The position numbers and the translations under genes are program-made. This document shows, in pieces, positions 1 through 64,000 of a stretch of DNA of 64,000 bases. Positions within the stretch are counted from its first letter, which is position 1; every line of letters starts with the position of its first letter. Origin of the DNA: an uncultured Nitrospiraceae bacterium (GTDB lineage: Bacteria > Nitrospirota > Nitrospiria > Nitrospirales > Nitrospiraceae); assembly GCA_963730935.1 (NCBI GenBank), contig CAVSTP010000002.1, positions 800,001 through 864,000 on the forward strand, in the 5' to 3' direction. Under the pieces are notes generated by a model that was not told the DNA's origin, did no database searches, and was given only the letters and a program-made list of their open reading frames with translations.

Positions 1-236
1 CCTCGGTCTTCGAGGCCTGGGCCATCCACTCGTCATCTCTGCAATGGTACGCTGGGTCCGGTTGTGTGCTCGTTGACGACGGTCACCGGTCGGTGTGCGT
101 GCCGATCCTCGCCGGCGCGTTGTTTCGTCCTCCGCTCTCCTGATCTTCTTTCGCGTTGACCGACACCATCATTTGCCTCGAATCATGAGCAGCTCCTCGT
201 ATGTGGATGAGGAGACGAAACAGGAAGGAATCAGGG

Positions 237-653
237 ATGACACGGATACGTCTGAGCATGGGCTGTGCCATGGCCATTGCGCTCTCGGTGGCGTGCGGGC
301 ATACGCCGTCGACGGACGCCGGCAGGAGCGTACGAACGGTCGAGATTTCTCAGCAGGTCAATCCCCGCGTCATGTATGCCTCGCCCGGAGAAGAAGTCCG
401 ATGGACGAACGCCCGTTCGAATACGGTGCGCATCGGGTTCTTGAGTAAGCGCTTGTTGGAGGACCATCGGTGCCAGAAGGGCATCGTCGATTTATTCGGG
501 CAGGTGGATGACCTGGTCACGATCGCGCCGGGGGAATCGATCAGCCTGTGCTTCGCCCGCACGGGAGACCTTCAGTACAACGTCTGGTTCGATCCCGAGG
601 ATCCGCGCGGAGCGATCAGTCCGACGCTGACCATTAGCATCCGGGGTGGGTGA
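237..653 (+). CDS. Putative lipoprotein, possibly cupredoxin-like beta fold
   Basis: Signal peptide with lipobox LSVAC. In-frame ATG 237 chosen over ORF start 201. GEEVRWTN and GESISLCF..TGDLQYNV segments resemble cupredoxin-like strands. Confidence 0.55.
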   Translation: MTRIRLSMGCAMAIALSVACGHTPSTDAGRSVRTVEISQQVNPRVMYASPGEEVRWTNARSNTVRIGFLSKRLLEDHRCQKGIVDLFGQVDDLVTIAPGESISLCFARTGDLQYNVWFDPEDPRGAISPTLTISIRGG

Positions 654-682
654 GGAGGCTGACGGCCATTTTCAGCATCCGA

Positions 683-2467
683 TTAGAGGACGTCGCTCCA
701 CGGAGGGCTGACCGCAAACGCCGCGTTGATCAATCCGACGTGGGAATAGGCTTGGGGAAAATTGCCGCATTGCTCATTCGTACGAGGGATGAAGTGTTCC
801 GACAACAAGCCGACGTGGTTGCCAGCCGTCACCACGCGATCGAGGATGGCGCGTGCGTCATCGACGCTCCCCAAACGAGCTAGTGCTTGGGCGATCCACA
901 GCGAACATACGACAAAGGCGCCGTCGGGCTTTCCAAAGTCGTCTTCGCGGACATAGCGGTAAAAAAATCCCGTGTTTTGCTGATCGCGTTTCAGAGACAG
1001 GTCCTGAACAATCTGCGAGAGCGTGGATTCACAGAGCTTGCGGTCAGGATACCCGAGGATCGCCAGCTGCGCGAGCGCCGCGTCATGGCTGGGATCGTCA
1101 GGGCCGTTGCGCACAGAACCCTCACGAACGGCGCGTAGCAAAGCCTCCGCGGCACGCTGCCGGTCGGCGGTCAAGTCCTGCTTGATCGCTTTGAGGTATC
1201 CGGCCCGCTTGATCCGTTCCAAGCGTTCCAGACCGGCCCAACACAAGAGGTTGGTGAACGAATGTTCTTGCCAGCCGCTTCGGATCTCCCACAGTCCCGC
1301 GTCCTGCCGCCCGATGCTTCTGGCGCAGAGCTGGGCTAGATGTGCGAGAAGGCCGTCGAGGTCTCGGGTACGGAGATCGACGAACCGTTCGTCGAAAAAG
1401 ATCGGCGTGAAGGTGAGAATCATCTCGCCATACGCGTCGTTTTGGACCTGATCGGCCGCCTGATTGTAGCTGCGGACTGGAGCGCTGCCTTGGTACCCCT
1501 TCCAGTTGGTATGCTCGATCTCCGGAAGGGGCAAGCCCTGACTCAGGGTGTACACTGGCCGGAGCCGGTCTCGCGAATGCTCATGCGTGAGCGCGATGTT
1601 CAGGAGGAAGTTCAGAAAGGCTTCCATCTCTTCGAAGTGCCCAAGACTGTTGAAGGCCGTGAGCGTAAAGTAGGCGTCGCGTAGCCAGCAGTAGCGGTAA
1701 TCCCAATTCCGCGGTCCGGCCAGCTGCTCGGGCAGACTGGTCGTCATGGCCGCCAGAATCGCTCCTGTGTCCTCATAGCAGTGGAGCTTCAGGGCCAGTG
1801 CGGATCGGATCACTTCTTTCTGATGCAGTAACGGAACGGAACAATGCTTGACCCACAACCGCCAATAGCGGGTCGTTTGTTCCAGAAAGTCATGCGTGAC
1901 TTTCACGAGGTCGTCTTCGATGCCGAGGCCCCAGGTGAGGCCGAAATAAAAATTCCGCGTCAGGGCAACCGGTGTTTCTTCGCACAGATAGGTCAAGGGC
2001 ATATTGGTGAGCAGTCGCAGTGACTCGCCGCGAATGTCGTATCGCAGATGATTGCTGCCACGGATCAGAGGCGCGACGGTCTTGTCCCATCCGGTGACGG
2101 GACGACAGCTCACCACAATGGCCGGTGTGCCTTGCAGAGGCTCGACGAGCCGGAACAGGGCGGCAGGACGATACATGCGGCCGTATTGCTCGAATCGGGG
2201 ACAGAAATCCGTGATCTGAAACGAGTCACCGTTCGAAAGCGTGACGGTCGTCAACAGGATGTTGGTATTAGGGAGATACGATTGGCTGGTCGTGCATGCC
2301 ATGGACGATGGGGGACTGGCGATGGAGAAATGACCACCTTCAGGATCCAAGAGCCGTCCGAAGACCGGCGGACTGTCCGGCCGGGGGAGGCACATCCATT
2401 CGACGGACCCAGTTGCATTGATGAGGGCCGAGGTATGACAATTGCCAATGAGAGAGTAGGGATACAT
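683..2467 (-). CDS. Glycoside hydrolase family 15 (trehalase/glucoamylase-like)
   Basis: LIGNCHTSALI, RNWDYRYCWLRD, DAGLWEIR and GLLSEH...GNFPQAYSH motifs; adjacent to otsAB. Confidence 0.92.
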   Translation of the reverse strand: MYPYSLIGNCHTSALINATGSVEWMCLPRPDSPPVFGRLLDPEGGHFSIASPPSSMACTTSQSYLPNTNILLTTVTLSNGDSFQITDFCPRFEQYGRMYRPAALFRLVEPLQGTPAIVVSCRPVTGWDKTVAPLIRGSNHLRYDIRGESLRLLTNMPLTYLCEETPVALTRNFYFGLTWGLGIEDDLVKVTHDFLEQTTRYWRLWVKHCSVPLLHQKEVIRSALALKLHCYEDTGAILAAMTTSLPEQLAGPRNWDYRYCWLRDAYFTLTAFNSLGHFEEMEAFLNFLLNIALTHEHSRDRLRPVYTLSQGLPLPEIEHTNWKGYQGSAPVRSYNQAADQVQNDAYGEMILTFTPIFFDERFVDLRTRDLDGLLAHLAQLCARSIGRQDAGLWEIRSGWQEHSFTNLLCWAGLERLERIKRAGYLKAIKQDLTADRQRAAEALLRAVREGSVRNGPDDPSHDAALAQLAILGYPDRKLCESTLSQIVQDLSLKRDQQNTGFFYRYVREDDFGKPDGAFVVCSLWIAQALARLGSVDDARAILDRVVTAGNHVGLLSEHFIPRTNEQCGNFPQAYSHVGLINAAFAVSPPWSDVL

Positions 2468-2515
2468 GTCCTCACACTAGGGCATTTTGCGGCCGAAGTA
2501 AACGAGAGGTGATGT

Positions 2516-4765
2516 ATGCGCTTGTCACTGCGCTTTTTGTTTCCTTTGGCTCTGGTGCTTGCCGCCTTAGCCTATGCCGTCATCCCCCTGGTCGATAGCC
2601 TCACGCTGAAATGGTTCGTGAAGGATCTTGAAATCCGTGCCGAACTGGTCGGCCGCATGGTCGAAGGCCCCCTCGGCGACCTCTTGGTGTCCGAATCCAA
2701 GACGAAGCTGTTGGCGTATTTCAACCGGATCATCCAGGATGAACGGCTGTTTGCTATCGGATTTTGCGACCGCAACAATCGCCTGCTGTACAAGACATTC
2801 ACTTATCCGGACGCCATCACGTGTGAGGGGGCCACGACGGTGCTCACCGGACAAACGGCTCTCGTGCAGCTGCCGCGCGGAGCCGTGCACGTATCGGCCG
2901 TCGGCATCGATGGCAATAGCGGTCCACTCGGCCGCCTGATGCTGGTGCACGACATGAGCTGGGTGCAACGCCGGAGCAGCGATACCAAGCGGTATCTGTT
3001 TTACCTCTTTGCCATCATTGGGGCGGTGATCTCCTCCGTCACCGTACTGGTCGCCCACTTGAGCTGGCGCGGGTGGGTGACAGGCGTCCGGGCGATGCTG
3101 CGGGGCGAAGGATTCATTGCCTTAAAGAAAGACAAGCACCATGGCCCGGAGTTGCAGCCCGTCGCCAAAGATCTGCGTGCGCTCATCCACGATCTTGAGG
3201 CCGACAAGCGCATGCGGGACGAAAGCCAGTTGAGCTGGAAGCCCGTCACCCTCAAGTCCATTCTCCACGACCATCTGGCCGGAGACGAGGTGCTGATTGT
3301 GTCGAATCGCGAGCCGTACATTCACAATTGGAAGGATGATGCTATTCAGGTGCAAGTACCGGCCAGTGGGGTCGTCACGGCCCTGGAGCCGATCATGCGG
3401 GCCTGCTCTGGCGTGTGGATCGCGCATGGAAACGGCAGCGCGGACCGAGACGTCGTGGACGCGCGCGGCCATGTCCGTGTGCCGCCTGATGCGCCCTCAT
3501 TCGATATCCGGAGAGTCTGGATCACCCCTGAAGAAGAAGCCGGCTATTACTACGGGTTCGCAAACGAAGGCATCTGGCCTCTCTGCCATCTGGCCCACGT
3601 GCGTCCTGTATTTCGTTCCACAGATTGGCAACAGTACAAGGAAATTAATGAACGATTCGCGTTGACAGTCGTGGAGGAAGCCAAAACCGATAATCCCGTC
3701 GTGCTGATCCAGGATTTCCATCTCGCGTTGGTCCCAAAGATGGTGCGGGATCACCTGCCGAATGCCACCATTATCACGTTCTGGCACATCCCCTGGCCGA
3801 ATCCCGAGCGCTATGCGATTTGTCCATGGTATGTCGAAATTTTGGAAGGTCTGTTGGGCAGCAGCATTCTGGGATTCCACACTCGCTTTCACTGCAGTAA
3901 CTTCATCAACACTGTGGATCGGTCTCTCGAGACGAGGATCGACTGGGACAGTTCGACCATTTCATACGGAGGGAAACTCACGGCGGTCAATCCCTATCCA
4001 ATCTCGATCGAGTGGCCGAGTCGTGCGTTGACTCACCAGCCTTCCGTCGCCGAATGCCGCAGGCGGATACGGGAGATCTATGCGCTGCCGGCCGATCACC
4101 GCGTGGCATTGGGAATCGAACGCCTCGACTACACGAAGGGCATCCTTGAACGGTTTCTGGCCGCCGAACGACTCTTGGAGCTGGAGCCCCAGTGGATTGG
4201 GCGGTTTACGTTTGTCCAAATTGCCGCGCCCAGCCGCTCGAAGATCGAGGAATATGCGCAGTTCAAACAACAAGTGTTGGCTCTGGCCGACCGCATTAAT
4301 GCGCGATTTGGTACTGAGACCTACCGGCCTATTCATCTCCTCATTCAGCATCATGATGTGCAGGACGTCATGATGCATTACCGCGGGGCGGATTTGTGCG
4401 TCGTCAGCAGCCTTCATGACGGGATGAATCTTGTCGCCAAAGAATTCGTCGCGGCCCGGGACGATGAACAGGGCGTCCTCATTCTTAGCCAATTCACCGG
4501 TGCGGCCAGCGAGCTGCCGGACGCGCTCGTGGTGAACCCCTACAATATCGATCAGTGCGCCGCGGCGATGCATCTCGCCCTGACCATGCCTCCGACCGAA
4601 CAACGCGCGCGCATGCGGAGCATGAGGGGGATCGTCCAAGAGTTCAATGTGTTTCGCTGGGCGGGACGCATGCTCATGGACGCTGCTCGTATGCGGAAGC
4701 GAGTACGTGTTGAGCGACAAACAAGTGCTCGAAACGTCAGAACCACGACGGGAGGGCAGGCGTGA
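2516..4765 (+). CDS. otsA: Trehalose-6-phosphate synthase (GT20) with N-terminal 2-TM/extracytoplasmic extension
   Basis: [41 protein letters not shown] and [10 protein letters not shown] motifs; about 250 extra N-terminal residues. Confidence 0.93.
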
Positions 4766-5556
4766 TTCATGCCCTTTCGGACACCGGCCTTCGCGCGTTG
4801 CGTGATGCCGCGTCTCAGCCGCTGTTGTATGCCTTTGATTTTGACGGCACACTCGCTCCGATCTCACGCGATCGCCAGGCGGTCAACGTCTCTGACTCCA
4901 CGTTGCAGTCGCTGGGTGAGCTGGCGAAGCGCGCACCCTGTGCAATTGTGACCGGGAGAGCGCTCGCCGACGTCGCGATGAGGATCAATGGCTACGTTCC
5001 TCATTTGATCGGCAATCATGGCATCGAAAGTCCATTGACCTCTCCCAGCGTGTTGGTTGAAGCCGAACGGACGTGCGCGAAGTGGAAGCATCAGCTGCAA
5101 AGCGGTCTGCCCATGACCCCGCCCGGTGCGGAGATCGAGGACAAACGATATTCGCTCACTGTCCATTTTCGCGGCGCCGAGAATCCGGCGGATGTCAGCA
5201 TGGCCGCGCTCGCCGCTCTCCGGCGACTGAGCCCTGCCCCTCAATTGATCGAAGGTAAGTATGCCATCAACGTCCTGCCTCCCGGGCAAAGCGGAAAGGG
5301 CCGCGCCACGTTGGCGCTCATGAAACATCTCGGGCGAACCGGCTTGTTCTATATCGGTGACGAGGAGACCGACGAGACCGTGTTTTCGCTGGGGCAGGTG
5401 GTTACGATGGGGGTCCGTGTCGGCAGAGTGGACGGGTCCCGCGCCGGATTCTATCTACACGACCAAGCAGAAGTCGAAGGACTTCTTCGTCTGCTGGTCC
5501 AGTGCATGGGTGGGTCTCCCTCATCTGAAGTAGCCAACGGGCCAACAGAAATCTGA
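4762..5556 (+). CDS. otsB: Trehalose-6-phosphate phosphatase (HAD)
   Basis: FDFDGTL, VTGR, GNHG, IEDK and IGDEETDE motifs; GTGA overlap with otsA. Confidence 0.92.
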   Translation: MIHALSDTGLRALRDAASQPLLYAFDFDGTLAPISRDRQAVNVSDSTLQSLGELAKRAPCAIVTGRALADVAMRINGYVPHLIGNHGIESPLTSPSVLVEAERTCAKWKHQLQSGLPMTPPGAEIEDKRYSLTVHFRGAENPADVSMAALAALRRLSPAPQLIEGKYAINVLPPGQSGKGRATLALMKHLGRTGLFYIGDEETDETVFSLGQVVTMGVRVGRVDGSRAGFYLHDQAEVEGLLRLLVQCMGGSPSSEVANGPTEI

Positions 5557-5617
5557 GGCCGGTGACGACTCGTCCGAGACAGGTCCGGCATGGTCAGACT
5601 CGTGTAGAGTGCGCCCG

Positions 5618-6859
5618 ATGGACTCGGCGGATCTCGTGATCGTCGGAGGGGGCGCAGCCGGTCTTGCCGCTGCGATCGCTTCCGGCGAACGTAAGGGAGG
5701 ACGCCGGGTCGTCCTCCTCGATGGCGCGAAGGCACTGGGAGCCAAGATCCTGGTGTCCGGCGGCGGGCGGTGCAACGTTACACACGAAACGGTGACTCCT
5801 GCCGACTTCTTCGGTAACCGCCGCATCATCAAAAATGTGCTCGCGGCCTGGTCCGTCGAACGGACCATCGACTGGTTTGCGGGCATGGGCGTCGAGCTCA
5901 AGCGCGAAGCCACCGGCAAGCTCTTTCCCACCACCGATAAGGCGCGGACGGTGCTCGAAGCGCTCCTCGAGCGCTGTCGCGGCCTGAGCGTGGAGATTCA
6001 GACCGGCCGGCGCGTCTCCGGCATCGAACGGGCCGACGGAGGCTTCGTCGTCCGCGACAGCCAGGGGGCCATCGCCGCAAAGGCGGTCATCCTTGCGACC
6101 GGCGGCAGGTCGCTTCCGAAATCGGGGAGCGATGGCTCGGGCTATGCGATGGCCTGCTCTCTCGGTCATTCGCTGACATCAACCGTTGCCGCGCTCGTGC
6201 CACTGGTTCTGCAGGAGACGATGTTTCATCGGATGCTCTCCGGCCTGTCGCAGGAGGTGGCGCTGACCACGATCGTGGGCGGGAAGCCCGTCGACCTCCG
6301 CAGGGGAAGCCTGCTCTGGACCCATTTTGGCGTGAGTGGTCCGGTGGTCATGGACGCGAGCCGGTTTTGGACATTGGCCCGCGAACAGGGAGAGCAGGCT
6401 GACGTCTCTGTCAGTCTGGTTCCGCATTGGACGCCGGAAGCGGCACGGGCCTGGTTCATGGCACAGGCGGCGGCCAATCCGCGAAGGTCGCTCGGTAAGA
6501 CGTTGGCGCGCATGGTGCCGGAACGCTTAGCGGAGGCTGTCTGCACCTCTATCGGGGCGGAGGCACGGACACCTGCGGCGCAGGTGCCTCGCGGCGAACG
6601 AGACGGGGTGGTCGCCGCCTTGACCCGGCTGCCTCTCCCCGTGGCGACGGACCGCGGGTGGAACCATGCCGAAGTGACGGCCGGCGGCATTCCCCTCGAG
6701 GAGATCAATTATCGGACCATGGAATCGAAGTTGGTTCCCGAGCTGTATCTGATCGGAGAGATGCTCGATTGCGATGGACGCATCGGCGGATTCAATTTTC
6801 AGTGGGCCTGGGCCACAGGCTACCTGGCCGGGTGCGCCGCAACCGCTTCGCCGGCATGA
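5618..6859 (+). CDS. HI0933/BaiN-family NAD(P)/FAD-dependent oxidoreductase
   Basis: GGGAAG, KILVSGGGRCNVT, ATGGRS.P..GSDGSGY, AEVTAGGI and GGFNFQWAWATG motifs. Confidence 0.92.
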   Translation: MDSADLVIVGGGAAGLAAAIASGERKGGRRVVLLDGAKALGAKILVSGGGRCNVTHETVTPADFFGNRRIIKNVLAAWSVERTIDWFAGMGVELKREATGKLFPTTDKARTVLEALLERCRGLSVEIQTGRRVSGIERADGGFVVRDSQGAIAAKAVILATGGRSLPKSGSDGSGYAMACSLGHSLTSTVAALVPLVLQETMFHRMLSGLSQEVALTTIVGGKPVDLRRGSLLWTHFGVSGPVVMDASRFWTLAREQGEQADVSVSLVPHWTPEAARAWFMAQAAANPRRSLGKTLARMVPERLAEAVCTSIGAEARTPAAQVPRGERDGVVAALTRLPLPVATDRGWNHAEVTAGGIPLEEINYRTMESKLVPELYLIGEMLDCDGRIGGFNFQWAWATGYLAGCAATASPA

Positions 6860-6942
6860 GTCCGCGCCTTTCTGTCGGACACTTGAGCTATTGGCGAGAG
6901 CGGAGTACATATGAAGGAAGCGGCGCGACGCGCCCGTTGCTC

Positions 6943-7623
6943 ATGATCCGATTCTTCGGCCACATCCTCACCTCCCTCGGCAGCAAGGTTCTCATTGCCC
7001 TCTCGGGGCTGGCGTTCGCCGTCTTCGTGGTCTTCCACATGCTCGGTAATTTACAGGTGTTCCAAGGGCCGGATGCGCTGAATTCTTATGCCGCGTTTTT
7101 GCGGGATATGCCGATGGCTCTGTGGAGCGCGCGGCTGACGCTGCTCGCGATCGTTGCGGTGCACATCGGCCTTTCGGTCCGATTAGCCATCCAGAACCGG
7201 CGCGCCAGGCCGGTCGGCTACGTGACGCATCGGTATCGCCGGGCGTCGCTGGCGTCCAGGACGATGGCGCTCACCGGCAGCCTCCTGGTGTTGTTCATCG
7301 TCTTTCACCTGCTGCATTTGACCGCCGGCTTGGTGGATCCGTCGGTACATAACCGCCTGGACTTCCGCGGACACCGTGATGTCTTCGGCAACGTCGTCCA
7401 TGCGTTTCAGAATCCGGTGCTGGTCGTGATCTATCTCGTCGGCCAAGTGGCGCTGGGCTTTCATCTCAGCCACGCGCTGTCCAGCAGCCTCCAGAGCTTG
7501 GGCATGGAACATCCCATGCTCGACCGGCTCTTTCGCGGCGCGGGCCTGCTGGTCGCCATGCTGGTGGTCGTCGGGAATGCCGCAATCGTGCTGGCGATCG
7601 CCTTTGGACTGGTACGCGCATGA
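6943..7623 (+). CDS. sdhC: Succinate dehydrogenase/fumarate reductase cytochrome b subunit (single large anchor)
   Basis: About 5 TM helices with haem-ligand His (FHMLGN, VHI, FHLLH, FHLSH); first gene of the sdh operon. Start uncertain (alternative ATG 6856). Confidence 0.88.
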
Positions 7624-9530
7624 TCACACTCGATTCCAAAGTCCCGTCAGGGCCGCTCAATAGCAAATGGGACCGTCACCGTTTCAGTGAAAAACTGGTC
7701 AGTCCGTCGAACAAACGGTCGATCGGAATCATCGTGGTGGGAACGGGCCTGGCGGGCGCCAGCGCGGCGTCTACCCTTGGACAACTCGGCTATCAAGTGG
7801 AGTGTTTCTGCTTTCAGGACAGCCCCCGCCGCGCGCACAGTATCGCGGCGCAGGGCGGTATCAACGCGGCGAGGAACTATCAAGACGACGGCGACAGCGC
7901 CGAGCGCCTGTTTTATGACACGATCAAGGGCGGCGACTTCCGTTCGCGCGAAGCGAATGTCTACCGGCTCGCGCAGGTCAGCACCCAGATCATCGATCAA
8001 TGCGTGGCGCTTGGCGTGCCTTTTGCCCGTGAATATGGCGGACAGCTGGCCAACCGCTCGTTCGGGGGCGTGCAGGTGTCACGCACGTTTTACTGCCGGG
8101 GTCAGACGGGCCAGCAGCTCTTGCTCGGCGCCTATTCCGCCCTCTGCTGGCAGATCGAGCGCGGCCAGGTGAGGATCCATCCTCGGACGGAAATGCTCGA
8201 TCTGATCGTCGTTGACGGCCACGCGCGGGGGATCGTCGTGCGCGATCTCGTCACCGGCGAGATCCGATCGCATACGGCTCAAGCCGTCGTGTTGGCGACG
8301 GGAGGCTACAGCAATATCTTCTATCTCTCGACCAATGCCAGTGGCTGCAACGTGACGGCCACTTACCGGGCATGGAAGCAGGGCGCTGCCTTTGCCAATC
8401 CCTGTTTCACGCAGATCCATCCGACAGCGATCCCACCCAGCGAGGCCTATCAGGCGAAGTTGACGCTGATGTCAGAATCGCTGCGCAATGATGGGCGTTT
8501 GTGGGTCCCCAAGCAGAAGGGAGATACCCGGCCGCCCGATGAAATCCCTGAAGAGGAGCGCGATTATTTCTTGGAACGCCGCTATCCGCGCTTCGGCAAC
8601 TTGGCTCCCCGCGATTTGGCGTCTCGGGCGGTTAAACAGATTTGCGACGAAGGCTGCGGAGTCGGGCCCGGCGGGTATGGGGTGTACTTGGACCTCTCGG
8701 ACGCCATCGCCAAGCAAGGGCTCGAAGTTGTCCAGGAACGCTACAGCAATCTCTTCGATATGTATCAGCGTATCACAGGCGAAGATGCCTATAAGACGCC
8801 GATGCGCATCTACCCTGCGCCCCACTATACGATGGGCGGGCTATGGGTCGATTATAATTTGATGAGCACGATTCCCGGCCTCTTCGTGATCGGAGAGGCG
8901 AATTTTGCCGATCATGGCGCCAATCGCCTGGGCGCGAGTTCGCTGATGCAAGGGTTGGCCGACGGCTACTTCATACTACCCTACACGATCGGCCATTACT
9001 TGGCGACCACCAAGAGCAGCCCGATCGGTCCCGATCATCCCGATGTGCGCGCCGTGAAGGAGCGGGTGAATGAGCGGGTCGGGCGTCTGCTGCGAGGGCG
9101 GGGCAGACAAACCGCTGCCTCCTTTCACCGAACGTTGGGACACCTCATGTGGGATCTCTGCGGGATGGCGCGACACGAAGCGGGACTCAAACAGGCGCTC
9201 GAGCGGATCCCAGCCCTGCGCGAGGAGTTCTGGCACGACGTGGCGGTGCTCGGCTCAGGGGAGACGCTGAATCAAGAACTGGAATATGCCGGGCGGGTCG
9301 CCGATTTTCTCGAGTTTGCCGAATTGCTCTGCCATGACGCGCTGCATCGAGAAGAATCGTGCGGAGCGCATTTCCGCGAGGAGCATCAGACGCCGCACGG
9401 AGAACCAGTGAGGGACGATGCCCGGTTCTCCCATGTGGCCGCGTGGGAGTATGTGCCCAACAGCCGGCCGGCGCTGCACAAGGAGCCACTGGTGTTCGAG
9501 TTCGTGAAACCAGCGATGCGCACCTACTAA
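7620..9530 (+). CDS. sdhA: Succinate dehydrogenase/fumarate reductase flavoprotein subunit
   Basis: [21 protein letters not shown] (covalent FAD His), QIHPT, HYTMGG, HGANRLG and REESCGAH motifs. Confidence 0.96.
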
Positions 9531-9545
9531 CCATGAACTAGGACG

Positions 9546-10337
9546 ATGAAGTTCACGCTGAACATCTGGCGGCAGGCGGGACCGGCGGACAAGGGCCGGC
9601 TGCGCACCTATCAGGCCAAAAACATCAGTCCTGCCATGTCCTTTCTCGAGATGCTGGACGTGGTCAATCACGAGCTCACGCTCAAGGGCGAGGAACCGGT
9701 GGCCTTTGAGTATGATTGCCGCGAAGGCATTTGTGGCAGCTGCTCGCTCGTCATTGACGGCGTCCCGCACGGCCCGGACCGCGGCATCACGGCCTGTCAG
9801 CTCCATATGCGCCGGTTCAAGGACGGCACCACAATTACGATCGAGCCCTGGCGGGCCAAGGCCTTTCCGATCATCAAGGACCTTGTCGTGGACCGGAGCG
9901 CGTTCGACCGCATCATGCAGGCCGGAGGGTACATCTCGGTCAATACCGGAGGAGCGGTGGATGGCAATGTATTGCTGATCGGCAAGGATCAGGCGGAGAC
10001 TGCGATGGATGCCGCCTCCTGCATTTCGTGTGGCGCCTGCGTGGCCGCCTGCAAGAATGCATCGGCCACGTTATTCGTCGCGGCCAAGGTCTCCCACCTT
10101 GCCTTGTTGCCTCAAGGCGATCCCGAACGAACGAAGCGCGCCAAGGCCATGGTCGCCGCGATGGACCGCGAAGGGTTCGGGTCCTGTAGCAACCAGTATG
10201 AATGTGAAGCTGTTTGCCCCAAATCGATCAGCGTCCGGTTCATCGCCAAGCTGAACCGGGAGTTTCTCCACGCCACCATCGCTGAGCCGGGTCCATTCAC
10301 CGAAGCGCCGGCCGATCCACACGACGAATCGCACTGA
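9546..10337 (+). CDS. sdhB: Succinate dehydrogenase/fumarate reductase iron-sulfur subunit
   Basis: [20 protein letters not shown] and [12 protein letters not shown] cysteine clusters. Confidence 0.96.
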
Positions 10338-10453
10338 CAGACCCCGCAAGACAGCGGACGCCTACAGACGGTGGGCTTGACGACACTTCCCCACAAAGGC
10401 ACGCGTGTTCCGCCTCTTCTCTTGACAGATCACGGTGCATGCACTATCGATGA

Positions 10454-10978
10454 ATGATGGGCCGACTGCTGAATTGTCCCCAATGCCGCCATGAGCAGGT
10501 GCTCCGTTCCAGACCGCTGTCGGCCAGCGAACGGGTGGCGGCGATCTTCCTGCTGTCTCCCTTTTCTTGTCCGCAGTGCAGTTGCCGCTTTTTGGCGTCA
10601 CGCATCGGATTGGACCGTCCGCGCCATCCGATCGACCGTCGTGAACATCTCCGGATTCCAGTGCGGCTGTTTCTCTCCTTTTCCGGCGGCAAGGTCCGCG
10701 GCGAGGGAACGGTCCTCGACCTCTCGATGGGCGGCTGCATCATCAAGAGCGAGACCCACGTGCGGGTCGACGATATTTTTTATCTGGAAATCTCGACCGG
10801 GGCTCACGAGCCGCCGCTCGAGGTGGCTGCAATGGTGCGCTCAGTCAGTCAGCGCGGTATCGCCTTCAAGTTCTTGCGCGCGGCCCAGGACAACAAGCGG
10901 CTGCTGGCCTTCATTCAAGCGCAAACCGCCGAACATATCACGAAATCCTCCACTGCACCCGTGCCTGCCAAAGGCTGA
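10454..10978 (+). CDS. PilZ-domain protein with N-terminal zinc ribbon
   Basis: Two CPQC motifs; PilZ motifs RREHLR and DLSMGG. Confidence 0.85.
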   Translation: MMGRLLNCPQCRHEQVLRSRPLSASERVAAIFLLSPFSCPQCSCRFLASRIGLDRPRHPIDRREHLRIPVRLFLSFSGGKVRGEGTVLDLSMGGCIIKSETHVRVDDIFYLEISTGAHEPPLEVAAMVRSVSQRGIAFKFLRAAQDNKRLLAFIQAQTAEHITKSSTAPVPAKG

Positions 10979-11027
10979 GCGATCGGCACCTCTCAGTGCC
11001 TCACCCATCATCCTCTCCGCAACGTAT

Positions 11028-11333
11028 TTAGATCGGTTGTTCCCAGGCGGACGGCAGGGGATATTCCGTCGTCAGCCGCTCGTGCTCGGTGAGATCGTAT
11101 GGCTCGATCGTCAAGTCATGCGGATCGAGCGGTTCGGCGCAGGTTGGAGAGGTGAGAAAATCGATCAAGGCTTGCGCCTTGTCCTTGGTGGAAAACCGGC
11201 AGAGCCCATATTCCGGCATCGCTGAAGAAGGATGCCAGAAGGCCAGTTCAATCGCGCTGCCTTGATAGATGCCCAGCGAGCGGTGCCTGACTTGAAATCC
11301 ACCTGGCTGGAGGGACGAACGCTCGAGCGACAT
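11028..11333 (-). CDS. Hypothetical protein
   Basis: 101-aa ORF filling the gap between PilZ and lemA, preceded by a GGAGG SD. Confidence 0.6.
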   Translation of the reverse strand: MSLERSSLQPGGFQVRHRSLGIYQGSAIELAFWHPSSAMPEYGLCRFSTKDKAQALIDFLTSPTCAEPLDPHDLTIEPYDLTEHERLTTEYPLPSAWEQPI

Positions 11334-11414
11334 GGGCGGTAACCTCCGCTATCTTCAAGTGTATCCGCATGATAGCATGATCCTGTTTGCACCTTCATCA
11401 GAAGGAGGACGGCT

Positions 11415-12008
11415 ATGGGCAGGGGTCTTATGATCGTGCTGGGTGTCCTGATGAGCGCGAGCCTGTGGGGTTGCGGCTATAATGATTTGCAAGGGCTCGA
11501 TGAGGACACCAAGGCCGCGTGGAGCGAAGTGATCAATCAATACCAGCGACGAGCTGATCTCATCCCCAACCTCGTTGCCACAGTGAAGGGCTACGCCGCG
11601 CACGAAAAGGAAACGCTCGAAGGCGTCGTGGAAGCCAGGGCGAAGGCCACCGCGATTCAGATCACACCTGAAACGCTGAAGGATCCCGTGGCCTTCGAAC
11701 AGTTTCAAAAAGTTCAGGCGGGTCTGACATCCGCGCTCGGCCGTCTCATTGCGGTTGCCGAGAATTATCCGAATCTGAAAGCCGATCAGAACTTCCGGGA
11801 TCTTCAGAGCCAGCTCGAAGGGACGGAAAACCGTATTGCGGTCGCCCGCAAGCGCTATATCGACCGGGTCGCGGAATTTAACAAAATGGTCCGGTACTTT
11901 CCCACGAATCTGACCGCCAAGTTCATGCTCCATATGGAAGAAAAACCGAACTTCACGGTCGCCGACGAGAAGGCGGTCGCCAAACCGCCGGAGGTCAAGT
12001 TCAACTGA
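11415..12008 (+). CDS. lemA: LemA family protein
   Basis: GCGYN, QYQRRADLIPNLV, ENYPNLKA and EGTENRIAVAR motifs; AGGAGG SD. Confidence 0.95.
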   Translation: MGRGLMIVLGVLMSASLWGCGYNDLQGLDEDTKAAWSEVINQYQRRADLIPNLVATVKGYAAHEKETLEGVVEARAKATAIQITPETLKDPVAFEQFQKVQAGLTSALGRLIAVAENYPNLKADQNFRDLQSQLEGTENRIAVARKRYIDRVAEFNKMVRYFPTNLTAKFMLHMEEKPNFTVADEKAVAKPPEVKFN

Positions 12009-12018
12009 ACCAGTTCCA

Positions 12019-12915
12019 ATGATGCGCGCCCATTGTATGAGCCGTGTCTGGCGAGGGCCGGCACGGCTCATCGTCTTGTTTGGACTTCTGCTCAATCCAC
12101 TTCTCGTGTCTGCACTGGACGTCCCGCCCTTGACGGGACGTGTGGTGGATCTTGCCCATGTCCTGTCCAGTCAGGAAACCGAGCAACTGAGCGATCAGCT
12201 CAAGACGCATGAGGAGAAAACCGGCAATCAGGTTGCGGTACTGATCCTTCCTTCACTCGAAGGAGAGCCGCTTGAAGCGTATTCCCATCGCGTCGCCACC
12301 ACCTGGAAGCTCGGCCGGAAGGGCACCGACAACGGCGTCCTGCTGTTGGTCGCGCTCAAAGAGCGAAAGCTCCGGATCGAGGTTGGTTACGGCCTGGAAG
12401 GCACGCTCACCGATTTACGGTCCGCCCATATCATTCGCCACGAGATGGTGCCGCGCTTCAAGGCGGGCGACATTCCTGGGGGCGTCCGGGCAGGCACGGA
12501 AGCGATTCTCAAGACGATCGACGGCACGTATCAGGCGGCGGACGATGAACCGCGGCGACCGGCGCCCGAGTCGAGCGCCCTGCAGTATGTGGTGATCGGC
12601 ATCATCGTCGGTTTCCTGGCCGGTCTGATCTTGAGCCAAGGCCTCCGCCGCGCCCGCGCGTTGCTCGGTGCGGTCCTGTCGTTTATGGTGGCGCAGGCTG
12701 CAAGCATTGCGTGGGGGGTGGCGGCGGCTGGTGTCACAGCCGTCCTTCTCTGGTTGGTGCTGAGCGCAGCCGGCGGCCGGCAGAGCCGACGTAGAGCCGA
12801 CGACTGGTCCTGGTACAGTAGCGGCGGAGGCGGTTGGAGCGGCGGGTCGTCCGACGGAGGATTCAGCGGCGGGGGCGGTGATTTCGGCGGCGGAGGTGCC
12901 AGTGGCGACTGGTAA
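12019..12915 (+). CDS. TPM-domain (YgcG-like) membrane protein
   Basis: GRVVDLA, WKLGRKGTDNGVLLLV and RIEVGYGLEG motifs; Gly-rich tail ending GGGGASGDW. Confidence 0.92.
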   Translation: MMRAHCMSRVWRGPARLIVLFGLLLNPLLVSALDVPPLTGRVVDLAHVLSSQETEQLSDQLKTHEEKTGNQVAVLILPSLEGEPLEAYSHRVATTWKLGRKGTDNGVLLLVALKERKLRIEVGYGLEGTLTDLRSAHIIRHEMVPRFKAGDIPGGVRAGTEAILKTIDGTYQAADDEPRRPAPESSALQYVVIGIIVGFLAGLILSQGLRRARALLGAVLSFMVAQAASIAWGVAAAGVTAVLLWLVLSAAGGRQSRRRADDWSWYSSGGGGWSGGSSDGGFSGGGGDFGGGGASGDW

Positions 12916-13561
12916 GTTCGTTTTGAGCGAGCAGGACAAAGCCCGCATCAGCGAGGCCGTACGGGCCGCAGAAGCACACACGAGCGCGGAAATCGTCCCG
13001 ATGCTCGTGACTCGCTCGGGTCTGTATCGCGATGCCCAGCACCGTGTCGGACTCGCACTGGCGATGGTCGTGCTCACGAGCCTGCTCATGGGTGAGGGGT
13101 TTTGGGCTTCCTGGCGATGGCAGACCGTCGAGGCGGCATGGCTGCTACTCGCCGTGTTGTTGTCCTATGCCATCGGCTCGTGGATCGGCAGGGTTCCTCA
13201 GGTCATTCGGGCGGTCACGTCGTCGGAGCGTCTGCGCCGCAAAGTGCAGTTGAGGGCAGAACAGGCCTTTGCGCAACACAGCCTCTCTCGGACCCGGCAG
13301 CGTACGGGCGTGCTGCTCATGGTCTCGCTTCTCGAGCGACACGTGTATGTCTTGCCGGATTCGGGAATCGGACCAGGCATTACTCCGGCTCAATGGAACG
13401 ACGTGGTCGAGGCGGTCATAACCAAGGTCAGAGAGAGCGACATCGCCGGCGGATTCTGCGCGGGCATCGAACGGTGCGGCGTGCTCCTGGCTCGTGCCTG
13501 TCCTGCCGAGCCTGGAGACAATCCCAATGAGCTTTCGAACCGCCTGTTGCACGAACCATGA
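12902..13561 (+). CDS. TPM-domain membrane protein (third gene of lemA operon)
   Basis: AVRAAEAHTSAEIVP, TRQRTGVLLMVS and DNPNELSN motifs; GTG start after GGAGG. Confidence 0.88.
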   Translation: MATGKFVLSEQDKARISEAVRAAEAHTSAEIVPMLVTRSGLYRDAQHRVGLALAMVVLTSLLMGEGFWASWRWQTVEAAWLLLAVLLSYAIGSWIGRVPQVIRAVTSSERLRRKVQLRAEQAFAQHSLSRTRQRTGVLLMVSLLERHVYVLPDSGIGPGITPAQWNDVVEAVITKVRESDIAGGFCAGIERCGVLLARACPAEPGDNPNELSNRLLHEP

Positions 13562-13638
13562 CGAGGAGAAGGAGAGTGATGTCGCCTGTCGAGCGGTACA
13601 AATAGAGACTTTCCAGGGATCCTGCTAGAATCCGACCG

Positions 13639-15249
13639 ATGCCCGACCGCACCGCTGTTTCTCCCGTCCCCCTACAGCACGAAAATCGCTCGCTGGTGAA
13701 GGCGGCGGGCGTCATCGGGATCGCCACCTTTTCCAGCCGTATTTTGGGATTCATCCGCGACATGGTGCTGGCGCGGATGTTCGGTGCCACGCCCGCGGCC
13801 GATGCGTTCTACGTCGCCTTCCGCATCCCCAGTCTGCTGCGCGAATTGTTTGCGGAGGGCTCGATGTCCGGCGCCTTTATTCCAGTGTTCACCGAGTACC
13901 AGTCGCGCAGGTCCAAGCAGGAAGCCTGGGAGCTGGCGAGCGCCGCGTTCACGACATTGCTGACGATCGTGACGCTGGTGACGCTCGCGGGCATCGTCAC
14001 TGCACCATGGCTGGTTCAATTGCTCGCGCCGGGCTTTCACTCTTCGCCGGAGAAGCTGGCACTGACGACGTTGCTGGCTCGGGTGATGTTCCCGTATCTC
14101 CTGTTCATTAGTCTCGCCGCGATGGCGATGGGTATTTTGAACTCGGTACGGGCGTTCGCCGTCCCCGCCTATGCAGCCTTGTTCCTGAATATTTGCATTA
14201 TCGGCTGCGCGTTGCTCCTGTCACCCCATCTCGAAGAGCCGATTCTCGGAGTTGCGATCGGCGTCGTGGCGGGAGGGGTTGCGCAGTTCCTCATGCAGCT
14301 GCCGAGCCTCAAAGTGCGAGGGTTGCTGTTTGGCTTCCGCTTTGAGCCGGGACATCCCGGCGTGAAACGGATCGGGCAGCTGATGGTCCCGTCGTTGCTC
14401 GGGATGTCAGTCACGCAGGTCAATTTGACGATCAGCACAATTCTGGCGTCGTTCATCGCCGGCGCGCCAACCTATCTCTTTTACGGCATGCGGCTGATCC
14501 AGTTTCCGCTGGGCATCTTCGGCGTTGCGCTCGCCATGGCTATCTTGCCGACACTCTCGGCCCAGGCGACTCGCGGCGCAATGGAAGAGCTCAGGGCGAC
14601 GCTCGGTTTCGGATTGCGGATGATCGTCTTCATCATGTTCCCGGCCATGCTCGGACTGATTTTTCTGCGCACGCCGATCGTCCATTTGTTTTTCGAACAC
14701 GGCACGTTCACAGCACACGATACCGTCGAAACCGCGATGGCCGTGCTCTGTTATGCCGTCGGCCTCTGGGCGTTTGGCGGCGTGCGCATCATCGTGGCGG
14801 CCTTTTATTCTCTGCAAGATACGAAGACACCCGCCATTGCGGCAGCAGTCGCCGTGGCAGCCAACATCGTCTTTTCGCTCTTGCTGATGTCGCCCCTGGG
14901 CGCCTCGGGTCTGGCCCTGTCCACGGCGCTCGCAGGAATGGTCAACGGCGGCATTCTCGTTGTTGTGCTCAACCGACGTCTTGGCGGTGTCGAATGGGGA
15001 TCGGTGCGCCGGTCTGCCGGGCGTGTCATGGTCGCCTGTATCCCGCTTGTACTCGCCTGCCTGTGGGTGGCCGGGGCGCAGGTCTGGACGCATGAGAGGG
15101 AGTGGGCTGCAAAATCCGTGATGTTGGCCGTGGGGATCGGGCTCAGTGTGAGCGGATATCTGGGCGTGCACGCCTTATTTCGCTCGGAAGAATTGGATCT
15201 GGTCTGGGGCATGGTCCGAAACAAAATTGGCCGGATGGCCGGCCGCTAG
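13639..15249 (+). CDS. murJ: Lipid II flippase MurJ (MviN)
   Basis: SRILGFIRD, AFRIPSLLRELFAEG, RLIQFPLG and FYSLQDTKTP motifs; many TM helices. Confidence 0.96.
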   Translation: MPDRTAVSPVPLQHENRSLVKAAGVIGIATFSSRILGFIRDMVLARMFGATPAADAFYVAFRIPSLLRELFAEGSMSGAFIPVFTEYQSRRSKQEAWELASAAFTTLLTIVTLVTLAGIVTAPWLVQLLAPGFHSSPEKLALTTLLARVMFPYLLFISLAAMAMGILNSVRAFAVPAYAALFLNICIIGCALLLSPHLEEPILGVAIGVVAGGVAQFLMQLPSLKVRGLLFGFRFEPGHPGVKRIGQLMVPSLLGMSVTQVNLTISTILASFIAGAPTYLFYGMRLIQFPLGIFGVALAMAILPTLSAQATRGAMEELRATLGFGLRMIVFIMFPAMLGLIFLRTPIVHLFFEHGTFTAHDTVETAMAVLCYAVGLWAFGGVRIIVAAFYSLQDTKTPAIAAAVAVAANIVFSLLLMSPLGASGLALSTALAGMVNGGILVVVLNRRLGGVEWGSVRRSAGRVMVACIPLVLACLWVAGAQVWTHEREWAAKSVMLAVGIGLSVSGYLGVHALFRSEELDLVWGMVRNKIGRMAGR

Positions 15250-15257
15250 GAGTCGGC

Positions 15258-15785
15258 ATGTATCGCCTCTTGATGTTCAAGTCGCGCTGGGGCTGGATGG
15301 GGGTGGCGGAGTCGGAACGGGGCCTTGCTGCGATCGTACTGCCGCAACCGTCCAAGGCGGCGGCTGCAGCCGGTTTGGGCCTGAAGGCGGCGCCCGTACA
15401 ACGCGCGTCATCGGCCACACTCCGAGAGGCCAGGAAGCAGTTGGTTGAATACCTGACTGGAAGGCGCACGTCGTTTGATCTCCCGCTCGATCTGTCGCGT
15501 GGCACGGCATTCCAGCGTCGGGTATGGAAGACGCTACGGGCAATCCCCTATGGCCAACTATGGTCTTACCGAGGTCTTGCCTCACGGGTCGGCGGGGTAC
15601 AGTATGCCAGGGCCGTCGGCGGAGCGGTTGGTGCCAATCCCTTGCCGATCGTGCTGCCGTGCCACCGGGTCATTGCGCAGGACGCGTCGATCGGCGGATT
15701 TTCTTGCGGGCTGCCGGCAAAACGCAGGTTGCTCGCGCTTGAAGGCTCGCTGTCCCGGCTGCGCCCGTCGGGCCGCGACCGGTGA
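15258..15785 (+). CDS. ogt: Methylated-DNA-protein-cysteine methyltransferase
   Basis: [13 protein letters not shown] and [11 protein letters not shown] motifs; PCHRV active site; AGGAG SD. Confidence 0.93.
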
Positions 15786-16243
15786 AAGCGGTCATTCAGC
15801 GGGTGACGCGGGCCTCCGTCGAAGTGGAGGGGCGCATCGTGGGGACGATCGGCCCCGGGCTGCTCGTGCTGCTCGGCGTGGCGAAGGGGGACGGCGAGGC
15901 GGACTGCCGGTTCATGGTCGAGAAGCTGCGCGGACTGCGCATCTTTGCCGACGATGCCGGAAAGATGAACCGCTCGCTCGTCGATGTGGGCGGCGCGGTT
16001 CTCCTGGTGTCTCAGTTCACCTTGTTGGGCAACACGAAGAGCGGCCGACGCCCTGGCTTCGACGACGCCGCGCCGCCCGAGGACGCCAAGCGATGGTATG
16101 AACAGGTGGCGGCCGAATTGAAGGCCCAGGGCACCGCCGTGGAAACAGGTGTCTTCGCGGCTCACATGAAGGTGGAACTCGTGAACGATGGTCCGGTCAC
16201 GTTCCTCTTGGATAGTCGAGGTGCGATTTCGGCGGTCTCCTGA
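15782..16243 (+). CDS. dtd: D-aminoacyl-tRNA deacylase
   Basis: KAVIQRV, VSQFTL and NDGPVT motifs. Confidence 0.96.
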
Positions 16244-16251
16244 AGGGAGTC

Positions 16252-16260
16252 TGCTATAAT
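16252..16260 (+). promoter_or_regulatory. Extended -10 promoter element TGCTATAAT
   Basis: Perfect TGnTATAAT about 35 nt upstream of the 16296 ATG. Confidence 0.6.
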
Positions 16261-16295
16261 AGGACAGAGCGCATCTGATCGAGTGAGAGGGAGAG

Positions 16296-16862
16296 ATGGG
16301 AAGTTCGATCCCGGCTCGACATCCGCTGCGGCAACTCTTCAGCGCCTTGACCGAGAAGACCTTCACGGAACACCTCGGCTGGCCCGATCTCAACGTCACG
16401 ACTTACGTTACCAATCTGCTCGTCGAGTTCACCCATACCGACCAACTGTTTAAAGTCAAAAACCGGCAAGGACAGCAAGTCGATACGGTCGTGGATCTCT
16501 TGTTCGAATCCGAGGTCTTGCTTGAGGCGCAATCCTTGGACCGTGAACGGGCCGTTCACCAACACATTGGCGACTTTACGCTGTTCATGGCCGGGTTGTT
16601 TCCGGAATATCTGCGCCGTCTCAAGACAGCCGGCCTGGTGTACCACAAGGATTTTCTGGTGGACTACGTCAAAACGGGAAAGCGCTCCTACGGCATTGTG
16701 GCCCAGATCGCGGACCAGCCCGCGCAAGACGACCGGCCGCTGTTCGCAAAGCTGTCAGACAACTTTGAACTCTGCGTAACCGGATTAGGATTTGTGCGGT
16801 CCGACCTCGACCGCATGCAGAATCCGGCCTATAAGCAGGCCAAGGATCTCCTCCTCAATTGA
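16296..16862 (+). CDS. Conserved hypothetical helical protein
   Basis: Clean ORF with promoter and purine-rich SD; HIGDFTLFMAGLFPE and GKRSY motifs look conserved; function unknown. Confidence 0.75.
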   Translation: MGSSIPARHPLRQLFSALTEKTFTEHLGWPDLNVTTYVTNLLVEFTHTDQLFKVKNRQGQQVDTVVDLLFESEVLLEAQSLDRERAVHQHIGDFTLFMAGLFPEYLRRLKTAGLVYHKDFLVDYVKTGKRSYGIVAQIADQPAQDDRPLFAKLSDNFELCVTGLGFVRSDLDRMQNPAYKQAKDLLLN

Positions 16863-17740
16863 TCCGTTCCCGTCTCCTGATCCTCGCTCACGGCGGCGCA
16901 GGCCGGCGCGCAATGACGCCGCGCCAAGCCTGCTGCCTTGCCGAGGCGCTGGCTGCGGGCCATGCCGTTCTCCGGCAGGGAGGATCCGCCCTGCTCGCGG
17001 TCGAGCGCACCATCCGCGTGCTTGAAGACTCCGGGCTGTTTAATGCCGGCCGTGGCTCGAAACGGCAGATGGATGGGGTCCAGCGGATGGACGCCTCTCT
17101 GATGGAAGGGGGCGGTCTACGAGCAGGCGCGGTCGCCTCCCTCGAAGGTTTTGTCCATCCCATCACGGCAGCAAGGCTTGTGATGGAAGAGACCGAGCAT
17201 GTGTTGCTGGCCGGACCAATGGCCGCTAGGTTTGCCCGGCAGTTCGATCTCGAACGACACAAGCTTCCCGCGGCTCGCCGACTTTCGTACACACGGATCT
17301 TCTCTCAGCGAAAAACAGGAATGCAGCCCCATGGGACGGTCGGCGCAGTCGCTTTGGATCGCTCGGGGACTGTGGCCGCAGGCGCCTCTACTGGAGGGAT
17401 CGATGCCATGCTGCCCGGCCGGATCGGCGACACGCCGCTGATCGGCTGCGGCGTCTACGCGGACAACCGCACGGGGGCTGTGTCCATGACGGGGCATGGC
17501 GAGAGCATCATTCGTCTGGCGGTTGCCAAGGCCATTTGCGAACGGCTCGCCGGAGGGCGCAGCCCCAAGCTGGCGGCCGCAACGATTCTCCGGCAACTGG
17601 TCTCGCGGATCGACGGCGCGGCTGGTACATTGGTGATGACAGGGGATGGGCGGTTCTCGATTGCACATGTGACTCCGCACATGGCGGCCGGCTGGTGGGA
17701 CGGGTCGGCGAAACCTATAGTCAAAGGTCGTTGGAGATGA
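16859..17740 (+). CDS. Isoaspartyl peptidase/L-asparaginase (Ntn hydrolase)
   Basis: AHGGAG, LEDSGLFNAG, GTVGAVALD (catalytic Thr), GRIGDTP and TGHGE motifs. Confidence 0.93.
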   Translation: MIRSRLLILAHGGAGRRAMTPRQACCLAEALAAGHAVLRQGGSALLAVERTIRVLEDSGLFNAGRGSKRQMDGVQRMDASLMEGGGLRAGAVASLEGFVHPITAARLVMEETEHVLLAGPMAARFARQFDLERHKLPAARRLSYTRIFSQRKTGMQPHGTVGAVALDRSGTVAAGASTGGIDAMLPGRIGDTPLIGCGVYADNRTGAVSMTGHGESIIRLAVAKAICERLAGGRSPKLAAATILRQLVSRIDGAAGTLVMTGDGRFSIAHVTPHMAAGWWDGSAKPIVKGRWR

Positions 17741-18177
17741 GCGGTATCCTGTTTCATCTGGCCTTTCCGATTCACGATATCGAAGCAGCCAAGCGGTTCT
17801 ACGTCGACGGGCTGGGCTGCACGCTCGGCCGCGAATCGACTCATGCCGTGACGTTCGGGCTCCACGACCATCAGTTGGTGGCCCATGTCGTGGACCAGGC
17901 TCCGGACGAACAAAAAGGCATCTATCCCCGTCATTTCGGTCTCGTGTTTCTCTCCAAAGAGCCATGGCAGGCGCTTGTCGACCGAGCAAATACGAAGGGG
18001 TTGACGTTTTACCAACAGCCGCGCGTCCGATTCCCTGGAAGCCGCATCGAGCACCACACGTTCTTTCTCGAAGATCCTTCCCGCAACCTGCTCGAATTCA
18101 AACACTACACGCACGAATCGGCGATTTTCGGCGAGCGCGATGTTCGTGCGGTGGGCGACACCTCAGCCGGCGATTGA
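17737..18177 (+). CDS. VOC/glyoxalase family protein
   Basis: FHLAFP, RFYVDGLGC, HQLVAH, RHFGLV and DPSRNLLEFK motifs. Confidence 0.9.
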   Translation: MSGILFHLAFPIHDIEAAKRFYVDGLGCTLGRESTHAVTFGLHDHQLVAHVVDQAPDEQKGIYPRHFGLVFLSKEPWQALVDRANTKGLTFYQQPRVRFPGSRIEHHTFFLEDPSRNLLEFKHYTHESAIFGERDVRAVGDTSAGD

Positions 18178-18301
18178 CCTCAAAACTCAGCGCGCACTCC
18201 TCCCATGACCAGCAACGGACTGCCCAACGTTTTCGCGGGAACGGTCTGCGTCGCGATGTGCTGTGGATCGGTGAGATTTTCACCGGTAAGAGGCTGGCGG
18301 A

Positions 18302-19036
18302 TTAGTCGATCCGCGTCTGGCGACGCGTGCTCTGGTTCATGCGATGGAGGACCCGCTCGTACCGTCGAACGAGCGAAGTGGTTTTCCGCAACGGATCGTA
18401 GCGCCGGGGCGACGGAAGGATGGCGGCGAGCCAAGCGGCGTCATCCTCGGTCAACTCGGAGGCGGACTTTCGGAAGTGATGCCGTGCCGCCGCCTCGGCT
18501 CCGTATACCCCCATGCCCCATTCCGCAACGTTGAGATACAGCTCGAGGATGCGCTCCTTCGTCAGATGCTGCTCCAGCGAGCGGGTAATGAGCGCTTCCT
18601 GCGCCTTTCTGAACACCGATCGCTCGGAAGAGAGGTAGAGATTTTTCGCGAGCTGCTGCGTGATCGTGCTGCCGCCGCGCTTGAGGGCGCCTTGTTCAAG
18701 GTCGTACAGTGCGGCGTCCTTCATCCCTTCCCAATCGAAACCTTCGTGGGTGAAAAACGAGGCATCTTCGGCCGCGACGACGGCGCGGCGTAGATGAGGC
18801 GACATGCGGGACAGCGGCATCCAAATCCAATGCCGGCTTAAGCGCATCCCGTTGGCTTCCGCCTGCTCCTGGCGCGCATCCATCAACGCGGTCGTGGCCG
18901 GGTTGGTCGTGCGGAGCGCCGCCACATCGGGGAGCGTGATCAGCCAGAGCAGCCCCAACGCCGCGGCGGGGAACGCCAGGCAGACGAGGACCACGGGGAA
19001 GAGGCGGTTGCGACGTCGCTTGGTTGACTTCCGCAT
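18302..19036 (-). CDS. mtgA: Monofunctional peptidoglycan transglycosylase
   Basis: AAEDASFFTHEGFD, GGSTITQQLAKNL, RKAQE and KERILELYLN (GT51) motifs; one N-terminal TM. Confidence 0.93.
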   Translation of the reverse strand: MRKSTKRRRNRLFPVVLVCLAFPAAALGLLWLITLPDVAALRTTNPATTALMDARQEQAEANGMRLSRHWIWMPLSRMSPHLRRAVVAAEDASFFTHEGFDWEGMKDAALYDLEQGALKRGGSTITQQLAKNLYLSSERSVFRKAQEALITRSLEQHLTKERILELYLNVAEWGMGVYGAEAAARHHFRKSASELTEDDAAWLAAILPSPRRYDPLRKTTSLVRRYERVLHRMNQSTRRQTRID

Positions 19037-19052
19037 GCGGGACCCGTATGAC
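19024..19052 (+). promoter_or_regulatory. Putative sigma70 promoter of engB (TTGACT-17-TATGAC)
   Basis: 17-nt spacing; GTG start 7 nt after the -10. Confidence 0.5.
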
Positions 19053-19059
19053 AAGTCTC

Positions 19060-19656
19060 GTGAAAATTCTGAAGGCGGAGTTTATCAGAAGTTGCGCCGG
19101 TCCAGAACAATTTCCGACGGGTCCTCTCCGGGAAATCGCCGTCGTCGGCCGCTCGAACGTGGGCAAATCCTCGCTCATCAATTCGCTGTTGCAGCGCAAA
19201 GGGCTCGCGAAGGTCAGCCGCACTCCCGGAAAAACACGTGCCATCAATCTGTTTACGATCGTCACCGACGATCCACAGCTGCCGCGGTTTGTGCTCGCCG
19301 ATCTGCCCGGGTATGGCTACGCCAAGGTGTCGAAAGCGGAACGGGCGCAATGGGCGCCGCTCATCGAGGAATATTTAGGGCGCCGTCAACACGTATCTAC
19401 GGTCGTCATGCTTGTGGAGAGCCGCGTGGTGGGCTCCCATGACGCGGAAACGATTCAGTGGCTTCGCGCGATCGGGTACGATCCGGTGGTGGTGGCGACC
19501 AAGGCCGATAAATTGAAAGCGAGTGAGCGGGTGGCGGCCTTGCGCCGTCTTGAGGATGTCCTCGGGATGACCGGAAACCTTACGGCTTACTCGTCGGTGA
19601 CGGGAGAAGGGCGGGAACGCTTGTGGTCTGCCTTAAAGGGGCGCTGTCGAACTTGA
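19060..19656 (+). CDS. engB: Ribosome biogenesis GTPase EngB/YihA
   Basis: GRSNVGKSS, SRTPGKT, DLPGYGY and TKADK motifs; typical KILKAEF start at GTG 19060. Confidence 0.95.
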   Translation: MKILKAEFIRSCAGPEQFPTGPLREIAVVGRSNVGKSSLINSLLQRKGLAKVSRTPGKTRAINLFTIVTDDPQLPRFVLADLPGYGYAKVSKAERAQWAPLIEEYLGRRQHVSTVVMLVESRVVGSHDAETIQWLRAIGYDPVVVATKADKLKASERVAALRRLEDVLGMTGNLTAYSSVTGEGRERLWSALKGRCRT

Positions 19657-20602
19657 TCTCGATGTACGCCTTGTTCTTCAAGTCTGCCAGCCAGGCTTGA
19701 AACATGTCCTCGCTCTTCTGCTGAAAGACCAGCGCCTGAATCTCCTGCCTGACTTCCTCATACGGCCGGAACTGCTTCGGCTTCTTGTCGTCCAATCGGA
19801 CGATGTGCAAGCCGATAGGACTCTCGATCACCTCCGAGATGCCCCCCGGCACCAGATTGCTGACGCCTCGTTCGATTGCCGGCAACAGTTCTCCTTGGCG
19901 GACCAGGCCCAATCGCCCGCCTCGTGAGCCGGTGGGATCGTCCGAATACTGAAGCGCGAGATCCTCGAACGATTCACCTTGTTTGAGCTGCGTCATGATC
20001 TCTCGCGCCTTCGGTTTGAGATCGGCGAGATCATCGGACGTCCGGGCTTTGAGGAAAATCTGACTCAGCGTGTACTCCTCCGGAAGCGCGAACCGGTCAC
20101 CGTGCTCCTGATAGTACCGCTTCATTTCCGGGTCCGCGACCATCACGCCGCTGCGCACCTCGCGATCGACGACTTTGAGCAGGGTGAGCTGATCGCGTAC
20201 GCTCTTCATGCTTGCCGGATCCTTCTCATCGAGTTTCTCTCCCTGCTGGATCAATTGCTTGAGCGCGAGTTTGACCTCCTGATCTCCGACGTCCACATTG
20301 CGAACCTTCGCCTCCTGAAGCTGCAATCGGCGTTCGATCATTCTGGTCAATGCCATGCCTTCGGCCATTTGGAGGCGGCGGGACAGTTCGTCGCCTCGGT
20401 AATGCTTCTCGATCCGCTCCCGCTCGGGTGCGAGCTCACGCTTGACCTCGGACAACATGATCAGATCGGAGTTCACGATCGCGACGATCCGATCTTCGAC
20501 TTTTGCTGCGAGCGCGGGACGAACGGGGTCGGCAGCGGCCTGGGCCAGCAGCAAGGCGAGGGCGATCAAGGCGGACATGGATGTGCGAGACGAGATGATC
20601 AT
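19580..20602 (-). CDS. surA: SurA-like parvulin chaperone/PPIase
   Basis: Signal peptide, DRIVAIVN, and a rotamase domain (FEDLALQYSDD..GGRLG, GLHIVRL). Confidence 0.85.
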   Translation of the reverse strand: MIISSRTSMSALIALALLLAQAAADPVRPALAAKVEDRIVAIVNSDLIMLSEVKRELAPERERIEKHYRGDELSRRLQMAEGMALTRMIERRLQLQEAKVRNVDVGDQEVKLALKQLIQQGEKLDEKDPASMKSVRDQLTLLKVVDREVRSGVMVADPEMKRYYQEHGDRFALPEEYTLSQIFLKARTSDDLADLKPKAREIMTQLKQGESFEDLALQYSDDPTGSRGGRLGLVRQGELLPAIERGVSNLVPGGISEVIESPIGLHIVRLDDKKPKQFRPYEEVRQEIQALVFQQKSEDMFQAWLADLKNKAYIEIKFDSAPLRQTTSVPALLPSPTSKP

Positions 20603-20688
20603 GGCCTGTCGACGCGACGGGTTGCGGATCGCGCGACGTATCCGGCGATTGTACAGGATTTAACGAGGGATGCGGAAGCCGCCGCTTG

Positions 20689-21591
20689 CTACCGCTTGGT
20701 CAGACCGTCGGCGACCGGGTGTGAACCATCGGCCAGCTTGACGACCGCCTTGGCTTTGATTTCCGCGATCACGCTGTCGAAGTATTGTTTTCGTTTAAGA
20801 TAGAGCAGTTCCTGCCGCAGCCGTTCTCGCTTGGCCAGATCCGCCTGAATGATTTCAGGGTCCAGCGCCGTGACCTGAACCAGATAGTAGCCGGCCTCCG
20901 TCTTGATGGGTGCGCTGACCATGCCGGGCTTCAGGGTCTTGATGACCTCGTCGACTTCAGGGATGACCAGGCCCTTCCGGTAGGGGCCGAGGTCGCCGCC
21001 TCTCGCCTTTGTCTTGTAATCGACCGAATAGCGTTGGGCGAACTTGCCGAAATCCCCGCCGCGGTTGACCTGCGTCTCGAGGTCCTTGGCCGCGGGATAA
21101 TTGGGCAACAACATTTGAGCCACGCGCACCTTGAGCGGAGTCAAGAGCTCGCCGGCGTGCTCTTCATAGTACTTGTCCAGCTCTTCTTTTGTGAGCTCGA
21201 CCGTCGTCTTCATCCGGTCTTTGAGCAGCTCGTCCTTCAACAGCTTTTCTTTGTAGCGTCGCACACGGTCTCGAATTGCGTCGCTCTGATCGAGCCCTTG
21301 TTTGCGCGCTTCCTGCAACAGTAACTCGTGGTCGACCAGTTCCTTCAGGAAGACCAGGCGCCCGCCCTCTTTCTCGTAGCGGGCTTTCGTGGCGTCGGGA
21401 AGATCCCCCCACTCGTGGTCGAACTCGGTCTGGGTGATCGGTTTGCCGTTGACGAACGCCACGACCCGCTCTTCCGATTGCGGCGGGGTACAGCCCGTCC
21501 ACGCCGCAAGGAGGCCTGCAACAATGAGCGTGAAGCGGCCGGCCTGGCGGACGGCCGAAGCAGCGGCAAAATTCGTCGTTGATCGATGCAT
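20689..21591 (-). CDS. PrsA/PpiC-type peptidyl-prolyl isomerase lipoprotein
   Basis: Lipobox-like WTGC; VVAFVNGKPIT and FGKFAQRYS.D..RGGDLG motifs. Start approximate. Confidence 0.85.
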   Translation of the reverse strand: MHRSTTNFAAASAVRQAGRFTLIVAGLLAAWTGCTPPQSEERVVAFVNGKPITQTEFDHEWGDLPDATKARYEKEGGRLVFLKELVDHELLLQEARKQGLDQSDAIRDRVRRYKEKLLKDELLKDRMKTTVELTKEELDKYYEEHAGELLTPLKVRVAQMLLPNYPAAKDLETQVNRGGDFGKFAQRYSVDYKTKARGGDLGPYRKGLVIPEVDEVIKTLKPGMVSAPIKTEAGYYLVQVTALDPEIIQADLAKRERLRQELLYLKRKQYFDSVIAEIKAKAVVKLADGSHPVADGLTKR

Positions 21592-21613
21592 CGGAGTGTG
21601 AATCCTCGTGGGA

Positions 21614-24600
21614 TTAGTCGAGCGAAGGCGATGTCGTTGTGCTGTTGGTATCACAGACTCCGAGGCTTTGCAAGGTTGCGGTGAGTTCGGGAAAGATGGA
21701 AGGCCAGTCCTGATGCGGCATTTGGAGTTCAAAGGCGAGCGGAGAGAGAAACCGGATACGGGATTTGTACCGGTCCATGAGATGTTGGATCGCCGTCTGG
21801 GCGACCTTACTTTTCGGGTCGAGCGTCACCACAACCGACCCGGTTTTGAGCTCGATCGAAGACAACCGCAGCACCTTCGCCTGCAGGCGCACCTGCATTA
21901 CTTCGAGCAAACGCTCGACCGGCGCGGGCGGCGGTCCGAAACGGTCATGAATCTCGCCGTGCAGAAGGGCCAGATCACCGATCTGCGTCGAAGAGGAGAG
22001 CCGTTTGTACAACGAGAGGCGCTGATGCGGATCGGCGACATAGTCCTCCGGAATAAACGCCGACACGTTCAGCCGCAGGGTGGGATCGGGCTCTTCCTCA
22101 ACGACCTGCCCCTTGAGCCGCTGCACGGCCTGTTCAACCATTTGCATATAGAGATCCAACCCGATCGCAGCGATATGTCCTGATTGCTGCTTCCCGAGCA
22201 AATTGCCGGCGCCGCGGATTTCCAAGTCGGCCGCCGCAATACGGAAGCCCGAGCCCAGCTCGGTGAACTGCTGAATGGCCGTGAGGCGCTTTTGTGCGTC
22301 ATCGGTCAGCCGGCCTTCGTCCGGCACGAGGAAGTAGGCATAGGCCTGGTCGCCGCTGCGCCCGACACGTCCACGCAGCTGATAGAGCTGCGCCAGGCCG
22401 AACGTATCGGCCCTGTTCACGATGATCGTGTTGGCGCTGGGCACGTCGATGCCCGATTGAATGATGGCCGAAGCGACCAGCACGTCCGCCTCGCGGTGGA
22501 AAAACTTGAGCATGACCGCTTCGAGCGGTTTGGCATTCATCTGCCCATGCGCCATGACGATCCGCGCTTCCGGAACAATCTGCTGCAGCCAGGCGCCGGT
22601 GCGTTCCATGGTCTCCACCCTGTTATGGACAAAGTACACCTGGCCGCCGCGACCGAGCTCGCGGAGAATGGCCTCCCGAAGGAGCTTATCGCTCGAGCGG
22701 ACGACTTGAGTGCGGATGGACAACCGGCCGGCAGGCGGCGTGTCGATGATCGACAGGTCTCGCACGCTGGCCATGGCCATTTGGAGCGTCCGCGGAATCG
22801 GCGTCGCGGTCAGGGTCAGGACGTCCACCTGGGTGCGCAGCTCCTTGAGGCGTTCCTTGTGCTTGACGCCGAACCACTGTTCTTCGTCGATGATGACCAG
22901 GCCGAGATTGCGGAACTGCACGTCTTTCTGGAGCAGGCGATGGGTGCCGATGACGACGTCGATGGAGCCTGTTGCGACCTCCTTCACAATCGCCGTGGCT
23001 TCTTTCGGCGATTGGAATCGCGACAACAGCGCCACCCGCGTTGGAAATGGGGCAAAGCGCTCGGCGAAATTGTCGTAGTGCTGGTGCGCCAGCAGCGTGG
23101 TCGGAACGAGCACCGCCACCTGGCGGTTGTCCTCCACGGCTTTGAACGCGGCCCGCATGGCGACCTCGGTCTTGCCGTACCCCACGTCGCCGCAGACGAG
23201 CCGGTCCATCGGCTTGCTCGAAGCCATGTCGTGGGTGATGTCGTCAATGGCTTTCAGCTGATCGGCGGTTTCCTCATATTCGAAGGCGGCTTCGAACTCG
23301 TGATACAGCGTGCTGTCGTAGCCATAGGAGTGCCGCTTGGCGAGCTCGCGGTTGGCGTAGAGGTCGACCAATTCCTGCGCCATTTCCTCGATGTCCTTCT
23401 TCACCCGCGCCGTCGTCCTGGCCCAGCTCGTTCCACCCAGCCGGTCCAGCCGGGGCACGTGGCTCTCGGCCCCGCTGTACCGCTGAATCTGGTTGAGCCG
23501 GTCCAGCGGCACGTAGAGCGTGTCGCCGCCGTAAAATTCCAGAATCAGGTAATCGCTGTCGAAGTCCTGGACCGAAAGGCGCTTGAGCCCACGATACTTG
23601 GCGATGCCGTGCTGGACGTGCACGACGTAGTCGCCGATGTTGAGGTCTTCAAGTGACGACAGGAAGGTCGCCGCCTTACTTTTGGCCTGCGGTTTGTGAC
23701 GAGCACCTTTGGCGAAGAGTTCTTCCTCGGTCAGGACCGCCAGCCGCAACTCCGAAGAGAGAAATCCCGCTGAGAGGTCGCCGTGCCGTACAAAGAAGGG
23801 AGCGCGCGTCTGAGTGGATGCAGACCAGCCGGAGGCCGACCATTCGATCGCCGGCGCATCGTGCTCGCGCAACAGCGCGAGCAGACGATCCACTTGACCG
23901 CGGCTTCTCGCGACGAGTAGGACCCTACAGCCGTCCCGTAGGCGTTCCAGGATGGACAGCGTCTGACTGAACGGCGTGCCGCGTGCGCCTAACCCGGCGC
24001 TGGCCGGCACCTGAGCCGGGAAGGCATGCACGGGATGCCAGGATTCATCGGCTTCCGCCAAAGGCTCGAGCGCCAGTTGCGTCCAGTCCGACGTGTGATC
24101 CGTGATGTCCTGCCAGGTGAGAAACAGCCGTTCAGGGGACGGATAGGGAGCGGTCTCATCCTTGTCACTATGCCGCAAATAGCCGTCATCAATGCGTTCC
24201 CACAGGGAACTGCAAGATAGGTTCAAGGCGGCCGGTTGATTCCACGCGAGCAGCGGTTCGGCCGCAAAATACTCGAAGAGCGTCTGCATCTCGCCATAGA
24301 GGTCCGGCGCGCGCCATTCGGCATCCGCCTGGATTGGCGCAAGGGCATCCGGCCCCGTGCCGGGCCTCAAGTATTCACGGGCCGGCAGCACGATCGCGCG
24401 GTCCATCTTCGCGGTGGACTTTTGGGTGGCCGGATCGAAGAGACGAAGCGATTCGACCGTCTCACCGAGGAATTCGACGCGTAGCGGGTCCGTATAGGCG
24501 GTCGAGAAAATATCGACGATCCCCCCGCGAATGCTGAATTCGCCGGGAATTTCGACGACGGACACGCGCCGATATCCCAGCCGAAGGAGCCCGGCTGTCA

Positions 24601-25060
24601 GGGCTTCACGCTCGATGGCGGCGCCGACCTTGAAGTTCAGCACCGTGCGCACGAACGTATCGACAGGCATGAGCCGCTGCATGAGCGCATCGATTGAGGT
24701 CACCACTTTGGCTGCCGGAAGCGTTCGGATCTGATGGAGTGCATTCATGCGCCGGGCGATGAGGCCGACGTGTGGGGCGGTGGCTTCGTAGGGCAGCGTT
24801 TCCCAGCGCGGGAACAGGGCCAGAGACGTCTCGGGCAGACCAGAGAGATCGTGATAAAACCGAAGGTCCTCGAAGAGCCGCGACGCGGCTTCATCGCTTT
24901 TGACGACGATCAGCCAGGGTCGCGAGCCGAGTTGGCCGGATTGCGGATGCATCAGCTGGGTCAGGGCGAATCCCGCCGTCGAACCGTGCAGTCCCGCGAG
25001 ACAGGGCCGGCCGCCGTGCTGCTTGAGCGCCTCGACAACGGGTGTGCAACAGGGAATCAT
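21614..25060 (-). CDS. mfd: Transcription-repair coupling factor
   Basis: GEFSIRGGIVDIF, GDYVVHVQHGI, GDVGYGKTE, DEEQ, TATPIPRT, QLRGRVGR and DLEIRGAG motifs. Start approximate. Confidence 0.97.
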   Translation of the reverse strand: MIPCCTPVVEALKQHGGRPCLAGLHGSTAGFALTQLMHPQSGQLGSRPWLIVVKSDEAASRLFEDLRFYHDLSGLPETSLALFPRWETLPYEATAPHVGLIARRMNALHQIRTLPAAKVVTSIDALMQRLMPVDTFVRTVLNFKVGAAIEREALTAGLLRLGYRRVSVVEIPGEFSIRGGIVDIFSTAYTDPLRVEFLGETVESLRLFDPATQKSTAKMDRAIVLPAREYLRPGTGPDALAPIQADAEWRAPDLYGEMQTLFEYFAAEPLLAWNQPAALNLSCSSLWERIDDGYLRHSDKDETAPYPSPERLFLTWQDITDHTSDWTQLALEPLAEADESWHPVHAFPAQVPASAGLGARGTPFSQTLSILERLRDGCRVLLVARSRGQVDRLLALLREHDAPAIEWSASGWSASTQTRAPFFVRHGDLSAGFLSSELRLAVLTEEELFAKGARHKPQAKSKAATFLSSLEDLNIGDYVVHVQHGIAKYRGLKRLSVQDFDSDYLILEFYGGDTLYVPLDRLNQIQRYSGAESHVPRLDRLGGTSWARTTARVKKDIEEMAQELVDLYANRELAKRHSYGYDSTLYHEFEAAFEYEETADQLKAIDDITHDMASSKPMDRLVCGDVGYGKTEVAMRAAFKAVEDNRQVAVLVPTTLLAHQHYDNFAERFAPFPTRVALLSRFQSPKEATAIVKEVATGSIDVVIGTHRLLQKDVQFRNLGLVIIDEEQWFGVKHKERLKELRTQVDVLTLTATPIPRTLQMAMASVRDLSIIDTPPAGRLSIRTQVVRSSDKLLREAILRELGRGGQVYFVHNRVETMERTGAWLQQIVPEARIVMAHGQMNAKPLEAVMLKFFHREADVLVASAIIQSGIDVPSANTIIVNRADTFGLAQLYQLRGRVGRSGDQAYAYFLVPDEGRLTDDAQKRLTAIQQFTELGSGFRIAAADLEIRGAGNLLGKQQSGHIAAIGLDLYMQMVEQAVQRLKGQVVEEEPDPTLRLNVSAFIPEDYVADPHQRLSLYKRLSSSTQIGDLALLHGEIHDRFGPPPAPVERLLEVMQVRLQAKVLRLSSIELKTGSVVVTLDPKSKVAQTAIQHLMDRYKSRIRFLSPLAFELQMPHQDWPSIFPELTATLQSLGVCDTNSTTTSPSLD

Positions 25061-25089
25061 CACTGATGGGGAACCAGGTGACACGGTTG

Positions 25090-25569
25090 CTAGTGGGCTT
25101 GAGACCGGATCCGTTGAATCAGGGCGGTCGTCGACATGCCGGGAACCAGGGGAATCGTCTTGACCGTCCCTCCTCGCCGCTCCACCACATCGCGTCCGAT
25201 GATGCGATCGATCGGCCAATCACCGCCCTTGACAAGCACATCCGGTTGCAGCGCCGTGATCAGATTGAGGGGGTCCGGCTCGGGAAAAATGACGACGTAG
25301 TCGACGCTGGCCAGCGCGGCAAGCACTTCCGCGCGGTGGGCTTCACCCACGATCGGTCGATCGGGCGATTTCTTCAAGCTCTTGACGGACGCATCGCTGT
25401 TGACCCCGACCACAAGCACATCGCCGAGCCCCTTGGCCGCCTGTAGATACCGCGTATGACCGATGTGCATGAGGTCAAAACACCCGTTGGTGAAGACGAT
25501 GCGCTGCTTGTCCCGGCGCGCCTGCTCAAGCAGGGGGATCAACTGCGCCGTGGTCACGACTTTTGACAT
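25090..25569 (-). CDS. rfaE2: D-glycero-beta-D-manno-heptose 1-phosphate adenylyltransferase
   Basis: FTNGCFDLMHIGH, VGVNSDASV, KGGDW and STTALI motifs. Confidence 0.93.
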   Translation of the reverse strand: MSKVVTTAQLIPLLEQARRDKQRIVFTNGCFDLMHIGHTRYLQAAKGLGDVLVVGVNSDASVKSLKKSPDRPIVGEAHRAEVLAALASVDYVVIFPEPDPLNLITALQPDVLVKGGDWPIDRIIGRDVVERRGGTVKTIPLVPGMSTTALIQRIRSQAH

Positions 25570-25645
25570 GCTCCCATCATACCGACTGCGTGGTCAGATA
25601 GAAAGACAATGCCGCCCTTGACGGCGGATTGGAGAGCATGCTGAG

Positions 25646-26803
25646 TCACTCATGGTCATCATCGGCCACTCCGCCGAGGCCGATGACGGCGCCGTGTCGG
25701 GCGATGATCGCATCCATCGCCTGCACCGCCTTGCTCCGGCGTTGATCGTAGAGACCCGGCGGCGCCGGGACGAGCGGAGAGAGCGCGAGGCCGGCCAGAC
25801 GATACGCGGTGTGCGGCTTCATGACCTCATGCAACGCCTGCTGCACCGTCGGCCACATCTCGGGATCGTAATTGAGTGGATGGGCAAACCGCCGCTGTCT
25901 GGTCGTGATGGCAAAGCGGGCATCCTTGAGTTTGACCGTGCACCCTCCAGCGGCCAAGTCTTCCTGGCGGAGGTCGCGCGCCAGGGCTCGCAAGAACCCG
26001 CGCAAGAGCTCTTCCAGAAACGCCCGGTCCGCAGTGTCGTGTTCGAACGTGGTCTCGTGGCTTGCGCTCTTGGATTCCCGGTCGGCGACGACCGGCTCAT
26101 GGTCCTGTCCCTGCGCGAGCGCTCGAATCCAGGGGAGACGAGCGCCGAAGAGCCGCACGAGCATCCGGTCCCACTGCGGATCCAAGAGGCCGCCGATCGT
26201 TGTGATGCCAAACGGCTCGAGCCTCGCCGCGGTTTTCGGTCCGATGCCCGGCAGTGCCCGCAGCGGCTGGGGAAAGAGAAACGCCGCTTCCTGCTGGGGC
26301 TCCACGACGGCAAGGCCATCTGGCTTCGAGGCATCGGCGGCGATCTTCGCAACCGTCTTGCCAGTGGCCACTGCGACCGTGCACGTGAGGCCGGTTCCAT
26401 CCACGATCGATTGCTTCACGAAGTGCGCCAGGACGGCGGGATCCGGGTAGCGCGTTTGTAAGTCTGTGGTATCGACGTAGAACTCGTCGATGCTGCTCCA
26501 TTCGGTCGCCGGAAACAGCCGGTCGGTGACGGCTCGCATGTCCTCGTGAAGGCGGCGGTAGAGCGGCCGGTCCGGAGGAATCAATCTGAGGTGAGGGCAC
26601 AGCCGCAGCGCCTCGGCCGTCGGCATTGCTGAGCGGACGCCAAAAGCCCGGACCGCATAGCTGGCTGCGGCGATGATGCCACGCGGCGGCGGCCCGCCTA
26701 CGGCGATCGGTTGGCCTGCGAGACCCGGGTCTTTGACGACTGCGGCAGACGCGAACATCGCGTCGATGTCACCAAAGAGGACCTGACGCGGCCATCGGGG
26801 CAT
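25646..26803 (-). CDS. dinB: DNA polymerase IV (Y family)
   Basis: DIDAMFAS, AASYAVRAFGVRSAMP, SIDEFY, AKIA..SKPDG and PGIGPKT motifs. Confidence 0.93.
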   Translation of the reverse strand: MPRWPRQVLFGDIDAMFASAAVVKDPGLAGQPIAVGGPPPRGIIAAASYAVRAFGVRSAMPTAEALRLCPHLRLIPPDRPLYRRLHEDMRAVTDRLFPATEWSSIDEFYVDTTDLQTRYPDPAVLAHFVKQSIVDGTGLTCTVAVATGKTVAKIAADASKPDGLAVVEPQQEAAFLFPQPLRALPGIGPKTAARLEPFGITTIGGLLDPQWDRMLVRLFGARLPWIRALAQGQDHEPVVADRESKSASHETTFEHDTADRAFLEELLRGFLRALARDLRQEDLAAGGCTVKLKDARFAITTRQRRFAHPLNYDPEMWPTVQQALHEVMKPHTAYRLAGLALSPLVPAPPGLYDQRRSKAVQAMDAIIARHGAVIGLGGVADDDHE

Positions 26804-26843
26804 GGGACACCGGACTTGTCGGCGGTGGTGGAATCAGCGAAGC

Positions 26844-27512
26844 CTAAAGCGTTGCGGAGGAAAAATCCAGCTCCAGCTGTCTGGGCAACTCCAATCGGCG
26901 GCACGGCCTGACGGCGGCTGTTTCTGACGGCGCCGGGCGTGCGAGATCCGCAGACGATAGTTCGTGAAGGGCTCCTCGGCAACTTCCGCAATGATGGCGG
27001 CGGGGCTGGATCGTCCGCCGCTGGCGCCGGTAAATGCGCCCGCATCGCCCACAGCGCCACGCAAACCGGGAGAGCGCCTGCACTTCCTTCTTCAACGCGT
27101 GGTAGACCGTAATGGCGAGGGCGCCGTCGCGGTTCATTTCCCGCATCTTGCGGAGGAAATCCGGTCCATGATTCGGACGCCGCTTGAGGATATCGTATTG
27201 CCACTGGTGGATCATCTCATGCGCCACTGTGCTGACGAGTTCGTTGTTCCCAAACGGGGTACGCGCCAACAGCGGGGTCAGAAGCGGAACCGACAAGCGG
27301 ATTTCCCGTTTCGGGCACTTGGGCGTCGCGCTGTCGCCCCAAGACGAACGGGGGCCGGCCCGGCTTACGAACATGCCAACGGACGAGGTCAACCGTCTGC
27401 TCCAGACCAGCGCGATCGGAGGAAGCGTGCCGTCGAAGTACCGTCTATTGAGATCGTTCCAAATGTCGGCGAGTTGCAACGAGTTTAAGGGAGGATGACT
27501 GTGCGCGGTCAT
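26844..27512 (-). CDS. SprT-like zinc metalloprotease
   Basis: LNRRYF, HEMIH...HGPDF, and C-terminal CGRC/CGSC zinc ribbon. Confidence 0.88.
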   Translation of the reverse strand: MTAHSHPPLNSLQLADIWNDLNRRYFDGTLPPIALVWSRRLTSSVGMFVSRAGPRSSWGDSATPKCPKREIRLSVPLLTPLLARTPFGNNELVSTVAHEMIHQWQYDILKRRPNHGPDFLRKMREMNRDGALAITVYHALKKEVQALSRFAWRCGRCGRIYRRQRRTIQPRRHHCGSCRGALHELSSADLARPAPSETAAVRPCRRLELPRQLELDFSSATL

Positions 27513-28513
27513 GCGCGGCGGGACCCCAGCTCTTCTGCGACGGCGGCCACAAGCAAGGGGAGCATGATTTCATGATGGCCGATGAGCGAATAGCCCTTGC
27601 CCCCTTTCTGCGTCGGTCGGCGGACGACATTGGTGAGCGGGCGATAATGAGCAAGGAAATCCATGTTGACGGTGGTGATATGGGATAAGGGATGACCCAG
27701 ATTGCGTCCGAGGGACACCGTCTTCAGAAACACTTCTGGCAAGACGACCGCGGACCCGATGTTCAGGTACACGCCGCCTTCCATCCGGGCGACCACCGCA
27801 GCCAGGCGCCGAAAATCCAACAGCGAGGTGGCGCCGATCGCCGCCCCATCGGCCGACGGATGCATGTGGATGATGTCCGTGCCGACGGCGACATGGACCG
27901 TGACGGGTATGCCGAGTTTGGTGCCGGTGGCCAGAATGCTCGTGGCACGGTTTGGAAATCGTCCCTTCGAGCGGTTGATGTAGCGGCCTACGGCTTCACC
28001 CAAGCCTTGTCCATTTCGATGGCCTTCCGCAATCGCTTCATTGAGAACGCTGCCGGTTTCCTCCGCCATGCCGAATCGTCCTTCATCGATCTCGTCGTCG
28101 ACTTCCTCTGAGGTATGACCCATCAGGGCCAGTTCGAAGTCATGGATGATGCCTGCACCGTTCATGGCCACCGCCGTGATCAGGCCCTGCTCCATCCAAC
28201 TGACGAGAATCGGCGTGAGACCGACCTTGATCACATGGGCGCCGATGCCGACAATCACCGGCCGGCCCTTGCGATGGGCCTGCGCGATCGCGTTGGCCAC
28301 GGCACGCAGCGTTTTGACGGCGAGAATATCGGGAAGGGCTCGATAGAACAGACTGAAGCTGCCTCCGCGGCGCCAAGGCTTTGCAAAATCCGAGACGCGC
28401 ACCTTGCTGTGCCGCTTCTTGAGTGGATACGTCTTTAAATCGGAAACATTGATTGGAGGAATCAAACGAGGCGTGCGATTGGAGTGGCCGGTCCGGTCAG
28501 GAAGCTTTGCCAA
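27509..28513 (-). CDS. Conserved hypothetical protein, deoxyhypusine-synthase-like (GSU2086-like) family
   Basis: GAHVIKVG, MNGAGIIHDFE, GTDIIHMHP, GSAVVLPEVFLK and GHHEIMLP motifs; overlaps gmhA and sprT. Confidence 0.75.
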   Translation of the reverse strand: MAKLPDRTGHSNRTPRLIPPINVSDLKTYPLKKRHSKVRVSDFAKPWRRGGSFSLFYRALPDILAVKTLRAVANAIAQAHRKGRPVIVGIGAHVIKVGLTPILVSWMEQGLITAVAMNGAGIIHDFELALMGHTSEEVDDEIDEGRFGMAEETGSVLNEAIAEGHRNGQGLGEAVGRYINRSKGRFPNRATSILATGTKLGIPVTVHVAVGTDIIHMHPSADGAAIGATSLLDFRRLAAVVARMEGGVYLNIGSAVVLPEVFLKTVSLGRNLGHPLSHITTVNMDFLAHYRPLTNVVRRPTQKGGKGYSLIGHHEIMLPLLVAAVAEELGSRRA

Positions 28514-29075
28514 GGAGCTCTTCCTCTGTCAGTTCGCAGAGCACGTGTCCAAGCGTAATATGGCTCTCCTGAATCCGCGCCGTGACCTTCGAGGGCACCA
28601 CAAAGGCGAAGTCGACCAATGCGGCCAACTTGCCGCCTGTCCCGCCGGTCCAGGCCACGGTCGTGAGCCCGCAGGCCTTCGCCGCTTCCACGCCTTTCAG
28701 GACGTTTGGAGAATTCCCGCTGGTACTGATCGCGATGGCGACGTCGCCCTTTTGGCCATGGGCGCGCACCTGTCGGGCGAAGAGCTCGTCGTACCCATAG
28801 TCGTTGGCGATGCAGGTGATCGCGGCAATATCGGTCGCAAGAGCGATCGCAGGCAGGGGAGCGCGTTCCCGCTTATAGCGGCCGACGAATTCCGCGGCGA
28901 CGTGCGAGGCGTCCGTCGCACTGCCCCCGTTGCCGAACAACAAGACTTTGTGACCTTCCCGGAAAGTCCTGGCAATGAGCTTCGCCACTTCCACGATTCG
29001 GTCGGCATGGTCGCGCGCGAACTGCTGCTTGACGGTCGCGCTGTCGTTGAACGCTTGGAGGACAAAGTCGCGCAT
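28497..29075 (-). CDS. gmhA: Phosphoheptose isomerase
   Basis: GNGGSATDASH, NDYGYD, ISTSGNS and RIQESH motifs. Confidence 0.96.
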   Translation of the reverse strand: MRDFVLQAFNDSATVKQQFARDHADRIVEVAKLIARTFREGHKVLLFGNGGSATDASHVAAEFVGRYKRERAPLPAIALATDIAAITCIANDYGYDELFARQVRAHGQKGDVAIAISTSGNSPNVLKGVEAAKACGLTTVAWTGGTGGKLAALVDFAFVVPSKVTARIQESHITLGHVLCELTEEELLGKAS

Positions 29076-29083
29076 GGAAGGTA

Positions 29084-29112
29084 ATTCTAGGCGAGGGCCC
29101 CCATGCTGTCAA
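29084..29112 (-). promoter_or_regulatory. Near-consensus sigma70 promoter of gmhA (TTGACA-17-TAGAAT)
   Basis: On the minus strand, -35 at 29112-29107 and -10 at 29089-29084; ATG 8 nt downstream with no SD. Confidence 0.75.
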
Positions 29113-29136
29113 ACGCCGCCAGTGTCCAGCATCGTG

Positions 29137-30075
29137 TCAGGATTTGGCCGGAGCAGCTGGAGTGGTCTGTCTAATGGCGTTCATGGCCACGGCGATCATC
29201 GATCCGACGTCAGAGACACTGGCCGGCAGAATGAGCGTGTTGTTAGTCTTGGCCAGCTCACCGAATTTGGTGATGTACTGTTCGGCGACCCGCAGTTGAA
29301 CCGCCTCCTGGCCTCCGGGAACTTGAATGGTCTCGGCGACCTTGCGCAATCCCTCGGCTGTGGCCTGGGCGATGGCAAGGATTGCGGAAGCGGCACCCTC
29401 GGCTTCATTGATCTGCTGCTGTTTCTTGGCTTCCGAGGCCTTAATCACCTGTTGCTTCTCACCTTCGGCTTGGTTGATCACCGCGTCGCGTTCGCCTTCG
29501 GAGGTGAGGATCAGCGCGCGTTTTTCACGCTCCGCGCGCATCTGTTTCTCCATCGCGTCGAGCACGCCCTTCGGCGGGGTGATGTTCTTGATTTCGTAGC
29601 GCAGAACTTTCACGCCCCAGGATTCAGAGGCTTTGTCCAATTCATTCACGACCTGGATGTTGATGTTGGTTCGCTCTTCGAAGGTGCGGTCCAGTTCGAT
29701 TTTCCCAATCTCACTGCGCAACGTCGTTTGGGCCAGCTGCGACAGTGCAAAATGATAGTCGTTGATCCCGTAGGAGGCACGTTCCGGATTGAGTACCTTG
29801 AGATACAAAATGCCGTCGACTGCCACCTGGACGTTATCACGCGTGATGCAGACTTGCTCCGGGATGTCGACAGCGGTTTCTTTCAGTGAATGTCGATACC
29901 GGATTGTATCCACGAATGGCAGGAGAATATGAAACCCCGCATTCAACGTATCGGAATACTTGCCGAGACGTTCCACGACGTACGCACTCTGTTGCGGCAC
30001 GACGACGGCGGTTTTGGCAATGACGTAGAGGACCAGTAGAGCAAGAAAGAGGACGACAAACGTACCAGCTGACAT
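29137..30075 (-). CDS. SPFH/stomatin-like (paraslipin) protein
   Basis: VVERLGKY, ITRDNV, QTTLRSEIG and MEKQMRAEREKRA motifs; GGAGGAGG SD. Confidence 0.94.
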   Translation of the reverse strand: MSAGTFVVLFLALLVLYVIAKTAVVVPQQSAYVVERLGKYSDTLNAGFHILLPFVDTIRYRHSLKETAVDIPEQVCITRDNVQVAVDGILYLKVLNPERASYGINDYHFALSQLAQTTLRSEIGKIELDRTFEERTNINIQVVNELDKASESWGVKVLRYEIKNITPPKGVLDAMEKQMRAEREKRALILTSEGERDAVINQAEGEKQQVIKASEAKKQQQINEAEGAASAILAIAQATAEGLRKVAETIQVPGGQEAVQLRVAEQYITKFGELAKTNNTLILPASVSDVGSMIAVAMNAIRQTTPAAPAKS

Positions 30076-30178
30076 GCTTACCTCCTCCATCGTCACTAAC
30101 CTATAGACTGTGAAAAGCGTGCGAGGTGTCGCCGTGACAGAGTTCGTTTTGGCCTATCGCTCACCGTCGAGCGCGCGA

Positions 30179-30613
30179 CTACTCGGTGGTAATCCAGAGC
30201 GTCAACCCGTCGACTTTTGTCACCTTCCCTCGCTGACCCTTGCGAAAGTCGGTTGGACCCACATTTTTCGCTGTCCAGGTGCTGCCACGCAGTTCCGCTC
30301 TTCCGGTCGCGCCGGCTGGCAAAGCCTCCAGAGGAATCACCACCTCGCCGACCATCGAGTCCACATGCGCATGTGCATCGCGGCCGTCACTCATCCGTGC
30401 CAGCAACGGACCGCGGAAGATGAGCAGCGAGCCGATGGCGATCACAGAAAAGAGCAACCATTGCAACCAATCCATGCTGACGACCTTGAGCCCGGCCAAG
30501 GTACCTACGAGCAGGGCAGATAAGCCAAAAAATAGAATGTAGAAGCCGCCGGGCGTCGTCATTTCAGCGCCCAGCAGTGCTAGACCCAGAACCATCCAAT
30601 ACCACCAGACCAT
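30179..30613 (-). CDS. NfeD-like membrane protein (short form)
   Basis: N-terminal TMs plus OB-like C-terminus (GRAELRGSTWTA, VDGLTL); typical upstream partner of SPFH genes. Confidence 0.9.
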   Translation of the reverse strand: MVWWYWMVLGLALLGAEMTTPGGFYILFFGLSALLVGTLAGLKVVSMDWLQWLLFSVIAIGSLLIFRGPLLARMSDGRDAHAHVDSMVGEVVIPLEALPAGATGRAELRGSTWTAKNVGPTDFRKGQRGKVTKVDGLTLWITTE

Positions 30614-30768
30614 GTGGAAACCTCTGAAAATCAGGCGCGGTGCGGTAGGGCGACGAAATGTTACGGAAGTCTAAGCGCCTTGACCATGACCGTCAAGCAG
30701 AAGGACGCGTTCCGAATGGTCAAGGCCCACGGGCTTTTGCGCCAGCCTCGTGATATAGTCCGCGCGCA

Positions 30769-32025
30769 ATGGCCCAAGATCAACCGGTCGCCGCCTTGGT
30801 CGTCGCGCTCACTGGAGAGATGGCTCCAGCCGTGTATTCGATCAATCGGCTCCGTCCGGAAGCCCTCTGTTTCGTCCTGCCAGACTCGGCAAAGGCGCTC
30901 GTGGAAACAGACGTCCAGCCTCGGATCAGCCAAATGCCGCGCCGCTGGGATTGGGTGCTGGTCTCGGATCCGGACCACTTTCCTAGCTGTTACCAGACGG
31001 TCGCGCGGTCACTTCCTGCAATGCTTCGCACCTGGGAAGTCGATCCAGGAGCACTGGTCGTGGATGTGACCGGTGCCACTGCAGCCATGGCCGGCGCCCT
31101 CGTCCTTGCTGCGACGCCGTTCACGTCCCGCATCGTGTCCCTGATCGAGCCCAAGGAGGGACGCGAAGGCGATGCTGTCACGCTCGAAGGCGGGGAACGT
31201 CTCTGGATTTCGATGAATCCGTGGGATGAAGGCGCCGAAAGCGTGAGGCGGCAAGGCTACGAACTTTTCAACCGTGGCGCATTTGTGGCCGCGGCAACCA
31301 TCTTCCGTCAAATTGAAAGCCGCGTGAGCGGTGGGCAGAAGCCGCTCTATCGCGCCTTGGCTGATCTTGCCGAGGGGTATGACCTGTGGGAGCGCTTTCA
31401 CTATCGTCAGGCTTGGGAGAAGCTGAAAGGCGCCGTCAAGGCGATGGAGATGGCGTCATTGTTCGGAGGGCCGCCGGGACTGAAAGCAGGAATTCCGGCG
31501 ATTAAAGCCAATGCCGGTTTCTTGGAAAAACTCGTTCTGGATCCAGCCGACGTCAAGGAACTGCTCCCCTTTGAGTTGCTGGCGCATGCGGGCCGACGGC
31601 TTCGCGTCGCGCATGATACGGAGGCGGCCATGCGGGCGCTGGCGCGGGCGCTGGAAGGCTTTGGCCAATGCCGTCTCTTCAAGCAATACCACATCAAGAC
31701 GTGGGACGTTCAGCCGGACCAACTGCCGCAGGCGCTTCAAGAGACCTGCCGCACCTGTTACCTCCAAGACATCGATGGCAAATACGTGCTGCCTGCGCAG
31801 GCGCAATTCCGTCTGTTGGCCGCACTGGACGATCCGATGGGCCACACGTACCTCAAGGAGTGGCCGATAATGAAGCCGTTGCTCGATGCCGCCAACCATG
31901 CCGTGCTGGGTCATGGGTTTGACACGGTCAAGAGCGAGCGGGTGCAGCAATTATATGACGTGGTCGTCAGACTGACGGGAATTCAAGACGGCTCGTTGCC
32001 AAAATTTCCCGTTCTCACCTTGTAG
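30769..32025 (+). CDS. Orphan TIGR02710-like CARF-HEPN protein with degenerate motifs
   Basis: N-terminal Rossmann-like region with VDVTGATAAMAGAL (cf. D.TGG.K.M), middle segment GYDLWERFHY, C-terminal AANHAVLGHGF (cf. RN.S.LAHG). Confidence 0.72.
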   Translation: MAQDQPVAALVVALTGEMAPAVYSINRLRPEALCFVLPDSAKALVETDVQPRISQMPRRWDWVLVSDPDHFPSCYQTVARSLPAMLRTWEVDPGALVVDVTGATAAMAGALVLAATPFTSRIVSLIEPKEGREGDAVTLEGGERLWISMNPWDEGAESVRRQGYELFNRGAFVAAATIFRQIESRVSGGQKPLYRALADLAEGYDLWERFHYRQAWEKLKGAVKAMEMASLFGGPPGLKAGIPAIKANAGFLEKLVLDPADVKELLPFELLAHAGRRLRVAHDTEAAMRALARALEGFGQCRLFKQYHIKTWDVQPDQLPQALQETCRTCYLQDIDGKYVLPAQAQFRLLAALDDPMGHTYLKEWPIMKPLLDAANHAVLGHGFDTVKSERVQQLYDVVVRLTGIQDGSLPKFPVLTL

Positions 32026-32082
32026 TGCCTGGATCCTTGCAAGCGCTCCCATGCTCTCTCGCCACGCATTGTCATTGGGCTT

Positions 32083-33126
32083 ATGAGCAGGACAAGGTCT
32101 CCCATCATCAGGGGATGCGGGTATGTCCTGATTGCAGGCATCCTATACCTCTCGCTGTTTCCCGGTATCTATGTTGTCAGTTCTCTGTTGCTCACCAAGG
32201 GCATTGCGCTGCGGCCAAGATTGCTGCGAGATTTCCAAATGGATTTCTACAACGATCGTGGGTACAGAAAAATCTGGCAAACGCAGAAAGACTGCATTGA
32301 ACCAGACGATCGATTGATTTACATTCCGCGTCTGGGGAGTTGTCACTTTACGAACGCCGAATTTGACACAATCTTGCACTTTGAAAGCGAAGGCCGTGTC
32401 AGAAACAGCATGCCCAAACAGCGTTCTGAGATCGGCATTGCGGTCTTGGGAGATTCCTATGCCATGGGATGGGGAGTCAACGATCGTGAAACATTCGCCA
32501 ATGTTCTTCAGGAGGAATTGAAAAGGCCTGTCTATAACCTTGCTGTCTCAAGCTATGGAACCGTGAGAGAGCTGTTCCGTTTGGAACGATCAGGGTTGAT
32601 CGACAATGTCGATACGATTCTCGTTCAATATGCGGCAAATGATTTCATGGAGAATGCAGCCCTGGATCAAGAGGACAAGTTCCTTCAGGCCAAGGCTCTG
32701 TTCCAGGAAACGCTCAATAGAGAGCGAAGCTCGAGCGATCACAGCATGCTTGAATCGCTCCGCCGCGCCGTCTCCTTTGCGATTGAAAAGCCCATTCGGA
32801 ATCTCCGAGATCTACTCGTTCCTGCGACGAAGCAAAATCAGTTTGCGCCCCACTACCAATACCTGATGCCGGTCTTGAAACGATTCGGCCCGCTCATAGA
32901 CAGGAAAAGAGTCGTCGTCTTGTCCGTGGACGAACCAGGCTTTGAGGACTTTCCGCGTGGCAAGGACCAGACCATGAGCAACGTAGAATTTGTCGATCTG
33001 AAACTTGACGCCGCAGACTACTACCTCATCGATAGTCACTTGAACGCGGCAGGGCATGCCAAGCTAGGACGCCTGCTGGCAGCCTATTTGTCAGACCCAG
33101 CTCTTGCAGAATCTGGTTCGCCATAA
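32083..33126 (+). CDS. Membrane-anchored SGNH/GDSL hydrolase
   Basis: VLGDSY, NLAVSSYG, ANDF and DSHLN blocks; N-terminal TM. Confidence 0.8.
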   Translation: MSRTRSPIIRGCGYVLIAGILYLSLFPGIYVVSSLLLTKGIALRPRLLRDFQMDFYNDRGYRKIWQTQKDCIEPDDRLIYIPRLGSCHFTNAEFDTILHFESEGRVRNSMPKQRSEIGIAVLGDSYAMGWGVNDRETFANVLQEELKRPVYNLAVSSYGTVRELFRLERSGLIDNVDTILVQYAANDFMENAALDQEDKFLQAKALFQETLNRERSSSDHSMLESLRRAVSFAIEKPIRNLRDLLVPATKQNQFAPHYQYLMPVLKRFGPLIDRKRVVVLSVDEPGFEDFPRGKDQTMSNVEFVDLKLDAADYYLIDSHLNAAGHAKLGRLLAAYLSDPALAESGSP

Positions 33127-33156
33127 CGCTCGCTTCTTTTGATTGGGGCATCGAAC

Positions 33157-33558
33157 GTGGAAGTCAGAATTTATTATGAGGATACGGATTGTGGCGGCGT
33201 GGTGTATTACGCCAACTACCTCAAGTACTTTGAGCGGGCAAGAACACAGTATCTTGAAGATCGGGGGCTCTCCGTTTCGGAATTGATGCAGGCGGGAAGA
33301 GTGTTCGTTGTGGTCCATGCCGAAGTGGAATATCGTGCTCCCGCATACTACGGCGAGACGCTGGACATCGAGACCACCATTCCCGAGATGAGCCCTGCCT
33401 CAATCACCTTTGCCCATGTGGTGCGTGAACGGCGGAGTGGTCGTCTCATCGTCGAAGGCTCAGCGAGGCTTGCGGTGACGGACGGCAACGGCAAGGTCAA
33501 GCGCCTCGACAAGCCGACGGTCGCCGCGATACATTCCGGCACAAAGGGAAGGTCGTAA
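33157..33558 (+). CDS. YbgC/FadM-family acyl-CoA thioesterase
   Basis: RIYYEDTDCGGVVYYANYLKYFERART hot-dog motif. Confidence 0.9.
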   Translation: MEVRIYYEDTDCGGVVYYANYLKYFERARTQYLEDRGLSVSELMQAGRVFVVVHAEVEYRAPAYYGETLDIETTIPEMSPASITFAHVVRERRSGRLIVEGSARLAVTDGNGKVKRLDKPTVAAIHSGTKGRS

Positions 33559-33561
33559 GTC

Positions 33562-33669
33562 ATGGACAAGCTCGGAACCTGGTTGGCCATCATCGGCGTC
33601 GTCATCGGATTTGCCGTGCTGGCCTGGCTGCTCTTTGCGGAAAATCCTCGAGACAAGAAAAAGAAATAA
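33562..33669 (+). CDS. Small single-pass membrane protein (35 aa), absent from the ORF track
   Basis: MDKLGTWLAIIGVVIGFAVLAWLLFAENPRDKKKK*, starting 3 nt after the thioesterase stop. Confidence 0.6.
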   Translation: MDKLGTWLAIIGVVIGFAVLAWLLFAENPRDKKKK

Positions 33670-33690
33670 CCAACTTCATTTCCCGCCGGT

Positions 33691-34023
33691 CTATCGCTCC
33701 ACTCCGTCTTGGTGCTCCTCCAGCTTGCGATGGGGCAATTGGCTCTTGAAGCTCCGCTTCAGGGACTTGGTAATGCCGGGGGCCTTTTTGTTTGGGTGCA
33801 GGTGCGGGTCCCGGAAGCGGCGATGACGTTCAAGATCGCTTCCGCGGCGCCCTTCGAGCGGCCGGCAGAGGTCGCATGCCCCGACTCCAGTCGGATCGTT
33901 CAAGGAAGGAAAGGGCGGGGTCACCGGGAGGGAAGAACACGGAGTACTGGATCGCTGCGCATACGCCGGAAGAAAAGCGAGCGGTATCGTCGCGAGCAGC
34001 AGCATGAGGATGACAAGACGCAC
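33691..34023 (-). CDS. Hypothetical secreted protein
   Basis: GGGAGG SD before GTG; signal peptide ending AYA; CDLC motif; basic tail. Confidence 0.5.
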   Translation of the reverse strand: MRLVILMLLLATIPLAFLPAYAQRSSTPCSSLPVTPPFPSLNDPTGVGACDLCRPLEGRRGSDLERHRRFRDPHLHPNKKAPGITKSLKRSFKSQLPHRKLEEHQDGVER

Positions 34024-34142
34024 GAGAGACCTCCCGTGCTCACCGCTCACGCAGGCTTCGTGCCAGCAGTGTGTGGTCCCAAGTTGACATTCGAGAAAAC
34101 CGCGTGCTGGAATAGCCACTCGGATTCACGGAGGACGTCATC

Positions 34143-34373
34143 ATGGAAATGTTCGGCCGGGTCGGCTTAGTCGAGCTCCCGATTCTGATCGCTCCTGATC
34201 AAAAGGTCTGGATGGACAAGATGATCAAGGAAGGAAAAATTGCGGTGCCTCCAGGCGGAACGCTGGAAAAGGGCTCGCTTTACTCGATGTTTATCCGCAT
34301 GCTCCTGCACAATGCGATGGAAGAGCAGAAGAGGCAGGAAGCCCTGGAAGCAGATGACGAGGACGACGAATAG
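34143..34373 (+). CDS. Small hypothetical protein with acidic tail, possibly ribbon-helix-helix
   Basis: GGAGG SD; upstream TTGACA (34084) and TGnTGGAAT; strand-helix-helix pattern. Confidence 0.65.
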   Translation: MEMFGRVGLVELPILIAPDQKVWMDKMIKEGKIAVPPGGTLEKGSLYSMFIRMLLHNAMEEQKRQEALEADDEDDE

Positions 34374-34375
34374 AA

Positions 34376-34497
34376 CGGTCGATGAAAACAGTTGCCAGCT
34401 TCGTTCTCGCCTCGCTCAGAGGCTCAACGTACCAGACGATGTACGCCTCGCCCCTTCGCTCGCTGCGGCCTTGCTGGACAACTGTTTTGATCGGCCG
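34376..34497. repeat. Palindromic intergenic repeat element (REP/MITE-like), copy 1
   Basis: Terminal inverted repeat cggtcgatgaaaacagttgccagc / gctggacaactgttttgatcggccg; internal cgttctc and ctcaacgtac..gtacgcct motifs shared with 51271-51378. Confidence 0.75.
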
Positions 34498-34555
34498 CAA
34501 ATAGTATCAAGTCAGCCTACTCCCGTATCCGACCTAATACATCCCTTTCTCGAGA

Positions 34556-35839
34556 CTATAAACCCTTGAAGGCGGTACGGGCGGCCTTGATGGTGCGCTC
34601 GATGTCGGTCGGCGTGTGAGCGGTGGAGAGAAATGCCGCTTCGAACTGCGAAGGGGCCAGATAGACACCCTGTTCCAGCATCTGGTGGAAGAACTGACCG
34701 TAGCGTTTCGTGTCCGAACGCTTCGCGCTGTTCCAATCGACGACGGGATCGGATGTAAAGAATGCCGTCAACATTGAGCCGACCCTGTGTTGGATGATCG
34801 GGATGCCCGCCCGTTTTGCTTCCTTTGCGATTCCCTCCGCGACTGCGGCTGAGCGTGCCTCAAGATTTTTGTACAGATGTTTTGCGCGCAATTGCTTGAG
34901 CGTGGCCAAACCTGCCGTCACGGCCAGCGGATTGCCCGACAGCGTTCCGGCTTGATACACCGGCCCTGCCGGAGCGATCAGATCCATAATCTCTGCGCGC
35001 CCGCCGTACGCACCGACCGGCAACCCTCCACCGATAATTTTCCCCAATACGGTCAAATCGGGCGTGATCCCGTAGAGGGCCTGCGCTCCGCCGTAATCGA
35101 CGCGAAAGCCGGAAATGACTTCGTCGAGGATGAGCAGGCTGTCGTTCTCGAGCGTTAATTGTCGAAGGGCGGGGAGAAAATCGTGAGCGGGAGGCACCAC
35201 TCCCATATTGCCGGCGATCGGTTCCACGATAACGCAGGCGATCTGTTTTCCCCGTTCCCGCATGAGCCGTTGAACGGTACGAATGTCGTTGTAGGGAGCG
35301 GTGAAGGTATGTTTGGCAAAGTCGGCCGGCACCCCGAGTGAATCGGGGATCCCGAGTGTCATCATCCCTGATCCAGCTTTCGCAAGCAGGTAGTCGCTGT
35401 GGCCGTGATAGCAGCCTTCGAATTTCAGAATACCGTCCCGTTTGGTAAAACCGCGCGCGACCCTGATTGCGCTCATCACGGCTTCCGTCCCTGAGCTGAC
35501 CAGACGGATCTTTTCCATGGAGGGCACTGCCGCACGGATGGTACGAGCCAATTCGACTTCAAGTTGCGTGGGGGCGCCGTAACTGGTGCCCTGTTCGGCA
35601 GCCTTCTTGATCGCTCCGATCACGGGGGGCGAGGCATGACCGAGAATCATCGGTCCCCAGGAGAGCACGTAATCAATGTAGGTATTTCCATCCAGGTCGT
35701 AGAGTTTCGATCCCTTGGCCCGTTGAATAAACCGGGGGTGACCACCCACGGACCGGAATGCGCGGACCGGACTGTTGACGCCTCCTGGGATGATTTGCTG
35801 CGCTTCCTCGAAGAGCTTGATAGAGCGGGTGATTTTCAT
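34556..35839 (-). CDS. hemL: Glutamate-1-semialdehyde 2,1-aminomutase
   Basis: [43 protein letters not shown] and [10 protein letters not shown] motifs. Confidence 0.97.
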
Positions 35840-36104
35840 AACGGCGGGGCACCCTATCATGTGGAAATTGAGGGGTCAAGAAAGAGACTCGGCATCCGAA
35901 TTTGCCGCGAATTGCCTCACGTGGGGTCAAAAAGTGTATAAATGGATACGCTGGTTCTCCGAATTGATACTGAATTGATACAGTTGTGAGGGCTATGAGC
36001 AAAACGAACCTTCGTTTTAGCAGGACTTCATGCGCGGACTCGTGGTCACCGGATGCGGCCTGACACTTGCGTACTGATCAAACCAGGGTTATGACGGCGG
36101 TTAG

Positions 36105-36113
36105 TTATCCACA
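36105..36113 (+). promoter_or_regulatory. Consensus DnaA box TTATCCACA
   Basis: Exact 9-mer located 15 nt upstream of the 36129 ATG. Confidence 0.45.
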
Positions 36114-36128
36114 GTTCGAGGAAAAAGA

Positions 36129-36371
36129 ATGAAGGTCGTATGTTCCTGGTGCCGGAAAGAGGGTAGAGCCGAATTCGTCGGCGAAAAAGCACCGTTAGAC
36201 GATGCGCGGGAAACACACGGGATTTGTGTTCCGCATCGCGATCAGATCCGTCAACACTGGCAGGCCTCGATTCAGGCCAGACGCACTAGGGGCTTTCTTG
36301 GAGCCGCCTCAACGTTTGCGCTATTTCGGTGGCCCGGCCTGCTCAATTTCACCAAGAAAATCCGCTCGTAA
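36129..36371 (+). CDS. Small hypothetical protein with probable Zn site
   Basis: VVCSWC...THGICVPH motif; GAGG SD. Confidence 0.65.
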   Translation: MKVVCSWCRKEGRAEFVGEKAPLDDARETHGICVPHRDQIRQHWQASIQARRTRGFLGAASTFALFRWPGLLNFTKKIRS

Positions 36372-36400
36372 CCAGTGCCTGACCTATTCGCAACTCCATA

Positions 36401-36928
36401 CTAAGGACTGCGTTTGCTGCGCGCTGGTCGGGGAGCCGATGCGGCCGCTTGCGGCAACCCCCAGTGTGTGCGTTTGGATTTGTTGCGCTCGGATACAGCC
36501 ATGACACTATGAAAGGGTCTGGCTCGCTTGACTGCCTGTCCGGATGCCCAGGCCTCACCCGCGTCATTCAGCACTTCCAGAAACGTCGCGAATTCCTCTT
36601 CATCGTCGGGAAGGATCAGCTCTGCGTCCGTGAAGAGCAGAACGTAGCCTTTCGCCGGTAGCCATTCTAAATCCGCCAAACATTCTTCGAGTGCATCCCA
36701 GTTGTGACCGAAGTAGTCCGGAAACCCCAAGGCTTCGGCAAGTTCGGCGAAAAGCCCCGTGACGCTTCGGCACTTTCCGCCGCGCACGACTTTAAAGAGG
36801 AATCCGTCGGGGACCTTGGCCGCCGACTCGGCGCGCTGTCCAGCCTTGAGGAGGAGAAGTACGGTCCACGGAGGCTTGATCGACTGAAGATGAGTCGCGA
36901 GGGACAGTTGTGAGGGGTGAACGCCCAT
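36401..36928 (-). CDS. Barstar-family ribonuclease inhibitor
   Basis: LGFPDYFGHNWDALEECLADLEWLP motif; 6 nt downstream of the RNase gene. Confidence 0.9.
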   Translation of the reverse strand: MGVHPSQLSLATHLQSIKPPWTVLLLLKAGQRAESAAKVPDGFLFKVVRGGKCRSVTGLFAELAEALGFPDYFGHNWDALEECLADLEWLPAKGYVLLFTDAELILPDDEEEFATFLEVLNDAGEAWASGQAVKRARPFHSVMAVSERNKSKRTHWGLPQAAASAPRPARSKRSP

Positions 36929-36934
36929 GGCAGT

Positions 36935-37363
36935 TCAATTCAACGGAAAGAACGTGCGGTAATGGTCATCCGTGTAATAGGCCTTGCCGGTGTCTTGCTC
37001 GATGACAACCCGCTCCGCATCGCGCGAGCGGCCGGGAACTTTTCGGTTGACGTCGTATTCCTTATAGCGGCCGCGCGGCAGCCGGCGTTCCCGATTCTGA
37101 AAGACCTTACCGCCGACGTACCCGGGCAGCGGTTCTCCGTTCCGCCGCTGGAGCGTCTCCAGCAGTGCATAGGCCTTTGCCGGCGCCGTGCGTTCGATCG
37201 CCGTCCGCGGCCCGGAGATCTGCCGTTCCGGCAGTGCCGGCACGGAAGCCTCGGGCTCTCCGGCCAGCAACTCGACGGCGTGCGCCCGACTCTCAGAAGG
37301 ACAGGCAGACGATGCGACAGCCCAGAGGATGCAGCACGTCGTAAGAGCGAGTAGCCAGTTCAT
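36935..37363 (-). CDS. Secreted guanyl-specific (barnase/RNase Sa-like) ribonuclease
   Basis: GGKVFQNRERRLP, YKEYDV, RDAERVV and YYTDDHYRTF motifs; hydrophobic signal peptide. Start approximate. Confidence 0.88.
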   Translation of the reverse strand: MNWLLALTTCCILWAVASSACPSESRAHAVELLAGEPEASVPALPERQISGPRTAIERTAPAKAYALLETLQRRNGEPLPGYVGGKVFQNRERRLPRGRYKEYDVNRKVPGRSRDAERVVIEQDTGKAYYTDDHYRTFFPLN

Positions 37364-37573
37364 CACACGACATGACATGTCCATCCACATCGCCGGCTCG
37401 TCTACGGCGGCAGAGCGGCGAAAACCGTAGCATGCAATCTCAGAACAGGTCAACGCCGCGCGACGACCCCCATGGTGCGACATGCTTTCGTGGAACGCCT
37501 TTGGTAGAATGAGTTGCCGTGTCACGATGGTTTTTCCCCCACGCTCTGTGAAGAACCGTCTCAACCCCGATCG

Positions 37574-38161
37574 ATGAGCATCATGCCGTCGCGCAGGTCC
37601 ATGATCGTCGCTGTTTCGCCGGTCCTCGCGACCATGACCCTGCTGGCGCTGTTGGTGGGCATCGAGGGAGACGCCGCGTGGGCCCAAACGGGCGGCCCCG
37701 GCCACTCTCCGGCTGAGATAGTGAAGAAGTATTTTGAGCTCGATCAAAAGGGCGCTAAGCTCGATTCGATGTCCTTTGAGGCGCTGGCGCCCTATCGGGG
37801 CTGGGACACCGAGCCGATATGGGGGAAGGTCATCGTCATTCGGAAATTTTCGGTCGCCGAGCACTACCGGGACTGGGAAGTGATCAATCGGTTGGAAGTG
37901 GTGATCCCCGTCACGTTCCAGGTGATCGGGTCCGTGTATCTGGAAACCGCAGGGTTTTTCCCTGAGACCTCCGTCGAAGAGATCCGTGTCCGCGTCAAGT
38001 CGATCAATAATCGGTGGCGCATCATCGAACCCATGTTACCTCCGCATGTCGGCCAGAAGCGCATGATTAACTTCGTGAAGGAAGCCTGGGTGAAGGAAAC
38101 CGAGCCGGCCAAGAGGGAGAGCCTGGCGACGCTACAAAGCGAGTTGCGGACGGCCAAATAG
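37574..38161 (+). CDS. Hypothetical exported protein
   Basis: Signal-peptide-like N-terminus ending AAWA; first gene of a + strand run. Start uncertain. Confidence 0.7.
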   Translation: MSIMPSRRSMIVAVSPVLATMTLLALLVGIEGDAAWAQTGGPGHSPAEIVKKYFELDQKGAKLDSMSFEALAPYRGWDTEPIWGKVIVIRKFSVAEHYRDWEVINRLEVVIPVTFQVIGSVYLETAGFFPETSVEEIRVRVKSINNRWRIIEPMLPPHVGQKRMINFVKEAWVKETEPAKRESLATLQSELRTAK

Positions 38162-38170
38162 AGGGGCGGA

Positions 38171-38818
38171 ATGGGAATGACGCAGATCGACTTGTTGATT
38201 TTCGATTTGGACGGCACATTGATCGAATCGAAATGGGATATCGCCGCCTCGGTCAATCTTGCGCTGGAAGAGCTGGGGTTGCCGCAGCGGTCGGTAGAGG
38301 AAATCTTCGGGTTTGTCGGTGATGGGGTTAAGAAGCTGCTTCGGCAGGCGGTCGGAGAACACAACCGGGTGAGTTTCGAGGAGGCGCTCAGCGTCTTTCG
38401 CCGGAACTACCTTGCCCACTGTCTGGATCGGACCGTCTTCTATCCGGGCGTGGAAAAAACGCTCGGCCATTTTGCGGACAAGCGGAAAGCCGTTGCCACG
38501 AACAAGTCGATTGAATATACGAACGTCATTCTCCAAGGACTGGGCCCTCAGCACTTTGAGGTCGTCGTCGGCGGTGACGATGGCTTCGGCTTGAAGCCCG
38601 AACCCGGCATGTTGCTGCACATCATGGAACGTCTGAACGTCTCGAAGGACCGGACGGTGTTGGTCGGTGACAGCACCAATGATATCAACGGCGGCCACAA
38701 CGCCGGCATTCGGGTGTGCGCCGTCGGTTACGGCATGGGCAATCGGGAAAAAATGGCTGCGTGCCAGCCGGATTGGTTTATTGAACGACCGGAAGAATTG
38801 ATGGAGATTTTTGAATGA
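38171..38818 (+). CDS. gph: HAD-IA phosphatase, phosphoglycolate phosphatase-like
   Basis: FDLDGTL, ATNK, LKPEP and VGDSTND motifs. Confidence 0.85.
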   Translation: MGMTQIDLLIFDLDGTLIESKWDIAASVNLALEELGLPQRSVEEIFGFVGDGVKKLLRQAVGEHNRVSFEEALSVFRRNYLAHCLDRTVFYPGVEKTLGHFADKRKAVATNKSIEYTNVILQGLGPQHFEVVVGGDDGFGLKPEPGMLLHIMERLNVSKDRTVLVGDSTNDINGGHNAGIRVCAVGYGMGNREKMAACQPDWFIERPEELMEIFE

Positions 38819-40434
38819 ACACCACAGGAAGACATCGGCCGCAGGACCACAAGATGTTCACTGCCCATCGGGTGGTGGCGTCAGTCAGCGCTGTCATCGT
38901 GAGCTTCGTCTTCACTCTCGGCATGAGCGCTGCGGCGCCGTCCGGCCTCGCGGATCGCGTCATCGAGCATAAGCTGGCGAACGGCATGACCATCTTAATG
39001 GTCGAACGGCATCAGGCTCCCGTCGTCTCGATCAACATGACCTTCGGGGTTGGCGGGGTGAACGAACAGGTGGGCCAAACCGGCCTGGCGCATCTCTACG
39101 AGCACATGGCATTCAAGGGCACCAGCACCGTCGGGACGAAGGATTACGAGAAGGAAAAGCCGATCTTGGACGAGCTGCATCGGGTTGGAACCGATCTCGA
39201 GCAACGCCAGCGCGACATTTCCCGGCGGGGCGCGGACATGCCGGTCGAGCCGGCTGAACGAGCCGCCATCGAGGAACTGCAGAAGCGGTTCAAGGAACTT
39301 CAAGACCAGGCCGCTCAATATGTCGCAGGTAATGAAATGGCGCTCCTCTATCAACGCCATGGCGGCGTCGGTCTCAATGCTTCGACCGGGAAGGACCTCA
39401 CCCGGTATGTCATCAGCTTGCCTTCCAACCGGTTGCCGCTTTGGGCGGCCATTGAATCCGACCGCATGGCCAGTCCGGTGCTCCGCGAGTTTTACAAGGA
39501 ACGGGGCGTCGTCATGGAGGAGCGCCGCTTACGGAACGACGACAGCCCCGCCGGATCACTCTATGAAACGTTCACCTCCGCGGCGTTTCGCGCCCATCAA
39601 TATGGTGTGCCGACGATCGGCTGGGAATCCGACATTCTCTCACTGACGCCGGCGGCCACCGAGGCCTTTTTCAAGACGTACTACGGTCCCGGCAGGGCGA
39701 CCGTCGGCATTGTGGGGGATATTAATCCGAAGGAGGTCGTGACCTTGATCGAGAAGACCTTCGGGAAGATTCCCGCCGGACCGCCGCCGCCCCAGATTGT
39801 CACCGTCGAGCCTCCTCAGCGCGGAGAGCGGCGTGTCGAAGTCGAATTCGACGCCGAACCGTCTTTAGCGATCGGCTTCCACAAGCCCGGCCTCGGCCAT
39901 CCCGATGACTATGTGTTCGATGTCATCGATGAATTGCTGACGGACGGACCGACCTCGCGCTTGTACAGCACGCTCGTGCGGGATTCCCGGCTGGCCGCGT
40001 CGGTCAATTCCGATGCGAACTATCCGGGTGTTCGCTCGGCCAACCTGTTCGTGCTGAGCGCGACTCCGCTCGCGCCTCACACGACCGCGGAAGTCGAGGC
40101 CGCCATCCTGGCCGAGCTCGAACGGCTCAAGAAAGAACCGGTCTCCTCCAAGGAACTGGAACGAATCATCAACAATCTCGATGCCGACATGGTTCGCGCC
40201 CTGCGGTCGAACAGCGGGCTGGCGTCCCAGCTGGCCCTCTATCAGACCGTGGCCGGAGACTGGCGCTATGTGCTCAAGTCCCGCGACAAGATTGCCGCGG
40301 TCACCCCGGCCGACATCCAACGCGTGGCTGCTCAATACTTTACGAAGTCGAACCGGACGGTCGCCACCCTGGTCAAGAAGACGGGCGCGAAACCGTTGAC
40401 CACCGCAGTGTCGAGTCAGGAGGGCCGGTCATGA
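38815..40434 (+). CDS. M16 (pitrilysin) zinc peptidase, catalytic subunit
   Basis: Inverted zinc motif HLYEH, NASTG and ERGVVMEERR; signal peptide. Confidence 0.92.
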   Translation: MNTTGRHRPQDHKMFTAHRVVASVSAVIVSFVFTLGMSAAAPSGLADRVIEHKLANGMTILMVERHQAPVVSINMTFGVGGVNEQVGQTGLAHLYEHMAFKGTSTVGTKDYEKEKPILDELHRVGTDLEQRQRDISRRGADMPVEPAERAAIEELQKRFKELQDQAAQYVAGNEMALLYQRHGGVGLNASTGKDLTRYVISLPSNRLPLWAAIESDRMASPVLREFYKERGVVMEERRLRNDDSPAGSLYETFTSAAFRAHQYGVPTIGWESDILSLTPAATEAFFKTYYGPGRATVGIVGDINPKEVVTLIEKTFGKIPAGPPPPQIVTVEPPQRGERRVEVEFDAEPSLAIGFHKPGLGHPDDYVFDVIDELLTDGPTSRLYSTLVRDSRLAASVNSDANYPGVRSANLFVLSATPLAPHTTAEVEAAILAELERLKKEPVSSKELERIINNLDADMVRALRSNSGLASQLALYQTVAGDWRYVLKSRDKIAAVTPADIQRVAAQYFTKSNRTVATLVKKTGAKPLTTAVSSQEGRS

Positions 40435-41894
40435 TCATGAAGGCTCCCTCATTACGGACAAGGCCGGGACTGAAAGCGGCCGTGCTTGTCATGGCCTTGC
40501 TGTCGGCGACGGTCATGGCGTGGGCTGGAGATCTGGCGGTCAAGGATCCTCGAATGATGAAGTTTTCCCCGGTCGAGTTCGCGCCGCCCGAACCTGCGCG
40601 GGTCGTTCTCGACAACGGCATGGTCGTCTATCTTCTGGAGGACCATGAACTGCCGCTGGTAAACCTGTCCGCGACAATGCGCACGGGCGGATGGCTGGAG
40701 CCGGCGGATAAAGTGGGGCTTGCTGCGCTGACCGGCGCGGTCATGCGAACCGGCGGAGGCGGGGGCAGGACCGCCGAGCAAATCGACGAGGAACTCGAGC
40801 AATTTGCGATCGATATCAACGTGTCGATGGGACGGCAGTCCGGGTCGGCCTCTCTGGACGTTCTGAGCAAAGATCTTGGCCGCGGGGTGAAAGTCTTTGC
40901 CGGGCTCTTGCGGCAGCCTGCATTCGAACCCCCTCGTGTCGAACTGGCCAAGCTCCAGACGATCGAGGGCATCCGGCGCCGTCAGGACAGCCCGGGGTCG
41001 ATCGTCGGACGGGAATTTCTCAAGCAGTTGTACGGGCCAGAGCACCCCAGCGCCCGCGAGAGCACGGTCGAATCGATCAGAGGTATCAGCCGAGAGGACC
41101 TTGTCGAGTTTCACCGACGAACCGTCCATCCCAACGGCATTATTCTGGGAGTCACGGGCGATTTCAAACAGGCTGAGATGATCGCATTGCTGCGTTCGAC
41201 GTTTGCCGACTGGAAGAAAGGTGACGTTCCTGAACTGAAAATCGCCAACGCACGCGATCCCGGCGGGCCGTCGATCGTCCGGTTCGTCAACAAAGACACG
41301 TCCCAGACGCATCTGCGGATCGGACACCTGACCATCAGAGAGGATGACCCGGATTACGTCCCGCTGGCCATCGCCAACGACATTCTTGGAGGCAGCTCGT
41401 TCCGCAGTCGGCTGTTCAACGACGTGCGCACAAAAAGAGGCCTGGCCTATTCCGTCGGCACCCGTTTGAACGTCGGTATGCATGATCAAGGGGTCTGGCT
41501 GATGCGGGCAGAAACAAAACTGCCTTCCACTCAGGAAGTGATCAGCCGCTTCGTCGCCAATATGGAGCGGATGCGGACTGAGCTGGTCACGGATGAGGAG
41601 CTGGCTGAGGCCAAAGAGGCTTATGTCAACTCGTTCGTGTTCGCGTTCGCGAGTCCTTCGGCCATCGTGGGTCGCTTCGTTGAATTGGAGTATGACGGGC
41701 TGCCCAAGGATTTCCTCCAGCAGCTCCGCGCGCGTGTCATTGCGCTCAAGAAGGAGGATATCCTGAGGGCGGCCCAAAAACATTTCCACTCAAGCCGTCT
41801 CACGATTGTGGCGGTCGGCCCCGGCGAAACTCTGCCGAAGCTGCTGTCGGGTTTCGGAGAAGTGAAGGAAATAAAGTTGGCTCCCGAGGGCTGA
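40431..41894 (+). CDS. M16 peptidase, non-catalytic partner subunit
   Basis: No HxxEH; contains SRLFNDVRTKRGLAY (R/Y pair); ATGA overlap with the preceding gene. Confidence 0.9.
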   Translation: MIMKAPSLRTRPGLKAAVLVMALLSATVMAWAGDLAVKDPRMMKFSPVEFAPPEPARVVLDNGMVVYLLEDHELPLVNLSATMRTGGWLEPADKVGLAALTGAVMRTGGGGGRTAEQIDEELEQFAIDINVSMGRQSGSASLDVLSKDLGRGVKVFAGLLRQPAFEPPRVELAKLQTIEGIRRRQDSPGSIVGREFLKQLYGPEHPSARESTVESIRGISREDLVEFHRRTVHPNGIILGVTGDFKQAEMIALLRSTFADWKKGDVPELKIANARDPGGPSIVRFVNKDTSQTHLRIGHLTIREDDPDYVPLAIANDILGGSSFRSRLFNDVRTKRGLAYSVGTRLNVGMHDQGVWLMRAETKLPSTQEVISRFVANMERMRTELVTDEELAEAKEAYVNSFVFAFASPSAIVGRFVELEYDGLPKDFLQQLRARVIALKKEDILRAAQKHFHSSRLTIVAVGPGETLPKLLSGFGEVKEIKLAPEG

Positions 41895-41897
41895 AGA

Positions 41898-41997
41898 AAC
41901 GGGACCTGTCGCCGCCTCGGGAGTCTGTCCGTCCTCACCCCGCCCGGTGTGGGGACCCCCCTGCGGCGTTCAGACTCCCGAATCGGCGCCACCCGTT
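41898..41997. repeat. Nested stem-loop intergenic element
   Basis: Pairings aacggg/cccgtt, cgccg/cggcg, tcgggagtctg/cagactcccga (11 bp perfect) and gtcctcac/gtggggac. Confidence 0.6.
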
Positions 41998-42059
41998 GTA
42001 CAATCAATCCATCGGTCGCCTGAGAGGGGACGGTGTAAGCCTAGGAATGAAGGCACAGC

Positions 42060-42899
42060 ATGCCGTTGGAAGATGATTTTTCTGACATTATTAAGAAGGC
42101 TCGCACTGGATTAAAACTCTCGGTTGGAGATGTGGCCCGGCTGACCGGCCTGCCTGGTGCGGACATCACGGCGCTGGAACGCGGGGATCAGCTGCACGAT
42201 CGGGCAGAACTCCTGGCGCTCGCCGCCGCGCTCGGACTCCGTCTGACCTCGCTGGAAGAAATTGTGCTGAATAAGTGGATTCCGCGACCGCTTCCGCTGA
42301 AGCCCGGTATCGAAACCGTGCAGGGAGAGATCAACGGGTACGCGGTGAAGGGCTACGTCGTTCATGATGCCGGTGAAGCAGTGCTCGTCGATACGGCCTA
42401 CAATGCGGAGATGATGCTAGAAATTCTCGAGGCACGCCGCCTGCGCCTGCTTGGCATCTGTCTTACTCACGGTCATGCGGACCATGCCGAAGGCATACAG
42501 CAGATCCTGCACCGGTGGCCCGTACCCGTCTATCTCGGGCCTGAGGACCTCACGCTACTCCATTGGAAACCTTCCGAACGGCAAGTTGCGAGACCCGACC
42601 ACGGCGGGACGATCCGCGTTGGCAAGTTGGAGATGCGGTGTCTTGCCACTCCCGGCCATACGGCCGGTGGCTTTTGCTATCGAGTGGAAATGCCATGGGG
42701 GCCGGTGTCGTTCGTCGGCGATACGTTGTTCGCCGGCTCGATCGGCCGATCCAATCCGGCGCAGCTCTATCATACTCATCTCGAGTCGGTGCAGCGGCAC
42801 GTGATGACCTTGCCGCCGGACTGTTTGCTGCTGCCGGGGCATGGCCCTGGGACAACGGTGCAGGAAGAACTGGAGCATAACCCCTTTTACACTCAGTAG
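42060..42899 (+). CDS. MBL-fold metallo-hydrolase with N-terminal XRE-like HTH
   Basis: IIKKAR...LSVGDVARLTGL...ITALERG HTH-like segment; THGHADH, TPGHT, GDTLF and PGHG motifs. Confidence 0.88.
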   Translation: MPLEDDFSDIIKKARTGLKLSVGDVARLTGLPGADITALERGDQLHDRAELLALAAALGLRLTSLEEIVLNKWIPRPLPLKPGIETVQGEINGYAVKGYVVHDAGEAVLVDTAYNAEMMLEILEARRLRLLGICLTHGHADHAEGIQQILHRWPVPVYLGPEDLTLLHWKPSERQVARPDHGGTIRVGKLEMRCLATPGHTAGGFCYRVEMPWGPVSFVGDTLFAGSIGRSNPAQLYHTHLESVQRHVMTLPPDCLLLPGHGPGTTVQEELEHNPFYTQ

Positions 42900-42922
42900 A
42901 GGCAACGCTGTAGGCAGGCCCA

Positions 42923-43894
42923 ATGGACCATCCGATGGGCGAGCACAGGCTTTCCGGTGGAACGGACGGAGGAAAAATGCCGTCCGATGTTCTTCCTTCA
43001 GACAATCTCTCTGATGGCCATGCGGAAGAGGAATCAAGCTTCTCGCGTTGGACATTGCCGCTCTTCTTGTTTGCTCTGACGGTCTTCACGACGTTGTGGG
43101 CCGGCGCCTATCAAGCGTACAGCGGCACTATCCGGGGGCCGGTGGCCTTTTTGTGGGAACATCCCGAGATGTTGCCAAGGGGGATTCCGTTTGCAGGCAC
43201 GTTGCTCTTCATCCTCCTCACCCACGAATTTGGCCACTTCATCCTCTCGAAGATCCACCGCGTGCCCGCGTCACTGCCGCTGTTCATCCCGGGGCCGCCT
43301 CATTTTATCGGGACCTTCGGCGCCATCATCCGGATGCGTGGGCCCATTCTGAACCGGCGTGCCCTGTTCGACATCGGGGTGGCGGGTCCGCTGGCCGGCT
43401 TTGCGGTTGCCCTGGTGGCGCTGGTGGTGGGGCTCTTCCTCTCGACCGTCGTGGACCGGACCTCGACGTTCGGCTTGCAGTTGGGCGAGCCGCTGCTCCT
43501 CAAATTGATGGCGTGGCTGATTGTCGGTCCGTTACCGCCGCAAGCCGATGTCCTGCTGCATCCGGTCGCGTTTGCCGCTTGGTTCGGGCTCTTTGTGACG
43601 TCCTTGAATCTCATCCCCATAGGCCAGCTCGATGGCGGGCACGTGGCCTATGCCCTGTGGGGGAACCGCCAGCGGACGATGGCCTTTGCCGTCATTCCGC
43701 TGTTGATCATGCTGGGATTCGTCGGATGGCCTGGGTGGTTCATCTGGGCGTTCATGGCGGGTGTCTGGGGCCTCGGTCATCCGCCGGTCGTTGATCCCCA
43801 GGTCCCGCTGGGACGGGGCAGAGTGCTGGTCGGGTGGATAGCGTTCGCTGTCTTTGTGCTGACCTTCGCCCCCGTTCCGTTCTCCTTCCACTAG
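42923..43894 (+). CDS. Site-2 protease (M50) family intramembrane metalloprotease
   Basis: HEFGH, GTFGAII, DIGVAGP and NLIPIGQLDGGH motifs. Start uncertain. Confidence 0.92.
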   Translation: MDHPMGEHRLSGGTDGGKMPSDVLPSDNLSDGHAEEESSFSRWTLPLFLFALTVFTTLWAGAYQAYSGTIRGPVAFLWEHPEMLPRGIPFAGTLLFILLTHEFGHFILSKIHRVPASLPLFIPGPPHFIGTFGAIIRMRGPILNRRALFDIGVAGPLAGFAVALVALVVGLFLSTVVDRTSTFGLQLGEPLLLKLMAWLIVGPLPPQADVLLHPVAFAAWFGLFVTSLNLIPIGQLDGGHVAYALWGNRQRTMAFAVIPLLIMLGFVGWPGWFIWAFMAGVWGLGHPPVVDPQVPLGRGRVLVGWIAFAVFVLTFAPVPFSFH

Positions 43895-43932
43895 CCGGCC
43901 TACGCTGGCGGTCGCTTCCCCTTCCATGACGA

Positions 43933-44517
43933 TCACGGCCGTTCCAACAATGGCGGACCAAGCGGCACGAGCTGGCGACCGGTGAAGGCTTGGGTCAGAC
44001 TGGCAACGGCATGGTAGAAGGCCATGGAGCCGACGGCGATGTGGAGTAAACCAGGGAGGGTTTCGTTTATGAGTCCCAGGCGCGCGAGAACCGTGCAAGA
44101 AAAGCTCATCGTGATAATGAGGTGAAGAAGGCAGAGCGTCGTGTTGCGGTATGCCGTCAGATATACCATGACGACGGAAAAGGCTGCGTACACGAAATCG
44201 ATTGGTGCGTAGAGCACCATGTCGAGGTGAAACGACGTGCTCTCGCTGACCAGTTTGGCAGTACAAACGGTCAGCCAAAAAAATCCGTACATGGTCAGCG
44301 CAGTGCCGCCCAGTTGCTCGTGATAGCGGATATCTGTGATGCCGGCCAGGATCTGCACGATACCGCCGAACATCATCGCGATGACCAATGTGCCGACTTT
44401 GTTCGATTCAGGGATTGCACCGACCTGCGCGACGCCAAGGGTCAAGGCTCCCACGGCAAGACCAAACAATCCAATCGCCAGCACATCGATGCGCCTCCGG
44501 TATTCTTCGTCGTGCAT
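43933..44517 (-). CDS. GPR1/FUN34/YaaH (SatP) family channel
   Basis: 6 TMs; GLFGL, FGGIVQILAG and GTALTMYGFFW motifs; GGGAGG SD before ATG 44517. Confidence 0.82.
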   Translation of the reverse strand: MHDEEYRRRIDVLAIGLFGLAVGALTLGVAQVGAIPESNKVGTLVIAMMFGGIVQILAGITDIRYHEQLGGTALTMYGFFWLTVCTAKLVSESTSFHLDMVLYAPIDFVYAAFSVVMVYLTAYRNTTLCLLHLIITMSFSCTVLARLGLINETLPGLLHIAVGSMAFYHAVASLTQAFTGRQLVPLGPPLLERP

Positions 44518-44664
44518 AAGTTTCCTCCCCAGCTGTACTGCATTAAGTGCAAACTGATGGCCCAGGCAAAGTGGCGCCGAGCATGCCTTAAGGACTATTG
44601 AAAAGACAAGCGGCATTCGGCAGACTCTGCAGTCATGAGGCGATCGCCGGAAGGAGGGTCCACG

Positions 44665-45147
44665 ATGCAGACGCAAGGGCACAGGTCGGTGCGTCTGTGG
44701 TCGGCAGGCATCTTGTGCGTGGCCTTGTTGTCCTTGCCTCGCCCCGGCCTTGCCGAGAAAAGCGGTGATCGTTTCACCCTCGTGATGAATGGCGCGGCCG
44801 TCAAAGATAATCAAACCGGATTGATTTGGGAGCAGGAACCTGATCGGGAGCATGACGTCTGGAGTCGTTCCAATGAACGCTGTGCGGCCAAGGACGTGGG
44901 CGGACAGAAAGGATGGCGCGGACCCACGGTGGAAGAACTTAAGACCCTGATCGATCCTGCCCAGCGCGATCCGTCGCTTCCACTAGGCCATCCCTTTTCG
45001 AATATCAAGTCCGAAATCTATTGGACGAGTACGCCAGATCCCAAGGACGACATCGTGGCCTGGCAGGTGAGTTTTTTCAGCGGCGAACCGGTCACGGATC
45101 AGAAATCGGGTACCCGCCGGATGTGGTGTGTACTGACCCTCCGTTGA
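44665..45147 (+). CDS. Secreted DUF1566 (Lcl C-terminal-like) protein
   Basis: VKDNQTGLIWEQ, WRGPTVEELKTL, YWTST and MWCV motifs; signal peptide; AAGGAGG SD. Confidence 0.85.
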   Translation: MQTQGHRSVRLWSAGILCVALLSLPRPGLAEKSGDRFTLVMNGAAVKDNQTGLIWEQEPDREHDVWSRSNERCAAKDVGGQKGWRGPTVEELKTLIDPAQRDPSLPLGHPFSNIKSEIYWTSTPDPKDDIVAWQVSFFSGEPVTDQKSGTRRMWCVLTLR

Positions 45148-45163
45148 AGTGAGGGGCTCGATG

Positions 45164-46843
45164 TTAATCGAGTCTTTCCCGATCCCGCTTCCTTTTCCAG
45201 ACATTCGCTAACGACGCCAGCTTGGCTCGTGCCGACTGGTGCTCATCGGCAAGGGTTTCCAGGGAATCGGATAGCCGCCTGGATTTCAGCACCGTGTAGA
45301 AGGTGAGGCCGATGGCCAGAATCAAGATGATCAAGAAATAAAAAATCCGTGTCAGGGGCGGCTCATCGGTCACCAGAAACAAGTTCATACCCCAAAAACC
45401 AGTGGTCGCCACGCCGATCAAACCCATGGTGGCCACCACGGTGAGGCGCACCATGGTCTCACCCTGTCGGCGCAAAGCCTCGCTGTCGAGATACTGGCTC
45501 ATGTCTTCAAGCTCCGACCTGAGTTCCTCATAGAGGCGATCGGTGCCAAGATGGTCGCTGATCATTCGATAGAGCTCCTTCACTTGCCCATGATCCGAAA
45601 CCTGATGGGACCAATAGCGGTGGCTGAAGCGCAGAAAGACACCCAAGGTGTGTCGAATGACGGCTCGGAACCGTCGCACGGAGTCTCGCTTCGTGATATC
45701 CAAGTTATTCGTCGCATCCACCAGACGATCGGCGAGCATCAGCAGGGCTGCCTTGTGAAAGTGAGGGATCAGGAACAAAAGGAAATATTCGTGCCGGAAC
45801 TGCTCAAGGTCTGTTTTTCGGTCCACGAATAGGCGCTCGCCGCAATCACCCACCATCGTGAATACGCGTCCGGTGCACATGAAGCGAGTCCCCGGATGCT
45901 CCAGTCCTTCTCCGTTCCAGTACCGGTCGTAGCAATAGCGCTCTTCAAAGTCCTGCAAGTAACGCTTGGAATAGGGGAGCGATTCGGGCGTGCCAGGTGC
46001 GGTCGCGAGCCCCAGCCGCACGAACTCTTCGCGGGTCAACGCTCCCGGATCATCCATCACGAGGTAGGCCATCACTGACATTAGGTGGTATTCAATCTGG
46101 CGGTATCGGAGGAGACCTTTCTTCCCGGAATGGTGAAGCACGAGCGGTTCGAGCAAAAATTCCCAATGAGAGGCGAGACTCGGTGCTCGATACCGGCAAG
46201 CGAACGAGAGGTATTTCTCACGGTTCTCATAATCGGATACGGCCAGCACCTTCTCTTCGGATGAGAGCCATTCCACCTGCTTGGGGCAGTGGCCTCCGTG
46301 CCCGTCTGGTTCCCAGTACGTGGGATAACAGCGGCCCAGCCGGAACAGCGCGTTCTGCGCCTGCGGCAACGGCAGATCGTCCGCAAACACCTCGACGACG
46401 AGAATCGCCACGTCGATGTCATAGAAGAAATACAGGTCCACATGCGCCACACTGAGGGTCACGGGGACGGTACGGGAGCCGGGGAACGTGACCCGTACCT
46501 TGGCGACATCGCAGCGACGAAATACACGGATGCAGGACTCCTGCTCGACGTCCCTGTCGCCCCCTTTGCCTTCTCCGTAGAGGAACCGTTGGACGTAGGG
46601 GAGGAATGTGACGAACTCGCTGTAATGCCGTTCTTGAAATTGATGAGGGTCGCCCGTGAACTCGTCCGCCAATTCGCGCCATGGATTGTCTTTGTCAGGA
46701 GTTTGCAGCCGCTCCCAATGTTTCTGAATCGGGGCGCCTTCGCGGATCGGCATTAACTGGATGGGCCAAAGCAGAATCTGTCGGAAGTGACGGACCGATT
46801 TATCGCTCGGATGAACCGTGGTAGCGGACATACCTGACTCCAT
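45164..46843 (-). CDS. Large CorA-like membrane protein
   Basis: Two C-terminal TMs with GFWGMN; long stalk helix; about 460-aa N-terminal soluble region. Alternative start 46831. Confidence 0.75.
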   Translation of the reverse strand: MESGMSATTVHPSDKSVRHFRQILLWPIQLMPIREGAPIQKHWERLQTPDKDNPWRELADEFTGDPHQFQERHYSEFVTFLPYVQRFLYGEGKGGDRDVEQESCIRVFRRCDVAKVRVTFPGSRTVPVTLSVAHVDLYFFYDIDVAILVVEVFADDLPLPQAQNALFRLGRCYPTYWEPDGHGGHCPKQVEWLSSEEKVLAVSDYENREKYLSFACRYRAPSLASHWEFLLEPLVLHHSGKKGLLRYRQIEYHLMSVMAYLVMDDPGALTREEFVRLGLATAPGTPESLPYSKRYLQDFEERYCYDRYWNGEGLEHPGTRFMCTGRVFTMVGDCGERLFVDRKTDLEQFRHEYFLLFLIPHFHKAALLMLADRLVDATNNLDITKRDSVRRFRAVIRHTLGVFLRFSHRYWSHQVSDHGQVKELYRMISDHLGTDRLYEELRSELEDMSQYLDSEALRRQGETMVRLTVVATMGLIGVATTGFWGMNLFLVTDEPPLTRIFYFLIILILAIGLTFYTVLKSRRLSDSLETLADEHQSARAKLASLANVWKRKRDRERLD

Positions 46844-46926
46844 CCCTGCATTCTAATACCGCATACCACCTCTCGTTGTCGACGCTCCACGCTGTCATAC
46901 CCCTGCTGTTCCACTCCTGACGTCCA

Positions 46927-46977
46927 TTTTTACTGAATTTTGATGTTCTGGGCTGACGGTTTAATCCGGCTTTGATG
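46927..46977 (+). promoter_or_regulatory. KdpE-like direct repeats (distal)
   Basis: tttttact/ttttgatg and gtttaatc/ctttgatg pairs, each with an 11-bp period. Confidence 0.5.
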
Positions 46978-47073
46978 CACCTTTGGATAGAGTACGTCGA
47001 GGGGCAAAAGGGGCAAAAGGATGAAGCAGCTATGACACTCGTGATCCTGGGCTCTGAGAAAACGTCCTAGTGA

Positions 47074-47092
47074 TTTTGACGCCGTTTTTACG
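47074..47092 (+). promoter_or_regulatory. KdpE-like direct repeat (proximal)
   Basis: ttttgacg-ccg-tttttacg, 11-bp period, about 45 nt upstream of the first kdp ORF. Confidence 0.6.
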
Positions 47093-47135
47093 CGGCATTT
47101 GGTAGCGTTCGATCGCCGCCAAGGAGACCTGATGC

Positions 47136-47216
47136 ATGGATTTTCTCCTACTCAGCCTGGGAATCGGATTTTTTCTTCTATCAGCATGGTTGATCTTCGC
47201 GTTAGACCGCCTCTAG
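47136..47216 (+). CDS. Hydrophobic micropeptide (26 aa) upstream of kdpF
   Basis: AAGGAG SD; MDFLLLSLGIGFFLLSAWLIFALDRL*. Confidence 0.65.
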   Translation: MDFLLLSLGIGFFLLSAWLIFALDRL

Positions 47217-47226
47217 AGGCTTGCTC

Positions 47227-47316
47227 ATGAACTCCATGTATGTGATCGGCGGAATCCTCTCATTAGGTCTGATGATCTATCTTCTCGTCGCCTTGCTCAA
47301 GCCGGAGAAATTCTGA
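47227..47316 (+). CDS. kdpF: K+-transporting ATPase subunit F
   Basis: MNSMYVIGGILSLGLMIYLLVALLKPEKF*, with the YL..ALL.PE.F signature; TGATG coupling to kdpA. Confidence 0.9.
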   Translation: MNSMYVIGGILSLGLMIYLLVALLKPEKF

Positions 47317-49112
47317 TGAGCCTCAATGGTCTGGTCCAGATCATGTTCTATTTCATTGTCCTGTTGGGACTGGCAAAACCATTAGGGCGGTACATGGCCC
47401 GCGTGTACGAAGGTCGGCCCTGCGGCTTGGACCGGATCCTTTCCCCGGTGGAACACCTCATCTACCGCCTGTGCGGGGTTCATCATGCTGATGAAATGGA
47501 TTGGAAGGCATACGGTATGGCCATGGTGTTCTTCAATGCGGCAGGGCTATTCACGCTCTACCTTCTCCAGCGGGTTCAAGGTCTCCTCCCGCTGAACCCT
47601 TCCTCACTCGGCATGGTGGGGCCTGACCTCGCCTTCAATACGGCAGCGAGCTTTGTGACCAATACCAATTGGCAATCCTACGGTGGCGAAACGACGCTCA
47701 GTTACCTCACGCAAATGCTGGGTTTGACGGTCCAAAATTTCGTGTCCGCCGCGACCGGGATGGCCATTTTGGTGGCGCTCATTCGCGGACTCGCCCGGCG
47801 GAATGCGCACACCATCGGCAACTTCTGGGCTGATCTCACGAGGAGCACCCTCTACATATTGTTGCCGCTCTCCCTGGTATTGGCTCTTATCCTCGTGTCC
47901 CAAGGCGTAGTGCAGACGTTCGGGGCCTATGAAACTGCCACGATGATGCAACCGGTCACGTTCGACAAACCGATCATGGATACGAGCGGGCAACCGGTAT
48001 TGGATGAACATGAGAAGCCAAAAACCGAGTCTGCAACGACGAAGTCACAGGTCTTAGCAATTGGCCCCGTCGCCTCGCAGATTGCCATCAAGCAACTAGG
48101 TACGAACGGTGGTGGCTTTTTCAATGTCAATTCTGCGCACCCGTTTGAGAATCCGACGCCGCTCTCCAATTTCCTCGAGATGCTGGCCATCCTCCTGATT
48201 CCAACAGCGCTCTGTTACACCTTTGGAGTGATGGTCGGGGACACGCGCCAGGGATGGGCCCTGCTTGCGGCCATGACCATAATCTTAATCGCCATGCTTG
48301 GGCTGGCCCTGTGGGCCGAGCAAGAGGGCAATCCTGCCCTAACCGCGATCGGAGTCGATCAGGCAGTAAGCGGCAGGCAGCCGGGCGGGAACATGGAAGG
48401 TAAAGAAGCCAGATTTGGAGTGGTCAACTCCGTCCTATGGGCCGCTGCGACTACGGGCGCATCCAACGGCTCCGTCAATTCCATGCTTGATTCCTACACT
48501 CCGTTGGGCGGGCTGGTTCCGCTTTTTCTGATGCAGTTTGGAGAGGTCGTGTTCGGAGGGGTGGGATCGGGGCTCTATGGCATGATCGTGTTCGCAATCA
48601 TTGCCGTGTTCATCGCGGGATTAATGGTCGGCCGAACCCCGGAGTATCTTGGGAAAAAAATTGAACCGTATGAAATGAAGATGGCCTCGCTACTCATTCT
48701 CATCATGCCCATCATCGTGTTAGGGCTGACGGCGGTTGCGGTGCTCACCGAACTCGGCACCTCTTCCAGGCTCAATCCCGGAGCGCATGGATTCAGCGAG
48801 ATCCTCTACGCCTACACTTCACAGGGAAACAATAACGGCAGCGCCTTTGCCGGTCTCAATGCCAACACACCCTTTTACAACATCACCGGCGGGATCGCGA
48901 TGCTGGTCTCCCGCTTTTGGTTGGCTCTGCCGACACTTGCGCTCGCCGGTGCTTTGGCGAGAAAAAAGAATATCCCGCCAGGGGTGGGCACTTTGCCGAC
49001 CCACACACCGCTCTTTGTCGCACTGCTGATCGGCGTGATTATCATGGTCGGAGCGTTGACATTCGTGCCCGCACTGGCCCTTGGACCAATTGTTGAACAT
49101 TTGTTGATGTGA
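47316..49112 (+). CDS. kdpA: K+-transporting ATPase subunit A
   Basis: SFVTNTNWQSYGGE, KQLGTNGGGFF, SNGSVNSM, GRTPEYLGKKI and NNGSAFAG motifs. Confidence 0.97.
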   Translation: MSLNGLVQIMFYFIVLLGLAKPLGRYMARVYEGRPCGLDRILSPVEHLIYRLCGVHHADEMDWKAYGMAMVFFNAAGLFTLYLLQRVQGLLPLNPSSLGMVGPDLAFNTAASFVTNTNWQSYGGETTLSYLTQMLGLTVQNFVSAATGMAILVALIRGLARRNAHTIGNFWADLTRSTLYILLPLSLVLALILVSQGVVQTFGAYETATMMQPVTFDKPIMDTSGQPVLDEHEKPKTESATTKSQVLAIGPVASQIAIKQLGTNGGGFFNVNSAHPFENPTPLSNFLEMLAILLIPTALCYTFGVMVGDTRQGWALLAAMTIILIAMLGLALWAEQEGNPALTAIGVDQAVSGRQPGGNMEGKEARFGVVNSVLWAAATTGASNGSVNSMLDSYTPLGGLVPLFLMQFGEVVFGGVGSGLYGMIVFAIIAVFIAGLMVGRTPEYLGKKIEPYEMKMASLLILIMPIIVLGLTAVAVLTELGTSSRLNPGAHGFSEILYAYTSQGNNNGSAFAGLNANTPFYNITGGIAMLVSRFWLALPTLALAGALARKKNIPPGVGTLPTHTPLFVALLIGVIIMVGALTFVPALALGPIVEHLLM

Positions 49113-49142
49113 GGGTGCAGTTCGGTACTGCGGAATCTGTCT

Positions 49143-51266
49143 ATGACGACACAAATAGGCTCCCACAAGACTCACGCTCTGTTTGAGCCGATCATCATCA
49201 GACAGGCGATCATCGATGCCTGCCGGAAGCTCGCTCCACGTCACCAGATCAAGAATCCGGTCATGTTTGTCGTGTGGGTCGGCAGCGTCCTGACTACGCT
49301 CCTTTTTCTGCAAGCGGTCATTGGGTTTGGCGAAGCGCCAGCCGGTTTCATTCTGTCTATCGCGCTGTGGCTCTGGTTCACCGTGCTTTTTGCCAACTTG
49401 GCCGAGGCCATGGCGGAAGGACGGGGCAAGGCGCAGGCGGAGTCCCTACGGCGATCTCGTCAGGAACTCACTGCCAAGAAGCTCGGCACAGTCGAATCCG
49501 CACGCGAGCCCCACACGGTCTGGAGTCGGAAACTCAACCGGTCTGGCGCGTTCAGCGTCGTGTCCGTGAATGAGTTGAAAAAGGGCGACGTCGTCCTCGT
49601 TGAAGCAAACGATATTGTCCCCGCCGACGGGGAAGTCATTGAAGGAGTTGCTTCCGTGAACGAGAGCGCGATCACGGGTGAAAGTGCACCGGTGATACGG
49701 GAAAGCGGCGGTGACCGCAGCGCCGTCACGGGAGGGACGAAGGTCCTTTCTGATTGGCTCGTCATTTGCGTGACCGCCAGTCCGGGGGAGAGTTTCCTTG
49801 ACCGCATGATTGCCATGGTGGAAGGAGCGAAGCGTCAGAAGACGCCGAACGAAATTGCGCTGAATATTCTCCTGGCCGCCCTCACGATCATCTTTCTCCT
49901 GGCGACCGTCACCTTGCTGCCATTTTCCTTATATAGCGTGGCAGCCGCTGGTCAAGGTTCACCCATCACCGTCACCGTTCTGATCGCTCTTCTGGTGTGC
50001 CTCATCCCGACGACGATCGGCGCGCTGCTCTCTGCGATTGGAATAGCAGGCATGGACCGCATGGTACAAGCCAATGTCATTGCCATGTCCGGAAAAGCCG
50101 TCGAGGCGGCCGGCGATGTGGATGTGCTGTTGTTGGACAAGACCGGCACGATTACATTGGGCAACCGCCAGGCGACGATGTTTCTACCGGCCGAAGGGGT
50201 CTCGGATCAGGCATTGGCGGACGCATGCCAGCTGTCGTCGTTGGCCGATGAAACACCGGAAGGCCGAAGCATTGTGGTGCTTGCAAAGGAAAAGTACGGA
50301 TTACGTGCACGCGACATACACGAACTGGGCGCCACATTCATGCCCTTTACTGCGCAGACACGCATGAGCGGCGTCAACATGGATAGCCGGGAAATCCGGA
50401 AGGGATCAGCCGGTGCCATCGAATCATACGTGACGAGGCAAGCGGGCCACTTTTCCCATTTTGTTCGCCTCAATGTCGAGACGATTGCCAAGCAGGGCGG
50501 CACACCGCTGGTGGTCGCAGAAGGGGGCAAAGTCCTCGGAGTCATTGCGCTGCAGGACATCGTCAAGGGGGGGATCAAAGAGCGGTTCGGTGAATTGCGT
50601 CAGATGGGAATCAAGACGGTGATGATCACCGGCGACAACCCGCAGACGGCGGCCGCAGTTGCGGCTGAGGCCGGCGTCGACGATTTTCTCGCCGAGGCCA
50701 CGCCGGAAGCCAAGCTGAAATTAATTCGCGACCTCCAAGCCGAGGGACGGCTTGTCGCGATGACGGGAGACGGGACCAACGACGCTCCGGCATTGGCACA
50801 AGCCGACGTCGCCGTGGCGATGAATACCGGGACGCAAGCGGCCAAGGAAGCGGGCAACTTGGTGGATCTGGACAGCAATCCCACGAAGTTGATTGAAATC
50901 GTGGAAATTGGGAAACAGCTGCTGATGACCAGAGGGGCATTGACGACCTTCAGTATCGCCAACGATGTGGCGAAGTACTTTGCGATCATTCCGGCTGCGT
51001 TTGCGACGACGTACCCGGTCCTGAACGAGTTGAACGTCATGCATCTGGCGACCCCTCAAAGTGCGGTCCTGTCTGCGGTCATTTTTAACGCATTGATCAT
51101 TATCGGGCTCATTCCGCTTGCCCTGAAAGGCATCAGCTATCGTCCCATCGGCGCCGGTCCGTTGCTACGACGACACCTTCTGATCTACGGCGCTGGCGGC
51201 ATCGTGGTCCCATTTATTGGCATCAAGTTGATCGACATGCTGTTGGTCGCATTGCATTTGATCTGA
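49143..51266 (+). CDS. kdpB: K+-transporting P-type ATPase subunit B
   Basis: TGES, LIPTTI, DKTGT, TGDN and GDGTND motifs. Confidence 0.98.
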
Positions 51267-51270
51267 GGCA

Positions 51271-51378
51271 GGATGATGAAAAAGGCCGCTGGCGTCGTTC
51301 TCAGCGCGCCAGAATCCTCAACGTACCTCAGAGAGTACGCCTGCGGTTCTGGGCTTCGCCTGCGACATTTGATCATCC
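51271..51378. repeat. Palindromic intergenic repeat element, copy 2, between kdpB and kdpC
   Basis: Ends ggatgatgaa / tttgatcatcc; core cgttctc..ctcaacgtacc..gtacgcct as in 34376-34497. Confidence 0.7.
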
Positions 51379-51406
51379 ATAGGTCGTATACAGACGGGAG
51401 AGACAC

Positions 51407-51982
51407 GTGATAGAGCACATAAGACCTGCGCTGGCTATGTTGGTGATTTGGACCGTGCTCACCGGGCTGATGTATCCACTCGCGGTCACAAGTCTAGCTC
51501 AGCTGCTTTTCCCACATCAGGCTAACGGCAGCCTGGTTGTTCGTAATGGACAGGTCATCGGATCCGAACTCATTGGACAGTACTTTGATCAACCAAAGTA
51601 TTTTTGGAGCCGTCCATCGGCGACCTCGCCATTTCCCTACAATGCGGCTGCCTCCAGTGGGTCGAACCTCGGGCCTACCAATCCGGCCTTGATCGAAGCG
51701 GTCAAAGGGAAAGTTGCCGCCTTACGAGCAGCGGAGCCGGCCAACGACAATCCTATCCCTGTGGACCTCGTGACTGCCTCGGGAAGCGGGCTTGACCCTC
51801 ACATCAGCATCGCCGCGGCGGCGTTCCAGGTGAGGCGTGTCGCCCGCGCAAGAGGTCTGGAGGAAGGGGCAGTGGAACGGTTGGTCATGCAATGCATCGA
51901 AGGTCGCCAATTCGCGCTGCTTGGGGAATCGCGGGTAAACGTACTGAAGTTGAATCTTGCTCTCGACATGCCACCGTCCTGA
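51407..51982 (+). CDS. kdpC: K+-transporting ATPase subunit C
   Basis: [39 protein letters not shown] and [11 protein letters not shown] motifs. Confidence 0.97.
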
Positions 51983-52179
51983 ATGGTTATAGTTCGCGAT
52001 CCAACCACACATTTTTAAGCTGTCCGACTCCAGGGCGCTGCCCCATACAGAGGAAAGAGTGATGAGCCTTCTCTCAGAGACACCATAGGCCGTCACATCT
52101 TATAATGTGGCCAGAATAGTTTGCATAAAACCTCGCGGAAAATGACACTCTAGCCCCTCAGTGCGGGTTTGAGAACTCC

Positions 52180-54885
52180 ATGGCCGAGATCCGTCCTAAT
52201 CCAGATGCGCTCCTCAAACGTGTGCAGGCGGATGAAGCTCGCCAGCTTCAGGGAAAGCTCAAAATATTCTTTGGCGCCAATCCGGGAGTAGGGAAAACCT
52301 ACGCCATGCTGGAAGCGGCGCACGAGCAGCGTCGCGATGGAGTGGACATCGTCATCGGCATCGTCGAGACGCACGGGAGAGCGGAAACTGAAGCCTTGCT
52401 TCCTGGTCTTGAGGTACTGCCCCGCCGCACGGTGGAGTACCGAGGCACCGTGCTCAACGAATTTGACCTCGATGCCGCCCTTTCCCGCCATCCCACGGTG
52501 ATCTTGATCGACGAACTGGCTCACACGAATGCGCCTGCGCTTCGGCACACCAAGCGTTGGCAGGACGTGCAGGAGCTGTTGAAGGCCGGCATTACGGTCT
52601 ACACAACCGTCAATGTACAGCACCTGGAAAGCCTCAATGACGTGGTGGCGCAGATCACCGGCGTGCGTGTCCGGGAAACGGTACCCGATTCTGCAATTGA
52701 GCGGGCGGACGATGTTGAACTGATTGACCTCCCGCCGGACGATTTGCTCCAACGGCTGAAAGACGGAAAGGTCTATGTGCCGCAGCAGATTCAGCATGCC
52801 ATTCAACATTTCTTCACCAAAGGGAATCTGATCGCCCTCCGCGAATTGGCTCTCCGCCGCACGGCCGAGAGGGTCGATCAGCAAATGGAAGTTTACCGGC
52901 GCGACCATGCGGTCGTCCGTACCTGGCCGGCGGCCGAAACGATTATGGTCTGCGTAAACATGAAGCCGCGCGGGCCGCGGCTGATTCGTGCGGCGCGCCA
53001 GATGGCCACCAATCTGCATGCCAAATGTATCGCTGTCTACGTGCAAGTTCCGCGGCATCTTCGATTGCCGCAGGCCGATCGCGACCGGCTCGTGCAGACG
53101 TTACGCCTTGCCGAGCAACTCGGTGCGGAAACGGTCACGTTGACGGGAGAGCGGGTGGCACAGGAGCTGCTGAACTACGCCCGCAGCCGCAACGCAACCA
53201 AACTCATCGTGGGAAAGCCGGTTCGGTCTCTTTGGAAGGAATGGCTCTTCGGTTCCGTGGTGTCAGAGCTGGTCCACCAAAGCGGGGACATTGATATCTA
53301 CGTCATTACCGGAGAGGCAGGGGAAGGACAGCCACTCATCCGCCGCAGCCTCAAGAGAACCAGCAATCGGCGGGAATACCTCTATGCCCTCGTGGGAGTC
53401 GCCATGGCAACGGCCGTCGCCTGGGCCATGGATCCTTATTTCAGTCAGGCCAATCTGATTATGATGTACCTGATGGCGGTGATCGTCATCGCGATTCGAT
53501 TGGGACGAGGCCCCTCGGTCCTGGCCTCGGTCGTGAGCGTGGCCACGTTCGACTTCTTCTTCGTGCCGCCCTACCTGTCGTTCGCCGTCTCGGACATCCA
53601 ATATGTGTTGACCTTCGCCATCATGCTCATCGTGGCGTTGGTGATCAGCAACTTGGCCGTGCGCATCCGTGAACAAGCGGAGTTGGCCCGCGATCGAGAA
53701 CGGCGAACGGCGGTGTTGTATGCGATGAGCCGAGATTTGGCGACGCATCGAGGCACAGCCATGTTGGCTCAAGTCGCGGCGAAACATCTTCGCGAGGTCT
53801 TCGATGGTCAGGTGGCGATTTTCCTTGCGGATGCCGAAAAACGCGTTCGCCTACAGCGGGGGGAACAACTCTTCTTCGACCTCGACCCCAAAGAATCCGG
53901 TGTCGCTCAATGGGTGTTTGATCACAATGAGCGGGCAGGGTCGGGAACCGATACGCTGCCGGGGGCCAGCGCGCTCTATCTTCCTTTAGTCGGGTCGACA
54001 GGACCGATCGGAGTCGTGGCGGTCCGGCCGAAAGACACGGGGCTGTTATTGGATCCCGAGCAACTGCATTTGCTCGAATCGCTCATCAATCAAGTCGCCC
54101 TGGCCATCGAACGAACTCGCCTCTCGGACGAGGCGCAACAGGCTCACGTGCGAGTGGAAACCGAACGCATGCGGAATGCTATTTTGAGTTCAGTCTCTCA
54201 CGATTTGCGGACACCACTGGCCACCATTACGGGAGCGGCCAGCAGCTTGTTGGACGAGCGGAGCCCCCTCAACGCGAGCGATCGCCTTGAGCTCTCTCAA
54301 TCGATTTACCGCGAGGCGAACCGATTGGATCGGCTGCTCAAGAACTTACTGGACATGATGCGGATCGAGGCGGGGGCGGTGCAGCTCAAGAAGGAGTGGC
54401 ATCCGTTGGACGAGATCGTCGGAGCCGCGCTCTCCAGGATGGAAGAGCGGTTGAGGAATGTGACCGTTCGTACGACGTTCCCTCCGGATTTGCCGATGGT
54501 GCAGATTGATGGAGTGCTCATGGAGCAAGTCATGATCAACCTCCTGGAAAATGCGGCGAAGTACGCTCCTCCTGGAAGCGTCATTGAGGTTTCGGCATCG
54601 GCCGGTAACAAGGAAGTGGTCGTCGAATTGGCGGATCGAGGGCAGGGCATTCCCGTCGGGGAAGAAGTTCGCATCTTCGACAAGTTTTACCGCGCGAAAC
54701 CTGCGCGAGAAGGAGGAGTCGGGCTCGGACTCACGATTTGCCGCGGCATCATCGAAGCCCATGGCGGGCGCATCTGGGCCGAGAATCGCACCGGCGGTGG
54801 TGCGGTGTTTCGATTCGCAATCCCACTGCCGGAAGAGCAGCCTTCTATCGCCACCGAACACACCGGCAACCATCACGCATCTTAG
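52180..54885 (+). CDS. kdpD: Sensor histidine kinase KdpD (full length)
   Basis: GVGKTYAML, DELAHTN, Usp domain, 4 TMs, SHDLRTPL, NLLENA and GLGLTIC motifs. Confidence 0.97.
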   Translation: MAEIRPNPDALLKRVQADEARQLQGKLKIFFGANPGVGKTYAMLEAAHEQRRDGVDIVIGIVETHGRAETEALLPGLEVLPRRTVEYRGTVLNEFDLDAALSRHPTVILIDELAHTNAPALRHTKRWQDVQELLKAGITVYTTVNVQHLESLNDVVAQITGVRVRETVPDSAIERADDVELIDLPPDDLLQRLKDGKVYVPQQIQHAIQHFFTKGNLIALRELALRRTAERVDQQMEVYRRDHAVVRTWPAAETIMVCVNMKPRGPRLIRAARQMATNLHAKCIAVYVQVPRHLRLPQADRDRLVQTLRLAEQLGAETVTLTGERVAQELLNYARSRNATKLIVGKPVRSLWKEWLFGSVVSELVHQSGDIDIYVITGEAGEGQPLIRRSLKRTSNRREYLYALVGVAMATAVAWAMDPYFSQANLIMMYLMAVIVIAIRLGRGPSVLASVVSVATFDFFFVPPYLSFAVSDIQYVLTFAIMLIVALVISNLAVRIREQAELARDRERRTAVLYAMSRDLATHRGTAMLAQVAAKHLREVFDGQVAIFLADAEKRVRLQRGEQLFFDLDPKESGVAQWVFDHNERAGSGTDTLPGASALYLPLVGSTGPIGVVAVRPKDTGLLLDPEQLHLLESLINQVALAIERTRLSDEAQQAHVRVETERMRNAILSSVSHDLRTPLATITGAASSLLDERSPLNASDRLELSQSIYREANRLDRLLKNLLDMMRIEAGAVQLKKEWHPLDEIVGAALSRMEERLRNVTVRTTFPPDLPMVQIDGVLMEQVMINLLENAAKYAPPGSVIEVSASAGNKEVVVELADRGQGIPVGEEVRIFDKFYRAKPAREGGVGLGLTICRGIIEAHGGRIWAENRTGGGAVFRFAIPLPEEQPSIATEHTGNHHAS

Positions 54886-54897
54886 CGGCGAGCGCCT

Positions 54898-55593
54898 ATG
54901 TCACAGGAAGCGACGATCGTTCTCATCGAGGATGAATCGGAAATCCGGCGCTTTCTTCGGACAACACTCCCCGGTCATGGTTTCCGAATCTACGAAGCGA
55001 CAACAGGACAAGGAGGTCTGATCGAAATCAAATCGAGGAATCCCGATCTCATTCTGCTTGATCTCGGACTCCCGGACTTGGATGGCATCGACGTGATTCG
55101 CCAGGTGCGCGACTGGACACCAACGCCAATCATTGTGCTCTCGGCCAGAGAGCAGGAACAGCAAAAGGTCTCCGCACTCGACCTGGGCGCAGACGACTAC
55201 GTAACCAAGCCATTTGGCATCAATGAACTGCTTGCACGAATACGCACGGCCCTGCGGCATGCGGCGCGGCCTGACGAATCGGAGACGGCCTCCTGCTTTA
55301 CATTTGGTGATGTGCGCGTAGAACTCGGTCGACGTCAGGTGTTTGTGGCCGACAAGGAGATTCATCTGACGCAGATTGAATACAAACTTCTCACGACGCT
55401 GGTCCGCCATGCAGGCAAAGTCGTCACCCACCGGCAATTGCTGAAGGAGGTGTGGGGTCCGCTGCATGTCGAGGAAAGCCACTACCTGCGGGTGTACATG
55501 CGCCAGCTTCGCAACAAGCTAGAGTCCAATCCCGCGCATTCCAAGTTTCTCGTGACCGAACTCGGCGTCGGGTATCGACTGCGGACGGAATAG
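54898..55593 (+). CDS. kdpE: Response regulator KdpE
   Basis: LLDLGLPD, GADDYVTKPF, HYLRVYMRQLRNKLE and TELGVGYR motifs. Confidence 0.95.
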   Translation: MSQEATIVLIEDESEIRRFLRTTLPGHGFRIYEATTGQGGLIEIKSRNPDLILLDLGLPDLDGIDVIRQVRDWTPTPIIVLSAREQEQQKVSALDLGADDYVTKPFGINELLARIRTALRHAARPDESETASCFTFGDVRVELGRRQVFVADKEIHLTQIEYKLLTTLVRHAGKVVTHRQLLKEVWGPLHVEESHYLRVYMRQLRNKLESNPAHSKFLVTELGVGYRLRTE

Positions 55594-55659
55594 GGATTCG
55601 ACACGTCGAGATCCCGACGCGAACTGCCGGCGTGGCGCCTGGTTCAACAAGGTGGGCCT

Positions 55660-56877
55660 TCACGGCGAATCGAACGTTCCGATGAGCGCGAAGATCAGCA
55701 TCTGCTGCCCGGGTGTCAGCAGGTTGTTCGTTCCTTTGAAAAATCCGCCTCCCGCTCCGGTCGAGTCGTCGTACCGATATTCCAATCGACAGATCGTATT
55801 GGTCCACAGGTAGGGCAGCCGGTATTCCGCGGTGGTGGTGATGGCCTTGATGAACTGCTCCGAACCAGTCATGAGCCCGTTCCGGTCCCAAAAAAACTCG
55901 GGTCTTACGGAGACGGTCCAGGGGCCGGCAATGTGCCATCGAGTTTCAATGGTGGCACCGGTGTAGAAATCACGGGGATTTCCGGGAGCCGAGGCATTCT
56001 TCTGAGTCCCGATCTGATAATCGAACCCCACGGTCACCTCGTCGCCTTTCCATTCGGCGATGGTGTCGGAAAAAAAACGCCAGAACTCCAACGAGGTGGC
56101 AGCCTGGTCTGGCCCGTAATACATCGTTTCTTTGACGGTCCAGGCAGGCGCGGGCTTGTACTGTATCTGTCCGCCGTAACTCGGGAGACTGTTCGAATTT
56201 TCAAGGTGAAAATAATCGTTGATCACGAAAAACGCGCCGGTCCACTGATCGTTGAACGCATAGACGGCGTTGACGCCGAACATTAAGTAGGGGGAATAGT
56301 CGGCGATCCAGGCGCGCGAGTAGTTGCCATTGTCTTTGGCATACAGCGACTCGTAGCCGATGAAACTGTTGAACAGTCCGGCTTGAAGCGTGAGTCCGTT
56401 GCCGACCGGAGCGACATACGACACGTTCGCGCGCCCGAAGTGCCGCCAGACGTCTGAGCCGGATACTTTGGGCTGACTCGTGGCGAACCCGAACGCCTTT
56501 GAGTCCTCCCCGGCTTGGACCAACCACTCCGTCCCCCAACGAGACGACTCGGTCGCATCTTTCCGGACATAGACCGCCGCCATGTTCAGATCCAGTTCAT
56601 TGACCCGCGGTGTGGTGCTGCGGTTACGGAACAGGTGATTGTCGGGGAAATTGAAATCCAGCGAATAACCGAGATCGATGAACCCTCCATAATGCCAGAG
56701 CGGTTTCTCCTGGATCGCGGGCTCCGGTTGAGACGGTGCATCTGTTTCGGTTGCGGACTGGTCGTTGGCCGGCTCGCCGGGCGAACTCTCTCCTCCCGAG
56801 GCTGGGACGGGTATCAGGCCCGCGCACAGCCATGCGCTCAACGTGAGGGTGCAGACGAAGGAGCGGCTCAGGGACAC
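55660..56877 (-). CDS. Outer-membrane beta-barrel protein (putative porin), paralog 1
   Basis: AGGAAGGAG SD before GTG 56877; signal peptide; amphipathic strands; GLFNSFIGYES, VRPE and RLEYR motifs; ends FDSP. Confidence 0.82.
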   Translation of the reverse strand: MSLSRSFVCTLTLSAWLCAGLIPVPASGGESSPGEPANDQSATETDAPSQPEPAIQEKPLWHYGGFIDLGYSLDFNFPDNHLFRNRSTTPRVNELDLNMAAVYVRKDATESSRWGTEWLVQAGEDSKAFGFATSQPKVSGSDVWRHFGRANVSYVAPVGNGLTLQAGLFNSFIGYESLYAKDNGNYSRAWIADYSPYLMFGVNAVYAFNDQWTGAFFVINDYFHLENSNSLPSYGGQIQYKPAPAWTVKETMYYGPDQAATSLEFWRFFSDTIAEWKGDEVTVGFDYQIGTQKNASAPGNPRDFYTGATIETRWHIAGPWTVSVRPEFFWDRNGLMTGSEQFIKAITTTAEYRLPYLWTNTICRLEYRYDDSTGAGGGFFKGTNNLLTPGQQMLIFALIGTFDSP

Positions 56878-56956
56878 GCGGCTCCTTCCTTGACCTGCGG
56901 CCGTCGATCGCCGGGGTTTTCGGGAATCATGCCTCGTGAAATGTAGCGCATTATCT

Positions 56957-56974
56957 ATAAAAATGAGGTAAAAA
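56957..56974 (-). promoter_or_regulatory. KdpE-like direct repeat upstream of porin 1
   Basis: Minus strand reads TTTTTAC-ctca-TTTTTAT (11-bp period), the same shape as the kdp promoter repeats. Confidence 0.5.
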
Positions 56975-57048
56975 AGCGCAGCAACTGCCCATGAATGACA
57001 TCTAAGCAATTCCCGTACTGCGCGTGTCGCGCAGGCCGGAAAGGCTTT

Positions 57049-58266
57049 ATGACGGCCGGTCATCGCCTCCTCTTCGCCGCGGTGATCCTTTGCGCATGGG
57101 GCGGGGGCGTCATGCCGGCCAGCGCGGAAGAATCCCAGCCAACATCGTTGCCACCGGCTGCTGTGGAAGGTCTCGGACAGGACCAACAGCCCGCCAAGAC
57201 GTTGTGGCATTACGGCGCCTATTTGGATCTCACCTATCCGATTGATTTCAACCATCCTGCCAATCACATATGGCGCAGCAAGGTCACCACACAAAAGGTG
57301 AACGAGCTGAGCTTGAACATGGCAATGGCTTACGTCAGGAAGGACGTGGACACATCCTCGCGGTGGGGGATGGAGTTCGCGCTTCAGACTGGCCGCGATG
57401 TTGAAGGACAAGTGCCCAATGCCAGCCTCAGGAATGGCAACCCCTACGATAGTGCCGATACCTTCAGCCACTTCTCACGGGCCAATGTCTCCTACCTGGC
57501 GCCGATCGGGACTGGTTTGAAACTTACGGGCGGGCTGTTTAACAGCTATATTGGCTACGAATCCTTCTACGCAAAAGACAACTTCAACTATACGCGATCG
57601 CTGCTTCCAGACTATACACCCTACTTCATGGCTGGAATTTCTGCGGAATATCAGATCAACGCGTCGATCAAGACGGTGTTCTATGTCATCAACCGGTACA
57701 ATTTTCTTTCCCAGCCAAACAATCTTCCCAGCTACGGAGGACAGATCAAGTGGTCGGCTTCGCCGCAATGGACATTTGTTCAAAATGTGTACTACGGCCC
57801 GGACCAAACCGACACCAGTTTGAAGTACTGGCGCTTTTTCTCGGACAGCATTTTGGAGTGGAAACGCGATGCGTTCACCGTGGCCCTCGTGTATGACATC
57901 GGCACCGAACGGGCGATAGCTCAGGCAGGCGGCCAGCGGCAATTCTGGATGGGCAGCGCTCTCCTGAGCCAATGGCGCTTCGTCAAGGCCTGGGCGGTGG
58001 CCGTCCGTCCTGAACTCTACTATGACCCTGACGGCACGATGACCGGCGCGAAGCAATTCATCAAGGGTGTGACGACCACCTTGGAATACAAGCTGGAGTA
58101 CGCCTGGACGACGACGAGGTTTCGCTTGGAGTACCGCTTCAACAACTCCACCGGGCCTCAAGGCGGGTTTTTTACCGGAGGTCCCAACTCATCGGGAGCC
58201 ATCGGACTGACTCCGTCCCAAAATCTGCTGTTCTTCGCCATCCTCTGGAGCTTTGATTCGCCCTAA
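57049..58266 (+). CDS. Outer-membrane beta-barrel protein (putative porin), paralog 2
   Basis: Signal peptide ending ASA; same motifs as paralog 1; ends FDSP. Confidence 0.82.
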   Translation: MTAGHRLLFAAVILCAWGGGVMPASAEESQPTSLPPAAVEGLGQDQQPAKTLWHYGAYLDLTYPIDFNHPANHIWRSKVTTQKVNELSLNMAMAYVRKDVDTSSRWGMEFALQTGRDVEGQVPNASLRNGNPYDSADTFSHFSRANVSYLAPIGTGLKLTGGLFNSYIGYESFYAKDNFNYTRSLLPDYTPYFMAGISAEYQINASIKTVFYVINRYNFLSQPNNLPSYGGQIKWSASPQWTFVQNVYYGPDQTDTSLKYWRFFSDSILEWKRDAFTVALVYDIGTERAIAQAGGQRQFWMGSALLSQWRFVKAWAVAVRPELYYDPDGTMTGAKQFIKGVTTTLEYKLEYAWTTTRFRLEYRFNNSTGPQGGFFTGGPNSSGAIGLTPSQNLLFFAILWSFDSP

Positions 58267-58272
58267 TGCCGT

Positions 58273-59001
58273 TTACTTCGTTTCTTTTTGTTCGCGCAAG
58301 CGCTTCAGCTGCGTGTCAAGGCGGCGCATCAACTCTTCCATTGCCCTCGCCTTCGCGAGCTCCAGGACGGTTTTGTCTTCCACCAGGGCGGCCGGCCCCA
58401 CCTTCTCGATTTTCGCGTCGGTCTGTTCCTCGAACAGCCGCGCTCCTGTCTTGACGTCCCACAGTGTCGCTTTCAACAGACAGAGCGCATCGCTCTGCGT
58501 GCCGTCGGCCACGTAGGCGCCCAGGATGGTCCAATACCACAAGGCGGCCTTGTAATTATTGTAGCGATCGACGGCAGCAGCCCCGTCAAATATCAACAGC
58601 CAGTCGACGCCATAGCGCGTCGCAGCCGCTCTGAGTTCCGTCAAAGTGTGACCCTTCAATGACGACAGCGTCAGGAATCCGGCGCTCTTTCCTCCTGTGT
58701 CGAGCGGAACCCGTTTGGACCAGGCCAGCACGTCATCCCGGTCGCGGCTTGTCCATTCGAACTCGCGGTGGAGGAAGCCTGTGGGTTTCAAGTAGAGACC
58801 AAGTTGAGGCGCGTCTGAACGCACCGGAGCGGCGGCGGCTGTCGACGTGTCGATAAAACGAGATTCTTCCTGCCGGATCTCATCTTGGAGAAACTCACGA
58901 GAAAGGCCCTGGCTGCTCGCGCAGCCGCTGAGTCCCAGAAGAGCAACTAGAAGGGAAAGTGCCCATCGGATCGCTTGAGCGCGTTTCACGTCTGTCGGCA
59001 T
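58273..59001 (-). CDS. Lipoprotein of unknown function
   Basis: Lipobox LSGC; YWTILGAYV and LWDVKTG motifs. Confidence 0.75.
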   Translation of the reverse strand: MPTDVKRAQAIRWALSLLVALLGLSGCASSQGLSREFLQDEIRQEESRFIDTSTAAAAPVRSDAPQLGLYLKPTGFLHREFEWTSRDRDDVLAWSKRVPLDTGGKSAGFLTLSSLKGHTLTELRAAATRYGVDWLLIFDGAAAVDRYNNYKAALWYWTILGAYVADGTQSDALCLLKATLWDVKTGARLFEEQTDAKIEKVGPAALVEDKTVLELAKARAMEELMRRLDTQLKRLREQKETK

Positions 59002-59028
59002 GATGAACTCTTGTGCGTAGAGGATCGC

Positions 59029-59493
59029 CTATTCCGTGAGCGGGGTGATGCGATCGGCCACGGCCTGAACAATGCCTTCACGCTCGCCGGCAACTTTCAG
59101 GCCCTGAAAGCTCAGATAGTAGCCGCCATGGTTCGGCGCCTGGATGGTCGCAAGGAGCTCCACCCGCGCACCGTCTTCGACGTCAGGATCCTTCACCGTC
59201 GGGAAACCGCAGATGCCGAACACGGCCACGTTGATCGAGGCCGTCTCGTCTTCGAGGTAGAAGAGATAGGCGCCATAGCAGGTTGTACCGGCCGGCAATC
59301 TATACGGATCCAGCGGCTGGACGTTCCGGACGGTTCCGGAGAGCATGACTTGTTTCAGATGATAGCTCGCCGGTGCATCGAGGATCTCACGAATCGTGGG
59401 GGAATCGGCTGCCGAAGCGCTCGAACATAGGACGAACCCATAACTCATCACACACGCAGACCACAAGAGAAGGCGGATGACTCTTCGGTACAT
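59029..59493 (-). CDS. Hypothetical exported protein, probable OB fold
   Basis: Signal peptide; TIREIL..P..Y..KQVMLSGTV and FYLEDETASI segments typical of periplasmic OB folds. Confidence 0.65.
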   Translation of the reverse strand: MYRRVIRLLLWSACVMSYGFVLCSSASAADSPTIREILDAPASYHLKQVMLSGTVRNVQPLDPYRLPAGTTCYGAYLFYLEDETASINVAVFGICGFPTVKDPDVEDGARVELLATIQAPNHGGYYLSFQGLKVAGEREGIVQAVADRITPLTE

Positions 59494-59600
59494 CGGGAAG
59501 GATTCTAGCATTTCTCCATTGCGTCAGACGATCCATCAACGATCTTTCGCCGTTCGAGGTCTCTCGCTATAATCCGCAAGCTCAAGTCAGGAGGAGGTTC

Positions 59601-60968
59601 ATGGCCATACAAGACCGACTGGAGACCTACGTTGTCGAACGGCGCCCACACTTCGAAGACCTGTTGGGCCAAATGGTCGAGGTTCCCTCGATTAGCATGG
59701 ATCCCTCGAAGGCGAACGACATGCGGCGCATGGCCGACATGGCGGCGCAGGTGTTGGCCGACATGGGCGCCGAATCCCGGATCGTCGAGACCGGTGGCTA
59801 TCCAATCGTGTCTGGTGGCTGGATGGCCGGAGCCCAATACCCCACGGTGACCATTTACAACCATCTTGATGTTCAGCCTGCCCAGGAGCCCGAATGGCAG
59901 CGGGAGCCATTTGCGTTCACATGCGAAGATGGCATCTATCATGGCCGAGGCGCCACCGATGACAAGGGCCCGGCCCTTTCAGCTCTTTTTGGAGCTCGTT
60001 TTGCCATCGACCAGGGTTTGCCGATCAATATCCGGTTTCTCTGGGAGCTCGAAGAAGAAATCGGGAGCCCGCATTTCGCTGCAGGGCTCAAGAAACGGAC
60101 GGAGGTGCCTTGTCCCGATTCGGTGGTCGTCTCGGATACCATCTGGATCGCCAAAGGACAGCCGGCGATGCCGTATGGATTGCGAGGGTTAATAGGTGCC
60201 AGGCTCAACCTGCGAACAGGCAGCAAAGACGCCCATTCGGGTGTCACGGGCGGTGCGGCGAGAAATCCCCTTGCCGAACTCATGGAAGTCGCCCAGGCCT
60301 GTGTCGATGCCAAAACCGGAGAGGTGAAGATACCGGGCTTTTACAAGGATGTCGTGAAGCCGACAAAAGAGGAAATCAAAAGCTTCCTCAGGTCGGGGTT
60401 TCAGGTTAGGCGCTTCAAAGAGGCCTACGGTTTCCACTCATTGAGGACGAATGATCCGGCCGAAGTCATGCGGCGCATTTGGGCGGCTCCGACGTTTGAG
60501 ATACATGGCTTGAGCGGCGGCTATCACGGACCAGGAATTAAAACAGTGGTGCCAAGCCACGGCGAGTTGAAAATCACCATGCGGCTCGTCCCTGATCAAA
60601 CGCCGGCAAAGATATTCGCGCTGTTCAAGAAATACGTCTCGAAGTTGAATCCCAGCGTCAAAGTGGACCCCGAAAACATGCTTCATCCGTTCAAAGGCAG
60701 TTTCGAAGGTCCCTATGTCGAATGCGTGAAGCGGGCGGCGAAGGCAGCGTTCGGCAAAGAGCCGGCATTTATACGCGAAGGAGGATCGATTGGGGCCATG
60801 GTGACAATGCAAAAGGCCTGGAAGGTGCCGATCCTCTTCCTCGGACTCAGCCTGCCGGAGCACGGTTATCATGCGCCGAACGAATATTTCGATTGGGGCC
60901 AGGCCTCGGGCGGCATGAAGGCCTTTGCGCATTATTTTGCGGAACTCGCCAAAATGGGAAAACGGTAG
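59601..60968 (+). CDS. M20/M25/M40 family metallo-dipeptidase
   Basis: YNHLDVQP, GRGATDDKG, EEEIGS, GGSIG and YHAPNE motifs; AGGAGGAGG SD and upstream TATAAT. Confidence 0.93.
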   Translation: MAIQDRLETYVVERRPHFEDLLGQMVEVPSISMDPSKANDMRRMADMAAQVLADMGAESRIVETGGYPIVSGGWMAGAQYPTVTIYNHLDVQPAQEPEWQREPFAFTCEDGIYHGRGATDDKGPALSALFGARFAIDQGLPINIRFLWELEEEIGSPHFAAGLKKRTEVPCPDSVVVSDTIWIAKGQPAMPYGLRGLIGARLNLRTGSKDAHSGVTGGAARNPLAELMEVAQACVDAKTGEVKIPGFYKDVVKPTKEEIKSFLRSGFQVRRFKEAYGFHSLRTNDPAEVMRRIWAAPTFEIHGLSGGYHGPGIKTVVPSHGELKITMRLVPDQTPAKIFALFKKYVSKLNPSVKVDPENMLHPFKGSFEGPYVECVKRAAKAAFGKEPAFIREGGSIGAMVTMQKAWKVPILFLGLSLPEHGYHAPNEYFDWGQASGGMKAFAHYFAELAKMGKR

Positions 60969-60971
60969 GCG

Positions 60972-61673
60972 TCAACCGCTCCCAACATCAAATTTCCATT
61001 CTCCCAACCGGCCGGGCAAGGCGACCGCGGCTGCGACTTGCTTGATATAGACGTTGCGTGGGATCTCTTCGGCACCCAAGCGCAGCACGTGGGGCGAGGA
61101 TTGCTGACAGTCGATGATGCGGAAGTTCCATGTACGCAGTTGACGCACGAGAGACACCAGGGCGACTTTCGATGCGTCATCCACCTTTGTGAACATCGAT
61201 TCCGCGAAGAAGGCGCTGCCGATAGCCACGCCATACAGACCGCCGACCAGCTGGTCGTTCTGCCACGTTTCGACCGAGTGGGCATAGCCTGCCTCATGGA
61301 GCGCGGTATAGGCCTCCAACATGGCCGGCGTGATCCACGTTCCCCCTTCCGGATATTGCGGCCGCGGCCCGGCGCAATGCCGCACGATCGTCTCAAAACA
61401 TCTGTCGAGCGTCACGGTGAAATGGCCCGGCCGAAGGCTGCGCTTCAGGCTACGCGAGATATGGAGATGTTCCGGGAAGAGGACGGTGCGGGGATCGGGA
61501 GACCACCAGAGGATGGGCTGACCTTCGTTGTACCAGGGAAAGATGCCGTGCCGGTATGCTTCGAGCAGCCGTTGAGGCTGAAGATCGCCGCCGATGGCAA
61601 GCAGCCCGTCGGACGTCGCATGCTCGACGGCGGGAAAGCTGAGATCGCGCGGATTTCGGCTCAACCGGACCAT
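60972..61673 (-). CDS. aat: Leucyl/phenylalanyl-tRNA-protein transferase
   Basis: GLLAIGGDL, AYRHGIFPW, WWSPDPR, AHSVETW, AESMF and ASKVAL motifs. Confidence 0.96.
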   Translation of the reverse strand: MVRLSRNPRDLSFPAVEHATSDGLLAIGGDLQPQRLLEAYRHGIFPWYNEGQPILWWSPDPRTVLFPEHLHISRSLKRSLRPGHFTVTLDRCFETIVRHCAGPRPQYPEGGTWITPAMLEAYTALHEAGYAHSVETWQNDQLVGGLYGVAIGSAFFAESMFTKVDDASKVALVSLVRQLRTWNFRIIDCQQSSPHVLRLGAEEIPRNVYIKQVAAAVALPGRLGEWKFDVGSG

Positions 61674-61689
61674 GGCTGAGCGGTGCTCG

Positions 61690-63387
61690 TCATCCGTTGT
61701 TCGGTGCTCTGGAGGCCAGCAAGGGTTGGAAGATCGGATCGGCGTCAAGGACGGATTTCAATGAGTCCGCTCCGATGAAGAAGTCCCAAATCTGCTGGTT
61801 GTTCCCCGGCACCTCGCCGAACCATCGTTTGGCTTCCGTGAGGCGCTGGAGAATGACGCCATTATCCCGGTTCGGAGTGAACAGCAGGCTGTACGCCTTC
61901 GTATACTCGGCGATGAACTTGTCGAGAGGAATTTCTGCAAAGGTGCCGGCTTGGTCGGCGTCTTGATAGGCGGCACGGACGTCTTTGTCGTCAAGGTTGC
62001 GGTTCCAGGCGACCTTGTTGATGCGCGACCAGGCCAACTGTAAGAGGGCCTCGGCTTTGGCGGTTTTGCGCTCGGACGGCACGTCTTTGACCAATTGCTC
62101 GTGCACTTCGATGGAAAGATCCTGATCGAGATTCCAGCGGAGCGCGACTCCCCACCGGAAACGATTGTCGAGCTGTTGGGGGCGGACCTGCGCCAGTGTG
62201 CGCAGCGCGGGAAGCAGGCGATACAGGTAATCGGCCGTCGTCGGCTGTTCCAACCCTCCCATCTCCATGGCCAGCGAAAGATCCAGCCGTTCCCCTTGCG
62301 CATACACATTCCAATACTGCTCGTTGACCGCCATCGCCAATGCCGGATCCTTCACGTTGAGCTTGTGCGCCTGCACCGCCTCGCGCAGAATCGCGGCATA
62401 GAGATCCCTGGTCAGGACCGTCAAGGCTTCCGCTTGGTTCGGATCGATGATCAACACGCGATTCAGCATGGCGACCCGATCACGCAAACTCGGAAAGCCG
62501 GCGGCTCGGGCGGCAGAGGCGATCAGCAATCCGGGCGCGTCTTCGGGACCCCACCACACGACGGAGCCAGTGATTGCCTTACTGAATTCGGTCACAAAGG
62601 GGATGATTTCCTGGGGGATACCATCGACCGGAGTCCCGTCGTTCACCAAGAGGTTGACCACCGCCGAATCGCTCGGAAATCCATGTTTCTTGAGGCCGGA
62701 CAGCACGACCCATTGCGTGTTGAGGCTTTTCACAGCCCGTCGTGCCGGTTTCACCGTGTTGGTCCATTTGTAACTGCCAGGCGCTTTCGTGATGGGCGCG
62801 GTCAGCGGATCCTGATAGGCGACGTTGAGGATGACCAGCGTCGCCGGCACTGAGACTAGCGGGGCCTGCGGGCGCACGCGGAAGGACGCATTCGGCAACG
62901 GCGTCGTCGAGACCGCGGTCAGGTGAAGACCGCTGCCGGGAGGCGACAAGCCGATGGCATCCATCACAAAGGCGGATGCCGGATAGTGGTCGAGATCATC
63001 ACGGAAAAAGGGTAAAGCACCGTTGGAGGGCCAGAGCACATCCATCCCGCCGTCTACTCGAGCCAGGGCCGGTTCATGCGCCGCTTTGAGTCCTTGCACA
63101 CACGTATCAGAGGAGGCATCAGACGGTGCAGGAGAGGCCGCATGTGGCTGTTTGGCGACCAGGAGTCGGTACTGGCACGCGAAGTCGAGATTGGCGGTCT
63201 TAATCGGGTCGCCCTTTGAGATTGCTTCTGCGTACTGCAAAGCCACGGATGCGGCCGGCGACAGGCCTTTGGACTTTTTCTTCGAAGAAGACGCCGCATC
63301 GACAGGCGTAATTGTGAACACGAGACATGCAGCGACAAGCCCTGTGAGGACCGAACCAGGTCGTGCAATACCATTGAGCCTGATCAT
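61690..63387 (-). CDS. Large exported hypothetical protein with helical/TPR-like C-terminal half
   Basis: AAGGAG SD; signal peptide ending VDA; long ORF; NRVLIIDPNQAEAL TPR-like segment. Confidence 0.7.
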   Translation of the reverse strand: MIRLNGIARPGSVLTGLVAACLVFTITPVDAASSSKKKSKGLSPAASVALQYAEAISKGDPIKTANLDFACQYRLLVAKQPHAASPAPSDASSDTCVQGLKAAHEPALARVDGGMDVLWPSNGALPFFRDDLDHYPASAFVMDAIGLSPPGSGLHLTAVSTTPLPNASFRVRPQAPLVSVPATLVILNVAYQDPLTAPITKAPGSYKWTNTVKPARRAVKSLNTQWVVLSGLKKHGFPSDSAVVNLLVNDGTPVDGIPQEIIPFVTEFSKAITGSVVWWGPEDAPGLLIASAARAAGFPSLRDRVAMLNRVLIIDPNQAEALTVLTRDLYAAILREAVQAHKLNVKDPALAMAVNEQYWNVYAQGERLDLSLAMEMGGLEQPTTADYLYRLLPALRTLAQVRPQQLDNRFRWGVALRWNLDQDLSIEVHEQLVKDVPSERKTAKAEALLQLAWSRINKVAWNRNLDDKDVRAAYQDADQAGTFAEIPLDKFIAEYTKAYSLLFTPNRDNGVILQRLTEAKRWFGEVPGNNQQIWDFFIGADSLKSVLDADPIFQPLLASRAPNNG

Positions 63388-63482
63388 GAGCAATTCACTC
63401 CTTGAATCGAGATAAGAGATAAAGACAGGTACTGTACCACGCGGATTTTCCGGTGCGAAAGGGGCGCCAGGTCCCCGGTCAA

Positions 63483-63878
63483 TTACGGCTGCGGGGGACC
63501 CGGCGTGGCCGAGCGGGTAAATTTGACCAGAGAGCGGATATAGGCCAGAACAGCGACCTGGTCTTCGGGGGACAGCCGGTCCTCCCACCCCGCCATCGCG
63601 GTGCGGGATCGTCCTTTCGCAATGATCTTGAGAAGTTCCTGGTCAGATTTCGCTGATGTCTGGGCGGAAATCAGATTGCCGGGTCGCGGTGACAAGGACG
63701 TGGCCTGTTGGCCGTCGCCTTTACCCTCTGCTCCATGGCAGTCGGCGCAATGTCGTTGGTAAAGCACGCGTCCTTGCTCGAGGTCCGAAGGAGACATGGC
63801 AGCCGATGCAGAGCCGATGCTGTTGAGGAGCGATCCCAGCACGCCGAGTCCCGCTGCGATCGCAATCTGCCGCCTCAC
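63483..63878 (-). CDS. Class I c-type cytochrome
   Basis: Signal peptide, CADCH haem motif, distal Met in RTAMAGW. Confidence 0.9.
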   Translation of the reverse strand: MRRQIAIAAGLGVLGSLLNSIGSASAAMSPSDLEQGRVLYQRHCADCHGAEGKGDGQQATSLSPRPGNLISAQTSAKSDQELLKIIAKGRSRTAMAGWEDRLSPEDQVAVLAYIRSLVKFTRSATPGPPQP

Positions 63879-64000
63879 GCACGCGCCTCCGGCTTCCAGG
63901 CTCGGAGAATCTCCTGCCGGAGCCGCGCACGGTCATACGCCGAAAGCGGCGGGGGCTCATGCTGCCGGCACAACTTCACGGTATCGCGCAGCGAGGCGAT
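63875..64000 (-). CDS. 3' end of a gene truncated by the window edge, possibly a zf-HC2 anti-sigma-like protein
   Basis: ...IASLRDTVKLCRQHEPPPLSAYDRARLRQEILRAWKPEARA*; GTGA overlap with the cytochrome c start. Confidence 0.5.
   Translation of the reverse strand: MASLRDTVKLCRQHEPPPLSAYDRARLRQEILRAWKPEARA

Follow-up and report, generated by a model that had tools for sequence, protein, structure and literature searches.

The window, a 64,000-nucleotide stretch of DNA from an uncultured Nitrospiraceae bacterium, carries a kdp gene cluster flanked by a gene for a CorA-like membrane protein and by two porin genes. The genes are arranged as follows:

45164-46843, minus strand: CorA-like membrane protein gene (559 aa)
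47136-47216, plus strand: hydrophobic micropeptide ORF (26 aa), 5' of kdpF in a KdpZ/KdpY-like position
47227-47316, plus strand: kdpF (TIGR02115, 44.5 bits, cut-off 26.85; PF09604, 43.7 bits)
47316-49112, plus strand: kdpA (PF03814, 821 bits; TIGR00680, 781 bits)
49143-51266, plus strand: kdpB (TIGR01497, 1062 bits)
51407-51982, plus strand: kdpC (PF02669 and TIGR00681, both above cut-off)
52180-54885, plus strand: kdpD sensor kinase (PF02702, Usp, DUF4118, GAF, HisKA and HATPase domains)
54898-55593, plus strand: kdpE response regulator (best PDB match KdpE 4kny, E 1.3e-77)
55660-56877, minus strand: porin1 of the BBP2 family (405 aa, GTG start, convergent with kdpE; PF07642, 193 bits)
57049-58266, plus strand: porin2, a BBP2 paralogue divergent from porin1 (PF07642, 209 bits)

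Profile searches recovered kdpF, kdpA, kdpB and kdpC intact, in order and above curated cut-offs. KdpD and KdpE fall below the enterobacterial equivalog cut-offs of NCBIfam (954 against 1123 and 298 against 325 bits, respectively). The best NCBIfam family for KdpE is nevertheless NF007820, and both the recognition helix and the wing are conserved in comparison with 4kny. The two porins score far above the PF07642 gathering threshold of 26.2 bits and share 46% identity. We interpret the locus as probably an ordinary KdpFABC pump with its KdpD/KdpE switch and one accessory outer-membrane porin, a predicted member of the KdpE regulon.

T-rich direct repeats with an 11-bp period, which the preliminary description had placed at 46927-46977 and 47074-47092 in the corA/kdp gap and at 56957-56974 near the porin genes, are real and lie at those positions. 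They belong to the following elements:

46927-46944, plus strand: distal box pair of PA, TTTTTAC-N4-TTTTGAT
46959-46976, plus strand: proximal box pair of PA, GTTTAAT-N4-CTTTGAT
46927-46993, plus strand: putative promoter PA, with both pairs and a -10-like TAGAGT at 46988-46993; now faces kdp
47032-47070, plus strand: 12-codon remnant of a small membrane-peptide ORF that sits after PA in relatives
47074-47108, plus strand: putative promoter Pk, with TTTTGAC-N4-TTTTTAC at 47074-47091 and a -10-like TAGCGT at 47103-47108
56940-56974, minus strand: putative promoter PB, with TTTTTAC-N4-TTTTTAT at 56974-56957 and a -10-like TACATT at 56945-56940; faces porin1

A TAnnnT hexamer follows three of the pairs after exactly 11 bases (at 46988, 47103 and 56945), which gives each a complete promoter shape. 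This geometry had been missed in the preliminary description. With the putative -10 as reference, the proximal pairs fall at about -42 to -25; an extra pair 32 bases further upstream is found only in PA-type promoters. A scan for sigma-70 promoters and terminators gave no signal above chance. The PB half-sites (TTTACC-N5-TTTATA) have the 6-5-6 form of the KdpE operator given for E. coli (TTTATA-N5-TTTACA; PMC3264566) with both TTTA cores kept, and Pk departs from that published form by a single T-to-G change in the first half-site.

Pk is conserved ahead of kdp across the genus and family and is likely the main kdp promoter. Not every box in the gap belongs to kdp, and those at 46927-46976 are no corA boxes: 46927-46993 serves as a porin promoter in relatives. 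The segment 46855-47007 shares 72% identity with the porin1 promoter of one relative (G014), and PA-type elements precede porin1, a BBP2#4-type porin or kimA at other loci. The start of the remnant ORF aligns with that of a 30-aa ORF in the same relative, and similar hydrophobic ORFs occur in nine of the ten PA-porin1 loci examined. Judged by these alignments, PA is the relatives' porin promoter, left behind once the porin moved.

Such boxes are rare in the genome. The perfect pair TTTTKAY-N4-TTTTKAY occurs four times in 4.05 Mb against 0.23 expected, three times at this locus and once ahead of another BBP2 porin elsewhere. Strict pairs were found four times with a 4-base spacer and once with a 1-base spacer (0.23 expected per spacing), and none was found genome-wide at the remaining eight spacers from 0 to 9. 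The consensus was written after the sites had been seen, and a held-out position weight matrix (PWM) trained only on the kdp promoters of nine relatives is the fairer test. The genome scan proposed in the preliminary description, carried out with this matrix, places the three strict pairs of the window at ranks 1-3 of 8,090,696 positions, with Pk first and PB second. When box and -10 are scored together over the 8.09 million positions, PB comes 2nd, the promoter of kimA 5th and the box of BBP2#4 7th. A first PWM had been built on eight half-sites in the gap of the window itself; it placed the porin box only at rank 43 and was discarded as too loose.

The box at 56957-56974 faces porin1, in agreement with the orientation first described, and PB is conserved in five relatives (G001, G005, G010, G041 and G045). 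Among 24 genus genomes, 12 contain the strict promoter pattern, with 16 matches that all lie at promoters of kdp or porin1, and the reversed pattern has none across the same 24. The strict pattern is present in 12 of the 15 genomes with kdpA, compared with none of the nine without. The porin1 clade (17 rows, SH-aLRT 99 in a quick tree) contains 12 kdp-adjacent genes, every one with a facing site (scores 14.5-31.3), whereas scores in the sister clade range from -7.4 to 6.4 in six of the seven scored. Of 12 kdp-linked porins in sister genera, 11 are faced by a site of their own (scores 21-27), against a background of 0.35% of 400-bp stretches; related genomes are non-independent observations in all these counts. 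The box accompanies the porin through several gene orders, and the box-spacer-box-11-TAnnnT geometry stays constant across porin subfamilies while the spacers vary. Two loci depart from this pattern: G042 has kdpBCDE, yet its porin1-clade gene has no site, and the porin of L254 adjoins kdp without one. KdpE control of an outer-membrane channel, as originally suggested, is thus very likely for porin1 with its conserved, second-ranked site, and is unsupported for porin2, as none of ten porin2-type genes has a facing site (best score -0.8). Since porin1 has its own copy of the kdp-type promoter, an outer-membrane entry route is very probably opened alongside the pump.

The porin1 model (pLDDT 88) has 16 long strands in a predicted barrel, and a signal peptide was judged present by eye. 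The top structural matches are all porins, namely OprP (Z 26.5), DcaP (23.6) and PorB (22.9), at 9-14% identity. Porin1 shows no sign of K+ selectivity in its conserved charges, which are of both signs, and OprP, its nearest fold, is an anion channel. Mean net charge, taken over the whole barrel, is about -5 in 24 kdp-linked porins and about -1.5 in 11 porin2-type porins.

K+ entry is nonetheless probably the job of porin1. Of 58 phylum genomes with kdpA, 24 have a BBP2 gene no more than 10 kb away from it against 0.5 expected, so the synteny anticipated for the porins is well above chance phylum-wide; the other 34 have kdp without such a neighbour. Unrelated BBP2 subfamilies occupy the same slot at L070, L224 and L172, each with its own site, and in three of six loci opened from family f11 the BBP2 gene separates kdpB from kdpC within the operon. 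Of 29 kdp loci from a Planctomycetota-side draw, 27 are without BBP2; Proteobacteria, Bacteroidota and Acidobacteriota were unevenly sampled, and the intended Proteobacteria draw overlapped the Planctomycetota draw. Six plasmid kdp regions picked by hand from 60 comprise two with BBP2, one with a weak TorF-like gene and three with neither. The porins of the broad alignment were too diverse to support a metagenome scan. At one other locus of the genome, the same promoter stands ahead of a KimA-porin unit, with genes for a KimA-type importer of K+ and for another BBP2 porin, so the regulon probably spans three to four transcription units. The kimA promoter, at G000:C4 near 1783814, was seen again in L209 and L241. 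A general kimA site in the genus was considered and rejected, as it is absent from ten other Nitrospira kimA genes including the second copy in this genome.

Porin1 might instead be induced by KdpE as a general small-solute porin for stresses sensed by KdpD (osmotic, acid or high NH4+), or serve as a carrier of NH4+ or counter-anions. We regard this as the less likely function. The mixed conserved charges and the general- or anion-porin fold neighbours speak for it, and Kdp uptake in E. coli works with general porins. BBP2 genes stand beside amt, P-II or urea genes at 15 of 80 loci, and a further 48 of these loci show no K+ or N genes. One BBP2 porin in Kuenenia is described as induced by ammonium limitation (PMC7438415), and Na+ and NH4+ are described as also affecting kdp in M. 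smegmatis (PMC5401905). However, several BBP2 subfamilies have been recruited to kdp and kimA, and recruitment to two unrelated K+ importers, together with operon-internal porins, is easier to reconcile with a shared substrate than with a stress response.

The preliminary description tentatively extended KdpE control to the CorA-like gene. This protein matches PF01544 at 30.9 bits (cut-off 27) over residues 387-516 only; its GMN motif (G485-M486-N487) is invariant across 28 homologues, and its model shows two C-terminal membrane helices (455-490 and 496-532). CorA entries head the Foldseek matches, at E-values of at least 1.1e-3 and TM-scores under 0.3 for a low-confidence model (pLDDT 63). 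KdpE might act on this gene, on porin2 or on both, for example by repressing the divergent promoters from the same boxes so that porin1 replaces porin2, as in the OmpF/OmpC switch. In favour of it, PB is 75-92 bases upstream of the start of porin2, and PA is 84 bases upstream of that of corA. The head-to-head arrangement of porin1 and porin2 is kept in the five relatives that share PB, at about 15 of the 78 metagenome loci (a by-eye count) corA occupies the same slot at 70-98% identity, and L241 has kdpC, corA and kimA on one strand, the sole co-oriented locus of the 78. We still consider such control improbable. No corA-facing site was found at 59 homologous loci, 11 of which have a site facing away, and in the window gap every box faces away from corA (best corA-facing score 1.0). 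Close relatives that lost 46885-55643, and with it the kdp cassette and the gap boxes, retain an intact corA, of whose upstream DNA about 40 bases are left. With no facing site and corA intact without the boxes, control of the CorA-like gene is unsupported. Its expected synteny with kdp did not hold up either: kdp genes are found at only nine of 78 corA loci, and the two lie about 0.9-1.3 Mb apart in two complete genomes. The best score facing porin2 in the window is -7.7, and porin2 belongs to a separate clade whose members are also found away from kdp. Porin2 and the CorA-like gene hence do not seem to be regulon members and are better described as neighbours, the latter a long-standing one in the lineage and probably outside KdpE control. 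A recent insertion of corA was rejected given the shared slot and remnants in G014 and G013.

Another OmpR-family regulator could also be the one that reads the boxes, for instance the KdpE-like paralogue G000:C4:832798, which is 48% identical to KdpE with a similar recognition helix and its helix residues kept. A weaker look-alike site (rank 16) lies about 1.4 kb upstream of the paralogue's kinase gene. Among the genus genomes, though, the strict promoter occurs only with kdpA and only at kdp and porin1, and the boxes have the KdpE operator form published for E. coli (PMC3264566), which makes this reading very improbable. That the porin box is a chance stretch of AT-rich intergenic DNA and its linkage inherited synteny, as its rank under the loose first matrix and the synteny common to close relatives might suggest, is scarcely credible given that the exact geometry is kept across several gene orders and different porin subfamilies.

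From the observed genes and sites, with their ranks, conservation, orientation and linkage, we infer how porin1 and the pump might work together under KdpE. At low K+, KdpD would phosphorylate KdpE, a step established for the family. Phosphorylated KdpE would bind the box pairs with the 11-bp period, activating Pk and PA for the kdp operon with its micropeptide and PB for porin1. Judging by this predicted co-regulation, porin1 would let more K+, and probably more of other small ions, reach the periplasm, and KdpA would take up the K+ from there. Such an arrangement would amount to the trans-envelope K+ system originally proposed. More tentatively, BBP2 porins may be small-cation (K+/NH4+) outer-membrane channels recruited repeatedly by diderms as the outer partner of Kdp, KimA and Amt. 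Nitrospiraceae KdpE might then govern a regulon of several loci, with a conserved promoter ahead of interchangeable porin cassettes, the porin1/porin2 box might swap porins as K+ falls, and the whole could represent the first outer-membrane arm dedicated to K+ uptake in bacteria.

Textbook Kdp is an inner-membrane system only. The E. coli KdpFABC-KdpDE system as presented in PMC3264566 has the same six genes in the same order, an operator in which two T-rich half-sites are spaced 11 bp apart, and a KdpE recognition helix conserved here. Differences are the extra KdpE-type promoters (PA, PB and kimA), the predicted porin target and the micropeptide before kdpF; moreover, the E. coli operator lies at -72 to -50 relative to the start of transcription, whereas the proximal pair here ends 11 bases before the -10-like hexamer. 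Structure and function of the BBP2 putative porins (PF07642, TCDB 1.B.66) were unknown in a 2016 survey (PMC4827864), which listed 10 or 18 strands compared with 16 in the porin1 model. One clade of this large family now gains a predicted regulator and a testable candidate substrate. In Leptospirillum, a BBP2 gene downstream of kdp was suggested to form one operon, kdpABC-BBP2-'gadC2a' (PMC7231039); this account of the cluster proposes neither a KdpE site nor a role in K+ entry for the porin. Loci of family f15 show the same order, with a permease that matches KimA at 25%. The Leptospirillum porin belongs to a different BBP2 subfamily, and porin1 differs in having its own promoter.

OprP and PstSCAB are controlled by PhoB, as OmpF and OmpC are by OmpR. 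The former is likewise a starvation two-component system co-inducing a porin and a high-affinity inner-membrane importer; OprP carries the phosphate anion rather than the K+ proposed here, and is only 14% identical to porin1. We found no paper on KdpE control of a BBP2 porin, and the word 'porin' is absent from the KdpD/KdpE review searched. A porin with its own KdpE-type promoter, maintained throughout a bacterial family and with unrelated porins taking its slot, implies that outer-membrane permeability may limit how much K+ many bacteria of soil and water can take up. NH4+ and K+ are similar in size, and it is of direct physiological interest for nitrifiers that one porin family is paired with both Kdp and Amt.

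KdpZ and KdpY of Clostridium are small hydrophobic peptides. The 26-aa micropeptide has no Pfam or NCBIfam match, and a peptide of the MD...LDRL type is present in 14 of 15 kdp loci scanned. Clostridium acetobutylicum kdpZYABCXDE, as cited in PMC5401905, has two small genes before kdpA as here, a likeness by position. A Burkholderia peptide in the same place before kdpF is labelled 'potassium ABC transporter ATPase' in RefSeq.

The locus is probably a variant of the Kdp system with an outer-membrane arm and a wider regulon, judging from its sequence. The source genome (G000; 4.05 Mb, 57% GC) carries the window at C2:800001-864000, and those homologues that carry names come from Nitrospira. The gene content proposed in the preliminary description was confirmed, with a complete plus-strand kdpFABC-kdpDE set (each structural gene above its curated cut-off in profile searches), a micropeptide, two BBP2 (PF07642) porin genes sharing 46% identity and a CorA-like gene. 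The relevant features, with the other two of the four BBP2 genes in the genome, are as follows.

45164-46843, minus strand: CorA-like gene, divergent from kdp
46927-46993, plus strand: predicted promoter PA, with a second box pair 32 bases upstream of the proximal one
47032-47070, plus strand: remnant of a small membrane-peptide ORF, cut to 12 codons
47074-47108, plus strand: predicted promoter Pk, box pair and TAnnnT
47136-47216, with the plus-strand kdp set: hydrophobic micropeptide of 26 aa, 5' of kdpF
55660-56877, minus strand: porin1 (BBP2), convergent with kdpE
56974-56940, minus strand: predicted promoter PB, box pair and TAnnnT, toward porin1
57049-58266, plus strand: porin2 (BBP2), directed away from kdpE
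G000:C3:522000-554000 (L006): third BBP2 gene, in a urea ABC transporter and urease cluster
G000:C4:1778000-1784000 (L005:10163-13815), minus strand: kimA (KimA-type K+ importer; E 2.8e-157 to 6s3k), then the fourth BBP2 gene, BBP2#4

Small extra genes accompanying kdp are already known from kdpZYABCXDE of Clostridium, cited in PMC5401905. The slot is framed by genes for a SatP-type acetate transporter (43933-44520, minus), an Lcl-domain protein (44635-45147, plus) and a rhombotarget-like lipoprotein (58273-59001, minus); this frame is stable across the family, and kdp and porins enter and leave the slot between.

The T-rich repeats described earlier were recovered in place and share a fuller shape of heptamer, 4 bases, heptamer, 11 bases and TAnnnT. 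Against an expectation of 0.23, the genome contains four copies of the strict pair TTTTKAY-N4-TTTTKAY: three lie in the window and one upstream of BBP2#4. This consensus was composed after the sites had been seen, and a separate half-site matrix was therefore trained solely on kdp promoters from nine relatives, with a hand-set -10 term. Scanning 8,090,696 positions put Pk first, PB second and the distal PA pair third, whether the -10 term was used or not. When it was used, the kimA promoter ranked 5 and the BBP2#4 box 7; no K+ gene is evident at ranks 4 and 6. The rank 4 site (G000:C4:1501334, minus) adjoins DnaA-box-like words and is probably unrelated to KdpE. PB (TTTACC-N5-TTTATA) has the form of the E. 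coli operator TTTATA-N5-TTTACA (PMC3264566), and the window's KdpE retains the recognition helix and wing seen in the 4kny KdpE structure. A KdpE-like regulator (48% identical) is paired with a PilJ-domain kinase at G000:C4:831369-833490 (L007), near a weaker look-alike site at C4:829990, 5' of an unassigned ORF of 177 aa.

Predicted control of porin1 by KdpE is well supported by sequence. The strict promoter has 16 matches in 12 of 24 genus genomes, every one at a kdp or porin1 promoter (reversed pattern: none in the same genomes), and is present in 12/15 kdpA-positive versus 0/9 kdpA-negative genomes. In a quick BBP2 tree of 40 rows, porin1 belongs to a clade of 17 (SH-aLRT 99), of which 12 adjoin kdp in three gene orders: 5' of kdp under PA (G009, G013, G014, G022, G023, G044), convergent under PB (G000, G001, G005, G041, G045) or convergent under PA (G016). 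All 12 have a facing site (scores 14.5-31.3). PB is retained in G010 despite loss of the kdp cassette, and in G019 the site is weak (13.3) and lies at the end of a contig. Facing sites were absent from the clade members of G006, G021 and G042; the last is a counter-example, with kdpBCDE elsewhere in the genome. The sister clade, which occupies the same position on the chromosome, lacks both kdp and a site (6/7 scored). In sister genera the porin lies within 10 kb of kdpA in 12/14 kdpA genomes, with its own site at 11 of the 12, all but L254 (scores 21-27; the background rate is 0.35% of stretches of 400 bases). In G016 (L014, L015) the kdp-porin1 block between PA and PB is apparently flipped compared with the window, leaving the two promoters with swapped targets; PB persists as a degraded copy.

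The preliminary description had also linked the second porin and, tentatively, the CorA-like gene to KdpE; activation of either from a facing site is not supported. Porin2 forms a separate clade in the quick tree, is also found away from kdp, and its type lacks a facing site in 10/10 genes. The CorA-like protein has a GMN motif, a weak C-terminal CorA profile match and a fold search leaning weakly to CorA, and its gene is an old neighbour in this lineage. No site points toward corA, either in the window (best score 1.0) or at any of 59 homologous loci, 11 of which have a site directed away from it. Kdp genes occur at 9/78 corA loci, and the two are distant in the complete genomes G001 and G009. 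Where 46885-55643 (kdp cassette, PA, Pk) is gone, as in G010, G015 and one contig from run X1, corA survives. A small doubt comes from L241, with kdpC, corA and kimA on one strand. At the cassette-less junction, porin1 and the CorA-like gene lie 65-70 bases apart on the same strand; close relatives are polymorphic for the presence of the cassette.

The distal gap boxes are, by sequence comparison, a porin promoter left behind and now a predicted second kdp promoter, because 46855-47007 aligns with the porin1 promoter of G014 (72% identity) from the two box pairs through the -10 to the beginning of the membrane-peptide ORF. In relatives the first ORF 3' of PA encodes this peptide, the second small conserved one at the locus, which is 30-60 aa long with a single hydrophobic stretch (L008, L009, L011, L015, L173, L191, L233, L237). 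The slot 3' of PA holds porin1 in L170, L173, L191, L231, L233 and L237, a BBP2#4-type porin in L172 and L224 (corA 98% identical in L224), and kimA in L209, whose promoter matches that of kimA in G000. A BBP2#4-type porin with its own box and -10 follows kdpE in L070. The same promoter shape over different porin subfamilies is the strongest sign, at the sequence level, of selection for a regulon porin. L171, L172 and L178 carry a small four-helix membrane gene, presumably YnfA-like, between porin and kdp promoter, with further box pairs and a short basic ORF.

In the Kdp family, K+ limitation acts through KdpD to yield KdpE-P, which here would activate Pk, PA, PB and the kimA promoter. Two sites lie far from kdp, namely a KdpE-type promoter 5' of kimA and a perfect box pair 5' of BBP2#4. 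Porin1 could plausibly pass small ions since its model is a 16-strand porin (pLDDT 88; OprP Z 26.5, rmsd 3.0 over 299 residues; DcaP 23.6; PorB 22.9). Its conserved charges are of mixed sign and indicate no selectivity; predicted co-regulation with two unrelated K+ importers suggests that it may serve K+. No KdpE-type site accompanies the third BBP2 gene, which has three amt matches at distances of 10-23 kb. That other BBP2 genes pair with Amt would fit a small-cation channel and also a general porin. The structure and function of BBP2 are given as unknown in PMC4827864, PMC7438415 describes induction of a BBP2 gene under ammonium limitation, and PMC7231039 notes a BBP2 porin 3' of kdp in Leptospirillum, a suggested operon without KdpE site. 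The portions consulted of PMC3610689, PMC8886135 and PMC9062700 contain no kdp-porin link, and KdpE control of a porin was not found in the literature searched, whose scope excluded subscription journals, RegPrecise, TCDB notes and supplements.

The porin is an accessory to Kdp and not a core part. Among 58 kdpA genomes drawn evenly from the phylum (G000 and G045 excluded), BBP2 lies within 10 kb of kdpA in 24 (about 0.5 expected), all belonging to 3 of 11 families, with 0/16 in the remaining eight. Such linkage figures are counts, not tests, because related genomes are not independent. BBP2 sits between kdpB and kdpC in 3/6 opened loci of family f11, and 3' of kdpC, followed by a KimA-like permease, in both of f15. 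Among 80 GTDB loci of BBP2#4 type (mostly Planctomycetota, Chlamydiota and Nitrospira), kdpABC genes lie within 10 kb in 18, kimA in 2, amt in 9, P-II in 6 and urea genes in 3; 48 have none of these. Viewed from kdp in a Planctomycetota-side draw, the link is weaker (2/29, excluding G057 with its broken kdpA and four genomes picked through BBP2). BBP2 adjoins kdpF in 2/6 hand-picked plasmid kdp regions, and in Lichenicola a box lies 5' of both porin and kdpF. In a Bacteroides kdp operon, a gene between kdpC and kdpD (L153:9284-10048) encodes a secreted protein of 254 aa whose TorF-porin match is weak and below cut-off (E 0.0027); it may represent a further barrel family with this role.
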